Assembly: GCA_001512495.1 (NCBI GenBank) | Contig: LFRU01000007.1 | Coordinates: forward strand, 7,497-68,803 | Length of the DNA stretch: 61,307 bases | Direction of reading: 5' to 3' | DNA from: Syntrophothermus sp. DTU052 | GTDB lineage: Bacteria; Bacillota; Syntrophomonadia; Syntrophomonadales; DTU052 | Part shown: piece after piece, positions 1 to 61,307 of the stretch | Layout of the letters: each line of letters begins with the position of its first letter | Numbering within the stretch: the stretch's first letter is position 1 | Translations under genes and position numbers: made by a program | Notes under the pieces: generated by a model | Seen by the model: only the letters and a program-made list of their open reading frames with translations | What the model was told of the DNA's origin: nothing | The model's database searches: none

Positions 1-1
1 G

Positions 2-1621
2 CTGCGAAATAATCAGGAACTGGCATTCTCAGCTATTCCCGACTACGTTATTGAAGTACCCCGGGAAAGGAATCACGGGGATTTTGCCGCCAACGTGGCC
101 ATGATGATGGCTCGGGAAGCCAGAATGGCTCCCCGTAAGATCGCCGAATTGATAACGGACCATCTGTCGCTTAACCGGTCGCTGGTGCGGAAAGTTGAAG
201 TGGCAGGAGCCGGGTTTATTAACTTTTACCTGAATACGGACTGGGTTTATTCCGTTCCACCGGTAATCCTGGCCCTGGGTGATGACTTCGGCAAGACGGT
301 TCGGAAGAACGGTAAAAGGGTACAGGTAGAATTTGTGAGTGCCAATCCTACCGGTGACCTGCATATGGGCAATGCCCGGGGCGGCGCTATCGGGGATACA
401 CTGGCCAACATCCTTGATGCCTGCGGGTATGAGGTGGAGAAGGAATTTTACATCAATGATGCCGGGAATCAGATTGAACTCTTCGGTGCTTCGCTGGAGG
501 CCCGCTACCTGGAACTGCTGGGCGAGCCGTTCAGCATGCCGGAATCCGGCTATGCGGGGCAGGATGTTATCGACACGGTAAAAGAGGCGATAGATGAATT
601 TGGGGATTGTCTCTTGGAACTTAATTCCGAGGATCGGCGGCGGAAACTGACGGTGTTTGCCCTGGAACGAAGGATCGAGTATATCAAAAACACCTTGAGT
701 CGTTTTGGTATAGAGTACGATGTTTGGTTCGCGGAAAGTACCCTTCATGAATCCGGCGAGATTGCCGCGGTGGTGAAAGAGCTGTCTGACAAAGGTTATA
801 TTTATGAAATGGAGGGTGCCAAATGGTTTAAGTCAACGCTCTTCAAGGATGAAAAGGACGAGGTCGTTATAAGGAATAACGGGGTCCCTACCTATTTTGC
901 TGCAGATATCGCTTATCACCGCAACAAGTTTCAGCGGGGATTCGACTGGGTGATTAACGTGTGGGGCGCCGATCACCACGGACATGTATCACGCATGAAG
1001 GGTGCCATAGAAGCTCTGGGGTATGATCCAGACCGGTTGGATGTGGTAATCATGCAGTTGGTCAGGCTGTATCGCGGCGGGGAGATTGTTAGGATGTCGA
1101 AGCGGACCGGAACCCTGGTTACCCTGGATGAATTGATTGATGAGGTAGGCAAGGATGCAGCCCGTTTCTTTTTTGTTATGCGCAGTCCCGACAGCCATCT
1201 GGATTTTGATCTGGAACTGGCCAAGAAGGAGGGACAGGAGAATCCTGTATATTATGCCCAGTATGCCCATGCCCGGATATGCAGCATCCTGCGTCAGAGC
1301 AGGGCCCAGGGCATCGATTTCCCGCGGGTAGAGGATACCGACCTCCATGTATTAAAAGAAGATGAAGAACTGGAACTTTTGCGGAAACTGGCCGAGTTTC
1401 CTGAAGAGGTCAGAGCTGCCGGCAGGACCCTGGCACCGCAGAGGATCCCCCACTACGTACTTGACTTGGCGGGTCTCCTGCACAGCTTTTACAATCATCA
1501 CCGGGTCATAACCGATGATGAAAAGCTTCGGGATGCCAGGTTGGTTCTGATGCAGGCGGTGAAAATAACCATAAAGAATGCTCTGACCATGATCGGGGTG
1601 AAGGCTCCGGAGAGGATGTAG
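2..1621 (+). CDS. argS: Arginyl-tRNA synthetase, 5' end truncated by the window edge
   Basis: Frame 2 is open from the window edge ([37 protein letters not shown]...), so the N-terminus lies upstream. Class I motifs are present: '[12 protein letters not shown]' (HIGH-like) and 'RMSKRTG' (KMSK-like). Typical ArgRS C-terminus ...GVKAPERM. Confidence 0.95.
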
Positions 1622-1749
1622 ACCTGACCCCTGAGGCTGGATACAGAACCCTGGGCGTAGCTCCTGGAGGAGGGGAATAATTCCGGATTATTATAAATTA
1701 AATAATAAGAGATATGACATCATGCTGGGTACGAAGGAGGCGATGGTTG

Positions 1750-1959
1750 ATGGAAAAAAAGAGTGAGGCTGACTGGGCCTACACTATCATCGAGGAAAAG
1801 GGGGGGCCGGTTTTCTACCGCGACCTGATCGAGGAGATCATTGAACGTATGAATAAGCCCAAGGATGCAAAAACTATGGCTTCGATTTACACCAGGATCA
1901 ATATCGATAATCGGCTTAACCATATTGGCGAGGGCTACTGGGTTCTGAGAGAAGAATAA
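1750..1959 (+). CDS. rpoE: RNA polymerase delta-subunit-like protein, N-terminal HARE-HTH domain only (69 aa)
   Basis: 'IYTRINIDNRLNHIGEGYWVLRE' resembles the B. subtilis RpoE N-domain '...FYTDLNIDGRF...WGLRSW'. It sits directly upstream of the pyrG block, as in Bacillus. Start moved to ATG 1750, downstream of SD AAGGAGG. No acidic C-terminal tail. Confidence 0.65.
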   Translation: MEKKSEADWAYTIIEEKGGPVFYRDLIEEIIERMNKPKDAKTMASIYTRINIDNRLNHIGEGYWVLREE

Positions 1960-1986
1960 AAGTTTCAAACAGGAGGTTGGATTTTA

Positions 1987-4291
<2,305 letters not shown>

Positions 4292-4313
4292 AACGTGAAG
4301 CCAAAGAACAAGA

Positions 4314-4353
4314 CCAGGGGTTCGGCGGCCATTAAACCGAACCCCTGGTTTTT
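4314..4353. terminator. Bidirectional intrinsic terminator between convergent pyrG and thiolase
   Basis: Stem CCAGGGGTTCGG / CCGAACCCCTGG followed by TTTTT, in the gap between the two convergent genes. Confidence 0.7.
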
Positions 4354-4393
4354 GCCCAAATCCGGTGCCAACCTTGTCGGGTAGTTGCTGTGG

Positions 4394-5572
4394 TTAAATC
4401 AGTTCCACCACGGTAGCACAAGCGGGACCGCCGCCAGCGCAGAGTGAGGCCACCCCATATTTGACGCCCCGTCTTCTCATTTCATGAACCAGGGTAATAA
4501 TCAGGCGCGCGCCCGTCTGGCCCACCGGATGTCCCAGTGAGATACCGGAGCCGTTGACGTTGATGATGCTTTTATCGATCTGCAATTCACGGTTGCAGGC
4601 TATAACCTGAGCGGCAAAGGCTTCGTTTAATTCCCACAGACCGATATCTTCTTTGGTCAGCCCCGCGTACTTCAGGGCCTTTTGCACTGCCGGCACTACC
4701 CCGATGCCCATGATCTTGGGATCAACTGCGGCCGAAGCCGTGCTGACGATTTTCGCCAGCGGTTTGAGTCCCAGCTCCGCAGCCTTTTCGCGGTGCGTCA
4801 GGATCATGGCTGCACCCGCATCGTTAAGTCCGGAGGCGTTTCCAGCGGTTACCGTCCCATCTTTCTTAAAGACCGGTCTCAATTTCGATAATGTCTCCAT
4901 ACTGGTATCAGCCCGGGGGTGTTCGTCTACCTCAAACATAACGGTTGCCTTTTTGGTTTTTACCTCAACCGGTACGATTTCCTCTTTGAACCTGCCTTCC
5001 GCAATGGCAGCGCAGGCACGCTGGTGGCTCATTAACGCCCATTCATCCTGTTCCTCGCGGCTGATGTTATACATCTCCGCCAGGTTTTCGGCGGTAATCC
5101 CCATATGATAGTCGTTGAAAGCATCGATAAGTCCGTCATAGAGCAGCTGATCAAGTAATTTGGCATCTCCCATCCTGAGCCCCTGGCGGGCTTTCTGCAC
5201 CATATAAACACAGTTGCTCATGCTTTCATAACCAACCACCATACCCATATCGAGTTTATTCAGCAGGATCTGTTGGCAAATTATTTCAGTTGCCCGCATC
5301 GATGAGGGGCACTGCTGGTTGACAGTGAGGGCTACGGTTTCGACCGGACATCCCATCCCCAGGCACACCTGACGCCCGGTATTGCCTTTATTACCACCCT
5401 GGTAAACGTGGCCGGCCGCTACCTCCTCAATCTGATCAGGCTTGATACCGGCTTTTTCAATGGCTGCTTTCCCGGCCGCAATGCCCAGCTCGACAGCGCT
5501 GAAACTGCTGAGACTTCCCATATAATCACCAATTGCAGTTCTGACAGCACTTACGATTACAACTTCTCTCAT
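4394..5572 (-). CDS. Acetyl-CoA C-acetyltransferase (thiolase II family)
   Basis: 'MREVVIVSAVRTAIG' N-terminus, 'NGSGISLGHPVGQTGARL' and 'SLCAGGGPACATVVE' C-terminal thiolase signatures. Start set at ATG 5572, which has SD GGAGGT; the upstream ORF-track extension is non-homologous. Confidence 0.9.
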   Translation of the reverse strand: MREVVIVSAVRTAIGDYMGSLSSFSAVELGIAAGKAAIEKAGIKPDQIEEVAAGHVYQGGNKGNTGRQVCLGMGCPVETVALTVNQQCPSSMRATEIICQQILLNKLDMGMVVGYESMSNCVYMVQKARQGLRMGDAKLLDQLLYDGLIDAFNDYHMGITAENLAEMYNISREEQDEWALMSHQRACAAIAEGRFKEEIVPVEVKTKKATVMFEVDEHPRADTSMETLSKLRPVFKKDGTVTAGNASGLNDAGAAMILTHREKAAELGLKPLAKIVSTASAAVDPKIMGIGVVPAVQKALKYAGLTKEDIGLWELNEAFAAQVIACNRELQIDKSIINVNGSGISLGHPVGQTGARLIITLVHEMRRRGVKYGVASLCAGGGPACATVVELI

Positions 5573-5923
5573 CCTTTTACCTCCTCTGCACGGTATGATC
5601 GGGTATAATTGAAACGGGCGAATCATCACCTCCTGCCTGCGGATGCACATATTTCGGGTACGAGGGAAAAGAGCCGTTGACGTTTTCGAGGTCGCATGCG
5701 GATGGTTGCTACTGTGGCCATATAAAAAGAGATTTAACATAGTAGCTTATTAGTGCGGCTGTTTCTGGTTATTGGCGACCAGTGTATAGAACTATTCGAC
5801 TTTTGATGATCATTTCCTGCAACAGCAATTTTACGTTAATGGAATTGTTTTGGCAGGGATCAACCAAGGTATAATAATTCTAAGATTGGGGTCCGGAAGT
5901 TTTGAAGGAAAGCGAAGGAAGCT

Positions 5924-7012
5924 ATGATAAGTGTTAGAGTTGTTGAACCGTCACGAACGGATGAATACGATCGGTTTGTATCCGGCCATCCCCAAGGACA
6001 TATACTCCAGAGCCGGGAATGGGGTGAAGTCAAGCGGAGCATGGGGTGGGTGCCCCTGCCGGTAGCGTTATATGAAGAAGGACACATCAGGGGGGCTATG
6101 CTTGTTCTCAAGCGCAGGCTGCCTATCCCCGGAATGAATAAATCAATCTTCTATGCCCCGCGGGGACCGGTAGCAGACATCGATGATCATGACCTGCTGG
6201 ACCGCCTGTTTGAGGGGGTGCGCAACCTGGCCCGGGCGCACGGGGCGATTTTTCTCAAGATTGATCCGGATATTGAAAGTACCAATGAATCTTTCAGGGA
6301 CTACCTGATATCCCGGGGCTTCAGGAAAACCTCGACGGCGGAAGGTTTTGAGGGGGTACAGCCCACCTATGTCTTCCGCCTGGATATTACTCCCGATGAG
6401 GAGCGGCTCCTGGAACAGATGGCTTCCAAAACCCGATACAATATTCGACTGGCTGGGAGAAAAGGAGTAGTTGTACGCCAGGCTGCCGAAAAGCGGGACC
6501 TTGAAGAGTTTTACCGGATACTGAAGGAAACCGCTGAAAGAGACCGGTTTCTCGTCCGTGATTACAGCTATTTCGAGGTGATCTGGGAGCACTTGGTGGA
6601 GCAGGGTAAGGCCAGACTGTTTATGGCCGAGTATCAAGACCGGTACATTGCCGGCACCCTGGCCTTTATCCTGGGAGATAAGGCCTGGTACATCTATGGC
6701 GCATCCAGTAACGAGCACCGTAACGTAATGCCCAACTACCTCTTGCAGTGGACCATGATCAAGTGGGCCCGGGAAAATGGATGTACCCTGTACGATTTTC
6801 GGGGGGTTTCCGGTGACTTATCGGAGGACAACCCCCTTTACGGACTTTATCGCTTTAAAAAGGGGTTTGCCGCCACCTTTACCGAGTTTATCGGAGAGTG
6901 GGATCTGGTTTACTCTCCCCTGTTTTACTGGTTATGGACCCGGGTGCTGCCCGTCTACTACAGGACCGTCAGGCGGGTCATACGTTGGAGGAAGAGGCTG
7001 AACCATGACTGA
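5924..7012 (+). CDS. FemAB/FemX-family peptidoglycan aminoacyl(peptidyl)transferase
   Basis: Family-typical blocks 'IFYAPRGP', 'KTRYNIRLAGRKG', 'YGASSNEHRNVMPNYLLQW' and 'YDFRGV'. SD GAAGGAAG lies upstream of the ATG. Confidence 0.8.
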   Translation: MISVRVVEPSRTDEYDRFVSGHPQGHILQSREWGEVKRSMGWVPLPVALYEEGHIRGAMLVLKRRLPIPGMNKSIFYAPRGPVADIDDHDLLDRLFEGVRNLARAHGAIFLKIDPDIESTNESFRDYLISRGFRKTSTAEGFEGVQPTYVFRLDITPDEERLLEQMASKTRYNIRLAGRKGVVVRQAAEKRDLEEFYRILKETAERDRFLVRDYSYFEVIWEHLVEQGKARLFMAEYQDRYIAGTLAFILGDKAWYIYGASSNEHRNVMPNYLLQWTMIKWARENGCTLYDFRGVSGDLSEDNPLYGLYRFKKGFAATFTEFIGEWDLVYSPLFYWLWTRVLPVYYRTVRRVIRWRKRLNHD

Positions 7013-8201
7013 ATGGCCGACTAATACCGATAAATGGATAGAGGTAGATTTGGATGCAATCGGGCACAACCTGGAGGAGATAAAGCGGATGCTGCAGCCG
7101 GGAACCCGGCTTATGGCCGTAGTCAAGGCTAATGCCTACGGGCTGGGGGCAGTACCGGTGGCTCGGGAATTGATAAAGCTCGGGGTGGATCTGTTGGGGG
7201 TTACTTTCTTAAGGGAAGCCCTACAGTTAAGGTATAACGAGATAGATGAAGATATTCTGGTTTTTTCACCGCTGCTGCCCGAAGAATACCTGACGGCGAT
7301 TGAACATAATATAATAGTGTCGGTCGGTTCCGCAAAGGATTTATCCCTGGTGGAAAGAGCCGCGGCCCAGTTGGGCAGGAGAGCGCGGGTTCATATAAAA
7401 ATTGATACCGGCCTGGGAAGGTTTGGCCTGGAAATAGACGAAGCGGAACCGGTGGTCAAGGAGGCTTATGCCAGTAAAGAAATAGTCCTGGAAGGCATCT
7501 ATACTCATTTTGCTGCCGGGGTTGATGATGCCTTCACTGTTAAACAGTTTACCAGCTTTCGTTCTTTACTGGACAGCCTTGAAAAGCAGGGCATAAGCAT
7601 ACCCTGGCGGCACTGCTGCAGCAGCAGTTCATTTTTGCGGCACCCATATATGCATCTGGAAATGGTGAGGCTGGGCACCGTTTTGTACGGCCAGTTCCCG
7701 GCGGGAAAGGTAATGCCGGAAGTAAAACTGAAAGAATGCTACCGTTTTAAGGCCCGGATATCTGCTGTTCGAGATTTCAAGCGGGGCAGCTATTTGGGTT
7801 ATTACCGCACCTACCGTCTGCCGCATGACAGCAGGGTAGCCGTAATTCCTGTAGGATTGGTGGATGGCTTTGGGGTTGAAGCCATTCCTAAACCTTCCGG
7901 TGTTATTGATTTCTTAAAGATGGGGATCAAACTGTTGGCCTCTTTCCTTAATCTTAACCGTACAGCTTTAACAGCCACTATTAACGGAAAGCCCGCATAT
8001 ATACGCGGGAAGATGTTTATGCAGTTCTGCCTGGTTGAGATTCCTTCCCCGTTGGGGGTCGAACCCGGAGATGTAGTCGAGCTGCCCGTTAAGAGAACCC
8101 TGGCATCTCTGGCAGTTCCACGTTTTTACCTGCGAGAGGGGCGGGGCCGAGCCGATGATAATGATGTGCTACCGGTGCCGGAGCCGGGCTTTATCGAATA
8201 A
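7005..8201 (+). CDS. alr: Alanine-racemase-family PLP enzyme (divergent, with insertion)
   Basis: PLP-lysine motif 'AVVKANAYGLG' and 'YTHFA'. The start overlaps the femAB-family stop by 8 nt. An extra segment (~30 aa by eye), '...KPSGVIDFLKMGIKLLASFLNLNRTALTA...', precedes the C-terminal beta-domain. Confidence 0.75.
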   Translation: MTEWPTNTDKWIEVDLDAIGHNLEEIKRMLQPGTRLMAVVKANAYGLGAVPVARELIKLGVDLLGVTFLREALQLRYNEIDEDILVFSPLLPEEYLTAIEHNIIVSVGSAKDLSLVERAAAQLGRRARVHIKIDTGLGRFGLEIDEAEPVVKEAYASKEIVLEGIYTHFAAGVDDAFTVKQFTSFRSLLDSLEKQGISIPWRHCCSSSSFLRHPYMHLEMVRLGTVLYGQFPAGKVMPEVKLKECYRFKARISAVRDFKRGSYLGYYRTYRLPHDSRVAVIPVGLVDGFGVEAIPKPSGVIDFLKMGIKLLASFLNLNRTALTATINGKPAYIRGKMFMQFCLVEIPSPLGVEPGDVVELPVKRTLASLAVPRFYLREGRGRADDNDVLPVPEPGFIE

Positions 8202-8244
8202 CCAGACCAGCATATGGTTGCGATCAAATTATTTTACCGCCAGG

Positions 8245-8281
8245 GAAGGAAATTAAATACAGTTATTGAATCTGTTAGAAT
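8245..8281 (+). promoter_or_regulatory. Candidate sigma-H-type promoter, plus an overlapping extended -10 sigma-A-type element, upstream of spo0F-like
   Basis: GAAGGAAAT (8245-8253) - 11 nt - ATTGAAT (8265-8271) fits the B. subtilis sigma-H consensus RNAGGAWWW-N11/12-RNNGAAT. TGtTAGAAT sits at 8273-8281. The ATG is about 30-40 nt downstream. Confidence 0.45.
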
Positions 8282-8310
8282 AGCACCATTGCTGCTGGAG
8301 GGATGGAGGA

Positions 8311-8685
8311 ATGGGGTACAGGGTACTGGTGGTAGACGATCAAAAAGGGGTTCGGCGCCTGTTGGAAGAGCTTTTCAAGAAAGAGGGTTACGAGGTTAAT
8401 GTGGCGGTTGACGGTCGGGATAGCATCGAGAAGGTAAAGGCCAATACCCCTGATATTGTACTCATGGATATGAAGATGCCCAACATGAATGGTTTGGAGG
8501 CATCGGAGGAAATCATTAAGTATGACAGAAATATACCTATCATAATGATGACTGCTTACGGAGAGATGGAGATTGTACAGAAAGCGTTGGAAGTAGGGGT
8601 TAAAAAGTATATCACCAAGCCGTTTGACATTATAGACTTAAGGAATCTTGTGCGGGAGGTACTGGAACAAAACACGGTTGAATAA
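8311..8685 (+). CDS. spo0F: Single-domain receiver response regulator, Spo0F-like
   Basis: Receiver motifs 'VLVVDDQKGVRRLL', 'DIVLMDMKMPNMNG' and 'IIMMTAYGE...KPFDI' closely parallel B. subtilis Spo0F. It sits upstream of fba-tal-glpX-rho, the same position as spo0F in Bacillus. Confidence 0.75.
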   Translation: MGYRVLVVDDQKGVRRLLEELFKKEGYEVNVAVDGRDSIEKVKANTPDIVLMDMKMPNMNGLEASEEIIKYDRNIPIIMMTAYGEMEIVQKALEVGVKKYITKPFDIIDLRNLVREVLEQNTVE

Positions 8686-8860
8686 ATATGCCGGCGGAAC
8701 CAGGATTTAATATGATTATAATAAAGCGACCTGGTAAAATAGATTTATGAGCGTCGCACGGGATACCGCATGGGCAATATACTGTCAGGGTGAGGATGCT
8801 CGGAGTGAGGGCCGGCATTGACAAATGTTGGGCGACCGGGGTTGAAAAGGGAGGATAAAA

Positions 8861-9709
8861 ATGGCATTAGTACCGATGACAGAACTATTGGCTAAAGCTG
8901 AGGCAGGAAGATACGCAGTCGGAGCTTTCAACGCCAACAATATGGAAATAGTTCAGGCTATTGCTATAGCCGCTGAAAGAGAACAGGCTCCGGTTATAAT
9001 GCAGGCCAGCCAGGGGGCAATTAAGTACGCCGGTTTGGATTACATAATAGGCATGGTAAAAATAGCTGCCGAAAGTACGCGGGTTCCTGTTGCCCTGCAC
9101 CTGGACCACGGAACCAGTTTTGAACAGGTAGTCAGGTGTATCCGGGGGGGCTTCAGTTCGGTTATGTACGACGGATCGCAATTCCCCCTGGAAGAGAATA
9201 TTTTCATGACCAAAAAGGTAATCGAAATCGCCCGGCCCATCAATGTATCGGTGGAAGCGGAACTGGGCAAGATCGGGGGTACGGAAGATGATATCAGTGT
9301 CAAAGAAAGCCTTCTTACCGACCCCTATGAAGCCGAGGTTTTTGTTAGAGAAACCGGAGTCGATGCCCTGGCGGTAGCGATAGGCACCGCTCACGGACAG
9401 TATAAAGGCGAGCCCGAACTGGATTTTGATCGTCTGAAAAAGATCCGGGAATTGGTTAGTATACCTATTGTTCTGCACGGGTCTTCCGGGGTGCCTGATG
9501 AGTCGATTACTAAAGCCATCAGCCTGGGGGTGCGAAAGGTCAATATTGACACCAATATTCGAGAGGCCTTTGTTGCCCGGTTAAGACAGGAGATGGAAAA
9601 AAATCCTGCCGAAATAGATCCGCGCAAGCTATTGGGACCGGCTAGGGATGCAGCGGTTGAGCTTATTCGTGAGAAGATAAGACTGTTTGGCAGTTCTGGA
9701 AAGGCTTAG
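8861..9709 (+). CDS. fba: Class II fructose-1,6-bisphosphate aldolase
   Basis: 'AVGAFNANNMEIVQAI', 'PVALHLDHG' and 'LVLHGSSGVP'-like ('IVLHGSSGVPD') motifs. Confidence 0.9.
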   Translation: MALVPMTELLAKAEAGRYAVGAFNANNMEIVQAIAIAAEREQAPVIMQASQGAIKYAGLDYIIGMVKIAAESTRVPVALHLDHGTSFEQVVRCIRGGFSSVMYDGSQFPLEENIFMTKKVIEIARPINVSVEAELGKIGGTEDDISVKESLLTDPYEAEVFVRETGVDALAVAIGTAHGQYKGEPELDFDRLKKIRELVSIPIVLHGSSGVPDESITKAISLGVRKVNIDTNIREAFVARLRQEMEKNPAEIDPRKLLGPARDAAVELIREKIRLFGSSGKA

Positions 9710-9854
9710 CCGCAAGCGGGAGTAAGCCTGGGGTCACTCCGCTGGACATGGTTGTCTGCTTAACATACCTTTATCAACGGTACCTGTTTATTAAACATAT
9801 GTTCCGATTATTACAAGACCATTAAAACATGCAACAGGGGGATATGGGGATATT

Positions 9855-10505
9855 ATGAAGATATTCATTGACTCGGCCAACATCGAAGAGATTCGTGAAA
9901 TCAACGATCTGGGATTTTTGGCCGGGGTTACGACCAATCCCACCCTGGTAGCCAGGGAGAAGGGCGATTTTCACCAGATGGTGCAGCAGATCTGTGACAT
10001 AGTTGACGGCCCGGTTAATGCTGAACCCCTGGGGGTGACTTTCAGTGAATTGATTAACGAGGGCCAGGCATTAGCCGGCCTCCATCCCAATATCGTAGTA
10101 AAGATACCGCTATGCGAAGACGGTTTGAGAGCTATGAGATACCTTTCCCGGAGGGGAATCAAGACCAATGCCACCCTGGTGTTCTCTGCCAATCAAGCCC
10201 TGCTGGCGGCCAGAGCCGGAGCCGACTATGTCAGTCCTTTTGTGGGGAGGATTGATGATACCGGAAACGATGGCCTCCAGGTTTTGGCAGATATAGTGAA
10301 CATCTTGGACCAGTATGCAGTCGATACGGAGATTATCGCCGCCAGCATCAGGCACCCCATGCACGTTACGGAAGCAGCAAAAATTGGGGCCCATATTGCC
10401 ACCATACCTTATAAGGTGATTAAAGCCATGATAAGGCATCCCTTGACCGATGTGGGAATAGAAAAGTTTGTGGAGGATGGAAAGAAGCTACAGGGTAAGA
10501 TTTGA
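9855..10505 (+). CDS. tal: Transaldolase (short Fsa/TalB-type, 216 aa)
   Basis: 'MKIFIDSANIEEI', 'GVTTNPTL', 'VVKIP' and 'NATLVFS' motifs. Confidence 0.9.
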   Translation: MKIFIDSANIEEIREINDLGFLAGVTTNPTLVAREKGDFHQMVQQICDIVDGPVNAEPLGVTFSELINEGQALAGLHPNIVVKIPLCEDGLRAMRYLSRRGIKTNATLVFSANQALLAARAGADYVSPFVGRIDDTGNDGLQVLADIVNILDQYAVDTEIIAASIRHPMHVTEAAKIGAHIATIPYKVIKAMIRHPLTDVGIEKFVEDGKKLQGKI

Positions 10506-10519
10506 TAGGAGTGTTTTTG

Positions 10520-11503
10520 GTGGAGAGGGAATTGGCACTGGAATTGGCTCGAGTTACCGAAGCAGCTGCACTGGCTGCAGCCCGCTGGATGGGCCGCGGG
10601 GACAAGGAAGCCGCAGATGATGCCGCGGTTACCGCCATGCGCGTTATGTTTGACACGGTTCAGTTTGATGGAATTGTAGTTATCGGAGAAGGGGAGATGG
10701 ATGAAGCCCCCATGCTCTACATCGGAGAAAAAGTAGGCATGGGAGTGCCTCCGCTGGTGGATGTGGCGGTTGATCCCCTGGAGGGGACCAATATTGTGGC
10801 CAAAGGCGCAACCGGAGCACTGGCTGTTTTAGCCGTGGCTCCCCGGGGTGCCCTGCTGCACGCTCCGGATATGTATATGGAGAAGATTGCCGTCGGTCCT
10901 CGGTGCAAAGGCAGAGTAAGCCTTGAGGCGCCGGTCAGGGAGAACCTTCACGAAGTGGCCAAGGCGTTGGAAAAGTCCATCCGTGAAGTGACCGTGGTCA
11001 TTCTGGACCGGCCCCGGCATCAGCAATTGATAGAAGAAGTCCGGAGTACAGGCTGCCGGATCAAGCTTATAACTGACGGGGACGTATCTCCGGCCGTGGC
11101 TGCTGCTTACGAGGATTCAGGTGTTGACATTTTGCTGGGGATTGGAGGCGCACCGGAGGGAGTTATATCGGCGGCGGCTCTGCGCTGTATGGGGGGAGAT
11201 TTTCAGGGGAGACTCTGGCCTGAGTATGAAAGTGAGATTCAGCGTGCACAATCCATGGGCATAAACGACATCAACCAGATATTAACCATCGATGATCTGA
11301 TTAAATCGGAAGATGTTTTCTTTTCCGCTACCGGGATAACCGATGGAGACCTTCTACGGGGGGTCAGGTATTTTTCGGGTAGAGCAGTAACTCATACCCT
11401 GGTGATGAGAGGCCTTTCAGGAACGATAAGGTATATTCAGGCCACCCACCATCTTGATAAAAAGCCTCTTTTCAAGGATAATAAGATAAGGATTCGAATG
11501 TAA
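10520..11503 (+). CDS. glpX: Class II fructose-1,6-bisphosphatase GlpX
   Basis: 'ERELALELARVTEAAALAAARWMGRGDK' and 'DPLEGT' motifs. Start placed at GTG 10520, 9 nt after SD AGGAG; the ORF-track TTG 10502 is also possible. Confidence 0.9.
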   Translation: MERELALELARVTEAAALAAARWMGRGDKEAADDAAVTAMRVMFDTVQFDGIVVIGEGEMDEAPMLYIGEKVGMGVPPLVDVAVDPLEGTNIVAKGATGALAVLAVAPRGALLHAPDMYMEKIAVGPRCKGRVSLEAPVRENLHEVAKALEKSIREVTVVILDRPRHQQLIEEVRSTGCRIKLITDGDVSPAVAAAYEDSGVDILLGIGGAPEGVISAAALRCMGGDFQGRLWPEYESEIQRAQSMGINDINQILTIDDLIKSEDVFFSATGITDGDLLRGVRYFSGRAVTHTLVMRGLSGTIRYIQATHHLDKKPLFKDNKIRIRM

Positions 11504-11959
11504 AATCAAATGATGGCAAAGGAGAAGTCAGTCAGCGAAGAAACACCACTTATTCCTGCAGCGGAAATCCTGCAGGATTTCCGCCTTGATTCTCATGTAC
11601 AGTCTTATTTCCGGCCTATGGTTTCGGCATACCTTTACGGTGAGCCCTCTTGCCTATGTAACCTGTACCAGTATAGTAGGGAGTATTGTTGGTGAGAATC
11701 TATTCTGAGTTACCACGATCCTGTCTAAATCTATTGGAGCCGATTATGCGATAACCTCATTCTGTAATTGCCCCAGATGAAAGGAATTGGATAATCAGGG
11801 TGTTCTTTTTGCATCAGATACCAAAACTGATATCATCTCCTGTCCACGAAGGTATTGATGCGTAACCGTCGACTCTGGATATTATTGCTGTACCGCAGAT
11901 GGCAGCATAAATATAAGGCTTGAGTAATAACCGCTTGCCCAAGAGAGGAGGAAACTTGC

Positions 11960-13216
11960 TTGAATCTTGCAGACTTAGAGAACAAAACCATGGTGGAGCT
12001 GTACCAGATTGCCAAGGACTTAAACCTGGTCGGTTTTTACAAGCTCCGCAAAAAAGAACTGGTTTTCGAAATCATGAAAGCCCTTACCCACTCCAACGAA
12101 CTGTTGTCAGCATCGGGGATTCTTGAGGTATTGCCTGACGGCTACGGATTTCTGAGGCCCTTTGCCTATGTTCCCAGCCAGGACGACATTTATGTTTCAC
12201 CTTCCCAGATCCGTAAGTTTGACTTGAAAACGGGAGACAAGGTTGCCGGTCAGGTGAGACCGCCCAAGGATAATGAACGTTTTTTTGCCTTGCTCAAAGT
12301 GGAATCGGTTAACGGTTTTCCACCGGACGAAGCTTCGAAACGGATTTATTTTGATGCCCTGACCCCCCTGCATCCCAACGAGAGGTTTCGCCTGGAGACA
12401 GTATCCAGCGAGCTGGGCACCCGTATGATCGATCTGGTTTGCCCGGTGGGCAAAGGCCAGCGGGGCCTTATTGTTGCACCGCCCAAGGCCGGGAAGACGG
12501 TTCTGCTGCAGAAGATTGCCAATGCCATTACCAAGAACCATCCCGAGGTGGAATTGATGATCCTGCTCATTGATGAGCGTCCGGAAGAGGTAACTGATAT
12601 GCAGCGGTCGGTTAATGCCGAGGTTACCGGTTCCACCTTTGATGAACCGCCGGAAAACCACGTCAAGGTCGCGGATATGGTTCTGGAGAGGGCCAAGCGG
12701 TTGGTGGAACATAAACAGGATGTGGTCATACTGCTGGACAGCCTCACCCGACTGGCCCGGGCTCACAACCTGGTGGTGCCCCAGAGCGGCAGAACCTTAT
12801 CCGGGGGTCTGGATCCCGCAGCCCTCCATAAACCCAAAAGGTTTTTCGGAGCTGCGCGCAACATTGAAGAAGGGGGAAGCCTGACTATTCTGGCCACCGC
12901 CCTGGTAGAAACCGGCTCCCGGATGGATGAAGTAATATTTGAGGAATTCAAGGGAACCGGCAACTGGGAATTAGTGTTGGATCGCCGTCTGTCCGAGAGA
13001 AGGATCTTCCCGGCGATAGATCTTAAACGTTCCGGCACCAGAAAGGAAGAACTGCTGATGACTAAAGAGGAATTGGAGCTGAACTGGAACCTGCGCCGGA
13101 TGTTTGCCAACTATCAGACGGTAGAGACTATGGAAGTTATGACCGAGACCCTTCGCAAGACCAAGTCAAACGGGGACCTGCTTCGGGTGGCGCCTATTGT
13201 ATTTTCTGAGAAATGA
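11960..13216 (+). CDS. rho: Transcription termination factor Rho
   Basis: Rho N-terminus '[21 protein letters not shown]', RNA-binding 'GFLR', Walker A 'APPKAGKT'. TTG start after SD AGAGGAGG. Confidence 0.95.
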
Positions 13217-13296
13217 TCCAAAGAAAAGCGAATATAAGGAACCATCCTTGGCAAAAATAGGGGTAATTGACCCTAATTTTGTTGAAGGTGGTTATA

Positions 13297-14142
13297 ATGG
13301 CAAAAAGAACCATATTGCTGGTAACGCTGGCAGCGTTTGTTCTGACAATCTGTCCATCATCGGTAATCGCGGGATGGTCGGAGGACAGTTTTGCGCCCAG
13401 CACGCTATCAGTTACCAGCGATAGCCTGGTTAGAAGGTACCTGGTGCAAAAAGGTGACACGGTATCGGAGATAGCCCGTTCTATGGGTTTGGATGCCAGC
13501 ATTATCATGGCCATGAACAACCTGGAAGCCGGCAGCGTCATTCAGGAGGGACAGTATCTGGATATACCGGGAGACCGGCAGAGGCTGCACCGGGTAAAGG
13601 CCGGAGAATGCATGTGGGAAATTGCACGGATGTACCAGGTCAGCCTCAATCAGCTCATTGCGGCCAATACCCAGATCAAGGATCCCTCGTTGTTGCGAGT
13701 AGGAGAAATGATAAAGATACCTTCTCATTCCGGCCTGACTGCTGCAGCTATGGCTCAACCCTCTCGAGGTTTTCGTGGTCTCTTTGCCTGGCCGGTATTT
13801 GGAAAGATCACCTCTGGATACGGTTGGAGGAAGAGTGAATTTCATCATGGCTTGGATATTGCCTGTCCGGTTGGAACCCCTATCCGAGCCGCCCAGGCCG
13901 GTGTGGTGGTCTTTTCCGGCACCAAATCGGTTTACGGCAAGACGGTAATCATCCGGCATACAAACGGCATGGAGACCCTGTATGCCCATAACTCAAAGAA
14001 CATGGTAAAAGTGGGGCAGCAGGTGAAAAAGGGGCAGGTTATTGCCCTGGTCGGAGTAACCGGACGTACTACCGGACCGCACCTGCATTTCCAGGTAAAC
14101 TACAACGGGGGAACGCTGAACCCCAGTGAATACTTGAGGTGA
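13297..14142 (+). CDS. Secreted/anchored LysM(x2)-M23 metallopeptidase
   Basis: Signal-anchor 'MAKRTILLVTLAAFVL'. Two LysM repeats ('YLVQKGDTVSEIA...YLDIP', 'HRVKAGECMWEIA...MIKIP'). M23 motifs 'HHGLDIA' and 'GPHLHFQV'. Confidence 0.85.
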   Translation: MAKRTILLVTLAAFVLTICPSSVIAGWSEDSFAPSTLSVTSDSLVRRYLVQKGDTVSEIARSMGLDASIIMAMNNLEAGSVIQEGQYLDIPGDRQRLHRVKAGECMWEIARMYQVSLNQLIAANTQIKDPSLLRVGEMIKIPSHSGLTAAAMAQPSRGFRGLFAWPVFGKITSGYGWRKSEFHHGLDIACPVGTPIRAAQAGVVVFSGTKSVYGKTVIIRHTNGMETLYAHNSKNMVKVGQQVKKGQVIALVGVTGRTTGPHLHFQVNYNGGTLNPSEYLR

Positions 14143-14420
14143 TTCCCCTCGTATGGCTGGGCAGGTCCCCGCGGTTTTCCCGACCAGGGGACTTGTTGTA
14201 TTATAGAGCCATAGCATCGCCAACAGAAATACCCCCACCGTGAAGGTGCATATACTGCATGGTTTTACCCCTTAGGTTCGAAAATGAGACCGGCCATGGG
14301 TCTTTATGGGGAAGAAGCAAGAGGGCTTATGAGGAACGGGCTCCGGTGCTTCTGCGGTTGGTACCTGATGATGTCCATAGGCGGGAGGTTAAAAGGACCG
14401 GAGCAGCGGGGGAGGATTAA

Positions 14421-15695
14421 ATGTTTAGTACTCTGTATTCAGACCGGAACGGCAGGATATGGGAGGACAAGCACCTGGCGTTCCTGGGACGTAGTGGGCA
14501 GCAGTGGGTTGAAGCGGAAGAGGAAGATCTGATAACCTTGCCTGCAGGTTGTTCTTTAGTTATGGTTCCCGGTCATTATCCGGTTGGGATAGACATTGAT
14601 GATAAGGTCAACTGCCGTGAAAAGACCCCACAGGGCGTCCCGGCAGTTGCTTTGGCCTGCCTCCTGCCCCAGGGGTTTACCAGGACTCTCCTGCCGGCCA
14701 CCGTTGCTCCCCGGGGCGCGGCGGAGATCCCGATTCTTGGCTACACGGCGGTGGCGGGGATGAAAAACCAAGTGATGGCGGCTGCGATACCCACCGATGA
14801 ACACCGCAAATGGCACCCTGAGCGTTATAACACCCCGGATTTGGAGCAGATGGTTGAGTCCCGGCTGGGACAGTTTCCCCGAAACCGGATCCTGCGCCAG
14901 TTAGCGCACTGCAGTTTGCATTATTCATGTTTTACGGCCCAGAATATATTTTACCGGCGATGGGAGGGCGGAATACCTACTACCTCCCGCTGCAATGCCC
15001 GCTGCCTGGGGTGTATCTCGCGCGGACATACCTCAGTCCCCTCACCTCAGGAAAGGTTGGGCTTTAGACCGACCGCGGAAGAGATTGTCGAGGTGGCTTG
15101 CTACCACCTGGAAATGGCTCCGGAAGCGATAATCAGCTTTGGCCAGGGGTGCGAGGGTGAACCGGCACTTAATGCGGATCTGATTGCTTCGGCAATAGAA
15201 ATCGTGAGAGGGATTACTGACCGGGGTTGTATCAATATCAACACCAATGCAGGCTGCACCGCCGGGATAAAAAAGCTGGTGGACGCCGGGTTGGATGCTA
15301 TCCGGGTGACCCTCCTGTCAGCCCGGGAAGAAGATTATTTGGCCTATCATCAACCGACAGGGTACCGTTTCCGTGACGTTGAGCGCTCCATATCCTATGC
15401 GCAGGATAAAGGGGTTTATACATCTCTCAATCTCCTTACCATCCCTGGTTTTACCGACTCGGAAGAACAGGTGGAGGCGGTGGCTCGACTGGTTCACAAT
15501 ACTGGAATACATATGATCCAGTTACGGAACCTCAATATCGACCCGGACTTATTCTTTGACCGGATACCCCTACGATCAACAGCCCTGGGGGTTCGGCGGA
15601 TGATAGACGTCTTTCAGCAGGAGGGAATCCGGGTGGCCTCGTATACCCACCCCGCCCGCCGGGGAAAAGGCCTGAACGACAGCACGACCGCCTGA
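14421..15695 (+). CDS. Radical SAM protein with an uncharacterised ~190-aa N-terminal domain
   Basis: Canonical CX3CX2C 'CNARCLGC' near residue 200; SD GGGGGAGG lies upstream of the ATG. Confidence 0.8.
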   Translation: MFSTLYSDRNGRIWEDKHLAFLGRSGQQWVEAEEEDLITLPAGCSLVMVPGHYPVGIDIDDKVNCREKTPQGVPAVALACLLPQGFTRTLLPATVAPRGAAEIPILGYTAVAGMKNQVMAAAIPTDEHRKWHPERYNTPDLEQMVESRLGQFPRNRILRQLAHCSLHYSCFTAQNIFYRRWEGGIPTTSRCNARCLGCISRGHTSVPSPQERLGFRPTAEEIVEVACYHLEMAPEAIISFGQGCEGEPALNADLIASAIEIVRGITDRGCININTNAGCTAGIKKLVDAGLDAIRVTLLSAREEDYLAYHQPTGYRFRDVERSISYAQDKGVYTSLNLLTIPGFTDSEEQVEAVARLVHNTGIHMIQLRNLNIDPDLFFDRIPLRSTALGVRRMIDVFQQEGIRVASYTHPARRGKGLNDSTTA

Positions 15696-15849
15696 AGGTG
15701 GCGGGGGCTGTGTCTTGACCATATCCGATATTAGAGCGGGACAATATGACTCCTGATGAATTTGATCATCATGACATATTCACCATATTTGTAGTAGGAT
15801 AATAGGGTGACATTAACAAAGAGCTGTATACCGGACCTGTTCATAATTA

Positions 15850-15878
15850 TTGTATTTTGAGTGGCGAATTGATATAAT
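15850..15878 (+). promoter_or_regulatory. Sigma-A promoter for rpmE
   Basis: TTGTAT (15850-15855) - 17 nt - TATAAT (15873-15878), with an extended -10 TG (TGaTATAAT). Confidence 0.65.
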
Positions 15879-15918
15879 AATCCTCGCGGTAATTAGAGGA
15901 TAGGAAGAGGTGAGAACC

Positions 15919-16122
15919 GTGAAAGAGAATATACATCCCCCATACTTTCGGACTACGGTGACCTGTGCATGCGGCAACAGCTTTGAAACCGGGTCTACCA
16001 AGGAGAATCTCAAGGTTGAGGTCTGTTCAAAGTGTCACCCGTTTTATACCGGAAGCAGGTCGAGAATAGTAGACAAAGGCGGTAGGGTGGAAACATTCAA
16101 GAGAAAGTACGGGTTGAAATAA
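15919..16122 (+). CDS. rpmE: 50S ribosomal protein L31 (Zn-ribbon type)
   Basis: 'KENIHPPYF...CACGNSF...[10 protein letters not shown]' carries the CxxC...CxxC motifs. GTG 15919 lies 7 nt after SD GAGGTG. Confidence 0.9.
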
Positions 16123-16123
16123 A

Positions 16124-16151
16124 AATAGCAGAGTTAACTCTGCTATTTTTC
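16124..16151 (+). terminator. Intrinsic terminator after rpmE
   Basis: AATAGCAGAG-TTAA-CTCTGCTATT followed by TTTT. Confidence 0.8.
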
Positions 16152-16165
16152 TTAGGAGAAAAAAG

Positions 16166-17029
16166 ATGGGGTCTAATTTCCAGTATGGCGGCCAGGCCGT
16201 TATCGAGGGAGTATTGATGAGAGGCCCTAATTCAGTAGCGGTGGCGGTGCGCAAGCCGGATGGGGAAATCGTGGTTGAGACTCAGCCCCAGGATCTCCTG
16301 TGGAAAAAAAACAGATTCCTGGGTTTGCCGTTTATACGCGGCACGGTGGTGCTTATCGACTCGCTGATAATCGGGTTAAGGGGTCTGAACAGATCGGCAG
16401 TTCTGGCGGAAGAAGAAGAACCGCTTACCGATGCCGAGATATTATGGACCGGTATCATAGCTGCGGTGCTGGCGGTAGTATTATTTCTGGTTTTGCCCAC
16501 CGGGGTTGTTCATTACACCCGAGATATGATCGGCGGGGTTTGGGCACAAAACCTGGTTGAGGGCATACTACGTATTCTTGTATTCCTCGGCTATGTAATA
16601 GCCATATCCCGTATTGAGGAGATAAAGAGGGTATTCATGTATCACGGGGCTGAGCACAAAGCCATTCACACCCTGGAAGCAGGATACCCGCTCAGTGTAG
16701 AAAATGCCAGGGATCAATCCATTCTGCATCCGCGCTGTGGAACGAGTTTTTTGCTGCTGGTTATGGTCCTGACCATTATTGTATTTGCGGCGCTGGGGGA
16801 GGGTTCACTCTGGTGGCGGGTTCTGTCACGGTTGGCGGTATTCCCGGTGGTTGCAGGCCTCGGCTATGAATTAATTAAATTGACCAGCCGCTATGCGGAC
16901 CGGAGATGGGCAACATGCCTGATGACACCGGGTCTGTGGTTACAGAAACTTACTACAGGAGAGCCTGACGAAGCGCAGATGGAAGTGGCCTTGCAGGCCT
17001 TAAAGGCAGTAGTTCCTACTACCGACTAG
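16166..17029 (+). CDS. DUF1385-family membrane protein (commonly upstream of prfA/prmC)
   Basis: '[14 protein letters not shown]' N-terminus, 'YHGAEHKAI' motif and several TM helices. Confidence 0.8.
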
Positions 17030-17051
17030 TGATGGACGAGGGATGAAAGCT

Positions 17052-18125
17052 ATGCTTGATAAACTAAAGAGTCTAGAAGAAAAGTATCTAGAGCTTTCCG
17101 AGATGCTGTCGCAGCCGGATACAGTATCAGATCTTTCCAGGTATCAGAAACTCAGCAAGGCATTGTCTGATCTGACTGATATAGTCAACGCCTACCGCGA
17201 CTACAAAGAGGTCCTGCATAACATCGAGGAAGCGGAGAGTCTTCTACGAGAGAACCTCGAGTCGGATTTCCGGGAGTTGGTGGAGCAGGAGCTTGATGAA
17301 AACCGGGAGCGGAAAGCAGACCTGGAAAGAATGCTTCAGATGCTGCTTCTGCCGAAGGATCCCAACGATGACAAGAACGTTATCATGGAGATCCGAGCCG
17401 GGACTGGAGGTGAAGAGGCGGCTTTATTTGCGGCCACCCTTTTCAGGATGTATTCCCGGTATGCAGAAAGGCAGGGCTGGAAAACGGATATAATGGATGT
17501 CAGTTATTCCGATCTTAATGGGTTTAAGGAAATCATTTTTGTGATTGAAGGCAAGGGTGCCTACAGCCGGCTCAAGTATGAATCCGGGGTCCACCGGGTC
17601 CAGAGGATACCGGTAACTGAGTCCGGGGGAAGGATCCACACCTCGGCGGCTACGGTTGCAGTCCTGCCGGAGGCCGAAGAGGTTGAGTTGGAAATCAACC
17701 CCAACGATCTGCGCATAGATCTTTATTGTTCCAGTGGACCGGGAGGACAGTCAGTAAATACAACCCAATCCGCGGTACGTATAACTCATATTCCTAGCGG
17801 GTTGGTAGTAACCTGTCAGGATGAGAAGTCGCAGCACAAAAATAAAGACAAGGCTATGCGGGTCCTCCGAGCCCGCCTCTTGGAGATGACCAAGGCGGAA
17901 AAGGAGGCGGAGATCGCAGATACCCGCAGGGGTATGGTTGGAACCGGAGACCGCAGTGAGAGAATCAGGACCTACAACTACCCCCAGGGCAGGGTTACCG
18001 ATCACCGCGCCGGACTGACCCTACACAAACTGGACGCCGTGCTGGAAGGGGATCTGGACGAGATCATCAACGCCTTGGTCACTCAGGACCAGACTGAGAA
18101 ACTGAAACAGGTGGATCAAGATTGA
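17052..18125 (+). CDS. prfA: Peptide chain release factor 1
   Basis: 'PVTES' (PxT-type stop-codon recognition) and '[10 protein letters not shown]' (GGQ) motifs. ATG 17052 has better SD spacing than ATG 17043. Confidence 0.95.
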
Positions 18126-18982
18126 GCAGGGAATGGACGGTACAGGATCTTCTGAGCTGGACGAAAAGTCACTTTGAGGGCCTGGGAATCGCAGAACCTC
18201 GACTTGAAGCCGAGGTTCTTTTGGCTCATGCTTTAAGTCTCGACCGTCTGGGGCTCTATATCCAGCATGACCGACCGGCCAACCAGGAGGAACGGGCGTC
18301 TTTCAGAGAAATGGTCAGGAGAAGGGTTAAGGGAGAACCGACTGCTTATATTACCGGTCAGAAGGAGTTCATGTCGCTGCCGTTTCGGGTCGACCGGCGG
18401 GTACTGATTCCCCGCCCGGATACTGAGATTCTGGTGGAAGAGAGTATACGTCTGTTAAGAGGGTATAAAGGAGAGGTAAAGGTTCTGGATGTTGGAACCG
18501 GAAGTGGGGCCATAGCCATCAGCATAGCCAAGTATGTTCCTCAGGCCCTGGTTTACGGGGTGGACATAAGTGAAGAAGCGCTCGAGGTGGCAAAGGCCAA
18601 TGCTGTTCTGAACGGGGTCGCAAACCGGGTATTCTTCTATCACAGCGACCTTTTGGATTCAGTAACCTCCGGTACGTTCCAGTTGATTGCCGCCAACCTG
18701 CCCTATATACCTTCAGAAAAAATGAAAGATCTGCCCCCGGAAGTCCGCGAATATGAGCCGCGGGAAGCTCTTGATGGGGGGGCTGAAGGTCTGACCGTTT
18801 ACAAGAGACTGCTTCCCCAGGCCTGGCAGCATCTGAGTGTACCCGGTTTCCTGCTGCTGGAGGTGGGGGATGCCGGCCAAGCCGAGGAACTCAATCGGTA
18901 TGCCGGTGAGGCTTGGTCGGGTTATTATGTTTTAACGGATCTGGGTCAAAGGGAGCGGGTCCTGGTCCTGAAGAGAGGATAA
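18122..18982 (+). CDS. prmC: Release-factor glutamine N5-methyltransferase PrmC/HemK
   Basis: SAM motif '[13 protein letters not shown]'. Overlaps the prfA stop. The catalytic tetrapeptide reads 'NLPY' rather than NPPY (see findings). Confidence 0.9.
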
Positions 18983-18986
18983 CGAG

Positions 18987-19982
18987 ATGCAGACCGTACA
19001 CCTCAAGGTTGATCCTGACAACCCCAATCCCAGGATTATCGAAATTGCTGCGGCTCTGATCCGGGAAGGTGAAACGGTGGCCTTCCCCACGGAGACCGTG
19101 TACGGGGTAGGAGCCAACGGGTTGGATGAGAAAGCGGTACAAAGAGTATTCAAGGCCAAGCGTCGCCCCCTGAACAATCCCTTGTTGATGCATGTAATGA
19201 GTTGGGAACAGGCCTCATCACTGGTGACCGGCATTTATGAGGAGGTTCTGCTGCTTATAAACAGGTTCTGGCCGGGACCGCTTACTCTGGTGGCCCGGGC
19301 AAACGACCTGGTGCCGCCTCTGGTGACCGCAGGGCTGTCGACGGTGGGCTTGAGGATGCCGGACCACCGGGTGGCCCTTGATCTCATCAAGGCGGCCGGA
19401 GTACCGGTAGCAGCTACCAGTGCCAATCTTTCCGGACGCCCCAGTTCAACTTCCGCCCGCCATGTAATGAAGGATCTCAACGGTCGGATAGCGGGCATTT
19501 TGAATGCCGGGACTACCGGTTGGGGGATTGAATCAACCATACTGGATGTTACCCGTACCCCCTTTACCATCCTGCGACCAGGCGCAATCTCCCGGGAACG
19601 CTTGGAAGAGGTGCTCCCCGGCCTGATCGAGGCCGTGAGGCCGCAGCCGGAAGGAGGAGGCCGAATGCGAGCCGCCCACTATCGACCTGACGCCCAGGTC
19701 ATACCCGTTAAACCGGGGGACAATCTGGCTGAGTTAGCCCAGGCTCAAGCTGCCAAGGGGAAGCGGGTTGGTGTCGTTGTCGCTACTCATCGGGAACTGC
19801 CCACCCTAACCGATCTGGTAGTGGTAATCAATGGTGGCTCTGCTGAATACGGCCGCCGCCTTTACGAAATCTTCCGGATGGCCGACAGTAGAAGGATTGA
19901 ATACCTGTTTATGGAAATCCCCGAAGAAAAGGGATTGGGTGCGGCGGTTGCTGATCGCATATATGAAGCCGCGCGTCGGTGA
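18987..19982 (+). CDS. tsaC: L-threonylcarbamoyladenylate synthase (Sua5/YwlC type, two-domain)
   Basis: 'VAFPTETVYGVGAN' and 'KAKRRPLNNPLLMHV' motifs. The 331-aa length includes a Sua5 C-domain. Confidence 0.9.
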   Translation: MQTVHLKVDPDNPNPRIIEIAAALIREGETVAFPTETVYGVGANGLDEKAVQRVFKAKRRPLNNPLLMHVMSWEQASSLVTGIYEEVLLLINRFWPGPLTLVARANDLVPPLVTAGLSTVGLRMPDHRVALDLIKAAGVPVAATSANLSGRPSSTSARHVMKDLNGRIAGILNAGTTGWGIESTILDVTRTPFTILRPGAISRERLEEVLPGLIEAVRPQPEGGGRMRAAHYRPDAQVIPVKPGDNLAELAQAQAAKGKRVGVVVATHRELPTLTDLVVVINGGSAEYGRRLYEIFRMADSRRIEYLFMEIPEEKGLGAAVADRIYEAARR

Positions 19983-20157
19983 GAACACAACCCAGGCACC
20001 GATTCTCAAGCAGCAAGAGGTCAAAGATGCCTGATACCGGGCAGGAATAATATATATAGAATCAGGTTAGACTGGAATATTTATTAAAGCGTTTAGTCCT
20101 GATAGTGCGCACGTCGGTCCAAAATACGTGAAGGGAGTAATCCGGAATTTGAACAGC

Positions 20158-20736
20158 ATGATAGAGGTTTTTGCCGTTGCGGTAGCGCTGGGACTTGATG
20201 CCTTTTCGGTTGCACTGGGGTTGGGATTGTCAGGCGTTTCCCGTTATTACCGGACGCGGTTTATTGGCACAGTGGCTTTGCTCCATGTGGCCATGCCCCT
20301 TCTGGGACTGTACTTGGGACTAGCCGCGGGTAGTTTTATGGGGAAATGGGCTGCTATTGCCGGAGCCATAGTTTTAGCTTATATTGGTTTTCAGATGATA
20401 AGAGAGGGCCTGCAGAGCTATCAAACCACAGCCAGGTTTTCCGAGGCCCGTAAAAAGCTGTTTAATAATAAAGAACCGGAGACCAGCCTGGGGGGGTGGT
20501 CATCAGTTCTGGTTCTAGGGTTGTCAGTCAGTGTTGACGCCCTGGCTGTCGGGTTCGGTCTGGGTACCGCCAGGGTTCCTGTACTCTACACGGTAGTGAC
20601 GACTGGAATCGTAGCCGGAGTCATGACGGGCCTGGGCTGGCTGGGTGGCAAATACTTCAGCGATCTGGTGGGGAAGAGAGCACAGGCGGCAGGAGGGATA
20701 CTCCTGTTCCTGATGGCGATTAAAATGCTTCTGTAG
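20158..20736 (+). CDS. mntP: Manganese efflux pump MntP (YwlD-like)
   Basis: Duplicated 'LGLDAFSVALGLG' / 'VSVDALAVGFGLG' half-repeats and about 6 TM helices. Start set at ATG 20158 by N-terminal similarity logic; no clear SD for either candidate start. Confidence 0.75.
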   Translation: MIEVFAVAVALGLDAFSVALGLGLSGVSRYYRTRFIGTVALLHVAMPLLGLYLGLAAGSFMGKWAAIAGAIVLAYIGFQMIREGLQSYQTTARFSEARKKLFNNKEPETSLGGWSSVLVLGLSVSVDALAVGFGLGTARVPVLYTVVTTGIVAGVMTGLGWLGGKYFSDLVGKRAQAAGGILLFLMAIKMLL

Positions 20737-20747
20737 GGGGGGTGCTC

Positions 20748-21215
20748 ATGAAGAGGCTTGTATTTATCTGTTCCGGCAACACCTGTAGGAGTCCAATGGC
20801 CAAGGGCCTTTTGATAAAACACCTGGAAGAACGAAATCCTGAGTTAAGGGATAAAATTGAGGTGGTAACTGCAGGCACCTATCCCCATCCGGGGGATACG
20901 GCCTCACCCGGTGCCAGGGAGGCCATGGAGGAGGTTGGGATTGATATTTCCAATCATCGAGCCCAGCCGGTGACCGAAGAGATGCTGGCAGCGGCTGATC
21001 TGATTCTCACCATGACCAGGGCCCACCGTGATTACCTTACCCGGATATATGGGGAAGACAACCGGATACACTCCCTTTATGAGTTCCTGGGACAGGATGG
21101 GGATGTTCTCGATCCCTACGGGGGAGATTCGGATACATATCGTGCCTGCAGGGACGAACTCCGGCAATTGATGGAAATGCTGGTGGAAAAGCTGGAAAAT
21201 GAATTATTATATTAG
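20748..21215 (+). CDS. ywlE: Low-molecular-weight phosphatase, YwlE-type protein arginine phosphatase
   Basis: CX5R(S) P-loop 'CSGNTCRSPMA' and 'DPYG' motif. Same position as B. subtilis ywlE (ywlC-ywlD-ywlE-ywlF-glyA). Confidence 0.85.
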   Translation: MKRLVFICSGNTCRSPMAKGLLIKHLEERNPELRDKIEVVTAGTYPHPGDTASPGAREAMEEVGIDISNHRAQPVTEEMLAAADLILTMTRAHRDYLTRIYGEDNRIHSLYEFLGQDGDVLDPYGGDSDTYRACRDELRQLMEMLVEKLENELLY

Positions 21216-21336
21216 AATACGGGTGAAGTGAAAAACCAGTCCCATAACCCGAAACCGGAGGATGCCCCGGAACTTAACGAATCGCTCGGTTAAAAGGACT
21301 GGTACCGGTAGTTGTTGAGAGCTATGAGGTGGTAGG

Positions 21337-21798
21337 ATGCGTTTGTTGATTGGAAGCGATCATGCCGGATATGCCCTTAAAGAGCACCTGAAAACAGTTA
21401 TGGCCGCCTGGGGTCACCAGGTAGATGATGCAGGCTGTTACGGCGAAGAACCGGTTGACTACCCTGATATCGCGGAAAAGGTGGTTTTGGGCATAAAGGG
21501 CGGACAGGCTGATCTGGGACTCCTTGTTTGCGGCACCGGTCAGGGTATGGCCATGGTTGCCAACAAGGTCCCCGGGATAAGGGCGGCCGTATGCAATGAC
21601 GAATTTTCAGCCCGGGCGGCCCGTGAACACAACGATGCCAACGTATTGACACTGGGTGCGCGGGTGGTTGGTTCCGGAGTGGCCGCGTCAATCGTCAAAG
21701 GTTTTCTGGAATCAACTTATGCCGGGGGGCGTCACCAGCGACGCCTGGATCTGATTAAGGCCATCGAGAGTAAATATCTGAAACAGGGGGAGAAGTGA
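21337..21798 (+). CDS. rpiB: Ribose-5-phosphate isomerase B
   Basis: 'GSDHAGY.LKE', 'LVCGTGQGMAMVANK' and 'REHNDANVLTLGARV' motifs. Confidence 0.9.
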   Translation: MRLLIGSDHAGYALKEHLKTVMAAWGHQVDDAGCYGEEPVDYPDIAEKVVLGIKGGQADLGLLVCGTGQGMAMVANKVPGIRAAVCNDEFSARAAREHNDANVLTLGARVVGSGVAASIVKGFLESTYAGGRHQRRLDLIKAIESKYLKQGEK

Positions 21799-23046
21799 GT
21801 GGACTATATTAATAAGTATGTGCTGCCGGTGGACCCAGAGGTTGCCCGGGCTATTAACCAGGAAGAGGAGCGGCAGTCCCGTAAGCTGGAACTGATCGCC
21901 TCGGAGAACTTTGTTTCCCGTGCCGTGATGGCGGCTCAGGGCGGGGTTATGACCAACAAGTACGCCGAAGGTTATCCTGGCAAGCGTTATTACGGCGGGT
22001 GCGAGTATGTTGACGTAGTCGAGGAACTGGCCCGGGAAAGGGCCAAGCAGGTCTTTGGGGCTGCTCATGCCAATGTTCAGCCGCACTCAGGGGCCCAGGC
22101 GAACACTGCAGTGTATTTTGCCGCGTTGAAGCCCGGAGATACAATAATGGGAATGAATTTAGCCCATGGGGGGCACCTGACTCATGGCAGCCCGATTAAC
22201 ATATCAGGAACCTACTTCAACATTGTCAGCTACGGCGTGGATGCCGAGAAGGAGACTATTGACTACCAGCAGGTAATGGAGATCGCTCATCAAGCCAAAC
22301 CGAAAATGATCGTGGTTGGGGCCAGCGCCTACCCGCGTACCATTGATTATAAGGCTTTCAAGGTGATTGCGGATTCGGTTTCGGCCCTGCTGATGGTGGA
22401 TATGGCACATATAGCCGGATTGATAGCAGCCGGGCTGCATCCCAGCCCGGTTCCCTATGCCGACTTCGTGACTACTACCACGCATAAGACCTTAAGAGGC
22501 CCCCGGGGGGGAATGATATTATGTAATGAGGAATGGGCAGCCAGAATCGACAGAGCTGTTTTCCCGGGTATCCAGGGGGGACCTTTGATGCATGTGATCG
22601 CCGCCAAGGCGGTCTGCTTAAAAGAGGCCATGACCGATGAGTTTTTGGTCTATCAGAAAAGAGTGGTCGAGAATGCAGCGGTACTGGCGGATGAACTTAC
22701 AAAGCATGGTTTCCGGCTGGTTTCCGGAGGTACGGATACTCACCTGATGCTGGTTGACGTCCGCAAACAGGGATTGAACGGCAAACAGGCCGAGCAGTTG
22801 CTGGAAGAGGTAAATATAACCGTTAATAAGAACGCTATTCCTTTTGATCCCGAGAAGCCGACCATAACCAGCGGGATCAGGATTGGAACCCCCGCTGTTA
22901 CCTCCAGGGGGCTGCAAGCCGAAGACATGGTGGAGATGGCGCAGGCCATTTCCTGGGCCTTGAATGAGCGGGATGAATCAAGCAAGACCAAGGCCAGAGC
23001 CATCGTTGACAGGCTCTGCAGTAAATACCCCTTGTACGGCGACTAG
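21799..23046 (+). CDS. glyA: Serine hydroxymethyltransferase
   Basis: 'LELIASENF', '[17 protein letters not shown]' and the PLP-Lys motif '[14 protein letters not shown]'. Confidence 0.95.
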
Positions 23047-23161
23047 TAGAGGAACCTGAGATTTGTTGACTGGTGGAGCAAGACCTAGAGGGCGTTACAT
23101 GGACAGAAGTGGCGACACCGGGCTTGCTCTTTTTTATTTGGTAAGGACGGGAGGTAATGAG

Positions 23162-23614
23162 ATGTCACAGGAAAGGCCTTCATGGGATGAGTACTTTTCC
23201 CAACTGGCCCGGATGGTAGCCAGCCGTTCTACCTGCATACGGCGCAAAGTAGGTGCTCTGCTGGTCAAAGAAGAACGGATTGTTGCTACCGGTTATAATG
23301 GTGCTCCGCAGGGAATTGCACACTGTCTCGACGTTGGTTGTCTGAGGGAGGAAAAGGGAATCCCTTCCGGTTATCGTTACGAGTTATGCCGGGGAGTTCA
23401 TGCTGAACAGAACGCCATTATTAACGCAGCCCGATACGGGGTATCTACTATTGATTCTGTTCTCTATTGCACCCACCAGCCCTGCATGTTATGTTCGCGT
23501 ATGCTGGTTAATGCAGGGGTAATAAGGGTTGTCCACCAGGGTGATTTTAATGATGAGTTCGCGATCAGGATTCTTAAGGAAGCAGGAATTGAAGTTACAG
23601 AAATTCGGGTTTAA
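23162..23614 (+). CDS. dCMP deaminase (ComEB-like)
   Basis: Zn motifs 'HAEQNAI' and 'PCMLCSRML'. ATG 23162 follows SD GGGAGG. Confidence 0.85.
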   Translation: MSQERPSWDEYFSQLARMVASRSTCIRRKVGALLVKEERIVATGYNGAPQGIAHCLDVGCLREEKGIPSGYRYELCRGVHAEQNAIINAARYGVSTIDSVLYCTHQPCMLCSRMLVNAGVIRVVHQGDFNDEFAIRILKEAGIEVTEIRV

Positions 23615-23629
23615 GGGAGGAGAAACGGT

Positions 23630-23950
23630 ATGAGAACCAAGACCATCAGCCTTCCCCGATTAAACCGATTAACGCCTACCTTGGAATCTACAGCATTAAA
23701 ACTGATGGAGGAAGCCGGCGAACTGGCTGAGGCTATCGGCAAGCTCCGAGGCTTAAGCGGGGAAGCGTTTCAGGTCGACGAGGAGGAGACGGTTGCCATT
23801 ATTATGAGTGAATTGCTGGATGTGGCCCAGACTGCAGTATCGATGATGTTTGTGCTGGAAGAAAACTATCAGGTTGACATTGAAGAAGCAGTAGAGAAAC
23901 ATATCAATAAACTGTGCCGCAAGGGCTATTTAGTAAAATATGTAAAGTAG
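23630..23950 (+). CDS. Small MazG-like all-alpha nucleotide pyrophosphohydrolase
   Basis: 'LMEEAGELAEAI' and 'ELLDVAQ' EExxE/D-type helices typical of the MazG/YpjD family. Confidence 0.65.
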   Translation: MRTKTISLPRLNRLTPTLESTALKLMEEAGELAEAIGKLRGLSGEAFQVDEEETVAIIMSELLDVAQTAVSMMFVLEENYQVDIEEAVEKHINKLCRKGYLVKYVK

Positions 23951-24133
23951 CAGCCGGGGAGAGGAGTCTTATTAATGGGCAGAGAACATAAGAGTCTGTG
24001 TTTGAGCGATCTTTGTGTAACAGAACCCGGCAAAGTTCAGACTATTCAAAACATGAAAAAAAGAGGAATTTGCCGTGGAGTAGAGAAATCAAATTTGGGT
24101 CAATAATGACTCATGAAGGAAAAAAGGGGAAAT

Positions 24134-24478
24134 ATGGAAAAGAAGAGCGGTAATTGGGTCAAGTCTTTGGGTAATGCTGTATCCATGGCTGCCAGCTTCG
24201 CGGCTGCGGTCGCGCTGGGTTACTTTGTCGGCAGTTATCTGGATTCGCGCCTGGGGACTGAACCCTACCTGATGCTGATCCTGTTACTGCTGGGAGTGGC
24301 GACCGGTCTTAAAATAATGTATGAGCAGGCATTCGGAAAAAGAAACGACAAGAGCTTCGGGGAAGAGAAGATGGAATCACAGAAGTACCGGCCCAGCAAA
24401 GAGATAATTGCCGCGCTGGACGAGGCCAAAAAAAGGCTGGCAGAGCTGGACAAATCCGAGCCTGAATCTAGAGACTAA
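24134..24478 (+). CDS. atpZ: AtpZ/AtpR-like small membrane protein, first gene of the atp operon
   Basis: Two TM helices ('AVSMAASFAAAVALGYFVG', 'YLMLILLLLGVATG'). Position immediately upstream of atpI. ATG 24134 follows SD AAGGGGA. Confidence 0.6.
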   Translation: MEKKSGNWVKSLGNAVSMAASFAAAVALGYFVGSYLDSRLGTEPYLMLILLLLGVATGLKIMYEQAFGKRNDKSFGEEKMESQKYRPSKEIIAALDEAKKRLAELDKSEPESRD

Positions 24479-24501
24479 TATAACCAAGAGGATGCTGCAG
24501 G

Positions 24502-24822
24502 ATGTATAATATGACAGTGTTCATAGGGGTAGCGGTTGGTCTGGTATTATCCGGTCTGTCAGTCTGGTTAAACCTAAAGACATTGAAAATAGCCGGGGAA
24601 ATGCCGCCCCGGGAAGGTGCCAAACAGATTATTATCAGGTATATGGCTAGAATTGCGGCACTAACCGTATTTTTGGGGTTGCTTACCTGGCTGGCAGGAT
24701 TATATATAATAATTGGAATTTTAAGCGGTATGGTCCTCGGTAGTATAGTCTTTCTGGTCGTAAGTCGGGGCAATCGGACATTTATTGAACGTTTGGTTAA
24801 CGGACCTGGAGGACGGTACTGA
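24502..24822 (+). CDS. atpI: ATP synthase protein I
   Basis: 106-aa hydrophobic protein between atpZ and atpB. Confidence 0.6.
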   Translation: MYNMTVFIGVAVGLVLSGLSVWLNLKTLKIAGEMPPREGAKQIIIRYMARIAALTVFLGLLTWLAGLYIIIGILSGMVLGSIVFLVVSRGNRTFIERLVNGPGGRY

Positions 24823-24861
24823 GTCGTTATATCAAATTCTAAAAGGAAAGGGGGGGAAGTA

Positions 24862-25554
24862 GTGATATTTGCGTTAGAACTGCCAATATATGATCCACTG
24901 TTTACAATAGCGGATAAGCTGCCAGTGCCAGATCTGATTGTTACCGAATGGGCCATTATACTAATCATTGGACTATTTGCATATTTTTCCACCCGCAAAA
25001 TGGAAAGGGTCCCCCGGGGCTTACAAAATGCCTTTGAAATGATAGTTCAATGGACTTTTGATTTCTTTGGGCAGCTGCTGGGTGAATCGGTAGCCAAGAA
25101 ATGGACGCCATTATTGTCGACCTTTTTCTTGTTTATACTGGTATCAAACTACAGTGGTCTGATCCCTGGGGCAGCTACTATTGATGGTTTTAAAGCGCCT
25201 ACCAGCGACTGGAACGTAACAGCCACTTTAGCGATTATTGTGTTCTTTACGGTGCAGGTAGCCGGGTTCAGAGAGCACAAGCTTGGTTATTTTGGAAACT
25301 TTATCAAGCCAACGCCATTGATGCTGCCGTTGAACCTTCTTGAAGAGGTAGTTCGTCCGCTGTCTCTGACACTCCGTCTATTTGGTAATGTTTTTGGAGA
25401 AGAAATGATAGTTGGCATGCTACTGATGATGGTTCCGTTCCTGATACCGATGCCTTTGATGGCCTTAGGGCTGTTGACAGGGGCAATCCAGGCGATTGTG
25501 TTTACCATCCTGTCATCGAGTTATATTGCAGGAGCTACCGGAGAAGGTCACTAA
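24862..25554 (+). CDS. atpB: F0 subunit a
   Basis: Essential Arg context 'LSLTLRLFGNVFGEE'. GTG start after SD GGGGGGAAG. Confidence 0.9.
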   Translation: MIFALELPIYDPLFTIADKLPVPDLIVTEWAIILIIGLFAYFSTRKMERVPRGLQNAFEMIVQWTFDFFGQLLGESVAKKWTPLLSTFFLFILVSNYSGLIPGAATIDGFKAPTSDWNVTATLAIIVFFTVQVAGFREHKLGYFGNFIKPTPLMLPLNLLEEVVRPLSLTLRLFGNVFGEEMIVGMLLMMVPFLIPMPLMALGLLTGAIQAIVFTILSSSYIAGATGEGH

Positions 25555-25638
25555 ACTTACCATGTTATGGGTCATTTTTCATATCAGTGAAGAAATGAAA
25601 TGCAACATTCACTGAAGCAGGAAAGGAGGGAAATTGTA

Positions 25639-25866
25639 ATGGAAGGGATGTTTGCAATTGGTGCCGGCATTGCTGTAGCCGTAGGAGCTTTGGGCGGTGG
25701 TATCGGCATGGGCAGCCTTGGAGGAAAAGCTATGGAAAGTATCGCCCGGCAGCCCGAAGTCGCGGATCAGGTTAGAACTCTGCTGTTTATCACCCTGGCT
25801 TTTATTGAAACCCTGACTATTTACGGCCTGCTTATCGCATTTATGCTGGTTGGCAAAATTGGATAA
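25639..25866 (+). CDS. atpE: F0 subunit c (operon copy)
   Basis: 'ARQPE' loop and ion-binding Glu in 'AFIETLTIYGL'. ATG 25639 follows SD GGAGGG. Confidence 0.9.
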   Translation: MEGMFAIGAGIAVAVGALGGGIGMGSLGGKAMESIARQPEVADQVRTLLFITLAFIETLTIYGLLIAFMLVGKIG

Positions 25867-25899
25867 TATTGGAGAAAATTGGGAGTCTAACGCATAGTT

Positions 25900-25942
25900 T
25901 GGGCGATGAGAGGACAATCGTTGGGGAAAGACTCATCGCCCA
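25900..25942 (+). other. Perfect 11-bp stem-loop in the atpE-atpF spacer
   Basis: TGGGCGATGAG (25900-25910) pairs with CTCATCGCCCA (25932-25942) across a 21-nt loop. A T6 run lies at 25951-25956. Confidence 0.5.
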
Positions 25943-25977
25943 CAAAACTATTTTTTCCGTAATGAATGGAGGTAGAC

Positions 25978-26574
25978 ATGCCTGTGAGAAGTAGAAAATG
26001 GTTAGCCCTGGCGGTTCTACTCCTGAGTATGCTTATCGTGATGGGACTGGCAACCTCCTGTTTGGCGTCAGAGGAAGGAGTACCACCTTTCCCTGATATA
26101 GCGAAGATAGGGTGGACCGCAGTTAACTTTTTTCTGTTGCTAGCCATACTATATAAATTTGGATTCAATCCTGTGAGCAATATGTTGGAAGAACGCACCA
26201 ACACCATCGAGAGTTCGTTGAGGCATGCCGAGGAATTGCTGGTTGAAGTTGAACAGATGAGAAAGGACTCGGCAGCCGAGTTGGCCGAAGCTCGCAGGGA
26301 GGCTCAGGAGATAGTGGCTCGGAGTACTCAAATTGCAGAAGAGACGAAGAATGAGATTATCTCCAAGGCTGAGGCTGAAGCAACAAGTATGAAAAATAAA
26401 GCAATCGCCGAGATTCAGGCAGAAAAGGAACAGGCTCTCTCGGAGCTGCGTGATACCGCAGCTACGCTGGCTATTATGGCGGCAGAAAAAGTCTTGGGCA
26501 GGGCGCTGACTGATGACGATCATCAGGTGATGGTCAAAGAATTCATTAAGGATGCAGGGGATCTGTTATGTTAA
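25978..26574 (+). CDS. atpF: F0 subunit b
   Basis: N-terminal TM followed by a long charged helix (EELLVEVEQMRKD...). ATG 25978 follows SD GGAGG. Confidence 0.85.
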   Translation: MPVRSRKWLALAVLLLSMLIVMGLATSCLASEEGVPPFPDIAKIGWTAVNFFLLLAILYKFGFNPVSNMLEERTNTIESSLRHAEELLVEVEQMRKDSAAELAEARREAQEIVARSTQIAEETKNEIISKAEAEATSMKNKAIAEIQAEKEQALSELRDTAATLAIMAAEKVLGRALTDDDHQVMVKEFIKDAGDLLC

Positions 26575-27116
26575 ACAAGAGTGTCGGTAGGCGCTATGCA
26601 GAGGCCTTTTTTGCCATCGCCCAAGAACAAAACAAGATTGACGAGTTCGAGAAAGAATTGGCGGACGTGGTGGATGTCATCATGTCCCATGAAGATCTCA
26701 AAGCGTTCATGTTTCATGTGCTTATACCGCCTCAGGAGAAGAAAGATATCCTGTCTCGGTTATTTGCCGATCGGGTCTCACCAAGCACGCTCAGTTTTCT
26801 GAACCTGGTTATCGACAAGAGAAGGGTTGATCACCTAGGAGTAATGTTTGATGAGTATCGGGCAATGGCTGACGAAAGCAAGAACATCATCAAGGCTGAA
26901 GTGACATCAGCCAAAGACGTTAGCGAGCAGGATATTGCGGGACTTGAAAAGACCCTTTCCGAAGCGACCGGCAAGAAGGTCAGAGTAACGCTGACTGTAG
27001 ATCCGTCTTTGATCGGCGGGGTTAAGGTCCGGATAGGTGATAGGGTTATTGACGCCAGCGTTGTAAAGAAACTTGACATGCTTAAATCAAGCCTCAAGAG
27101 AGTAAAGATCAGCTAG
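26568..27116 (+). CDS. atpH: F1 subunit delta (OSCP)
   Basis: 'RRYAEAFF.IA' N-terminus and 'GG..V.IGD.V.D.S' C-terminus. Overlaps the atpF stop. Confidence 0.85.
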   Translation: MLNKSVGRRYAEAFFAIAQEQNKIDEFEKELADVVDVIMSHEDLKAFMFHVLIPPQEKKDILSRLFADRVSPSTLSFLNLVIDKRRVDHLGVMFDEYRAMADESKNIIKAEVTSAKDVSEQDIAGLEKTLSEATGKKVRVTLTVDPSLIGGVKVRIGDRVIDASVVKKLDMLKSSLKRVKIS

Positions 27117-28643
<1,527 letters not shown>

Positions 28644-28657
28644 GTGGTGAATAAGTA

Positions 28658-29554
28658 ATGGCAAAGGGAGTAAGAGACTACAAGAGACGCATTCGAAGCG
28701 TCAACAATACCATGCAGATTACCAGAGCCATGAAAATGGTTGACGCCGCCAAGCTGAGGAGAGCACAGGAGAAGGCTGAGGCCTCTCGTCCCTATACCGG
28801 CAAGCTGCAGGAGGTTGTTGCCAGGCTGGTAGCGATGGCAGCACAGGCCAAACACCCGCTGCTGGAAAGGCATGATCCGATTAAAAAGGTCACCTACGTG
28901 GTAATTACTGCGGACCGAGGATTGTGCGGAGCCTTTAACACCAATATTATAAGGCGGGCCATCCATGCTATTAGTGAGGATGGAAGGCCGGTGGAAGCGG
29001 GCATTGTAGCAGTGGGCAGGAAAGGTCGTGACTTTTACCGCAAGCGGGGATATAACCTCCAGGGAGATTTCATCAACCTGGGTGATAAACTTGACTATAC
29101 CCAGGCCCGGGAGATTGGACAGTTTATTGCTCAACTGTATGAAGAGGGAGCTGCTGATGAGGTTTACCTCGTCTATGCTCACTTCGTCAATGCTATGCGA
29201 CAGATACCTACGGTGCAAAAGGTGCTGCCGATAGAGACACCGGAAGAGATTACGGCCGAGGCCGAAGAATTCGCCAAATTCGCGCCGGATTACATCTACG
29301 AGCCCAATGTAGAGGAGATCCTGATTAGCCTGCTGCCGCGTTACCTGATGAGCCAGGTGTATCATGCCATGTTGGAATCCAAGGCCAGCGAGCATGGAGC
29401 TCGTATGACGGCTATGGGGAATGCAACCGAAAACGCATCAGAGTTGGTGGAAGTACTTACACTGGAGATGAACAAAGCCCGGCAGGCTGCTATAACCAGT
29501 GAAATAATAGAGATCTCCGGTGGCGCAGAGGCTCTGAAAAAAGGAGGCAAGTAG
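28658..29554 (+). CDS. atpG: F1 subunit gamma
   Basis: 'IRSVNNTMQITRAMKMV' N-terminus and 'ARQAAITSEIIEI' C-terminus. Confidence 0.9.
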   Translation: MAKGVRDYKRRIRSVNNTMQITRAMKMVDAAKLRRAQEKAEASRPYTGKLQEVVARLVAMAAQAKHPLLERHDPIKKVTYVVITADRGLCGAFNTNIIRRAIHAISEDGRPVEAGIVAVGRKGRDFYRKRGYNLQGDFINLGDKLDYTQAREIGQFIAQLYEEGAADEVYLVYAHFVNAMRQIPTVQKVLPIETPEEITAEAEEFAKFAPDYIYEPNVEEILISLLPRYLMSQVYHAMLESKASEHGARMTAMGNATENASELVEVLTLEMNKARQAAITSEIIEISGGAEALKKGGK

Positions 29555-30988
<1,434 letters not shown>

Positions 30989-30991
30989 CCT

Positions 30992-31408
30992 ATGGCGGGA
31001 AACACCTTTTTGTTGGAGGTGGTTACTCCGGAACGCATTGCATTGAGTGAAGAGGTGAAATTCGTAGTAGTACCCGCGATGGAAGGGGAACTGGGAATAC
31101 TGAGTAACCACGCACCCATAGTTGCAGGTTTAAGAATAGGGGTATTGAGGTACACCATGCCCAATGGCGAAGTTCATTATATGGCACTCAGTGGCGGGCT
31201 GATGGAAGTAATCGACAACGAAGCCAAGGTTCTGGCCGAGACCGCCGAACATGGTCGGGAGGTTGACCTGCTCCGGGCAAAAGCGGCCAAGGAGCGTGCC
31301 GAAAGAAGGTTGGCGGAGAGGCAGGATCAGATCAGCTACGTCAGAGCCCAGATGGCATTGCTTCGAGCATTGGCCAGAATCAAAGCGTCAGAACTGGAGC
31401 GAGGATAA
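30992..31408 (+). CDS. atpC: F1 subunit epsilon
   Basis: Beta-sandwich N-domain 'LEVVTPE' followed by a two-helix C-domain. Last gene of the operon. Confidence 0.9.
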   Translation: MAGNTFLLEVVTPERIALSEEVKFVVVPAMEGELGILSNHAPIVAGLRIGVLRYTMPNGEVHYMALSGGLMEVIDNEAKVLAETAEHGREVDLLRAKAAKERAERRLAERQDQISYVRAQMALLRALARIKASELERG

Positions 31409-31422
31409 TTAAGGTTTAAGGT

Positions 31423-31452
31423 GTGATAAGCCGGGGTACCCCGGCTTATCAC
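31423..31452. terminator. 30-nt perfect palindrome after atpC (terminator-like, no U tract)
   Basis: GTGATAAGCCGGGG-TA-CCCCGGCTTATCAC. Confidence 0.5.
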
Positions 31453-31528
31453 ATAATCGTACCAGTAAATGATGCAAAGGATAAATACCTCTGGTAGGAG
31501 GAATGTCATATTCAGGGGGGCGTCTTGA

Positions 31529-31687
31529 ATGAGCAGTCTGCAGAAGCTTTTCCTCTTACTCGCTTTGGGGTATTTGCTGGTGAAACTGGTATTTGCCCTG
31601 CTGTTGTATGCAGCTACCAAAAGGGTAGAAGAAAAGGGGCGAGAATTTCACAGAAAAAGAAATGCACTGAAAGATAAGACCGTCTAG
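31529..31687 (+). CDS. 52-aa single-TM protein, short member (A1) of a local three-paralog family
   Basis: Not in the ORF track (<60 aa). MSSLQKLFLLLALGYLLVKLVFALLLYAATKRVEEKGREFHRKRNALKDKTV. SD GGGGGG lies 8 nt upstream. Its own terminator contains the stop codon. Shares 'LQKxFLLxAxGYLxxKxV...Y' and 'EKxxxxxKR' with the ORFs at 32346 and 32786. Confidence 0.6.
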   Translation: MSSLQKLFLLLALGYLLVKLVFALLLYAATKRVEEKGREFHRKRNALKDKTV

Positions 31688-31703
31688 ACGGTCTTATTAT
31701 TTT
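31674..31703 (+). terminator. Intrinsic terminator after small ORF A1
   Basis: ATAAGACCGTC-TA-GACGGTCTTAT followed by TATTTT. Confidence 0.7.
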
Positions 31704-32004
31704 GGCCTGGTGGCATTATTCATTAATGGATTCCTCATCAAATTTCTCCCTGGATCATAAAATAGAATGAGACAGTATATCAATTACAGGAAATTTAAAG
31801 AAGGATATTCTGCAAGCGTGGCGAATAGTATTCACACCTGAATTGACAGAATATATTATACAATCAATACACCGAAGCGGTCTTCAGCGGCCCGGCACAA
31901 CATTGCACCATTTTAAGTACCGGATACACCAGGGGAATAACAGGAAAGGGGTGATAGGTCAAGATTATTAGTCGTTTAATACAGAGAGAAAAGGAGGAGG
32001 AGTT

Positions 32005-32229
32005 ATGGGAGGGACGGTGGCTATTGGAGCGGCCATGTCTGTTGCCATATCTGGGTTCGGCGGTAGCCTCGGCATGGGTAGCCTTGGGGGGAAGGCCATG
32101 GAGAGCATTGCCCGTCAACCAGAGGTTGCGGAACAAGTACGTACCCTGCTATTCATTACTTTAGCCTTCATCGAAACATTAACCATCTATGGATTGTTAA
32201 TCGCATTTATGCTTGTCGGCAAGATTTAG
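32005..32229 (+). CDS. atpE: Second, orphan F0 c-subunit paralog (74 aa)
   Basis: MGGTVAIGAAMSVAISGFGGSLGMGSLGGKAMESIARQPEVAEQVRTLLFITLAFIETLTIYGLLIAFMLVGKI. The C-terminal 52 residues match the operon copy except one D->E. Very strong SD AAGGAGGAGG. Confidence 0.85.
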   Translation: MGGTVAIGAAMSVAISGFGGSLGMGSLGGKAMESIARQPEVAEQVRTLLFITLAFIETLTIYGLLIAFMLVGKI

Positions 32230-32345
32230 CATACACTTCATCAAAGTTCTAATCGTGAGTAACCGTTTAACTGAAAACAACATTCCCGGCTAACAGGTCA
32301 GCAAAGACGTCTTAAGCACCTGGTTGCTTAGGAAGGGGAGGACTC

Positions 32346-32579
32346 ATGACCTTACTCCAAAAAGTCTTTCTCCTGTTCGCTTTGATGTACCTTCTAATCA
32401 AAGGAGTCATCTTTTTCGCCCTGTATCTGATTACGCTACGGATAGAGAAAAGGGCCCTGGCTTTAAAAAGAAAAAGGGAAAAAATACTCAGAAAAAGATG
32501 GCTCCAAAACCGTGAATTATATCGTAAGCAATACGAAGACTATGAGAAACGAAAGAAGTTGATAGATGCCAACGAATAA
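32346..32579 (+). CDS. 77-aa single-TM protein with Lys/Arg-rich helical tail (paralog A2)
   Basis: MTLLQKVFLLFALMYLLIKGVIFFALYLITLRIEKRALALKRKREKILRKRWLQNRELYRKQYEDYEKRKKLIDANE. SD GGGGAGG. About 50% identical (hand alignment) to the frame starting at 32786. Confidence 0.7.
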   Translation: MTLLQKVFLLFALMYLLIKGVIFFALYLITLRIEKRALALKRKREKILRKRWLQNRELYRKQYEDYEKRKKLIDANE

Positions 32580-32785
32580 TGGCAGGACCTCCCAGTAAAG
32601 TTAATTAAATAACCGAGGGTAAAATAAAGAGCGGAATATGGCAACCAAGCCGGAAAGAAATAATGTCGGCTCAGAAACAAGCGATTATGAGGCAGTGGCC
32701 GAATTGGTGAACTAAAGATTAAGCACGGCTCATACAAAGATACAGACAGAGTATGAGAAGAGTATGAAGGAGGAGGTGTTGCCAC

Positions 32786-33019
32786 ATAACTGCACTCCAA
32801 AAGATATTTCTGCTTATTGCCGTTGGATACTTAATAATCAAGGTGGTAATGGGCATCATTGTCTATATAATCACCCTCGAAGTGGAGAAAAAGGGGCTGG
32901 AACGCAAGAGGCACAGAGAGGCTTTATTAAGGGAAAGACGAATGAAAAATCGGGAACTGTATCGTAGGCAATACCTTCAACTGGAGGAGAGAAAAAGAGA
33001 GTTTGCGGCGATGGAATAA
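32786..33019 (+). CDS. 77-codon paralog A3; ATA occupies the start position (non-canonical start or recently inactivated gene)
   Basis: Frame not reported in the ORF track. (ATA)TALQKIFLLIAVGYLIIKVVMGIIVYIITLEVEKKGLERKRHREALLRERRMKNRELYRRQYLQLEERKREFAAME. SD AGGAGG ends 9 nt before the ATA. There is no in-frame ATG/GTG/TTG between the upstream TGA (32765) and the internal Met codon 21. Confidence 0.45.
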   Translation: MTALQKIFLLIAVGYLIIKVVMGIIVYIITLEVEKKGLERKRHREALLRERRMKNRELYRRQYLQLEERKREFAAME

Positions 33020-33056
33020 CGCATGAATTCCAGATTAACAAGGCCACAACATGAAT

Positions 33057-33079
33057 CCCCGTAATTACGGGGTTTTTTT
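33057..33079 (+). terminator. Intrinsic terminator closing the atpE2-A2-A3 unit
   Basis: CCCCGTA-AT-TACGGGG followed by T7, nested inside an outer stem CAAGGCCACAA / TTGTGGCCTTG (33039-33088). Confidence 0.8.
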
Positions 33080-33214
33080 GTGGCCTTGCATGCCCGAGCG
33101 GTGACCAAACGGCTTATTGTGTTAAGCAGGCGGCTTAACTAATAACTCGCAGGTATTTGTTTCCCCCCGGTTTCATAAAAAAGTATTGGCTGAAAATTAA
33201 GGGGGATACAACCG

Positions 33215-34126
33215 GTGAGAACACAAAAAAAAATATTGGCGGGGATGGTAATACTGGCCATGGCAATCGCAGTCAATGCCACAGTGTACAAATATTTCCG
33301 GGGTGGATTAATGATAAGATTGCTTCAGACCGGCGAGAGAACGATTATAGACCTGCCTATTGAAGAGTACCTGGTGGGGGTGGTACTGGCTGAAATGCCG
33401 GCCGGCTTTGAATTAGAGGCCCTTAAAGCTCAGGCGGTCTGTGCCCGCACCTATACACTCAAAAGACATTTCCGCCATACCGGGCATGAGCAGGAGGCCA
33501 GTGTATGTGATGATATCAACCATTGTCAGGCCTACGTTGCGCCGGCGGCATACCTGGAACGTTACCCTGATAATGAGTGGGCAGTTCAAAAAGTGCGGCG
33601 GGCGGTGTTAGCCACCCGGGGTGTGGTGATTACTCTCCGGGGAGAACTGGTTGAGCCGGTTTATCATTCCACCTGCGGAGGCCACACCGAAGATTCATCG
33701 GCGGTGTGGGGATATAGGCACGACTATCTGCAGGGTGTACCATGTCTCTGGGATAGCGGCTCACCCCATTACTGCAATACGTTAAATATATCGATGGCCG
33801 AGTTCCAGAGACTGTTGGGCCTTGATCAAAAAAAACCATTGGTAATCGGTTGGGTGGAGTCCACCAAAAACGGCACCGTAGAAAAGATTGCTTGGGGAAA
33901 TACTATAATGAGCGGTCACCAGGTCCGCCAGGCACTTAAGCTCCCGTCTGCCAAATTCAACATAACCGTAAATGATGAGACCGTGGCTGTTACCACGGTA
34001 GGGAGCGGTCACGGGGTGGGGCTCTGTCAGTACGGGGCCAACGGCCTGGCTGAAGAAGGGAAAAACTACCGGCAGATACTGCATCACTATTATCAGGGTA
34101 TTACCTTATATCGGGTCCGCTATTAG
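33215..34126 (+). CDS. spoIID: Stage II sporulation protein D (SpoIID/LytB domain)
   Basis: 'EEYLVGVVLAEMP', 'EALKAQAVCARTY', 'YHSTCGGHTE' and 'GHGVGLCQYGA' motifs. GTG start after SD AAGGGGGA. Confidence 0.9.
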   Translation: MRTQKKILAGMVILAMAIAVNATVYKYFRGGLMIRLLQTGERTIIDLPIEEYLVGVVLAEMPAGFELEALKAQAVCARTYTLKRHFRHTGHEQEASVCDDINHCQAYVAPAAYLERYPDNEWAVQKVRRAVLATRGVVITLRGELVEPVYHSTCGGHTEDSSAVWGYRHDYLQGVPCLWDSGSPHYCNTLNISMAEFQRLLGLDQKKPLVIGWVESTKNGTVEKIAWGNTIMSGHQVRQALKLPSAKFNITVNDETVAVTTVGSGHGVGLCQYGANGLAEEGKNYRQILHHYYQGITLYRVRY

Positions 34127-34249
34127 TCGATGGGCGCAACATCATCAGATGGGTATAAACCTCTCCGCACCCGGACCGCGAAGCTTCCCGCCGTTAACCT
34201 AAGAATATCGAACAACCCATTTTTTCACCGTCCGGCGAGGAGCCTTGAT

Positions 34250-34279
34250 GAATACGCCGCTGCCCGGCCGAATACACAT
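34250..34279 (+). promoter_or_regulatory. Candidate sigma-E-type promoter for spoIIID
   Basis: GAATAcg (34250-34256) - 14 nt - aATACAcaT (34271-34279), compared with the consensus kmATATT-N14-CATACAnT. Partial match only. Confidence 0.3.
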
Positions 34280-34303
34280 TAAAAAAAGGCTGGGGGGAAA
34301 GCG

Positions 34304-34588
34304 GTGCAAAACTACATTCGCAAGAGAGCGGTGAAGGTGGGTAAGTACATAATTCGGACTTCGGCAACCGTAAGGCAAACTGCCGATGTTTTCGGTATTA
34401 GTAAGAGTACTGTCCACAAGGATGTGTCCGAACGCCTTCCCAGAATAAATAAAGAATTGGCGGAAGAAGTCAGTAAAGTTATGCTGAAAAACAAAGCGGA
34501 ACGCCATATCAGAGGCGGAGAAGCCACACGGCGGAAGTACATAGCGCAGAGTCAGAGCCAAAACACCAATTTGGATGCCATAAAATGA
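34304..34588 (+). CDS. spoIIID: Stage III sporulation transcription factor SpoIIID
   Basis: 'YIRKRAVKVGKYII...VRQTADVFGISKSTVHKDVSERLP...RHIRGGEATRRKY' is near-collinear with B. subtilis SpoIIID. Confidence 0.9.
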   Translation: MQNYIRKRAVKVGKYIIRTSATVRQTADVFGISKSTVHKDVSERLPRINKELAEEVSKVMLKNKAERHIRGGEATRRKYIAQSQSQNTNLDAIK

Positions 34589-34663
34589 AGGAATATCCAT
34601 CTTCTCATCGAAGTATATCGCAATAAACATTAAAAGAATATGCTGATGACAGGAGGGGCATAG

Positions 34664-35689
34664 GTGTTTTTTTCCGAAGATGTGGGCATTGATCTGGGAA
34701 CCGCCAGTATCCTGGTTTTTCGTAAAGGTAAAGGAATTGTACTCCAAGAGCCTTCGGTGGTGGCCATTGATAAAGATACCAACCGTGTTATTGCGGTTGG
34801 CCAGGAGGCGCGCCGTATGCTGGGAAGAACGCCCGGGTATATTGTTGCGGTTCGTCCATTAAAAGAAGGGGTTATCGCCGATTATGAAACTACGGAAAAG
34901 ATGCTGACTTATTTTATACGCAAAGTAGTCGGCAAGAGGCTGATGTTCAAACCACGGATCATCGTCTGTGTGCCCACCGGCGCTACTGATGTTGAAGAAC
35001 GAGCTGTGCGACAGGCTACCCTGCAGGCCGGGGCCCGACAGGCTTTCCTGATCGAGGAACCGCTGGCCGCAGCCATGGGAGCCGGGATTAACATCTCGGA
35101 CCCCACCGGCAACATGATAGTGGATGTAGGGGGGGGTACTACCGATATAGCAGTCCTGTCGCTGGGAGGCATTGTCTGCCGGAGTTCTCTCCGCATTGGA
35201 GGGGACAAGTTCGATGACGCCATCATTCGTTACATCAGGCGAGAGTACAACCTTCTGATCGGCGAACGCACTGCCGAAGAGGTGAAAATCCAGATCGGCA
35301 CCGCATTTCCCACCGCCCTGGAGCAGGAAAGGGTTATGGATGTAAGAGGGAGAGACCTTTTGACCGGACTTCCCCGCACCATCCGCGTCACCTCACAGGA
35401 AACCTGGTTAGCCTTGCAGGAGGTGCTGGACGCGGTCGTTAATGCCGTCAAGGAGGTATTGGAAAAAACACCGCCGGAATTGGCCTCTGACATATTGAAT
35501 AACGGGATAGTTATGACTGGAGGAGGAGCCCTCTTGAATGGATTGGATATTCTGCTCTCCAAACAAACCAACCTGCCGGTGCATATCGCCGATGATCCCA
35601 TATCCTGTGTAGCTCTGGGAACCGGAAAAGCCTTAAACAACATAGGGTACCTGTCACAGCAGAAACAGGCGGCGCGAAGGGTTCTGTAA
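34664..35689 (+). CDS. mbl: MreB-family actin homolog (Mbl by position after spoIIID)
   Basis: '[12 protein letters not shown]', '[16 protein letters not shown]' and '[10 protein letters not shown]' motifs. Confidence 0.85.
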
Positions 35690-35701
35690 AAGGATGGTTC
35701 G

Positions 35702-35747
35702 AATATACCAGGTGGTCACGGAATGATTGGTGCCTGGTATATTTTTC
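35702..35747 (+). terminator. Intrinsic terminator after mbl
   Basis: AATATACCAGG ... CCTGGTATATT followed by TTTT. Confidence 0.75.
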
Positions 35748-35748
35748 T

Positions 35749-35778
35749 CTAAAGATGGAGCGGAGAAAATCCGATAAT
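35749..35778 (+). promoter_or_regulatory. Candidate sigma-D-type promoter for the rod-protein gene
   Basis: CTAAA (35749-35753) - 16 nt - TCCGATAA (35770-35777), compared with the consensus TAAA-N15-GCCGATAT. The spacer is one nt longer than consensus. Confidence 0.35.
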
Positions 35779-35841
35779 TATAAGGAGTGCCGGGGAGCGG
35801 CAGATTAATGCCTGCTCCTGAGTGTAGAATGAGGTGAGACT

Positions 35842-36606
35842 TTGATAAGAGGGCTTTATACCGCGTCTTCCGGGATGATGCTGCAGATGGCTCGTCAGGA
35901 CGTTCTGGCTAATAACCTGGCCAACGCCAATACCTCAGGTTTCAAAAGGGATATGGTAATAGCGCAGGAATTTCCCTCGCTGTTGCTTAAGAGAATGGGG
36001 GAGATTACCAGAAAGGATTCAATTCCCAGGCCGGTTAAACCGGAAGATATTGGTTCCCTGGGAACCGGAGCTGCTGTTCATCAGATAGTAACCGATTACA
36101 GCAACGGTACCTATAAGGCTACGGAAAATCCTTTAGATCTGGCTTTAGATGAGGGCTGCTTTTTCTGCATAGAAACGCCTGCCGGGATTCGCTACACCAG
36201 AAATGGCTCTTTCTCCGTTGATGCCGGAGGAAGGCTGGTTAACGCCAACGGGCAGCCGGTGTTGGGACTTGATGGTCCTGTACTGGTAGACGGGGATTTT
36301 GTAGTTGACGAGCAGGGCAATATAATACAGGAAGGCGTAACAGTCGATACCCTGAGTATAGTCAGGTTTCCCAATCCGAATATGCTGACCAAGATCGGGA
36401 ATGACCTGTATGCGGCCGAGGGGCAGGAACCGGAAACGCCTGATAATCCTCGGGTGCTCCAGGGATACCTGGAGTCCGCCAATGTCAACGCGGTTAGGGA
36501 GATGGTGGATCTCATAACTGTTGTCCGCAGCTATGAGGTTATGCAGAAGGTGATCCAGTCACAAGACCAAACTCTGGATAAACTTATAAACCAGGCCGGA
36601 AGGTAA
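35842..36606 (+). CDS. flgG: Flagellar basal-body rod protein (FlgG/FlhO/FlhP family)
   Basis: 'MIRGLYTASSGMMLQMARQDVLANNLANANTSGFKRD' N-terminus and 'GYLESANVNAVREMVDLI...RSYE' C-terminus. Confidence 0.85.
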   Translation: MIRGLYTASSGMMLQMARQDVLANNLANANTSGFKRDMVIAQEFPSLLLKRMGEITRKDSIPRPVKPEDIGSLGTGAAVHQIVTDYSNGTYKATENPLDLALDEGCFFCIETPAGIRYTRNGSFSVDAGGRLVNANGQPVLGLDGPVLVDGDFVVDEQGNIIQEGVTVDTLSIVRFPNPNMLTKIGNDLYAAEGQEPETPDNPRVLQGYLESANVNAVREMVDLITVVRSYEVMQKVIQSQDQTLDKLINQAGR

Positions 36607-36636
36607 ACGGCAATAACTGAGGGTAAACAATGATGG

Positions 36637-36676
36637 CAGGGGCGTTGTATAGTTGGCGCCCCTGTCGCTTGTTTTT
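36637..36676 (+). terminator. Intrinsic terminator after the rod-protein gene
   Basis: CAGGGGCG ... CGCCCCTG followed by TCGCTTGTTTTT. Confidence 0.7.
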
Positions 36677-36740
36677 GTAATTGCATGCCGTAATGATAAG
36701 TATTAAGATTTTAGTTGTAATTAGGCGGGAGGACAGGCTC

Positions 36741-37496
36741 TTGGTTTATGAGCGAGCGGAGATACTGGGATGTCGCCTGGATGTAATTGATATGGCCGGG
36801 GCTTTGCAGGTTGTTCAGGACTCCATTCAGAGCCGGGAACCGTCCCAGATAATAACATTAAACGCAGAAATGATATACCGGGCTCAACATGAACGGCAGC
36901 TGATCGACCTGTATTCGGCAGCCCGTCTGGTTACGCCGGATGGAATTGGCGCGGTCTGGGCTCTGCGTCGCGCCGGGTGGCAGATTTCCAGGCGGGTGAC
37001 CGGTATCGGACTGACCTTAAAGATCCTGGATATGGCCCGGGAAAAAAACTGGAGAGTATTTTTCCTGGGGGGCGAACCGGGGATTGCCGAGCAGGCGGCC
37101 CGCAAACTGGCCGAATCCGATAAACCTCTGATGGTGGTCGGCGTACATCACGGGTATTTTTCCGATGACGAATCTCCCCGCATAATAGAACAGGTGAGGG
37201 CTGCCCGGCCTGATGTGCTTCTGGTGGGGTTGGGAGCGCCGCGTCAGGATATCTGGATTGCCGCCCATTTAGAGGTGCTGGGGGTACCGGTCTGCATGGG
37301 AGTCGGGGGAACTTTGGATGTCCTGGCAGGAAAAGCAAAACGGGCACCCAGGTTATGGCGTCGTCTGGGACTGGAATGGTTGTTTCGCCTGATTAACGAA
37401 CCAGGCCGGATAAAACGGCAGATGGCCCTGCCCAAGTTCGCCTGGCTGGTACTAACCAAAGTACGGGGAACAGGCCGCCAACCCCGACCGTCGTAG
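36741..37496 (+). CDS. tagA: WecB/TagA/CpsF-family glycosyltransferase (ManNAc transferase-like)
   Basis: 'TPDGIGAVWA', 'FFLGGEPG', 'LLVGLGAPRQDIWI', 'GVGGTLDVLAG' and 'EWLFRL' motifs. TTG 36741 lies 8 nt after SD GGGAGG. Confidence 0.8.
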   Translation: MVYERAEILGCRLDVIDMAGALQVVQDSIQSREPSQIITLNAEMIYRAQHERQLIDLYSAARLVTPDGIGAVWALRRAGWQISRRVTGIGLTLKILDMAREKNWRVFFLGGEPGIAEQAARKLAESDKPLMVVGVHHGYFSDDESPRIIEQVRAARPDVLLVGLGAPRQDIWIAAHLEVLGVPVCMGVGGTLDVLAGKAKRAPRLWRRLGLEWLFRLINEPGRIKRQMALPKFAWLVLTKVRGTGRQPRPS

Positions 37497-37532
37497 GAAA
37501 ACCCGTATCGACACTCAAGGTAAGGAGTTCAA

Positions 37533-38633
37533 ATGCGGATAGTATTATCAGGTTACTACGGCTTTGATAATGCAGGTGATGAAGCCCTGCTTACCGCCAT
37601 TAGTAACTCACTGCGAGCAGTAGATAAGACATTTGAAATTACTGTTTTGTCGGGGAATCCGGCCCGGACTGCTATGGTCCACGGAGTTCGCGCGGTCAGC
37701 CGCATCAATCCCCTGGTGTTGATTAGAGAACTTTCCCGGGCGGACCTATTGATAAGCGGTGGGGGCAGTCTGCTGCAGGACGTGACCGGACCGCTCTCCA
37801 TACCTTATTATTTGGGGATAGTGGTACTGGCTAAGCTGCTGGGAACCCGAGTGGTTTTTTACGCCCAGGGAGTAGGCCCGGTAAACAGGAAACTAAGTCG
37901 GTACCTCATCAAACTGGTTGCCAACCGGGTAGAACTGATAACACTCCGGGATCATGAGTCTGCGCGGTTACTTAGCTCCATTGGCGTATATCGGCCTCCG
38001 GTGCATATTACCGCCGATCCTGTATTCTCACTGCGTCCGACTGCAGAAGAAGTCCTCCAGGCCGAGTCTTACCTGGCTCAATTGGGACTCCAAAAAGAAC
38101 GGGGCATAATCGGGATCTCCATCCGCCCCTGGGACACATTCAGTGACCGGCAGATAGCTTCGCTCTTGGATCGGGTGGCGGAATTGGGACATCCCCTGCT
38201 GCTCATACCCCTGCAGCACCCGGTGGATTTGGAGTACTCTTTACACATAAAAACCCTGATGAAATCTCCGGTAACCATCGCGGAGTCCCAGTTTTCGTCC
38301 ACTGGGTTGATGGGAATGATCTCACACCTGAGATTAATGATCGGAATGAGACTGCATTCACTGATATTTGCCGCCTGTGTAGGAACTCCCTTTGAGGGTA
38401 TATCATATGATCCCAAGGTCGAAACTTTCCTTAAGCAGTTTAATAAAAGCCCTCTGTTTGGCGGCGAGGCTTTTAACCCCGACCTCGCGGTTGGGAAGGT
38501 GGAGCAGGCCCTTTCCGACCGTGACCGCGATTCCGCCATTATACTTAAACAGGCAGCGGATCTCAAAGAGAAAGCAGACCGAAACGCCACCCTGGTGTTG
38601 AGGGTGGTGAAAGGCGAATTGCCGGTCGAATGA
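37533..38633 (+). CDS. csaB: Polysaccharide pyruvyl transferase CsaB
   Basis: 'MRIVLSGYYGFDNAGDEALL' and 'LISGGGSLLQDVTG' motifs. Confidence 0.85.
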   Translation: MRIVLSGYYGFDNAGDEALLTAISNSLRAVDKTFEITVLSGNPARTAMVHGVRAVSRINPLVLIRELSRADLLISGGGSLLQDVTGPLSIPYYLGIVVLAKLLGTRVVFYAQGVGPVNRKLSRYLIKLVANRVELITLRDHESARLLSSIGVYRPPVHITADPVFSLRPTAEEVLQAESYLAQLGLQKERGIIGISIRPWDTFSDRQIASLLDRVAELGHPLLLIPLQHPVDLEYSLHIKTLMKSPVTIAESQFSSTGLMGMISHLRLMIGMRLHSLIFAACVGTPFEGISYDPKVETFLKQFNKSPLFGGEAFNPDLAVGKVEQALSDRDRDSAIILKQAADLKEKADRNATLVLRVVKGELPVE

Positions 38634-38752
38634 CATTTACTGACTCGAGCATTTCCCGGGGTTCCTATCTCTTACCTCCCTCCGCAGGTTAGCAGGAAAA
38701 CTGCCAATTATTATCGAAGAAGGTTTTATCCAAGCATTAGAGGGATAATCTG

Positions 38753-40906
38753 ATGGCTAAGCAGAAGGCAATAAAAACCAAAAAGCCGCAGCGGGTCTTG
38801 GCCCTGGACATTGGTACCCGCTCGATTGTGGGCGTGCTGCTGGAGAAAAAGGATGAAACTGTAATCCGGGCGGTGGAGTACCTGGAGCACGAAGCGAGAT
38901 CCATGTACGATGGTCAGATCCATGACGTGGAAGCAGTGGCGGCCGAAATTGCTTTGATAAAGAGTCGTCTTCAGAAGGCCACCGGGTTAAAGCTGAAAAA
39001 GGCTGCAGTCGCGGCTGCCGGCAGGGCCCTGCAGACGGCTACCGCAACCGCCAGCGTCTCCCGACCTCATATGTTTGAGATCACCTGGGAGGAAACTAAA
39101 GCCCTTGAACTGGAGGCGGTGCAAAAAGCCCAGAAAAAAATTGCCGGAGAGGATAAGAATTTAAGGGATCATTTCTGTATTGGTTACAGTGTGGTTAACT
39201 ACACCCTGGATGACGGGGTCATACAAAACCTGGTCGGTCAAACCGGCAGCAAGATAGGAGTCGAGGTAATAGCAACCTTTCTGCCCCGGGTGGTAGTGGA
39301 TAGCTTGATTTCCTCCCTGAGAATGGCCGGTCTGGAGGCCGGCAGCCTGACCCTGGAGCCTATTGCAGCGCTGACCGTAGCCATACCCCCGCAGATGCGG
39401 TTGCTGAACCTGGCTCTGGTGGATATCGGGGCTGGCACTTCGGATATTGCCGTGGTTCAGAGGGAGACAATAGTAGCTTATGCTATGGTACCGGTGGGTG
39501 GAGATGAGATTACCGAGCGTTTGGCAGCAGAGTACCTGTTGGATTTTAATACGGCGGAAAAAGTAAAACGCCAACTGAGCGAAGAGGAGATTTTGACCTT
39601 TGCTGATGTTTTAGCAAACCGGATAACAGAGCCGGCGTCAGCCATAATAGAACGTATCAAGCCTACCATAAAAGAGCTGGCAGCTAGTGTGGCCCGAGAG
39701 ATATTGATGACCAACAGGAAACCGCCCGACGCAGTCATCTGTGTGGGAGGAGGCAGCCTGACCCCCGGTCTGCTGCAGGAGCTGGCCGGTGCTTTGGAGT
39801 TGCCTACTAATAGAGTGGGCATTCGTACCCGGGAAACCCTGGAAGGGATAATAGGAGAGCATCCCGCATTAACCGGTCCTCAGGCGGTAACCCCGCTTGG
39901 TATTGGGATTAACGCTTTGGCCTCCCGCCCGCTGCCGCTGGTCAAAGTCAGGGTCAACAACCATGAAATTCCCCTGTGGGGTTTGCAGGAGGTCACCGTA
40001 TCAACAGCTCTACTAACTTCAGGTTTCAATCTCACCCACTTATATGGACGTCCGGGCATGGGAAAGACGGTCGAGGTTAACGGGGTTCTCAGGCATTTCA
40101 AAGGAAGCCTGGGAACGCCGGCCACCATCAGTGTTAATGGGGTGTTGGGGGGTATTGATACCCCTCTGCAGACCGGAGACAGTGTTGATTTTATTCCCGG
40201 GCAGGACGGTGAGGATGCCCAAATCGTAGTAAGGGATCTGCTGGAAGATACCCAGGGAACGATATTCCTCAACGGGGAACCCATTACCGTCCAACCGGAG
40301 GTTTACGTTAATGGCCAATTGTCGGGATGGGATGACATCGTTCCTGACCGGGCCAAGGTACAAATAATCGGCGGCCAACCCGTGCTTGAATTATTAATCA
40401 AGGCCGGGGTTGACAGGGATAAACTTCATCCCAAGACCTTTCACTTCTATGTTAATGACCGGGAAGTTACCCGGGAATGGCACCCCTGCAGGATCCTGAT
40501 TAATGGCAGTGAGGCAAATCTCGAATCTCTTGCTGAATACGGTGATTATGTGGATTTCTCATTCCAGGCGGCACCAACGCTGCGTCAGGTACTGGCAGTT
40601 GAAGAAGAGCAAACTGCAGTGGAACTAATCGTAAATAACGAGCCCGTGGTCCTTCACAGGGGAGGAATCATGCTGCAGATGAACGGAAAAAACGCGGTTC
40701 TGGATGACACGCTGGAAGATGGAGCGGTGCTCAAAGTCATGCCCCAGGTATTGCCGCCTATTGTCAGTGACCTGCTGACGCAGATAACGGTAACCCCCAA
40801 GTCGTCAGGAAACCTGGTCATAAAGGTTAACGGAGTGGAGGCCGGTTTCACAACCCCGGTAAATTCCGGCGACCGGGTGGACCTGTATTGGGAAGAGTTC
40901 GAATGA
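38753..40906 (+). CDS. FtsA/PilM-like actin-fold ATPase fused to a ~320-aa repeat-containing C-terminal region
   Basis: 'VLALDIGTRSIVGVL', 'LVDIGAGTSDIAVV' and 'VICVGGGSLTPG' phosphate/adenosine motifs in residues 1-390. The C-terminus carries repeated 'xVNGxxx...L..GDxVxF' units. Confidence 0.75.
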   Translation: MAKQKAIKTKKPQRVLALDIGTRSIVGVLLEKKDETVIRAVEYLEHEARSMYDGQIHDVEAVAAEIALIKSRLQKATGLKLKKAAVAAAGRALQTATATASVSRPHMFEITWEETKALELEAVQKAQKKIAGEDKNLRDHFCIGYSVVNYTLDDGVIQNLVGQTGSKIGVEVIATFLPRVVVDSLISSLRMAGLEAGSLTLEPIAALTVAIPPQMRLLNLALVDIGAGTSDIAVVQRETIVAYAMVPVGGDEITERLAAEYLLDFNTAEKVKRQLSEEEILTFADVLANRITEPASAIIERIKPTIKELAASVAREILMTNRKPPDAVICVGGGSLTPGLLQELAGALELPTNRVGIRTRETLEGIIGEHPALTGPQAVTPLGIGINALASRPLPLVKVRVNNHEIPLWGLQEVTVSTALLTSGFNLTHLYGRPGMGKTVEVNGVLRHFKGSLGTPATISVNGVLGGIDTPLQTGDSVDFIPGQDGEDAQIVVRDLLEDTQGTIFLNGEPITVQPEVYVNGQLSGWDDIVPDRAKVQIIGGQPVLELLIKAGVDRDKLHPKTFHFYVNDREVTREWHPCRILINGSEANLESLAEYGDYVDFSFQAAPTLRQVLAVEEEQTAVELIVNNEPVVLHRGGIMLQMNGKNAVLDDTLEDGAVLKVMPQVLPPIVSDLLTQITVTPKSSGNLVIKVNGVEAGFTTPVNSGDRVDLYWEEFE

Positions 40907-41153
40907 TCCGGAAAGCGCCCGCACCCCGCTTGATGGTAATCCCCCCTATTTTACAATCCTAACGTTCACAACTATTCCGTTCGCCCTTACAATTAACGCT
41001 GCAAAATTTAAGACACCCTGAAAACAGAAGTATTTAATAGCAAGCGGAAGAAAGGTTAATAATAGTCAATATAAACCTTCCAATTTGTCAACTGTTGGGC
41101 ATAAACCGGGTTTGGCGTACTGCCCTCACAGTTAATAAAATAGTACTAAGTAA

Positions 41154-41171
41154 AGGTCAAAGAAGGTCAAA
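41154..41171 (+). promoter_or_regulatory. CtsR operator
   Basis: AGGTCAAAGAAGGTCAAA is an exact match to the heptad direct repeat consensus (A/G)GTCAAA-NAN-(A/G)GTCAAA, immediately before the ctsR SD. Confidence 0.85.
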
Positions 41172-41182
41172 GGAGAATTAAT

Positions 41183-41638
41183 ATGCGTAGCCTATCAGAC
41201 AGGATTGAAAAATATCTTAAGGTCTTGATTGAGCGCAGCGAAAATGAAGAGGTGGAGATTCAGCGGATTGAACTGGCGGAGACTTTCCGGTGTGCCCCCT
41301 CGCAGATTACTTATGTTTTGGCCACCAGGTTTACTGCCAGCGAAGGATTCATAACCGAGAGTAAACGCGGTGGAGGGGGGTTCATTAAGATACGCAAGTT
41401 TCCCCTTGATGAAAATTCCGTTAAAACCGGAATCAGCGAGACCCAAGCCGAGAACACTTTGCAGGATCTCAAGAACAGCGGCTTCTTGACTGGTCGGGAG
41501 GCATTCCTGCTGCGGGAGATCCTGGGACGCGAGGTTCTGGATCCGGCATCCGATGAGAGCGATTATGTCAGGTTCAAGATTTTACACAAGGTGATGAAAT
41601 TGATAAAAGAAATGGAGGGACAATGGGATGTATTGTGA
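41183..41638 (+). CDS. ctsR: Class III stress-gene repressor CtsR
   Basis: 'LSDRIEKYLK', 'APSQITYVLATRFT...GFITESKRGGGGFIKI' motifs. Confidence 0.9.
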   Translation: MRSLSDRIEKYLKVLIERSENEEVEIQRIELAETFRCAPSQITYVLATRFTASEGFITESKRGGGGFIKIRKFPLDENSVKTGISETQAENTLQDLKNSGFLTGREAFLLREILGREVLDPASDESDYVRFKILHKVMKLIKEMEGQWDVL

Positions 41639-42146
41639 CGAATGCAAAACCAAACCGGCAACGGTTAGCGTTACTCAGATGTTTAACGGTAATCAGGTAC
41701 AGCTCCATCTCTGCCCTGAGTGTGCTGCCCAAAAGGGAGTTGGGTTCTTCGATCTGGGAGGCACATCACTGCCGAAACTGCTGGGAAGCTTTTTTGGATT
41801 GGGACCATTGAGTATGGGGCAGGTTCAACCGTCGTTAGTTACAAGCAAGTCCTGTCCCAACTGCGGTGTTAGCCTAAAAAGTATAGGGCAGGACGGCCGG
41901 TTGGGGTGCAACCGGTGTTATGAGGTATTCAGAGAGCACCTGGAACCGACCCTGAGGCGAATCCATGGCAATACTGTTCATACCGGCAAACTGCCCAAAA
42001 AAGGAGCCGGCAAAATTAAACTGCAGAGACAGATTGAACAGTTAAAATCAGAACTGCAGACCGCGGTGGTCAATGAACAGTACGAAAAAGCAGCCGAATT
42101 AAGAGACAGGATAAAGGAACTGGAGAAAAGCAAGGGAGTGAGGTGA
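41628..42146 (+). CDS. mcsA: McsA (UvrB/C-motif, zinc-finger activator of McsB)
   Basis: 'MYCDECK...LCPECA' and 'CPNCG...CNRCYE' zinc fingers, C-terminal UVR motif 'EQYEKAAELRDRIKELE'. Overlaps the ctsR stop. Confidence 0.9.
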   Translation: MYCDECKTKPATVSVTQMFNGNQVQLHLCPECAAQKGVGFFDLGGTSLPKLLGSFFGLGPLSMGQVQPSLVTSKSCPNCGVSLKSIGQDGRLGCNRCYEVFREHLEPTLRRIHGNTVHTGKLPKKGAGKIKLQRQIEQLKSELQTAVVNEQYEKAAELRDRIKELEKSKGVR

Positions 42147-42153
42147 TTATAAG

Positions 42154-43215
42154 ATGTCGTTGCACGAACTGGTCAAGAACCCTACCGTTAGCTGGATGGC
42201 GGCTGATGGGCCTGAATCTGACATTGTGATGACCAGTCGAATCAGATTGGCTCGCAACCTGGCCGGGCTGCCTTTTCCGCAGCATATGGCGGACCATAAG
42301 ACAGCAGAAAAGGTGTGGGATACGATTAGTAAGGGATTGAAAAATGCACCGGATCTGGAACTGACTTCGATGAACAGGCTGTCGGATTTGGAACGCCAGA
42401 TGCTTTTGGAAAAACACCTGATCAGCCCGGAGCATACCGAGGCGGTGTCCCCCTACCGGGGTATCATAATAAATAGAACCGGCTCAATAGCCATAATGGT
42501 AAATGAAGAAGATCATTTAAGGATCCAGTGTCTGCTTTCAGGCCTGCAGCTCAACCAGGCGTACCGGTATGCAGATGACGCAGATGATTTGTTGGAAAAA
42601 AACCTGGAGTATGCATTTGATGAGCAGTGGGGGTACCTGACATCATGCCCCACCAATGTGGGAACCGGGATGAGGGCCTCAGTGATGCTCCATCTACCGG
42701 CACTTACCATGACCAATCAAAAGGGCGCCGTATTCAATAATATCGCCCAACTGGGATTGACGGTTCGTGGTTTGTATGGGGAGGGTACGGAAGCCCTGGG
42801 CAATTTTTATCAGGTGTCCAATCAGATAACCCTGGGGCAGACCGAAGAGGACATTATCAATAATCTGTGGACAGTTACCCTGCACGTGCTGGACCAGGAG
42901 AGAAATACACGGAAAAGGCTGCAGGAGGAGATGAAATATCAACTGGAGGATAAGGTCTGGCGGTCTTACGGACTGCTTACCCATGCCCGCGTCATAACCT
43001 CCAATGAGGTTCTGGCATTGTTGTCTGACGTAGCGTTGGGAGTGGACTTGAAAATACTTCCACCTATTCCCCGTCATATAATCAATGAGCTGATGGTTGC
43101 TATCAGGCCGGCGCATCTGCAGGCGGCCGGAGGGAGAAAAATGGATACCGCTGAGCGGGATGTCTTCCGGGCTCAAGTAATCAAAAACATTTTAAGCAAA
43201 GTGAAGGAGGGATAA
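42154..43215 (+). CDS. mcsB: Protein arginine kinase McsB
   Basis: Phosphagen-kinase core 'EEDHLRIQ', 'CPTNVGTGMRASVMLHLPAL' and 'RGLYGEG'. Confidence 0.9.
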   Translation: MSLHELVKNPTVSWMAADGPESDIVMTSRIRLARNLAGLPFPQHMADHKTAEKVWDTISKGLKNAPDLELTSMNRLSDLERQMLLEKHLISPEHTEAVSPYRGIIINRTGSIAIMVNEEDHLRIQCLLSGLQLNQAYRYADDADDLLEKNLEYAFDEQWGYLTSCPTNVGTGMRASVMLHLPALTMTNQKGAVFNNIAQLGLTVRGLYGEGTEALGNFYQVSNQITLGQTEEDIINNLWTVTLHVLDQERNTRKRLQEEMKYQLEDKVWRSYGLLTHARVITSNEVLALLSDVALGVDLKILPPIPRHIINELMVAIRPAHLQAAGGRKMDTAERDVFRAQVIKNILSKVKEG

Positions 43216-43218
43216 TAC

Positions 43219-45708
43219 ATGATCAGAAGATTTACCCAAAGAGCACAGCGAGCAATCCTACATGCCCAGGAGGAAGCCAGAGAACTGAATCATGCGGCGG
43301 TAGGAACCGAACATCTTCTGTTGGGTTTAATTAGAGAAGGAGAAGGAGTAGCTGCAAGAGCACTCCTCAATCTGGGAGCTGATCTGGGAAAGATCAGGGA
43401 AGAAGTCGCCAAGGTTATCGGCAGGCAGACCGGAGGGTGGCAGGAAGGCCCCATGCGCGAGCTTCCCCTGACACCACGCGCCAAGAGAGTGCTGAATCTA
43501 GCATTTGAAGAATCCCAGCTTCGAGGGGTCAATTATGTAGGAACCGAACACCTCTTGCTGGCCCTGCTGCGCGAGGAGGATGGTATCGCCGCCCAGGTCC
43601 TGAAAAGCATGGGCATACGGCTGGAATCCGTTCATGAACAGCTGGCGATGCTTTTGGGAGGGGAACCCGCCCATGAAGCCGGAATGCCTGAGGAAAAAGG
43701 AATGCCCTTCCCCCCACCGGGGTATATGAAGAAACCGCGGAGCAAGACAAAAACCCCGGTATTGGACAGCTTCAGCCGGGATCTTACCCAGATGGCCCGG
43801 GATAACAAACTGGATCCGGTTATCGGACGGGAGAAGGAAATCGAAAGGGTAATCCAGGTTCTGTCCCGCAGGACCAAAAACAACCCGGTTCTTATCGGCG
43901 ATCCCGGGGTAGGAAAAACCGCAATTGTGGAAGGCCTGGCCCAGAGGATTGTGGAAAACAAGGTTCCTGAAATACTGGCCGGTAAAAAAGTGCTGGTCCT
44001 GGATCTGTCGTCAATGGTAGCCGGCACCAAATACCGCGGCGAGTTTGAGGATCGCCTGACCAAGGTGGTAAATGAGATTAGAAACGCCGGCGATGTGATA
44101 GTGTTCATCGACGAGCTTCATACCATTGTCGGTGCCGGTGCGGCTGAAGGGGCTATTGATGCCTCCAATATACTGAAGCCGTCTCTGGCCCGCGGTGAAT
44201 TTCAATGTGTTGGAGCTACCACCATTGATGAGTACCGCAAGCATATTGAGAAGGACGCAGCCCTGGAAAGAAGATTTCAACCTATTAACGTGGACGAACC
44301 CACGGTAGAGGAGACCATTGCCATTCTCCACGGGTTGAGAGACCGGTACGAGGCTCACCACGGGGTCAAAATAACCGATGGAGCCTTAGAGGCGGCCACC
44401 AGGTTGTCGAGCCGTTATATCACTGACCGCTTCCTGCCGGACAAGGCGATTGACTTGATTGATGAGGCCTCTTCACGAGTGCGATTGGAACGCTATGTGC
44501 TTCCCGATGATTTGAAAGATATCGAGGCCAAGCTGCAGAAGATAACGGAAGAAAAACAGGAAGCTATCAATGCCCAGGAGTATGAAACCGCCGCCCGACT
44601 CCGTGATGAAGAACAGAACCTGAAAGCGCAAGCCGAGCAGAGACGCAAAGAGTGGGTTGGGAGCCGCAATCTGGACGGCGGCATGGTAACCGAAGAGGAT
44701 ATCGCTACCATCGTTTCTGCCTGGACGGGAGTTCCGGTGACCAAACTGAACGAGGGCGAGTCAGCCCGCGTAGCCAATCTGGAGGAGGTTCTGCACCAGC
44801 GGGTTATCGGCCAGCATGAGGCCGTAACAGCAGTAGCAAGGGCGGTACGCCGTGCTCGGGCGGGGCTGAAAGACCCCAAACGCCCTATCGGTTCCTTTAT
44901 CTTCCTGGGGCCCACCGGGGTTGGAAAGACGGAACTGGCCAGGGCCTTGGCCGAGGTCTTGTTTGGACAGGAGGATGCCTTGATCAGGCTGGACATGTCA
45001 GAGTACATGGAGAAGCATGCGGTTTCAAGGATGATCGGTGCTCCTCCCGGATATGTGGGTTTTGACGAAGGCGGACAGTTGACCGAGAAAGTAAGGAGAA
45101 GACCTTATTCAGTAATCCTGCTGGATGAGATTGAAAAAGCGCATCCCGAAGTGTTCAATATTCTGCTGCAGGTTCTTGAAGACGGCCGGTTAACAGATGG
45201 CAAGGGACGTACGGTAGATTTCCGTAACAGTGTGATCATAATGACCTCTAATGTGGGGGCCGAGGGAATCGGCAGAGAAAGGACTCTGGGGTTCCAAGTG
45301 GGCGATGAAAAAGCCATAGATTATGAAAAGATGAAGGAAAAGATAGTGGAACGGATGAAGACCGTATTCCGACCGGAATTCCTCAACCGCCTGGATGAGA
45401 TAATAGTATTTCACAGCCTTACCGAAGTGGAGCTTGGGCAGATTGTTGAACTGCTGGTGAACCAGGTCAAAGCCCGGCTCCAGGAAAATGGTCTGGAGTT
45501 GGAACTGACCGATAGAGCAAAAGCACAGATAATCAAAGAAGGATATGATCCGGTGTTTGGAGCGCGACCACTTAAGCGGGCCATTCAGAGGCTTATTGAG
45601 GATAAAATATCCGAGGAGATACTACTGGGCAACATTAAGGCCGGCGACAAGGTCAAGGTCGATGTGGAGGAGGACCAGATTATCGTCCGCAAAGGAGAAA
45701 AGGGCTAA
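43219..45708 (+). CDS. clpC: ATP-dependent Clp protease ATPase ClpC
   Basis: Two Clp_N repeats, Walker A 'GDPGVGKT' and 'GPTGVGKT', and a UVR motif '[13 protein letters not shown]'. Confidence 0.95.
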
Positions 45709-45726
45709 AAAAGCCCTTTTCTTTTT
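45697..45726 (+). terminator. Intrinsic terminator after clpC
   Basis: GAAAAGGGC-TAAAAAA-GCCCTTTTC followed by TTTTT. The stop codon lies in the loop. Confidence 0.8.
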
Positions 45727-45822
45727 GCCCTTAATAAAATAAAATTCTAGAATGAATAGTAAATTAAGGCTACGAAACTACATTTTATTTTTTCGACCCG
45801 GACGAGGGCCCAAGGAGCTTAT

Positions 45823-47190
45823 ATGACCAAAACCAGAACGCTGTATTTCTGCTCAGAATGCGGGTACCGGTCACCTAAGTGGATTGGCAGGTGTCCCGGG
45901 TGCAACTCCTGGAACACTCTGGTTGAAGAGGTGATCGGGGGAACAGGGAGGACTTCACCGGTACCGGAGGGGAAAACCCCAGTTTTATCGGAACTGTTAA
46001 GCGAGGATGTCCCCCGTTTCTCCAGCGGAAATATTGAGCTGGACCGGGTTCTGGGAGGAGGAATGGTTCCCGGCAGCATAATCCTTCTCGGAGGAGAACC
46101 CGGCATAGGAAAGTCAACCCTGCTCCTGCAGGCCGCCGATTCCTTGAGCAGACAGGGGAGGAGAGTCCTTTACCTGACGGGAGAGGAATCTCCCCGGCAG
46201 TTGAAGATGAGGGCTGAACGCTTGGGAGTCTTGGGCGACAGCATCTATGTCCTGAACGATTCCTGTCTTTCGGCGCTCCCCGGTTATTTGGAAAAGGTGG
46301 CTCCCGAAGTAGTAATTGTCGATTCAATTCAGACGGTGCATATACCGGAAATCAGTTCCGTACCGGGCAGCGTTGCCCAACTGCGGGAATGCGCAGGCAG
46401 GATCCTGGAACTGGCCAAAACCGCGGAACGAACATTCTTCCTGGTAGGACATGTAACCAAAGATGGATCACTGGCCGGGCCCAAGTTATTGGAACACATG
46501 GTTGACACGGTGATCTACTTTGAGGGGGATACCAATAATTATTACCGTATTCTAAGGACGGTCAAAAACAGGTTTGGACCGGCCAATGAGATCGGGATCC
46601 TCGAGATGTCTGGAAGCGGCCTGTTGCCGGTGGATAATCCTTCGTGTATATTTTTAGAGCATCGGGGCGATCTTCCCGGATTGACGGTGGTAGCGAGCTT
46701 TGAAGGCACCAGACCACTGCTGGTGGAGGTTGAAGCTCTGGTGGTGACTACTTCTATCGGCTATCCACGTCGGATGGCGTCGGGGATCGAGTCAAACCGC
46801 CTGGCGCTCCTGGCGGCGGTGCTGGAAAAACGCGGGGGCCTGGCCCTGGGTAATAAGGATATCTATATCAAGGTGGCCGGAGGTGTTAACCTGAAAGATC
46901 CGGCGACCGATTTGGGTATAGCTTTGGCCATTGCTTCCAGTTATTACGAGCGGCCGGTGCTGCCCGGGGGAGTAATAATCGGCGAGCTGGGTTTATCCGG
47001 GGACATTCGGCCGGTTCCGTATATGGATCTGAGAATGAAAGAGGCGTTAAAACTGGGGTTTTCACGAAGCTTGACACCAAAAGAGGTTGGTAGAGAAGAG
47101 CCGGCTAACCCCGGACTGTCCGTCCTTACAGTAGAAACCCTGGGGGAAGCCTTAAGATATATCGACGGTAATGGGGGTATGGACATTTGA
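45823..47190 (+). CDS. radA: DNA repair protein RadA/Sms
   Basis: Zinc finger 'CSECGY...CPGCNSWNT', Walker A 'GEPGIGKST', 'KNRFG' motif and a Lon-like C-domain. Confidence 0.95.
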   Translation: MTKTRTLYFCSECGYRSPKWIGRCPGCNSWNTLVEEVIGGTGRTSPVPEGKTPVLSELLSEDVPRFSSGNIELDRVLGGGMVPGSIILLGGEPGIGKSTLLLQAADSLSRQGRRVLYLTGEESPRQLKMRAERLGVLGDSIYVLNDSCLSALPGYLEKVAPEVVIVDSIQTVHIPEISSVPGSVAQLRECAGRILELAKTAERTFFLVGHVTKDGSLAGPKLLEHMVDTVIYFEGDTNNYYRILRTVKNRFGPANEIGILEMSGSGLLPVDNPSCIFLEHRGDLPGLTVVASFEGTRPLLVEVEALVVTTSIGYPRRMASGIESNRLALLAAVLEKRGGLALGNKDIYIKVAGGVNLKDPATDLGIALAIASSYYERPVLPGGVIIGELGLSGDIRPVPYMDLRMKEALKLGFSRSLTPKEVGREEPANPGLSVLTVETLGEALRYIDGNGGMDI

Positions 47191-48263
47191 GAGATGAAGC
47201 CGTTTTTCCAGATGTGTTTCAAGATGCGCTGCAGCTGATAGCGCCGGGGACAACGCTTCGTATGGGCCTTGAAAACATCCTCAAGGCCAGAACCGGTGCT
47301 CTGCTGGTGGTTGGAGATTCACCTGAGGTTATGGACTTGGTGAGTGGCGGGTTTCATCTTGATTGCGAACTGACTCCCTCCAATCTGTACGAATTGGCAA
47401 AAATGGATGGGGCGATAGTCCTCAACAATGATGCGTCGCGGATTCTAGTGGCGAATACGCAGCTGGTTCCTGACCACACCTTGCCTTCCAGCGAAACCGG
47501 GATTAGACACCGGACTGCGGAAAGAGTTGCCAGACAGACCGGGGAACTGGTAATTGCCATCTCCCAGCGCCGGAGCATTGTTACACTGTTTAAGGGGGCT
47601 TACAGTTATGTCCTCCACGAGATTGGGGCTATTCTCGTAAAGGCCAACCAAGCCCTGCAGACTCTGGAGAAGTATCGGGCGGTTCTGGAAAAGGACATTG
47701 TCAGGCTCGGGGGAACAGAGTTTGAGGACATGGTGATGGTCTCCGAAGTAAGTCGAGCCCTCCTGAGGTGTATGATGGTCTTAAATATCGGCCAGGAGAT
47801 TGAGAATTATATAATGGAGCTGGGCAATGAGGGCCGTCTGGTCAAGATGCAGCTTGACGAACTGGTGTCCAATGTGGAAGAGGAAGCGATACTGATAATA
47901 AAGGACTACTCCAGGTTCCCGGATAAGACACCAAATGAAATCTTTGATACCATCAAGAAGTCTTTCCAGGAGGAGGTTGCGGACGCGGTTACCATCGCCA
48001 GGATACTGGGTTTGGGTACCTCGCCCAGTATCCTGGATATGCAGGTAGCCCCGCGGGGGTACCGAATTCTGCAGAAACTTCCCCGGATACCTTCACAGGT
48101 AATAGAAAACCTGGTTGTGACTTTTGGAGACTTCCCCCGTATTATGCAGGCCTCTATAGAAGAACTGGATGATGTCGAAGGAATCGGGGAAGTAAGGGCC
48201 AAATCCATCAAGAACGGACTGAAACGTATGCAGGAACAGCTAATCCTGGAATACATGGTTTAA
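47187..48263 (+). CDS. disA: DNA integrity scanning protein DisA (diadenylate cyclase)
   Basis: DAC domain 'GALLVVGD', 'DGAIVL' and 'GIRHRTAERV', with a C-terminal HhH 'LDDVEGIGEVRAKSI'. Confidence 0.9.
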   Translation: MRDEAVFPDVFQDALQLIAPGTTLRMGLENILKARTGALLVVGDSPEVMDLVSGGFHLDCELTPSNLYELAKMDGAIVLNNDASRILVANTQLVPDHTLPSSETGIRHRTAERVARQTGELVIAISQRRSIVTLFKGAYSYVLHEIGAILVKANQALQTLEKYRAVLEKDIVRLGGTEFEDMVMVSEVSRALLRCMMVLNIGQEIENYIMELGNEGRLVKMQLDELVSNVEEEAILIIKDYSRFPDKTPNEIFDTIKKSFQEEVADAVTIARILGLGTSPSILDMQVAPRGYRILQKLPRIPSQVIENLVVTFGDFPRIMQASIEELDDVEGIGEVRAKSIKNGLKRMQEQLILEYMV

Positions 48264-48282
48264 TGTGCGGGCGCAGCCAACT

Positions 48283-48312
48283 AAAAGCCCCGGGTTGTGA
48301 ACCGGGGCTTTT
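48283..48312. terminator. Bidirectional terminator between disA and the convergent Cys-rich ORF
   Basis: AAAAGCCCCGG-TTGTGAA-CCGGGGCTTTT, flanked by an A-run and a T-run. Confidence 0.8.
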
Positions 48313-48425
48313 ATGTTGGGGAAAAGTTGTGTAGTCCAATAAAAAACTAATGCTAATGAAGCCGATGTAACCCAAGGTCTGTATGCTGATATGGATGTGG
48401 GGGTTGAAAACACCGACCGGAGCGG

Positions 48426-48824
48426 TTACGTAAGATTAAATACGTCCAGAGTGCTGGCTTTCTTGTATTCATGGATAAAAACGTCATACAGATTGAGATC
48501 CAGTATGTTGCATAAGGCAGCGGTGTAAAACAGGCTCTTGCCCAGTTCGTTAATTATAACCTCCTCACAGTTGGGACACAATCTGCCGCGTACATGAGCA
48601 TCCAGATAACTTCTCAATTCGCAAATCGACTCGCAATCTTCCGGAATAGAAACTTTTTTGGCCTCGATGGAAAGACAACCGCAATCATTTACGGATTTGC
48701 ATACTCCCCGGTTAACCCGGGCGGCCGATTCAGCGAGTTTAGACAAGACGTCGAGGATGCTGTGGTGACGAATTAGCAGATTGGCGACTTTATTCTGAAA
48801 CTCATCACAGATCAAGTCCTTCAT
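48426..48824 (-). CDS. Cys-rich hypothetical protein (132 aa, 9 Cys)
   Basis: 132-aa ORF with SD AAGGAGG ~8 nt upstream of its ATG. Motifs CKSVNDCGC, CESIC and CPNC. One of only two minus-strand genes in the window. I recognise no family. Confidence 0.6.
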   Translation of the reverse strand: MKDLICDEFQNKVANLLIRHHSILDVLSKLAESAARVNRGVCKSVNDCGCLSIEAKKVSIPEDCESICELRSYLDAHVRGRLCPNCEEVIINELGKSLFYTAALCNILDLNLYDVFIHEYKKASTLDVFNLT

Positions 48825-49045
48825 GAACAGGAAACCTCCTTTTCCATCAAAGATTACCTGTCTCGTTCTAGATAATTATATATTCGCCACGAACTTGCTG
48901 TCAATTTCACCTTCCCCTTCAAACCTGTTCTGTCGGTCAACAGGAGGCGGCTCGGATAAGAAACCGGTATATAATTCCATAACCGACAAGCTCCACTGCA
49001 TAATGTTCCCAGGAATTAAGAACAATATGGAGTGGAGGTGAAAAA

Positions 49046-50134
49046 ATGAATAAACGTCTAATTGTACTCTTTATCCTAATTTCGGTTCTCATAGGAACCT
49101 GGACGGGTGTAATGAGTTTTAGCTATCTGGGAGGCAACTGGATTTTCGCCGGTGCTGTCGGCCTGGCTGTAGCTCTGGGGACTTTTTTTCTGTGCCGCTT
49201 GACCACCCTTTACTGCAAGAAAGGCTGGGACTACTTCAATGCCGCCATGGAAAGAACCTCTGTAGAGGTACTGCTGGGGGGGATGCTGGGGATGTTGTTG
49301 GGGATAACCGTGGGGTTCATTCTGGGCTATCCATTTGTAGTAATCGATGTGGCTGGAGAGTACATCAAATTCTTTTCCTTTTTTGCCTGTGGGTTTTTGG
49401 GTCTGACCATCGGCCGTAAAAAGGCTTATGACTTTATGAATCTTCTGCGACCTACCAGCTCCAAGGATTCACTGGCTTTGTACCGGAATGACAAGGTCCT
49501 GGATACCAGCGCCATTATTGACGGCCGTATATACGATGTGGCCCTTTCCGGTTTCCTCGAGGGACAGCTGGTGGTTCCTGCTTTTGTTATTGAGGAATTG
49601 CGTCACATCGCAGATTCTTCCGACTATATACGGCGCAGCAAGGGCCGCCGGGGGTTGGAGATATTGAGCAAAATGCAGAAACACCCGGGAATGAAAATCT
49701 GGATATATGAAGGAGATTTTCCGGAAGAGCGAGAAGTAGACATGAAGCTTTTGCGGCTTTGTAAGGATTTGGATGCCAGCATTGTTACCAACGACTATAA
49801 CCTTAATAAGGTGGCGGAGCTGCAGGGAATAAAGGTTCTTAACGTCAACGAACTGACCAATGCTGTCAAGGTCATTGTATTCCCCGGCGAGACCATGAAG
49901 GTTAATGTCATCAAGGAAGGTAAAGAGGATGGGCAGGGTGTCGGATACCTGGAAGATGGAACCATGGTGGTTGTGGAAAACGGGCAGGAAGAGATCGGCC
50001 AGGAGATAGAAGTCATGGTTACCAGCGTATTTCAAACCGCCGCCGGCCGCATGATCTTTACCAGAAAATCCAAAGAAGGAGGCCGCGTTAACCAGACGGT
50101 GCAGAAACTGCAAGAGGTGAATATCTTTGGGTGA
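49046..50134 (+). CDS. yacL: PIN/TRAM-domain membrane protein YacL
   Basis: Four N-terminal TM helices, a PIN domain ('VLDTSAIIDGR', 'IVTNDYNLNKVA') and a TRAM C-terminus. Same position as B. subtilis yacL. Confidence 0.85.
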   Translation: MNKRLIVLFILISVLIGTWTGVMSFSYLGGNWIFAGAVGLAVALGTFFLCRLTTLYCKKGWDYFNAAMERTSVEVLLGGMLGMLLGITVGFILGYPFVVIDVAGEYIKFFSFFACGFLGLTIGRKKAYDFMNLLRPTSSKDSLALYRNDKVLDTSAIIDGRIYDVALSGFLEGQLVVPAFVIEELRHIADSSDYIRRSKGRRGLEILSKMQKHPGMKIWIYEGDFPEEREVDMKLLRLCKDLDASIVTNDYNLNKVAELQGIKVLNVNELTNAVKVIVFPGETMKVNVIKEGKEDGQGVGYLEDGTMVVVENGQEEIGQEIEVMVTSVFQTAAGRMIFTRKSKEGGRVNQTVQKLQEVNIFG

Positions 50135-51314
50135 TACCGGAGTGATCCTGGCGGCGGCTGGTCAGGGCAAACGCATGGGGAGCCGGGTTAACAAGGTTTT
50201 ACTTAGCTTAACAGGTCAACCGATAATCAAGTACTCCCTTGATGTTTTTGAAATGCTGCCCGACGTTGAAGAGATCATAGTTGTCGCTCACCCCCGGGAA
50301 GTACCCGTCATGGAACAGGACATCGTAAAGCGTTTTGAATATCGCAAGGTCAGGCAGATTGTGCCGGGGGGGCGGGAACGACAGGATTCAGTCTGGGCCG
50401 GCCTCAAAGCCCTGGATAATAATCTTCATCTGGTGGCCGTGCACGATGGGGCGCGGCCGCTGGTTTCACCGGAGTTGGCTCTGCGGGTTATTGAAACCGC
50501 CCGGGTTTTCGGTGCAGCCTGTCCCGGGGTTCCCTGCAAGGATACTCTGAAAAAGGTGGGTGCCGACGGCCGGGTTGAGACTACCCTCGACCGCTCCCAG
50601 CTTTACCAGATCCAGACCCCGCAGGTGTTCGAAATTTCCCGGTTGCGAGAGGCCTATCGCCAGGCCTTTTCCCGGGGGTTTTCGGGAACCGATGATGCCG
50701 TTATTTATGAGGAGTACTGTGGACCCGTACAGGTTGTGGAGGGTGATTACCGCAACCTGAAGATCACGACCGAAGACGATATGTATATGGCTCAGGGAAT
50801 ACTGAGCAGGGAGAGGGCAATGAGAGTTGGAAATGGTTATGACGTTCACCGCCTGGTTGAGGGGCGCAAACTGGTAATCGGGGGGGTGCGGATACCTTTC
50901 GAAAAAGGTCTGGCCGGCCATTCCGATGCAGATGTGCTGGTCCATGCGGTATGCGATGCACTGCTGGGTGCGGCCGGCCTGCGTGATATCGGGTTTTATT
51001 TCCCTGACAGCGATCCAAAATTTCATAATATAGACAGTTTGATACTTCTGAAAAGGGTCGGAGCAATGGTTTCCGACCAGGGATTGGAGATAGTGAACAT
51101 AGACAGCACCGTAATTGGCGAACAGCCAAAGATAGCTCCTTACCTGGAAGAGATGAGGCGGAACCTGGCAGCAGCACTGGGGATTGAGGTTTCGCGGGTA
51201 AATATCAAAGCGACCACCACCGAAGGGCTGGGTTTCACCGGCCGGGGAGAGGGCATTGCCGCTCAGGCCTGTGTGCTGCTCAGTGGGGGCTCTCGACGCG
51301 GCGTCAGTTTATGA
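50127..51314 (+). CDS. ispDF: Bifunctional IspD/IspF (MEP cytidylyltransferase / MEcPP synthase fusion)
   Basis: IspD 'ILAAAGQGKRMG' and 'VHDGARP', then in the same frame IspF 'GNGYDVHRL', 'GHSDADVLVHA' and 'ATTTEGLGFTGRGEGIA'. Confidence 0.9.
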   Translation: MGDTGVILAAAGQGKRMGSRVNKVLLSLTGQPIIKYSLDVFEMLPDVEEIIVVAHPREVPVMEQDIVKRFEYRKVRQIVPGGRERQDSVWAGLKALDNNLHLVAVHDGARPLVSPELALRVIETARVFGAACPGVPCKDTLKKVGADGRVETTLDRSQLYQIQTPQVFEISRLREAYRQAFSRGFSGTDDAVIYEEYCGPVQVVEGDYRNLKITTEDDMYMAQGILSRERAMRVGNGYDVHRLVEGRKLVIGGVRIPFEKGLAGHSDADVLVHAVCDALLGAAGLRDIGFYFPDSDPKFHNIDSLILLKRVGAMVSDQGLEIVNIDSTVIGEQPKIAPYLEEMRRNLAAALGIEVSRVNIKATTTEGLGFTGRGEGIAAQACVLLSGGSRRGVSL

Positions 51315-51381
51315 TTATTATAATAAATGGTGACCGGTGATTAAGACCGGTCATCAAAAGCATTTTAGGGGAGAACCAAAG

Positions 51382-53073
51382 ATGGCGGTTAATACCGGAG
51401 CGGCCAATTTCATTCATGCTATTATTAATGAGGATTTAGAAACAGGAAAATACGGAGGGCGGGTACACACCCGGTTTCCTCCGGAACCCAACGGGTACCT
51501 TCACATCGGCCACGCCAAATCCATTTGCCTTAACTTTGGTACTGCAGCCCGGTATAATGGGTTGTGCAACCTCCGCTTCGATGATACCAACCCCACGAAA
51601 GAAGAGGTTGAGTTTGTGGAGTCGATAAAGGCGGATGTCCGGTGGCTTGGTTTCGACTGGGAGGACCGGTTGTATTATGCATCCGACTACTTTGAGCAGA
51701 TCTACGAGTTTGCGGTCCAGTTGATAAAGCTTGGACATGCCTATGTGTGTGACCTCTCCGCTGAAGAGATCAGGGAATACCGGGGGACCCTGACCCAGCC
51801 CGGCAGGAACAGCCCGTATCGAGACCGATCGGTTGAAGAGAACCTGGATCTTTTCCGGCGTATGCGGGCCGGGGAATTCGAGGATGGCTCCAGGGTGCTG
51901 AGAGCCAAAATCGACATGACATCCCCCAACCTGAACATGCGGGATCCGGTGATGTATCGCATCCTGCGGCAGACTCACCACCGCACAGGCGACAATTGGT
52001 GCATTTATCCGATGTACGACTTTGCTCACCCGTTATCCGACTATTTGGAGGGCATAACTCATTCCATCTGCACGCTGGAATTCGAAGATCACCGTCCCCT
52101 CTACGATTGGTATTTGGAGGTCCTGGGCCTTGAGAATCGCCCTCAGCAGATAGAGTTTGCACGGCTCAACCTTACGCATACGGTGATGAGCAAGAGAATA
52201 CTGCGTCAGCTGGTAGAGGAGGGGATTGTGAACGGTTGGGATGACCCGCGGATGCCTACCATATCGGGTCTGCGCCGGAGGGGTGTAACTCCGGCCGCCA
52301 TCCGTGACTTCTGTGACCGCATCGGGGTGGCCAAGAGCAACAGCACGGTTGATATTGGACTCCTGGAACACTGTATCCGGGAGGATTTAAGCAAAAATGC
52401 CTACCGGGTGATGGCCGTCCTTCGCCCTCTCAAGGTGGTAATTGAGAATTACCCCGAGGATCTGGTGGAGGAGCTCGATGCCGAGAACAACCCGGAGAAC
52501 CCCGCAATGGGCTCGAGGAAGATACCCTTTTCTCGGGTCCTGTATATAGAACAGGAAGATTTTCTCGAAGACCCGCCGAAGAAGTACTTCCGCCTCTCAC
52601 CCGGGAAAGAGGTGCGCTTGAAACATGCCTACATCATCAGATGCGAACAGGTGATAAAAGACGAGAGGACCGGGGATATAGTTGAGCTCCGATGCACATA
52701 TGACCCCACAACCCGCAGCGGACTCGAGTCAGGTAATCGCAAGGTCAAGGGGACCCTGCACTGGGTTTCGGCCCCGCACGCCATTAAGGCGGAAGTCCGT
52801 TTATTCGATCACCTATTCCTGGCCCGAAATCCGGCCGAGGAAAAAGATGAACTGGGTTACAGGGCCGTTCTCAATCCAAATTCAATGGAGGTCCTGACCT
52901 CCTGTTTGGTGGAACCCGGCCTGGCTGCTGCTACACCTGATCAGAGATACCAGTTCCTGCGGCAGGGTTATTTCGCCCTGGATCCGGAAGATTCAGGTCC
53001 TGGAAACCTGGTATTCAATCGGATAGTATCCCTGCGCGATTCCTGGGCTAAGATCCGCAATTCCGGGAACTAG
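51382..53073 (+). CDS. glnS: Glutaminyl-tRNA synthetase
   Basis: '[18 protein letters not shown]' (HIGH) and 'VMSKR' (KMSKS), with the GlnRS-type C-terminal beta-barrel region. ATG 51382 follows SD GGGGAGAA. Confidence 0.9.
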
Positions 53074-53106
53074 GGGAACGCTTTTCAGGACCTTAGCAGT
53101 AGGATT

Positions 53107-53138
53107 ACCCTGAGGCGGTTGCTCAGGGTGGTTTTTTT
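53107..53138 (+). terminator. Intrinsic terminator after glnS
   Basis: ACCCTGAG-GCGGTTG-CTCAGGGT followed by GGTTTTTTT. Confidence 0.75.
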
Positions 53139-53257
53139 GGTTTCTGCTGGAAGGTTTGACAGTATTGGGTATGCAATTACGTCATACATGATTACGGTTT
53201 TTTGCATTCTGCAGTCGGAAGGAGGGAGACCGGCAGTTGCTGTCGGTCAGGTCAAGG

Positions 53258-54691
53258 ATGAAACAGATAAAGGTCAGATTTGCACCCAGTCCCACCGGTC
53301 CCTTACATATTGGAGGTGCCCGTTCTGCCTTGTTTAATTACCTTTTTGCCAGGAAGCAGCGAGGAAAGATGCTGCTGAGGATAGAGGATACGGATCTGGA
53401 AAGATCGTCTCCGGAGTTTGAGCGGGAGATTATCGACTCTCTTTCCTGGCTCGGAATAAACTGGGACGAAGGCATCGATGTCGGCGGCGATAACGGGCCC
53501 TACCGTCAAACGGAGCGGCTGGATACGTACCAGCGCTATGTTGACCAGCTCTTGAGAAGCGGTCATGCTTACCACTGTTTCTGCACCGAAGAGGAATTGG
53601 CCCGGGAACGTCAAGCCCTGCTGGAAAAGGGTGAGATTGTGGCGTACTCGGGCAAATGCCGCCACCTGGATCCGGAGGAACGGCAGAGGAAACTGCGTCA
53701 GGGGCTTGTTCCCACAGTGCGTTTTAAGGTTGTTTCCGGCCAAGAGGTGGTAGTCAACGATCTGGTGCGGGGGACTGTTACTTTTAACAGTTCGGAGATT
53801 GGGGATTTCATTATCGTTAAATCGGATGGCATTCCCACTTACAATTTTGCCGTGGTGGTGGATGATCACGAGATGGGAGTCACCCATGTGATCCGGGCTG
53901 AGGAGCACCTGTCCAATACCCCGCGGCAGCTATTGATTTACCAGACCCTGGGATTCGAAATACCTGAATTTGCCCATATCTCACTAATCCTGGGCAAGGA
54001 CCGGCAGAAGATGAGCAAGCGGCACGGAGCCACCTCCATTATGCAGTACCGTGAATCCGGTTACCTGCCGGAGGCGGTGTTCAACTTCCTGGCCCTTTTG
54101 GGATGGTCCCCCGAGGGTGAACAGGAGATCCTGGGACGGGATGAGATAGTCAAGCAGTTCAGCCTCTCGAGGGTGGCGAAGAATCCCGCGGTTTTTGACC
54201 TGGACAAGTTGAACTGGCTGAACGCCCAGCATATAAAGAGGAAAGCGATTATGGAACTGGGAGAGATGCTCAAGCCCTATCTTAAAAGCTCGCCGTTTTG
54301 GCATAGTGTAGAGCAGATGGACCAGGCGACTTATGAGGTCTTGATCGAGGCAGTTCGGGATCGCATCGTCCGTCTTGTTGATGTGGTTAAAGAGGTTGAA
54401 CCGTTCTTTATTCGTCCTCAGTATGAGGCGGATACCCTGGACAGGCTGGAACAACCGGAGGTAAGGGGAATGCTGCAGGGCTTATTGGAACACCTTCCGG
54501 ATGAGCTTGATCTGGAAGAGGCCCGCAGCTTCATGAAAGGACTGCCTAAAGCCCTGCAACTGCCCGCCAAGCAGGTTTATATGCCCATCAGGTTGGCGTT
54601 GACCGGAAGCCCGCAAGGGCCGGAACTGCCGTACCTCCTGGTGGTGATGGGAGTACCGGAGGTTAGGCGGCGGATCACCGGGTTAATATGA
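53258..54691 (+). CDS. gltX: Glutamyl-tRNA synthetase
   Basis: '[15 protein letters not shown]' and 'KMSKRHG'. ATG 53258 is preferred; TTG 53237 (11 nt after AGGAGG) is an alternative. Confidence 0.9.
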
Positions 54692-54731
54692 CATCAGATG
54701 ATGTATGCGGCGGGCCGAATACGAAGAATGA

Positions 54732-54760
54732 TTGACACGGATCAGCGGCCTGCATATAAT
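54732..54760 (+). promoter_or_regulatory. Consensus sigma-A promoter driving the T-box leader
   Basis: TTGACA (54732-54737) - 17 nt - TATAAT (54755-54760). Confidence 0.85.
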
Positions 54761-54767
54761 GATTCTA

Positions 54768-55003
54768 ATCAAAACTTAAAACTCAAAAAGCGGTGAAGAG
54801 GAAGAGTAGGTATCGACTCCCCATCAGAGAGAAATGGTCAGTGGGCTGAGAGCCATTTCGGAACGAGCGGTACTCGAAGTGCGCCTTGGAGCTTAACCAT
54901 ACGGGTTGTTCCGTTATAAACTGTCGAGTGGAGCCCCAGCTCAAGCAGAGTGGGACCGCGAAAAGCTCAGCCTTTCGTCTCTGCACAGGCGAAGGGCTTT
55001 TTT
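54768..55003 (+). promoter_or_regulatory. T-box leader (Cys specifier) with terminator/antiterminator, upstream of cysE-cysS
   Basis: AGAGA box (ATCAGAGAGAAA), candidate specifier loop ...GAAG-UGC-G (TGC at 54880-54882), T-box sequence AGAGTGGGACCGCG (54947-54960), then terminator GCCTTTCG...CGAAGGGC + T6 (54970-55003). The minus-strand ORF called here in the track is spurious. Confidence 0.85.
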
Positions 55004-55056
55004 GTATTAGAAGATAAATCCGATTGATAAATACTGATGAAGGGGGATAGAGGATA

Positions 55057-55746
55057 ATGGGTATTTTCAAGACCATCAAGCGAGACCTGGATGTGGTCCT
55101 GGAAAGAGATCCGGCAGCCCGCAGCCGGCTGGAGGTCCTGCTGTGTTATCCGGGCTTTCATGCCCTGCTGTGGCACCGGTTGGCCCACTGGCTGTATAAG
55201 CGCGGCTGGCTGGTTCTGGCCCGTTTGGTATCACAGATCAATAGAACTCTGACCCAGATAGAGATCCATCCCGGAGCCGAGATCGGCGAGGGCTTCTTCA
55301 TAGACCACGGGGCCGGGGTGGTAATAGGAGAAACTACCGTTATCGGGAATAATGTTACTCTGTACCAGGGGGTTACCCTGGGAGGTACCGGTAAAGAGAG
55401 GGGAAAACGCCATCCAACCCTGGGTAATAATGTGGTGGTCAGCGCGGGCGCCAAGATCCTGGGAACGATAACTATTGGCGACAATGTCAAAATCGGAGCC
55501 GGGTCGGTGGTGCTGAAGGATGTTCCCCCCAATTGCACGGTGGTTGGGGTTCCGGGAAGGGTGGTAGTCAGAAACGGAACCCGGGTCAAGCCGGAGGAGG
55601 AGATTGATCTTAACCATCACCTCTTGCCGGACCCGATTTCCGAAGCCATGCAGGCTCTGCAGAACAGGATAACCTTGTTGGAACAGCGGCTGCATAAACT
55701 GGAGAAGGAGGCCGAGCATGATAAAAGTTTACAATACGCAAAGTAG
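55057..55746 (+). CDS. cysE: Serine O-acetyltransferase
   Basis: '[18 protein letters not shown]' and hexapeptide repeats '[24 protein letters not shown]'. Confidence 0.9.
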
Positions 55747-57307
55747 AAAGAAGGAAGAGCTGCACAGCAATAATCCCCCCAGGATCGGGATGTATGTATG
55801 TGGGCCTACCACCTACAACTATATACACCTGGGCAACGCCCGACCCCTGGTAGTATTTGACACCATTAGAAGGTATCTTATATACAGAGGGTTTGAGGTA
55901 ACCTATGTCCAGAATTTCACGGATGTTGATGACAAAATCATCAACCGGGCCCAGGAAGAGAACCGGGAAGCCCATGAAGTATCTGAACACTATATCAACG
56001 AATACTTTAAGGATGCCCAGGCCCTTCATGTGCGGGAAGCCGATCTTCACCCCCGGGTAAGCGAGCATATACCCGAAATTATTGAGGTTATCGCTGCTTT
56101 AATCGATAAAGGGCATGCTTATGTCAGGGACGGAGATGTCTTTTTTGCCGTCAATTCGTTTCCGGGCTACGGCAAGCTTTCCGGCCGTAGCCTGGAGGAT
56201 ATCCTGGCGGGAGCCCGGGTTGAGGTGGATGACAGAAAAGAGGAACCCTATGATTTTGCTCTCTGGAAAAGCGCCAAACCGGGCGAGCCTTACTGGGAAA
56301 GTCCCTGGGGGAAGGGGAGGCCGGGATGGCATATAGAGTGTTCGGCGATGTCGATGAAGTACCTGGGCACTACCCTGGATATTCACGGCGGAGGAGCGGA
56401 CCTGGTTTTTCCTCACCACGAAAATGAAATTGCCCAGTCGGAGGCCTACAGTGGACAGCCTTTTGTGCGTTACTGGCTGCACAACGGTTTTATTACCGTT
56501 AACAAGGAGAAGATGTCCAAATCACTGGGGAACTTTTTTATCGTTCGCGATATCCTGGAAAAGTATTCCGGCAATGTGGTAAGGCTCTACCTCCTGTCCA
56601 CCCATTATCGGAGCCCCCTGGATTTTGACGATTCCAAGCTCGAGGAAGCGGAAAAGGCCCTCGAACGCATAAAGAATTCCTGGCACCTGCTGCAGGAGGC
56701 CGTCCGGGGACCGGGTTCCCATGATATGACCCAGGGGGATGAAGAACTGTCCCGGGAGTTGGAGACCCTGAGAGCAGAGTTCATCATGGCAATGGATGAT
56801 GATTTTAACACCGCTCTGGCTATCAGCCATATTTTCGGTGTAGTCCGGGCCGTAAACCGGTATTTGGCCGAAGCCAAGACCAGATCCAAGCCGGCTCTGG
56901 AACATGCGATGCAGATATTCAGAGAGATGATAGAAATCATAGGGATTGTTCTGGATGCCGAGGAGGAGACCCAACCCGCTTTCAGTAGAGTTGGAGACCT
57001 GGTCTCAAGTCTGGTAGAATTCAGGAGACAAGCCCGCCAGGAAAAGGACTACCGGACCGGCGATATGGTGCGGGATCTTTTATACCGTCAGGGAGTCATC
57101 CTGGAGGACACCAAGGAAGGCAGCCGGATCCGGATGGAAGCCGAACCGGAAATGGGGAAGCTGATGGCCGATATAATGCAGATGCGCCAGTCGTTACGAA
57201 AGGACAGGAATTTCGCCCGGGCCGATCAACTGCGTGAGGCTTTGGCTGAACGGGGCATTGTTATAGAAGACACCCGAGAAGGGTCGAGGTGGAGGTTGGT
57301 TGACTAG
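55718..57307 (+). CDS. cysS: Cysteinyl-tRNA synthetase (529 aa, extended C-terminus)
   Basis: '[18 protein letters not shown]' (HIGH-type), 'KMSKSLGN', and Zn-binding Cys/His context 'HIECSAM'. Overlaps cysE by 29 nt. Confidence 0.95.
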
Positions 57308-57703
57308 GTGCTTACATCACCGGAGCTCTCTGATAAGGAATTGGCTCAGATATCGCCCTTGGTAATGGCCTATGTAGGGGATGCGGTATACGAACTGGCG
57401 GTTCGCAGCCGAAAGATCATGGACCGAACCCGAAAGATCAGGGATATACACCAGGAGGTCGTGGGACTGGTTAACGCTGAAAAACAGGCCCAATTCCTGA
57501 GAAAGATCGAAGACTCCCTTACCGAGGAAGAAATTGCGGTGGTCAAGCGGGGAAGGAATGCCAAGACTCACTCCGTTCCCCGCCACGCGATTACCGCCGA
57601 TTACCGGTGGAGTACCGGTCTGGAAGCGCTTTTCGGTTACCTGTATCTAAAAGGTGATGAAGAGCGGCTGCGGGAGATCCTGGAGATGATCGATTTTACC
57701 TAG
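57308..57703 (+). CDS. mrnC: Mini-ribonuclease 3
   Basis: 'LVMAYVGDAVYELAVR' RNase III signature. Position after cysS as in B. subtilis (yazC). Confidence 0.85.
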   Translation: MLTSPELSDKELAQISPLVMAYVGDAVYELAVRSRKIMDRTRKIRDIHQEVVGLVNAEKQAQFLRKIEDSLTEEEIAVVKRGRNAKTHSVPRHAITADYRWSTGLEALFGYLYLKGDEERLREILEMIDFT

Positions 57704-57814
57704 GTCGGGGAATTAATCAGGTGCCGGACGCCCGCTCAGGAAGGGAATATGCTGTATAAACCGCCGGGTTTTATCTTACGCCCTTGTTTTTTACAGGATC
57801 AGGGGATGTGGGCA

Positions 57815-57843
57815 TTTCTAGTCAAAGTTCCTTGTCTTATAAT
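57815..57843 (+). promoter_or_regulatory. Candidate promoter for thyX
   Basis: Consensus -10 TATAAT (57838-57843) paired with a weak -35 TTTCTA at 17-nt spacing. Confidence 0.3.
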
Positions 57844-57889
57844 AAAATAAGGACCACACATCATCTATTATAGAAGAGGTATTATTAAC

Positions 57890-58564
57890 ATGAAGGTAAA
57901 ACTGGTGGCCTATACACCGGAACCCGAAAAGACGGTGGCTCTGGCCGGCCGGATGTGCTACTCCAATCGGGGGGTAGACAACCTGGCGGACACTCTCACC
58001 CCGGCAGAGGTGGAGAGAATGGTCAAGATGCTGACCGAGGTGGGACATTTGTCCCCCATTGAGCATGTAAGTTTTACTTTTGCGGTTGAGGGTATAAGCA
58101 GGGCATGTTCACACCAGTTGGTGAGGCACCGGATAGCCTCCTATTCTCAGAAGTCGCAAAGGTATGTAGACGAAACCTCTTTTGATTATATTGTACCTCC
58201 CAGCATAGCCAATAACCCGGAAGCTCGGGAGCTGTATACCAGGGTGATAAATACCATTCGGGAGAGTTACACGCAGCTGGCCGAGATGGTGCCCCGGGAG
58301 GATGCCCGGTACATACTCCCCAATGCCACCGAGACCAAATTGGTGTTAAGCTTCAATGCCCGTTCACTCTATAACTTCTTCTCCCAACGGCTCTGCCTGC
58401 GGGCCCAGTGGGAAATCCGGGAAATGGCACAGCTCATGTTGGTGGAGGTTATGAAGGTGGCTCCGCTCCTTTTCTCCAAAGCAGGTCCTTCCTGTGAGGT
58501 AGAAGGGATATGCTGGGAAGGAAAAAAGTCCTGCGGCAGATGCGAGGACGTCAGAGAAAGGTAA
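57890..58564 (+). CDS. thyX: Flavin-dependent thymidylate synthase ThyX
   Basis: ThyX motif 'RHRIASYSQKSQRY' (RHRxxSxxxxSxR). Confidence 0.9.
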   Translation: MKVKLVAYTPEPEKTVALAGRMCYSNRGVDNLADTLTPAEVERMVKMLTEVGHLSPIEHVSFTFAVEGISRACSHQLVRHRIASYSQKSQRYVDETSFDYIVPPSIANNPEARELYTRVINTIRESYTQLAEMVPREDARYILPNATETKLVLSFNARSLYNFFSQRLCLRAQWEIREMAQLMLVEVMKVAPLLFSKAGPSCEVEGICWEGKKSCGRCEDVRER

Positions 58565-58602
58565 GATAGATCATTAATGAAATATTACTGGGAATAAACA
58601 GC

Positions 58603-59325
58603 GTGCTTGAGGCTTTGCAAGCGCATCGAAAAATCAAAGTGATTCGTATTGCCAGGAACCAATCAGACCGGCGGCTGCAGCAGATACTGCAGCTGGCTGA
58701 GGATAGAGGAATAAAAGTAATAAGAGATGACAAAAAGGTGCTCGATCGCATGGCCTCTTACGGAATACATCAAGGGATACTTGCCGAAGCCGAGCCTTAC
58801 CGGTATTATTCTCTGGAAGATATCCTGAACCTGGCTGCAGAGCAGGGAGAGGAACCGCTGTTCCTGCTATTGGATGGTATAGAAGATCCCCAGAACCTGG
58901 GAGCCATCATAAGAACTGCGGAGGGCCTGGGTGCCCACGGGGTAGTGATACCCAAGCATGGTGCGTGTCCGGTAACACCGGCTGTTACCCGGGCCTCGGC
59001 CGGTGCCAGCGAACACCTCAAAGTTGCCATGGTAACCAATCTGGTATCGGCTATGAAAGAACTTAAGGAACGCGGGATATGGATAGTCGGAACCGACAGC
59101 CGGGCCGCTGTTTCTTGCTATGATATAGCCTATCCCACAGACATTGCTCTGGTAGTCGGTGGGGAGGGAAAGGGGATCCGCCGGCTTGTTAAGGAGAACT
59201 GCGATTATATGGTGAGTATTCCTATGCGGGGACGAGTTAATTCCCTTAATGCCTCCGTATCAGCGGCCATTGTTCTGGCCGAGGTAGTTCGACAACGACG
59301 GGCAGCGGCTAGTGATAATGGCTAA
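58603..59325 (+). CDS. rlmB: 23S rRNA (Gm2251) 2'-O-methyltransferase RlmB (SpoU/TrmH family)
   Basis: 'DGIEDPQNLGAIIRTAEG', 'LVVGGEGKGIR' and 'IPMRGRVNSLNASVSAAI'. GTG 58603 is the first canonical start, but the conserved N-terminus seems to begin upstream (see findings). Confidence 0.85.
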   Translation: MLEALQAHRKIKVIRIARNQSDRRLQQILQLAEDRGIKVIRDDKKVLDRMASYGIHQGILAEAEPYRYYSLEDILNLAAEQGEEPLFLLLDGIEDPQNLGAIIRTAEGLGAHGVVIPKHGACPVTPAVTRASAGASEHLKVAMVTNLVSAMKELKERGIWIVGTDSRAAVSCYDIAYPTDIALVVGGEGKGIRRLVKENCDYMVSIPMRGRVNSLNASVSAAIVLAEVVRQRRAAASDNG

Positions 59326-59821
59326 ATTGATTATCGTCGATGGATATAATGTTATATACAACTGGCCGGAACTTAAAGCCTTGAGTGATGAGAAAATGGA
59401 ACTGGCGCGGGAAAAACTGATTGATAAACTGAGCAGCTATGCCGGCTACACCGGGAATGAGGTTAAACTTGTTTTTGATGGTCACCTGGTGAAGAGAGGT
59501 AAAGGGAGTAGGCAGAAAATTGGCGGCATCGAGGTCATATTCACCCAGAGCGGGAAAACAGCGGATGAGGCCATTGAGAAAATGGTTCAAAAGGCGCAGA
59601 AAGAGACGTATGTGGTGACCGGTGATGAGATCGAGCAGTGGGTGATCTTCGGCCGCGGAGCCTGGCGCATGACTCCCAAGGAATTCTGCAAGGAACTGAC
59701 GGACACCCTTGAAGAAATGAAGACTTATAACCGGGAGCCCACCGTTCAAGAGAGATATCTTTTTTACCGGCTGGATTGGAAAATAAGAGAAATCCTGGAA
59801 AGATGGAGAAGAAGTAAATAG
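59318..59821 (+). CDS. yacP: NYN-domain ribonuclease YacP/Rae1-like
   Basis: 'MAKLIIVDGYNVI' and 'VFDG' motifs. Position between rlmB and sigH as in B. subtilis. Confidence 0.8.
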   Translation: MAKLIIVDGYNVIYNWPELKALSDEKMELAREKLIDKLSSYAGYTGNEVKLVFDGHLVKRGKGSRQKIGGIEVIFTQSGKTADEAIEKMVQKAQKETYVVTGDEIEQWVIFGRGAWRMTPKEFCKELTDTLEEMKTYNREPTVQERYLFYRLDWKIREILERWRRSK

Positions 59822-59830
59822 TGCCAATGG

Positions 59831-59860
59831 TTGACGCCTCAGATTTAGTAGGGCTATAAT
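59831..59860 (+). promoter_or_regulatory. Sigma-A promoter for sigH
   Basis: TTGACG (59831-59836) - 18 nt - TATAAT (59855-59860). Confidence 0.55.
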
Positions 59861-59933
59861 ATGTGATAAAAGGGACAGGTTTGCCTCCCGGGGAAGCCCG
59901 AAATATGCACAACACAAAACTGGGGGCGTTCAC

Positions 59934-60581
59934 ATGAACATGCCGGCCTGCACGAATCATGTCTATGCGTTAGACGAAATGCTGGATGAAGAAATTGTAG
60001 AACTGGCACAGGCTAACGATCAACCCGCCACTGAGTATCTGGTAGACAAGTATAAGAACTTCGTAAGAGCAAAAGCCCGGTCGTACTTTCTTATTGGTGC
60101 TGATAAGGAAGACATTATCCAGGAGGGGATGATCGGCCTATTCAAGGCTATTCGTGACTACAGAGGAGACAAGCTTACCTCGTTCCGGGCGTTTGCGGAA
60201 TTATGCATTACCAGACAGATAATAACGGCCATCAAAACGGCCACCAGGCAGAAACACATACCGCTAAATTCCTATGTGTCGCTCAACAAACCCATTTATG
60301 ACGATGAGTCCGACCGAACTTTAATGGACATTCTGTCCACCACTCGCATAACCAATCCTGAAGAGATAGTGATCAGTAAAGAGGAATATTTCTGTATTGA
60401 AAAGAAAATGGGAGAGATTCTGAGTTCCCTTGAGTGGAAGGTTTTGATGGCTTACCTGGAAGGCAAGTCATATCAGGAAATCGCTTACGACCTCAAACGG
60501 CACGTCAAATCAATCGATAATGCCCTGCAGAGAGTTAAGCGCAAATTGGAGAAATACCTGGAGGACCGAGAAGATATTTAA
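59934..60581 (+). CDS. sigH: Sporulation/stationary-phase sigma factor SigH
   Basis: 'YKNFVRAKARSYFLIGADKEDIIQEGMIGLFKAIRDY...LTSFRAFAELCITRQIITAIKTATRQKHIPLNSY' is near-identical in pattern to B. subtilis SigH. Confidence 0.9.
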   Translation: MNMPACTNHVYALDEMLDEEIVELAQANDQPATEYLVDKYKNFVRAKARSYFLIGADKEDIIQEGMIGLFKAIRDYRGDKLTSFRAFAELCITRQIITAIKTATRQKHIPLNSYVSLNKPIYDDESDRTLMDILSTTRITNPEEIVISKEEYFCIEKKMGEILSSLEWKVLMAYLEGKSYQEIAYDLKRHVKSIDNALQRVKRKLEKYLEDREDI

Positions 60582-60595
60582 GTACCGGTCATTCC

Positions 60596-60623
60596 TTGAC
60601 AATTCTCTTCGAGCGCGTATAAT
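60596..60623 (+). promoter_or_regulatory. Consensus sigma-A promoter P1 of the tRNA cluster
   Basis: TTGACA (60596-60601) - 16 nt - TATAAT (60618-60623). Confidence 0.8.
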
Positions 60624-60644
60624 AGTTAATGCGTGCGACATCGA

Positions 60645-60720
60645 GCCGACGTAGCTCAACTGGCAGAGCAGCTGACTTGTAATCAGCAGGTTGCGGGTTC
60701 GAGTCCCATCGTCGGCTCCA
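60645..60720 (+). tRNA. tRNA-Thr (anticodon UGU)
   Basis: Acceptor GCCGACG/CGTCGGC, anticodon arm GCTGA-CTTGTAA-TCAGC, TTCGAGT T-loop, encoded CCA. One C-A mismatch in the T stem. Confidence 0.85.
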
Positions 60721-60733
60721 GACATGTAAGTAT

Positions 60734-60818
60734 GGAGGGATACCCAAGCGGCCAAAGGGGGCAGACTGTAAATCTGTTGGCACCGCCTTCGCTGGTTCGA
60801 ATCCAGCTCCCTCCACCA
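60734..60818 (+). tRNA. tRNA-Tyr (anticodon GUA), class II with long variable arm
   Basis: Acceptor GGAGGGA/TCCCTCC, anticodon loop CTGTAAA, T arm GCTGG-TTCGAAT-CCAGC, encoded CCA. Confidence 0.9.
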
Positions 60819-60825
60819 TATAGTA

Positions 60826-60853
60826 TTGACAACAGTATTGGGATAGATATAAT
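60826..60853 (+). promoter_or_regulatory. Consensus sigma-A promoter P2, internal to the tRNA cluster
   Basis: TTGACA (60826-60831) - 16 nt - TATAAT (60848-60853), between tRNA-Tyr and the initiator tRNA. Confidence 0.75.
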
Positions 60854-60875
60854 TATACAGCGAAAACCTTTACAT

Positions 60876-60951
<76 letters not shown>

Positions 60952-60961
60952 TGTTTATTAA

Positions 60962-61037
60962 GCCCATATAGCTCAGTCGGCAGAGCGTATCCTTGGTAAG
61001 GATAAGGTCACCGGTTCAAGTCCGGTTATGGGCTCCA
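60962..61037 (+). tRNA. tRNA-Thr (anticodon GGU)
   Basis: Acceptor GCCCATA/TATGGGC, anticodon arm TATCC-TTGGTAA-GGATA, T arm ACCGG-TTCAAGT-CCGGT, encoded CCA. Confidence 0.9.
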
Positions 61038-61044
61038 TCGATAT

Positions 61045-61121
61045 GGCGGTGTAGCTCAGTTGGCTAGAGCATGCGGTTCATACCCGCAGTGTCCGGGGTT
61101 CGAATCCCTGCACCGCTACCA
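61045..61121 (+). tRNA. Elongator tRNA-Met (anticodon CAU)
   Basis: GGCGGTGTAGCTCAGTTGGCTAGAGC... with anticodon loop TTCATAC, resembling the Bacillus elongator Met. Encoded CCA. A lysidine-modified tRNA-Ile2 is not excluded from sequence alone. Confidence 0.8.
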
Positions 61122-61130
61122 GGTCAGGTA

Positions 61131-61160
61131 AGGAAGTGGGTATAACTCACTTCCTTTTTT
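61131..61160 (+). terminator. Intrinsic terminator (or attenuator) after the tRNA cluster
   Basis: AGGAAGTG-GGTATAACT-CACTTCCT followed by TTTTTT. Confidence 0.75.
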
Positions 61161-61266
61161 AGTAGTGGACAGTTGCTTTGGAGACCGGTTCATTCAAGGA
61201 GGAATTTGGGTATAAACCTAGAAATAAGCCCAAGATGATATTAGAAAAGGAAAGGTGAGCAGGTAA

Positions 61267-61307
61267 TGGCAAAGCAGAAATACGAAAGGACCAAACCGCA
61301 CGTAAAC
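61267..61307 (+). CDS. tuf: Elongation factor Tu, first 13 codons only (window ends)
   Basis: 'MAKQKYERTKPHV' matches the canonical EF-Tu N-terminus (MAKEKFERTKPHVN). SD AAAGGTGAG. Confidence 0.8.

Follow-up and report, generated by a model that had tools for sequence, protein, structure and literature searches.

Organisation of the locus

The 61,307-nucleotide stretch of Syntrophothermus sp. DTU052 DNA analysed here (the window) carries an atp operon in which a PF09527 gene (24113-24478) and a 106-aa ORF precede the genes for subunits a, c, b, delta, alpha, gamma, beta and epsilon. The canonical c subunit of this operon is encoded by atpE (c1, 25639-25866, located by translation and tblastn and used below for comparison), and its last gene is atpC (epsilon), the ORF at 30992-31408. 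Behind it lie A1 (31529-31687), which codes for a 52-aa protein with a transmembrane (TM) helix and a short basic tail; c2 (32005-32229), a second, stand-alone c-subunit gene with a 74-aa product (PF00137, E=3.6e-17); A2 (32346-32579), coding for a 77-aa protein with a single N-out/C-in helix and a basic tail; A3 (32786-33019), a 77-codon member of the same family whose codon 1 is ATA; and spoIID (33215-34126; PF08486, E=5.6e-26), which shows in the alignment its own conserved promoter-like upstream region, CATAAAAAAGTATTG. These genes, from atpE to spoIID, are all on the plus strand.

The order atpC-A1-c2-A2-A3-spoIID is kept in the related metagenome-assembled genomes examined (L001-L005, L059 and L060), whose PF02823/PF00401 genes are 70-100% identical to atpC, and the order c2-A2-A3 is also kept in the short fragment L058. 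A1 begins 121 nt past the atpC stop, and its orthologs occupy the same slot in L001-L005. A role in sporulation, as the spoIID neighbour might suggest, was judged weak, since family members elsewhere are found without sporulation neighbours. MurA is absent among the ten large ORFs scanned between 5.9 and 20 kb, and an Rfam search of the region 29000-36000 gave nothing real above threshold.

The mini-protein genes are ancient paralogs under selection

A preliminary description made from the letters alone had proposed that A1, A2 and A3 are three related ORFs, A2 and A3 being about 50% identical, and all three are present in the frames and at the positions given above. BLASTP aligns A2 and A3 without gaps over 77 aa with 52% identity (E=3e-24), A1 and A2 with 47% (E=1e-10) and A1 and A3 with 49% (E=3e-15), values far beyond chance that bear out their paralogy. 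The remark that two of them escape the ORF list is explained by A1 falling under the 60-aa default and by A3 being listed only as a truncated 58-aa GTG ORF. A1 starts with ATG in the window and with TTG in L001-L003. In the family tree, each of the three orthogroups is monophyletic, so the triplication is older than the clade and the divergence of the paralogs is evidently ancient. The dN/dS ratios are 0.07-0.36 for A1, 0.02-0.12 for A2 and 0.03-0.19 for A3 over the whole ORF; all three genes are therefore under purifying selection (0.02-0.36 overall).

The ORFs are short and full-length A3 has no annotated gene, but the reading of all three as chance frames in an intergenic spacer can be dismissed as practically impossible, given pairwise E-values of 1e-10 to 3e-24, a family of 151 clusters, dN/dS far under 1 and orthologs that hold the frame in eight related loci of other assemblies (the very homologs whose absence the preliminary description had named as fatal to its proposal).

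Expression signals and non-coding elements

Several plus-strand elements separate these genes. A strong 15-bp hairpin follows atpC (31421-31454; -27.8 kcal/mol, z = -6.4) and lacks a U-tract; its core, AAGCCGGGG...CCCGGCTT, is kept in the five closest loci (L001-L004 and the window), L005 having a variant hairpin, and it is probably an operon-end stabiliser or a partial terminator. A1 ends in an intrinsic terminator (31674-31703; -16.6 kcal/mol, z = -4.4, with a U-rich tail) that holds the TAG stop of the gene within its loop and whose 3' arm and T-run are conserved in L002 and L003. Immediately beyond it, a non-coding block upstream of c2 (31706-31866), recognised by cross-locus alignment, aligns almost base for base in L001-L004, where the synonymous sites of the flanking genes are near saturation. 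A promoter scan found in this block a sigma-70-like promoter, TTCACA-17-TATTAT (31831-31859; score 10/12). A further intrinsic terminator (33057-33079), formed by the hairpin CCCCGUAAUUACGGGG and U7, ends the c2-A2-A3 unit; this element is conserved, its stem having changed in a compensatory manner in L004 and L005. Both hairpins that had been taken as the outer limits of the gene set thus exist, but the first one separates A1 from c2-A2-A3 instead of bounding the whole. We suggest that c2, A2 and A3 would be transcribed together, as a single unit, from a promoter of their own.

As had been noted, each mini-protein gene has a Shine-Dalgarno (SD) sequence; all three are G-rich, and the translation signals of A2 and A1 are open and strong or ordinary. 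A hairpin, UCUUAAGCA / UGCUUAGGA (32310-32333), abuts the SD of A2, its stem being conserved and its loops variable in L001-L004. The SD of A3 with its spacer, GAAGGAGGAGGUGUUGCCAC (32767-32785), is invariant in L001-L004. Directly after the A2 stop lies an anti-SD element, UGGCAGGACCUCC (32580-32592), that pairs in both minimum-free-energy and consensus folds with 32772-32784 (duplex -22.4 kcal/mol), and it is therefore predicted to mask the A3 ribosome-binding site by long-range pairing. This motif occurs once per locus in 8/8 window-clade loci and in 0/54 other loci; in L004, it falls within the codons of A2. Translation of A3 would in this way be coupled to that of A2, a coupling which suggests a fixed A2:A3 ratio.

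The motif TTAAGCA, which recurs before A2, A3 and spoIID, had been read as a trace of local duplication. This idea was abandoned, since the window contains 11 copies of the motif where 6.3 +/- 2.6 would be expected, its copy before spoIID lies within a window-specific insertion, its copy before A2 (the first of the three) is one arm of the conserved hairpin at 32310-32333, and the divergence of the paralogs is ancient.

The start codon of A3

The first codon of A3 is ATA, and the stretch that separates it from the preceding stop at 32765 contains no ATG, GTG or TTG in frame; the position is ACG in the species of L002 and ATG in four others. An exact look-up retrieved the truncated 56-aa A3 call on 220 contigs and the ATG-start version on none, and the ATA codon is fixed in the species. 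It could be argued that A3 was recently inactivated when ATG became ATA, leaving A1 and A2 as the only functional genes here, all the more as gene callers give only the 56-aa product, devoid of the TM helix, and as a second lineage (L002) has also moved off ATG. Nevertheless, the ORF is intact in both the ATA and the ACG lineages, the strong SD GGAGGAGG 7 nt upstream is invariant, and the 21 codons before the first canonical start still show pN/pS values of 0.10-0.20 (0.14-0.27 between pairs of ATG lineages). That two independent near-cognate codons are fixed, each throughout its species, and that the ORF has decayed no further is better explained by down-tuned initiation than by loss of the gene, and a pseudogene is considered quite improbable.

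An undescribed family of single-helix proteins

A profile search among 1.84 billion representatives gave 45 family matches. The family comprises 151 clusters at 90% identity, all of them labelled "hypothetical", and the named ones belong without exception to Syntrophomonadales, Syntrophomonas or Thermosyntropha; judged by these matches, the family is undescribed and confined to the Syntrophomonadales. The earlier impression that no known family is involved held up: Pfam, NCBIfam, PHROGs, PADLOC and a profile search of PDB sequences returned only chance matches to TM helices (E >= 0.58 across the PDB). The comparison with DUF1146 that had been called for was made by hmmscan and gave no match to this domain for A1, A2 and A3 (E <= 10) or for 40 family members (E <= 1). 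Foldseek found 0 matches in the PDB for the AlphaFold2 model of A2, as expected for a lone helix.

A1, A2 and A3 match the family HMM with E-values of 8e-19 to 8e-30 and display the family motif, MTxLQKxFL...Y15...K19(G)...Y27...E34, together with the N-terminal TM segment and the basic helical tail, whose net charge is +4 in A1, +10 in A2 and +6 in A3. The common N-terminal motif pointed out before extends to the whole family, in which F8, L9, Y15, K19 and Y27 are invariant or nearly so. AlphaFold2 models A2 as one continuous helix over residues 3-76 (pLDDT 96), and conservation has a periodicity of 100 degrees in both the TM span and the tail, with 6-7 times the mean power. These proteins of 75-150 aa thus present one conserved helical face, about 70 residues long, that carries the nearly invariant mid-membrane Lys19. 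That the genes are real can be regarded as established, as can the family, its architecture and its conserved face.

The auxiliary c subunit

The product of c2 has all the features of a c subunit: a Pfam match (PF00137, 62.8 bits against a cutoff of 24), a helical hairpin, an R-x-P loop and a mid-helix-2 carboxylate. The sequences ARQPE and IETLTIY are present, so that the RQP loop and the ion-binding Glu are intact, and helix 1 has a changed glycine motif. The identity of c2 with the operon AtpE is 82%, and its dN/dS is 0-0.10. The C-terminal helices of c1 and c2 are identical in amino acids although nearly every codon differs synonymously, and this saturation of synonymous sites indicates that the duplication is ancient; it also led us to reject recent gene conversion as the origin of their likeness in the C-terminal helix, while in helix 1 conversion may have affected a very short stretch, G-M-G-S-L. 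In the window lineage, c1 and c2 carry the same helix-1 replacements (GQG to GMG and others) with respect to L059 and L060. Because of these shared replacements and the identical C-terminal helices, c2 is counted as working with the ATPase, and the comparison shows it, at the level of sequence, to be ancient, intact and evolving in parallel with c1.

Family members linked to c-subunit genes elsewhere

In Syntrophomonas, whose members likewise are syntrophs that degrade fatty acids, family genes precede a stand-alone c-subunit gene by 100-180 nt at sites distant from the atp operon. In S. palmitatica (L006) and in L011, a PF00137 gene for a 74-aa product follows the mini-protein gene 100-145 nt further on, with all atp genes far away. 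A mini-protein gene followed by a c gene occurs in 11/46 metagenome loci, and in a further one (L058) c precedes two mini-protein genes; in the six such loci examined, the neighbourhoods are unrelated. The stand-alone c subunits of Syntrophomonas have an unusual R(L/M)P loop and form a separate clade, 10/20 of whose clusters lie on contigs of exactly the same size as those of mini-protein clusters; in two additional cases checked, the mini-protein gene was upstream in 2/2. A c subunit of this type seems to be confined to sites where a mini-protein gene precedes it. The c-linked clades sit on both deep branches of the family tree, and the loci as a whole show that members of the family are linked to stand-alone c-subunit genes repeatedly and in independent settings.

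On the other hand, about two-thirds of the sampled loci of the Syntrophomonadaceae group have no c-subunit gene within the available flank, and there the mini-protein gene follows genes for XRE-type or RHH_5 regulators. The family is consequently not exclusively a partner of c subunits and the link to the ATPase is not universal. The constant neighbour in most Syntrophomonadaceae loci, c-linked or not, is a conserved hydrophobic micro-ORF of about 32 aa. The proposed tie to the extra c subunit is therefore sustained by the Syntrophomonas relatives upstream of stand-alone c genes and weakened by the many loci that have no c gene. Moreover, the c2 of the window clade has a normal RQP loop, unlike the stand-alone c of Syntrophomonas, and the two modules may not be equivalent. 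A loose -24/-12 sigma-54 pattern upstream of the Syntrophomonas mini-protein genes was sought and gave only one distant match.

Possible functions of the mini-proteins

The reading that we favour, to which we give slightly less than an even chance, is that the mini-proteins are partners of the auxiliary c subunit, acting in its assembly, stabilisation or regulation. According to this model, A1, A2 and A3 would be putatively expressed members of the Syntrophomonadales family, each of them roughly a single long alpha-helix with an external N-terminus of 5-6 residues (MTxLQK), a membrane span of about 25 residues with the nearly invariant K19 at its centre and an aromatic stripe (F8, Y15, Y/F23, Y27) on the K19 face, while the remainder of the helix, up to about 45 residues (~65 Å) long and short in A1, would be strongly basic and cytoplasmic. 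They might bind c2, or c-rings that contain it, through the conserved helical face, with Lys19 at the depth of the c-subunit ion-binding carboxylate and the basic tail over the cytoplasmic loops of the ring, and so contribute to assembling, stabilising or restraining a rotor that contains c2. A physical interaction with c2, a Lys-Glu pairing and an effect on assembly or rotation are what we infer; Lys19 could also merely snorkel to lipid head groups.

An alternative that we hold to be unlikely, though well worth weighing, is a function unrelated to ATP synthase, either as a toxin-like or stress-induced membrane peptide or as part of a two-peptide membrane system with regulators of its own, the adjacency to c genes being inherited hitch-hiking. 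A sequestered SD and a weak start are common in toxin mRNAs, and in A3 the SD is sequestered by secondary structure and the start codon is weak. Several paralogous cassettes occur per genome (L038 has two in tandem), many copies lie behind XRE or RHH_5 regulator genes where no c subunit is encoded, and in nearly all Syntrophomonadaceae loci the mini-protein gene has the ~32-aa micro-ORF beside it, with or without a c gene. The architecture is also compatible, a hydrophobic helix with a Lys/Arg-rich tail being typical of small membrane toxins (review PMC12648545). However, the genes of the window clade keep a stable core-genome position under strong purifying selection, across lineages that differ by 30% (AtpC) to 55% (SpoIID) in amino acids; no mobile-element or phage context was seen, PHROG and PADLOC being without match; and a length of 75-150 aa with a conserved face of about 70 residues exceeds what a pore-forming peptide needs. 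Besides, the apparently exclusive pairing of R(L/M)P-type c subunits with an upstream mini-protein gene across unrelated neighbourhoods makes hitch-hiking hard to sustain.

A more ambitious version of the c-partner reading, which we regard as rather improbable, is that in Syntrophomonadales a second c subunit and one to three single-helix proteins with a mid-membrane Lys form a hitherto unrecognised auxiliary rotor module that yields a hybrid or alternative c-ring or acts as a reversible brake. The R(L/M)P loop of the Syntrophomonas c subunit would then be a re-modelled F1-contact loop, the ion-binding carboxylates or the inner face of the ring would serve as docking sites for the mini-proteins, and the ring would have a different ion-to-ATP ratio. 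The glycine motif of c subunits influences ring size, and Gly-to-Ser changes are found in this motif in the c2 of the window clade. If true, such a module would allow a gear or direction shift of the ATP synthase at the thermodynamic limit.

The basic cytoplasmic helix might instead be a membrane-tethered inhibitor, in the manner of IF1, zeta, the epsilon C-terminal domain or AtpTheta, that blocks ATP hydrolysis or synthesis and whose targets would lie in F1, such as gamma/epsilon or the acidic DELTDED loop of beta. A helix of ~65 Å could suffice to span the stalk region in the textbook geometry of F1Fo, and the basic helical tail has about that length (~45 residues); the genes lie directly behind the F1Fo operon, and for syntrophs that oxidise butyrate it matters physiologically that the direction of the ATPase is controlled. 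In S. wolfei, the ATP synthase is constitutively abundant in membranes (PMC3582634). Against this, the conserved face runs on through the membrane span, which speaks for a partner within the membrane and not for F1, the gene that recurs beside the family is that of a c subunit and not of F1, and A1 is conserved despite missing most of the tail. The IF1/zeta-like logic put forward in the preliminary description found no counterpart among solved inhibitors or any other PDB sequence (E >= 0.58) and 0 Foldseek matches, and we consider inhibition of F1 quite improbable.

Syntrophs that oxidise butyrate and other fatty acids live on a fraction of an ATP per reaction, and their F1Fo must run forwards and backwards for reverse electron transport. 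If the extra c subunit does have dedicated single-helix partners, this lineage-specific and strongly conserved module would offer a concrete, testable handle on coupling ratio and direction, and small accessory proteins of a new type would join those known for F-type ATPases. Without any link to the ATPase, the locus would still define an unannotated family of ~150 clusters and supply naturally occurring ATA and ACG initiation codons that are species-wide, together with a clean example of anti-SD-mediated translational coupling.

Comparison with known systems

In Bacillus, a small membrane ORF of the DUF1146 type (YwzB) presumably lies immediately downstream of atpC, in the same slot as A1, but position alone confers no membership. 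AtpI/UncI and AtpZ/AtpQ (PF03899, PF09527) are also small membrane proteins encoded with Fo genes, although they are multi-pass and located at the 5' end of the operon, whereas the mini-proteins have a single helix; no sequence relation between the two groups was found, and the window has its own PF09527 gene. Assistance of c-ring assembly by AtpI is cited in PMC2881411.

Subunits b and b' (PF00430) and mitochondrial ATP8 (A6L) likewise combine one TM helix at the N-terminus with a long, charged alpha-helix that leaves the membrane, and b and b' are paralogs that pair up, which A2 and A3 might also do. The mini-proteins fit the b/b' arrangement (TM, then continuous helix) in the AlphaFold2 model, a resemblance of architecture only. 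The b helix is more than three times as long as their tail and of mixed charge, while the tail is strongly basic; PF00430 matches neither A1, A2 and A3 nor other family members, the genome already has normal b and delta subunits, and descent from b was discarded, hhalign giving a probability of 0.3% against the b subunit of the window.

Phospholamban, sarcolipin and AtpTheta are also mini-proteins of one helix (TM or amphipathic) that tune a large ion-motive ATPase, and AtpTheta appears in PMC12648545 as a small basic F1Fo inhibitor (Song et al. 2022, cited there). They differ in topology and target, acting on P-type pumps or by soluble binding to F1Fo, and neither the PDB profile search nor Foldseek linked them to the mini-proteins. 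Small membrane toxins are short hydrophobic peptides with a charged tail whose translation is kept low by mRNA structure; the mini-proteins would be compatible with this in architecture and A3 in its masked SD and ATA start, the signals of A1 and A2 are open, and the proteins are longer than typical toxins.

AtpR (urf2, TIGR03165), from the operons of N-type ATPases, has three predicted TM segments and two Arg and is encoded inside the atpDCQRBEFAG operon, features by which its family is defined (PMC2881411), whereas the mini-proteins have one TM segment, one Lys and a long basic cytoplasmic helix, and their genes accompany a lone c gene and not a complete second ATPase; NCBIfam and Pfam gave no match that would relate them to AtpR. 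For the conserved mid-membrane Arg residues of AtpR, a pairing with carboxylates of the c subunit that would serve assembly or regulation has been put forward but never shown (PMC2881411). Like the mini-proteins, AtpR is small and hydrophobic, is encoded beside c-subunit genes and has basic residues conserved at mid-membrane depth; it is their closest counterpart in logic and a precedent for the c-partner reading.

Three paralogous genes between atpC and spoIID

The interval between atpC (30992-31408) and spoIID (33215-34126) contains four small genes, all on the plus strand: A1 (31529-31687, 52 amino acids), c2 (32005-32229, 74 amino acids), which codes for a second ATP synthase c subunit (PF00137, E=3.6e-17), A2 (32346-32579, 77 amino acids) and A3 (32786-33019, 77 codons). 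A2 and A3 align over their full length without gaps (52% identity, E=3e-24), and A1 shares 47% identity with A2 (E=1e-10) and 49% with A3 (E=3e-15); by these alignments the three are clearly paralogs. Eight related loci were collected, five from a pattern scan (one genome per species; uncultured Syntrophomonadales/Bacillota MAGs) and three from look-ups, and the order A1-c2-A2-A3 is kept in frame in all of them as far as the sequence extends: L058 is a short fragment with c2-A2-A3 alone, and the other seven also carry the flanking atpD, atpC, spoIID, spoIIID and mbl. dN/dS ratios, calculated by the Nei-Gojobori method with synonymous sites near saturation, are 0.07-0.36 for A1, 0.02-0.12 for A2, 0.03-0.19 for A3 and 0-0.10 for c2. 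Neighbour joining recovers A1, A2 and A3 as three monophyletic orthogroups, each with a member from L005, the most divergent genome, so the triplication is old. Judged by these criteria A1, A2 and A3 are real genes, and the preliminary description, which had presented them as paralogous mini-protein ORFs, is confirmed with corrections by the BLASTP-type pairwise E-values (1e-10 to 3e-24), the kept frames and the low dN/dS.

No model in Pfam (DUF1146, checked in particular, included), NCBIfam, PDB sequences, PHROG or PADLOC matches the family, which bears out the earlier remark that no known family could be recognised. Searched with a profile, 1.84 billion representative proteins gave only 45 relatives, and a 90%-identity collection gave 151 clusters, every one annotated as "hypothetical" and those with a named source all from Syntrophomonadaceae, Syntrophomonas, Thermosyntropha or Syntrophomonadales. 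Literature searches turned up nothing on the family, which, as far as these searches reach, is new and unannotated.

The near-invariant residues are M1, T2, Q5, F8, L9, Y15, K19 (at the middle of the hydrophobic span), Y27, E34, A37 and Y63. Conservation has a helical periodicity of 100 degrees in membrane span and tail alike, so that one helical face is kept along about 70 residues, and A2 is predicted as one unbroken helix from residue 3 to 76 (AlphaFold2, 60-sequence alignment, pLDDT 96). The net charge of the tail is +4 in A1, +10 in A2 and +6 in A3, whereas that of the first six residues is +1, so that the positive-inside rule predicts an N-out, C-in topology.

A probable non-canonical start codon in A3

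A3 opens with ATA (32786-32788), and its frame has no ATG, GTG or TTG between this codon and the preceding stop at 32765; GGAGGAGG, a perfect Shine-Dalgarno (SD) sequence, lies 7 nt 5' of this ATA. Codon 1 is ATG in four related species and ACG in a further one, that of L002 (6448-6450), against ATA in the window species. Exact-sequence look-ups found a shortened 56-aa A3 gene call on 220 contigs of the window species and a shortened call on 28 contigs of the ACG species, with a full-length, ATG-start A3 on 0 contigs for either; ATA and ACG are each fixed species-wide. The 21 codons that precede the first canonical in-frame start show a pN/pS of 0.10-0.20 in comparisons involving the ATA or ACG lineage and of 0.14-0.27 in pairs of ATG lineages, ratios that rest on small counts. 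Because purifying selection persists on these upstream transmembrane-coding codons, A3 looks like a gene translated from a near-cognate codon, a natural case of such initiation behind a perfect SD, and not like a pseudogene. The earlier account of A3 as a 77-codon ORF with an SD holds; the correction concerns its first codon.

Transcription and translation signals

A conserved hairpin without U-tract follows atpC on the plus strand (31421-31454, 15 bp, -27.8 kcal/mol), and the terminator of A1 (31674-31703, plus strand) encloses the end of the gene. Between A1 and c2, a non-coding block of about 160 nt (31706-31866) is kept almost base for base, far above the flanking synonymous sites. It contains a sigma-70-like promoter on the plus strand (TTCACA-17-TATTAT, 31831-31859) and reaches about 120 nt farther upstream than this element. 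A binding region for a regulator is one possibility, an RNA from either strand another. No terminator was found among c2, A2 and A3; the terminator of this unit lies at 33057-33079 (plus strand), with compensatory stem changes in relatives.

Directly 3' of the A2 stop, UGGCAGGACCUCC (32580-32592) pairs with the SD of A3 and its invariant spacer (32772-32784) in the minimum-free-energy fold, in a consensus fold of four species and, taken alone, as a duplex of -22.4 kcal/mol. The motif GGCA[AGT]G[AG]CCTCC occurs exactly once in each of the eight window-clade loci and in none of 54 other loci. In L004 the motif falls within an extended A2 reading frame, as the codons V-A-G-P-P, so it is kept as RNA and not as protein. 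A masked downstream ribosome-binding site opened by an upstream ribosome is the classic layout of translational coupling, and this anti-SD element is probably such a device: a ribosome completing A2 would unmask the binding site of A3.

Other short elements were noted in the interval. A conserved AUGGCAAC (32638-32646), midway between A2 and A3, opens a 25-codon, non-conserved ORF; instead of the anti-SD helix, its GGCAAC might form a pairing with GUUGCC from the spacer of A3. An SD-like GGTAGGAGGAA (31493-31503), about 25 nt 5' of the A1 SD, is conserved in five loci, in which no ORF consistently follows it. An insertion 5' of spoIID (33105-33145), specific to the window and absent from five related loci, forms a GUUAAGC/GCUUAAC hairpin (-13.1 kcal/mol). 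The recurrence of TTAAGCA, read earlier as consistent with local duplication, is not meaningful: the window holds 11 copies against 6.3 +/- 2.6 expected, one copy being a hairpin arm and another lying in a window-specific insertion.

The second c subunit compared with the operon copy

Within a genome, the C-terminal helices encoded by c1 (the operon atpE, 25639-25866 in the window) and c2 are identical in amino acids, including the ion-binding IETLTIY, and almost all their codons differ synonymously, pointing to an old duplication under extreme constraint and not to recent gene conversion. The two proteins differ mainly in helix 1, which forms the inner ring (codons about 10-25), by consistent Gly-to-Ser changes in the glycine motif (GALGGGIG in c1 versus SG(F/L)GGSLG in c2), a motif that influences the stoichiometry and size of the c-ring. 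In the window lineage both genes read GMGSLGGKAMES, and in relatives both read GQG(I/Y)VGGKALES (c1 and c2 at 3184-3408 and 9656-9880 in L059, and at 3181-3411 and 9711-9944 in L060). The replaced Gln position is presumably that of the helix-1 Gln ligand in the Na+-binding c-ring signature, and its parallel replacement suggests that c1 and c2 share the same ion-binding context; it hints that both sit in one ring and that the coupling ion may have shifted.

Elsewhere in the operon, a 106-aa membrane ORF (24502-24822) occupies the AtpI slot between a PF09527 (AtpQ/AtpZ-type) gene and atpB. It matches no Pfam family (a SpoIIM-like match is sub-threshold, E=1e-4) and is conserved in L059 and L060, there also without a Pfam match.

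Linkage to stand-alone c-subunit genes and its limits

Syntrophomonas palmitatica (L006) has a 74-aa c-subunit gene (6416-6640) about 115 nt downstream of the gene for a 100-aa family member; this pair lies away from the atp operon, beside a GGDEF gene and genes for pyruvate:ferredoxin oxidoreductase. In L011, a second lineage, the same pair (c at 5450-5674) lies between LigD and Usp genes. A Syntrophomonas-type profile found 46 metagenome loci. In 11 of them a c gene follows in the same orientation after 60-200 nt, and one more (L058) has the window-like order, c and then two mini-protein genes; the flanking genes are unlike one another among the six c-linked loci examined. A search with a stand-alone c subunit showed that those of Syntrophomonas form a separate clade (L006, L011, L013, L014, L017, L020, L029, L061 and L062), with the loop A(R/K)(L/M)P(E/K) versus the canonical ARQPE of the other Syntrophomonadaceae c subunits returned, the ARQP-bearing ones being presumably operon copies. 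This cytoplasmic loop is the contact site for F1 (gamma/epsilon). For 10 of 20 stand-alone-c clusters, the longest contig is exactly as long as that of a mini-protein cluster, down to 1763 and 1880 nt, and both further cases looked up have a mini-protein gene directly upstream, one of them with a GTG start and missed by the gene caller; such a gene precedes the stand-alone c in every case checked. Each of the two deep branches of the family tree includes c-linked clades, which makes an ancestral association probable.

The tie to the F1Fo ATPase proposed in the preliminary description is strengthened by this recurrent linkage. In about two thirds of the Syntrophomonadaceae-group loci, however, the available flank contains no c gene. 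Members of an 81-aa subgroup follow an RHH_5 gene and those of a 100-aa subgroup follow XRE-type genes. The near-constant neighbour in this group, in loci with or without a linked c gene, is a conserved micro-ORF, hydrophobic and about 32 aa long (consensus MxGLLxALAIxxSLISGxxSxLYVFKRxYLE(S/T), HMM E 1e-14 to 1e-20) that is usually uncalled, ends 37-94 nt 5' of the mini-protein gene and is absent from the window clade. It is found at 5786-5932 in L006, 4826-4960 in L009, 4818-4928 in L012, 896-1009 and 1565-1681 in L038, where two micro-ORF/mini-protein cassettes stand in tandem, and in about 45 other loci. From these settings it follows that the family has diversified beyond a c-linked role, or that linkage to c represents one specialisation. 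Toxin-like action, or some other function independent of the ATPase, is possible, favoured by the c-free loci and the micro-ORF, with the repeated pairing with stand-alone c genes on the other side.

In one Syntrophomonas clade, a divergent gene for a sigma-54 enhancer-binding protein (PAS, Sigma54_activat, HTH_8) lies upstream of the micro-ORF/mini-protein/c cassette (558-1946 in L061 and 137-1525 in L062, both on the minus strand; probably also 991-2388 in L013 and 912-2312 in L014); a loose pattern found no clear -24/-12 promoter at these cassettes.

Proposed role and comparison with known systems

From the genes, their architecture, conservation and linkage, we tentatively infer that A1, A2 and A3 are partners of c2, the likeliest reading, to which we give slightly less than even chances and which keeps only part of the original interpretation. 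The conserved helical face would bind the c subunit or ring, with K19 at the depth of the c-subunit carboxylate and the basic helix over the cytoplasmic loops of the ring, and the mini-proteins would assemble, stabilise or restrain a c2-containing rotor. An IF1-like inhibitor of the ATPase, a special case, is less likely and seems rather improbable. The reasoning has a parallel in AtpR of the N-ATPases, whose conserved basic residues in the membrane core have been cited as an argument for interaction with c-subunit carboxylates (PMC2881411). We propose that A1-A3 belong to a kind known in outline from AtpI and AtpR, the small accessory membrane proteins of the F-type ATPase rotor, the family itself being new.

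Follow-up and report, generated by a model that had tools for sequence, protein, structure and literature searches.

The number of c subunits in the rotor ring of an F-type ATP synthase fixes the ion/ATP ratio, and it is generally treated as a species constant set by one c gene. The Na+ F1Fo ATP synthases of A. woodii and Clostridium aceticum have several c genes (atpE1/E2/E3), and the A. woodii ring is built from more than one kind of c subunit (PMC7911925). In Podospora anserina, two structurally different c paralogs, Atp9-5 and Atp9-7, are separately regulated by life stage and affect ATP yield (PMC4956034). The Gly/Ala content of helix 1 has been linked to ring stoichiometry, which has been engineered both up and down (review PMC4453477, citing Pogoryelov 2012 and Preiss 2013). 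A second c subunit is also found in the N-type ATPase (TIGR03322), there as part of an entire additional operon, atpDCQRBEFAG. In the literature searched we found no description of an orphan c paralog in Syntrophomonadaceae, nor of a conserved, separately transcribed single-hairpin c paralog that diverges only in its inner helix.

We analyzed a 61,307-nucleotide stretch of contig LFRU01000007.1 from Syntrophothermus sp. DTU052 (assembly GCA_001512495.1), here called the window. The window holds an atp operon on the plus strand (24113..31408), defined by its ORFs and Pfam matches and present with the same gene order in 60+ related loci. It consists of atpI (24113..24478), an atpZ-like gene (24502..24822), atpB (24862..25554), atpE1 (25639..25866), atpF (25966..26574), atpH (26568..27116), atpA (27123..28643), atpG (28658..29554), atpD (29558..30988) and atpC (30992..31408), all on the plus strand. 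The only c gene between atpB and atpF is atpE1, which encodes 75 aa (PF00137, 67.6 bits; TIGR01260, 60.7 bits). A second c gene, atpE2 (32005..32229, plus strand), lies outside the operon, 6,139 bp downstream of atpE1, and begins 597 bp past atpC, with a hairpin, the small gene sm1 and a terminator-like hairpin in between. The initial annotation had described a 74-aa c-subunit gene with a very strong Shine-Dalgarno sequence about 6.1 kb from the operon copy and beyond the atpC hairpin (31422..31451), and each of these points was reproduced. The ORF starts with ATG and encodes an F-type c subunit of 74 aa that matches Pfam PF00137 (62.8 bits, E=3.6e-17; cut-off 24) and NCBIfam TIGR01260, the NCBI equivalog model for the c subunit (56.3 bits; cut-off 43.95). 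It is preceded by the Shine-Dalgarno sequence AAGGAGGAGGAG (31991..32002, plus strand), with a spacer of 2 nt (TT) to the ATG. AtpE2 is a two-helix hairpin with the polar loop ARQPE at residues 36-40 and the helix-2 carboxylate E57 within FIETLTIY. It can be aligned over its full length with the Spirulina c15 (2wie) and chloroplast c14 subunits, and these large rings are the solved rings closest in sequence to both AtpE1 and AtpE2. The position of atpE2 outside the operon is a feature of its context, not of the protein.

The locus resembles that of A. woodii in that one bacterium has more than one c gene. However, in A. woodii and C. aceticum the c genes lie side by side within the operon, whereas atpE2 lies 6 kb off, beyond atpC, with its own putative signals. 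A. woodii c1 is a duplicated, four-helix, V-type-like protein minus one carboxylate, in contrast to the c subunits of the window, which are single hairpins of 74-75 aa that keep the carboxylate. With one c gene in the operon and both window c subunits single hairpins, we rejected a hybrid rotor of the A. woodii type. An N-type ATPase c subunit was likewise rejected; atpE2 scored 37.8 bits against TIGR03322 (cut-off 130.85), and no second set of atp genes was found within +/-10 kb of atpE2. The likeness to Podospora lies in the behavior that we propose below for atpE1 and atpE2. In Podospora, differential expression and functional differences were measured, and Atp9-5 and Atp9-7 are nuclear genes of a eukaryote whose products serve a mitochondrial enzyme. 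The engineered or natural helix-1 Gly/Ala variants of I. tartaricus and B. pseudofirmus OF4, reported to shift ring size, belong to the same substitution class as the changes in atpE2 (Gly to a larger residue) (PMC4453477). They are mutants or species variants of a single c gene, however, and here both versions occur in one genome; the G-to-S changes at the exact positions of atpE2 are likened to the ring-size variants by substitution class only.

In an ungapped codon alignment, AtpE1 and AtpE2 are identical at 51 of the 52 residues from GMGSLGG to the C-terminus (residues 23-74), with D43E as the exception; both proteins have the same RQPE loop and the same carboxylate helix, IETLTIY. Two unrelated ORFs would not share 51 of 52 residues, a match far too close to arise by chance. 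In DNA, the two genes are only 72% identical. Helix 1 (residues 1-22) is identical at only 10 of 22 positions, and the N-terminal halves of the two proteins are distinct (MEGMFAIGAGIAVAVGALGGGIG versus MGGTVAIGAAMSVAISGFGGSLG). The codons for residues 24-74 comprise 36 synonymous differences, 14 identities (3 of them Met) and 1 non-synonymous difference. These values agree with the initial hand alignment, which had given 51 of 52 identical residues with a single D-to-E change, a helix 1 about half identical and about 36 codons with synonymous changes. Formal counts for each part of the protein had been proposed there as a check. By the Nei-Gojobori method pS was about 1.0 and pN 0.026 for residues 24-74, compared to a pS of 0.40 and a pN of 0.27 for residues 1-23, bearing in mind that a pS >0.75 can be a counting artefact and that a pS above 1 is here an artefact at two-fold sites. 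We therefore simulated the expected codon identity by independent codon draws with local codon usage. Identical non-Met codons numbered 11 of 47, versus 16.1 +/- 3.1 expected (P for <=11 = 0.07). The synonymous sites between atpE1 and atpE2 are saturated. A further reading, that these sites are over-diverged by selection against DNA identity, was rejected since the deficit is not significant. With codon identity at or below the random expectation, neither a recent duplication nor a long gene-conversion tract of recent date explains the likeness of the two genes. The initial annotation had excluded both events; the saturated sites uphold this, but conversion or co-evolution has not been absent from the history of the pair, which shares four derived residues (see below).

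Across genera, the operon c subunits of essentially all recovered Syntrophomonadaceae loci have a nearly invariant helix 2 (RTLLFITLAFIETLTIYGLLIAFMLVGK). Its identity in AtpE1 and AtpE2 reflects a constraint on the whole family and is not peculiar to the paralog pair, to which the initial annotation had ascribed the frozen outer helix. Helix 1 is the inner helix by established F-type c-ring architecture. All differences specific to one paralog fall in its N-terminal (periplasmic) half, where E1 proteins have the signature GAGLAVAVGALGGGIG and E2 proteins have GAAMSVALSGLGGSLG, each kept within its own paralog group. G10A is present in all E2 sequences and G16S and G21S in most; the atpE2 of locus L021 retains Gly at position 21, and G21S is therefore not universal. 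In the register of the I. tartaricus and Spirulina motif, the E1 sequence is A17-x-G19-x-G21-x-G23-x-G25 and the E2 sequence is G17-x-G19-x-S21-x-G23-x-G25, and one of the three changes falls in the GxGxGxG packing motif. The differences in the Gly-rich motif that had been pointed out between the two window proteins are real and are conserved among the atpE2 orthologues. Because they are conserved within each paralog group, we read the helix-1 differences as a signature of functional specialization, not drift.

The distribution and synteny of atpE2 were examined with one representative genome per species, covering 80 loci with 10 kb flanks, together with tblastn searches using all window proteins. 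The closest proteins and loci are from uncultured Syntrophomonadaceae. Orthologues of atpE2 are present in L001, L002, L003, L004, L011, L021 and L087, so that with the window at least eight species-level genomes of one Syntrophomonadaceae clade carry the gene in the same place. The order atpC-sm1-atpE2-sm2-sm3-spoIID-spoIIID-mbl is found in the window and in L001, L003, L004, L011, L021 and L087, and L002 has the same arrangement, broken off by the contig end. All other Syntrophomonadaceae loci, including Syntrophomonas zehnderi, S. palmitatica and uncultured Syntrophothermus, have the operon c gene only. In a neighbor-joining tree of AtpD+AtpC, with weak bootstrap support, the atpE2 genomes and L006 are grouped beside Syntrophothermus-like genomes. 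L006 has two sm genes (sm1 and sm2) without atpE2, and a search of L006 for an atpE2 remnant found none. In a public assembly collection the exact AtpE2 protein occurs in 333 blocks and AtpE1 in 331, and many of the AtpE2-bearing records are biogas or digester metagenomes. The context of AtpE2 was identical in all 24 of the longest contigs examined; the 24 longest contigs carrying atpE1 showed the operon context only and contained no third, AtpE1-identical orphan copy in the window species. Horizontal origin of atpE2 from outside the clade is unlikely because it has the clade-specific loop of the clade's own atpE1, KALESIARQPE..(D/E)Q(V/I)RT, where Syntrophomonas has KAFEAIARQPEVGGDVRT.

Among the atpE2 orthologues, omega is 0.007-0.10 (pairs with dS 0.4-1.3), and helix 1 shows zero or few replacements between close species. 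Together with the synteny in at least eight species-level genomes, this bears out the long-term purifying selection that had been proposed, and by these comparisons atpE2 is old and under strong purifying selection. Every orthologue keeps a GGAGGAG ribosome-binding site 5' of its ATG, and this holds even for the distant L002, L021 and L087, whose upstream regions are otherwise unalignable. The possibility that atpE2 is a decaying or silent duplicate without function could draw on a codon adaptation lower than that of its neighbors (0.66 for atpE2 versus 0.80 for atpE1) and on the absence of the gene from L006. However, the ORF and ribosome-binding site are intact in eight species, where decayed orthologues would have spoken against a functional gene, and saturated synonymous sites are accompanied by almost no amino-acid change. 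The low omega and the conserved ribosome-binding site therefore exclude a decaying duplicate for practical purposes, and we regard it as extremely improbable. The poorer codon adaptation of atpE2 argues instead for lower or conditional expression.

As mentioned above, the two window paralogs share derived residues. Both paralogs of the relatives read GQG[I/Y/V/F/T]VGGKAL, whereas the window species alone has GMGSLGGKAM in both. Four loop-proximal residues (24, 26, 27 and 32) are thus derived, common to both window paralogs and found in no relative. The Na+ motif of c subunits has been defined as Q....ET (PMC7911925). Its helix-1 ligand is Gln32 in I. tartaricus, which corresponds to residue 24 in the alignment. 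The E1 and E2 proteins of the relatives have GQG...ET and, by this sequence criterion, carry the same Q....ET motif as A. woodii. In AtpE1 and AtpE2 of the window, Met24 replaces the Gln, with E57-T58, and the motif is absent; by the same criterion the window species has lost this Gln from both proteins at once. The shared derived residues use the same codons in both window copies (ATG, AGC, CTT and ATG), but almost every third position near them differs, and paralog-specific states are kept (AAA versus AAG, CGG versus CGT, CAG versus CAA, CCC versus CCA). These paralog-specific synonymous states, which persist between the shared derived residues, exclude a single long conversion tract. A micro-tract of 17 nt (GGCATGGGYAGCCTTGG) could account for residues 24-27 but would leave residue 32 unexplained. 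The relatives show similar sharing. All three c genes of the L087 species have a lineage-specific Thr72, encoded by different codons. In the L021 MAG, 'PET' and a tail of 'KI[K/R]V' are common to the E2 gene and an E1-type orphan; the paralogs of one genome have lineage-specific residues in common, both behind RQPE and in the C-terminal tail. In a small test of four lineages, pairing the paralogs by genome ranked first by identity among the 24 pairings (P about 0.04). Repeated micro-conversion, or selection for matching residues, could underlie this concerted change, and the latter would be expected if the paralogs adjoin in one ring or share partners. As proteins, these c-subunit paralogs stay identical or change in step while their synonymous sites are saturated.

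The region around atpE2 suggests a transcription unit of its own. A perfect 13-bp hairpin without a T-tract, GTGATAAGCCGGG-GTAC-CCCGGCTTATCAC (31422..31451, plus strand), follows atpC. Next is sm1 (31529..31687, plus strand), which encodes 52 aa with one TM helix and a basic tail, is called as a gene in six metagenome contigs, has orthologues in relatives and is probably the last gene of the atp transcript. Overlapping the sm1 stop is a terminator-like hairpin, AAGACCG-TCTAGA-CGGTCTT then ATTATTTTGG (ATTATTTT; 31676..31705, plus strand); both hairpins were read from the sequence and not called by the terminator scan. A candidate sigma-70-like promoter for atpE2, TTCACA-17-TATTAT (31831..31859, plus strand; 10/12 matches), keeps its hexamers and spacing in L001, L003, L004 and L011, with the five-species form TTnACA-17-TATTnT, although promoter-like matches are not enriched over shuffles in the atpE2 upstream region (4 found, 3.4 expected). 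The putative 5' UTR begins with a small hairpin (31870..31889, plus strand), common to the five species and with some compensatory pairs; over its whole length, this UTR shows no unusual degree of structure (z=+1.33). In the atpE2 genomes of the greatest distance (L002, L021 and L087) the architecture upstream of the gene is not preserved. A riboswitch or known RNA upstream of atpE2 was discounted, as Rfam gave chance-level matches only.

Downstream of atpE2 by 116 nt is sm2 (32346..32579, plus strand; 77 aa), which is probably co-transcribed with atpE2, and then a third paralog, sm3 (32786..33019, plus strand), as aligned with L004. The orthologues of sm3 are full length at 76 aa; in the window an ATA stands where they have ATG, leaving a standard-start ORF of 32843..33019, and the ATA is fixed in six metagenome contigs. 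Like sm1, sm2 and sm3 each have one TM helix and a Lys/Arg-rich tail. Identity is 46-49% between sm1 and either of the others and 46-52% among all three, and no Pfam or NCBIfam family was found for any of them. Homologues of sm2 number 21 in 5.8 billion proteins, all unnamed and all from the atpE2 clade, and in many Syntrophomonas loci atpC is followed by more distant sm-like ORFs. After sm3 there is a clean intrinsic terminator, CCCCGTAATTACGGGG then TTTTTTT (33057..33079, plus strand), which suggests that atpE2-sm2-sm3 may form one unit ending there.

This off-operon position, in a unit with two lineage-specific membrane proteins, raises the possibility of a role outside the ATP synthase, in which c2, possibly with sm2 and sm3, would form a pore or a sporulation-stage structure. 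A block upstream of atpE2, CATCAAA-N13-CATAAAATAGAATGAGACAGTATATCAATTAC (31733..31790, no strand assigned), points in the same direction. It is conserved, with a variable spacer, in the window, L001, L003, L004 and L011, and not in L002, L021 or L087; its CATAAAAT resembles a sigE/sigK-type -10 of the B. subtilis consensus, and a similar CATAAAAA sits upstream of spoIID (33215..34126, plus strand; PF08486, E=5.6e-26). The block could be such a -10 on the plus strand or a minus-strand promoter, TTGATA-18-TATGAT, for which the promoter scan gave a match at 31783..31754, and it is a weak lead. The arrangement atpC...spoIID-spoIIID-mbl, moreover, is also present in most relatives without atpE2. 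The adjacency to spoIID is therefore ancestral synteny and says nothing on sporulation, and the sporulation-linked role that the initial annotation had drawn from this neighbor falls away. In c2 both the F1-contacting loop and the helix facing subunit a are identical to those of c1, and loop and helix co-vary with c1 within genomes, which would be difficult to account for if c2 had no contact with the enzyme. We therefore consider a role outside the enzyme improbable.

Two relatives carry further orphan c genes. In the L087 species an extra c gene (L014:1964-2194) lies far from the atp genes, between an SDR and a PAS-domain protein, and it was found as an orphan in two MAGs and in the raw contigs of a sample that also holds the operon. 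Its product is identical to operon c1 at 76/76 residues, species-specific termini included, while 47/231 nucleotides differ, synonymously, and 29/72 codons are identical compared to 23.5 +/- 3.9 by chance. The L021 MAG has another E1-type orphan c gene in yet another, unrelated context. Some of the orphan-bearing MAGs have implausible taxonomic labels and one is visibly mixed, so assignment of the genes to one cell is uncertain, but the orphan contexts are real. As far as these genomes indicate, multiplication of c genes is a habit of the clade.

This habit gives weight to an explanation by dosage or regulation, in which atpE2 would serve as a back-up that mainly supplies extra c monomers from an independent promoter and the helix-1 changes would be tolerated variants. 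The c monomers are needed at roughly 10-15 per enzyme. Orphans that encode an unchanged c1 indicate that duplicates can be kept without protein change, as with the operon/orphan pair of the L087 relative and likewise with A. woodii atpE2 and atpE3, which encode identical c subunits (PMC7911925). The very strong, conserved ribosome-binding site of atpE2 is also consistent with a dosage function. However, the helix-1 differences are conserved at an omega well below 1, which is not expected of neutral variants, and the G-to-A/S changes fall in and beside a motif known to set ring size (PMC4453477). Dosage or regulatory back-up thus appears possible but rather unlikely as the main role of atpE2.

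Our preferred explanation, towards which we lean cautiously, is that atpE2 encodes a functional, long-retained alternative c subunit that is incorporated into the rotor. Counted in its favor are the match to the c-subunit families, the conserved helix-1 signature, the low omega, the synteny, the conserved ribosome-binding site, the putative promoter and terminators, the Q to M change common to both window paralogs and the within-genome matching of paralogs. Counted against it are the promoter-like matches at shuffle level, the upstream regions of the distant genomes, the poorer codon adaptation, the orphans with an unchanged c1, the Gly at position 21 in L021 and the absence of the gene from L006. 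Transcription of atpE2-sm2-sm3 would start at its own promoter and run to the terminator at 33057..33079, and atpE2 would be translated efficiently from its conserved strong ribosome-binding site. The c2 subunit may then enter Fo rotor rings instead of, or along with, c1, and it would use the same a subunit, ion-binding chemistry and gamma/epsilon foot. The initial annotation had predicted a functional alternative c subunit on the same a subunit. The intact, selected and syntenic gene, with interfaces as in c1, agrees with this prediction, and entry into the ring itself is a step that we hold to be slightly favored. G10A, G16S and G21S should change how the helices are spaced, with consequences for the size, stability or composition of the ring. 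For a syntroph near the thermodynamic limit, possibly running the enzyme in both directions, c2 may be a way to change the ion/ATP ratio.

An altered stoichiometry or a regulated mixed ring is a plausible but more tentative and less probable extension of this alternative-subunit explanation. Of these forms, we think it doubtful, though conceivable, that c1 and c2 co-assemble in a ring of two different single-hairpin subunits whose composition is regulated. The within-genome matching of residues (Q24M and its neighbors in the window species; T72 and the tails in relatives), which arose with the DNA of the copies not homogenized, could be the footprint of selection for compatible ring neighbors, and a change in the c1:c2 ratio would then shift ring size and so the ion/ATP ratio.

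All outward-facing interfaces are common to the products of atpE1 and atpE2, and only the inner packing helix sets them apart. A naturally conserved pair of this kind would let the determinants of ring size and composition be studied in a natural experiment. The window species is abundant in public biogas-reactor data (>330 assemblies), so expression of atpE2 can be checked without a pure culture. To our knowledge, the syntrophic hosts live on the smallest known free-energy quanta. If c1 and c2 do form a ring of regulated composition, a butyrate-oxidizing syntroph would have a natural 'gearbox' to shift between making ATP at low driving force and spending it on reverse electron transport.

The two c-subunit genes of the window share derived residues at and near the helix-1 ion-site position. 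Residues 24-33, encoded at 25708-25737 in the atp-operon copy (atpE1) and at 32074-32103 in the second copy (atpE2), read GMGSLGGKAM in both paralogs of the window species only, and GQGxVGGKAL in every relative. Residue 24 corresponds to the helix-1 Gln of the Na+ motif Q....ET (PMC7911925), and the window species has lost this Gln in both c copies at once. A Gln/Met flip at the same helix-1 position is also seen elsewhere in the family, with GMG in Syntrophomonas spp.

Among the Syntrophomonadaceae relatives, c genes were also found outside the atp operon. One orphan (L014:1964-2194; the same gene in L097, L098 and L100) lies in a context unrelated to atp, with an SDR gene upstream and a gene for a PAS-domain protein downstream. 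Its product is identical to the operon c1 encoded at L087:3471-3701 over all 76 residues (76/76), while 47 of the 231 nucleotides differ between the two genes, every difference being synonymous; synonymous divergence in this pair is close to codon-level saturation. The clade also has another kind of orphan c gene, an E1-type copy at L102:2001-2222, from the same MAG as locus L021. This copy has its own ribosome-binding site and its own terminator, and is flanked by an enoyl-CoA hydratase/AF_1845 pair on one side and a DUF4013 gene on the other.

Several MAGs (loci L002, L006, L014, L021, L026 and L087) come from one project, PRJNA951521, and bear the taxonomic labels Acidobacteriota, Chitinophagales, Solirubrobacterales or Deltaproteobacteria; their atp loci are clearly Syntrophomonadaceae. 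AtpD identity to the window is 87-92% for the comparable loci (L002, L006, L021 and L087). Two different atpC-sm1-atpE2 loci occur in the single bin GCA_050259595.1. Taxonomy labels and bin purity of the PRJNA951521 MAGs are unreliable.

Upstream of atpE2, a block conserved in five species (CATCAAA-N13-CATAAAATAGAATGAGACAGTATATCAATTAC, 31733-31790) has a spacer that varies in sequence and is fixed in length. On the + strand the block resembles a sigE/K-type -10 element, or on the - strand a TTGATA-18-TATGAT promoter, which would run antisense to sm1. In one relative, the interval between sm1 and atpE2 (L021:1690-2190) holds four to five tandem units of ~100 bp each, with internal inverted repeats. 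Five clustered tRNA genes (60645-61118) occupy the window's right-hand end.

The genes flanking atpE2, sm1 (31529-31687), sm2 (32346-32579) and sm3 (32786-33019), encode three paralogous small membrane proteins, each with one TM helix and a Lys/Arg-rich tail, for which there is no model in Pfam or NCBIfam. At 32786-32788, sm3 has ATA where its orthologues have the start codon ATG; six metagenome contigs from the window species show the ATA to be fixed, and the ribosome-binding site upstream, GAAGGAGGAGGTG, is intact. Either sm3 would start at this non-canonical codon or it would be truncated at the N-terminus, without most of the TM helix. In many Syntrophomonadaceae, atpC is followed by more distantly related sm-like ORFs, so the sm family may represent an unrecognised atp-operon-associated protein.
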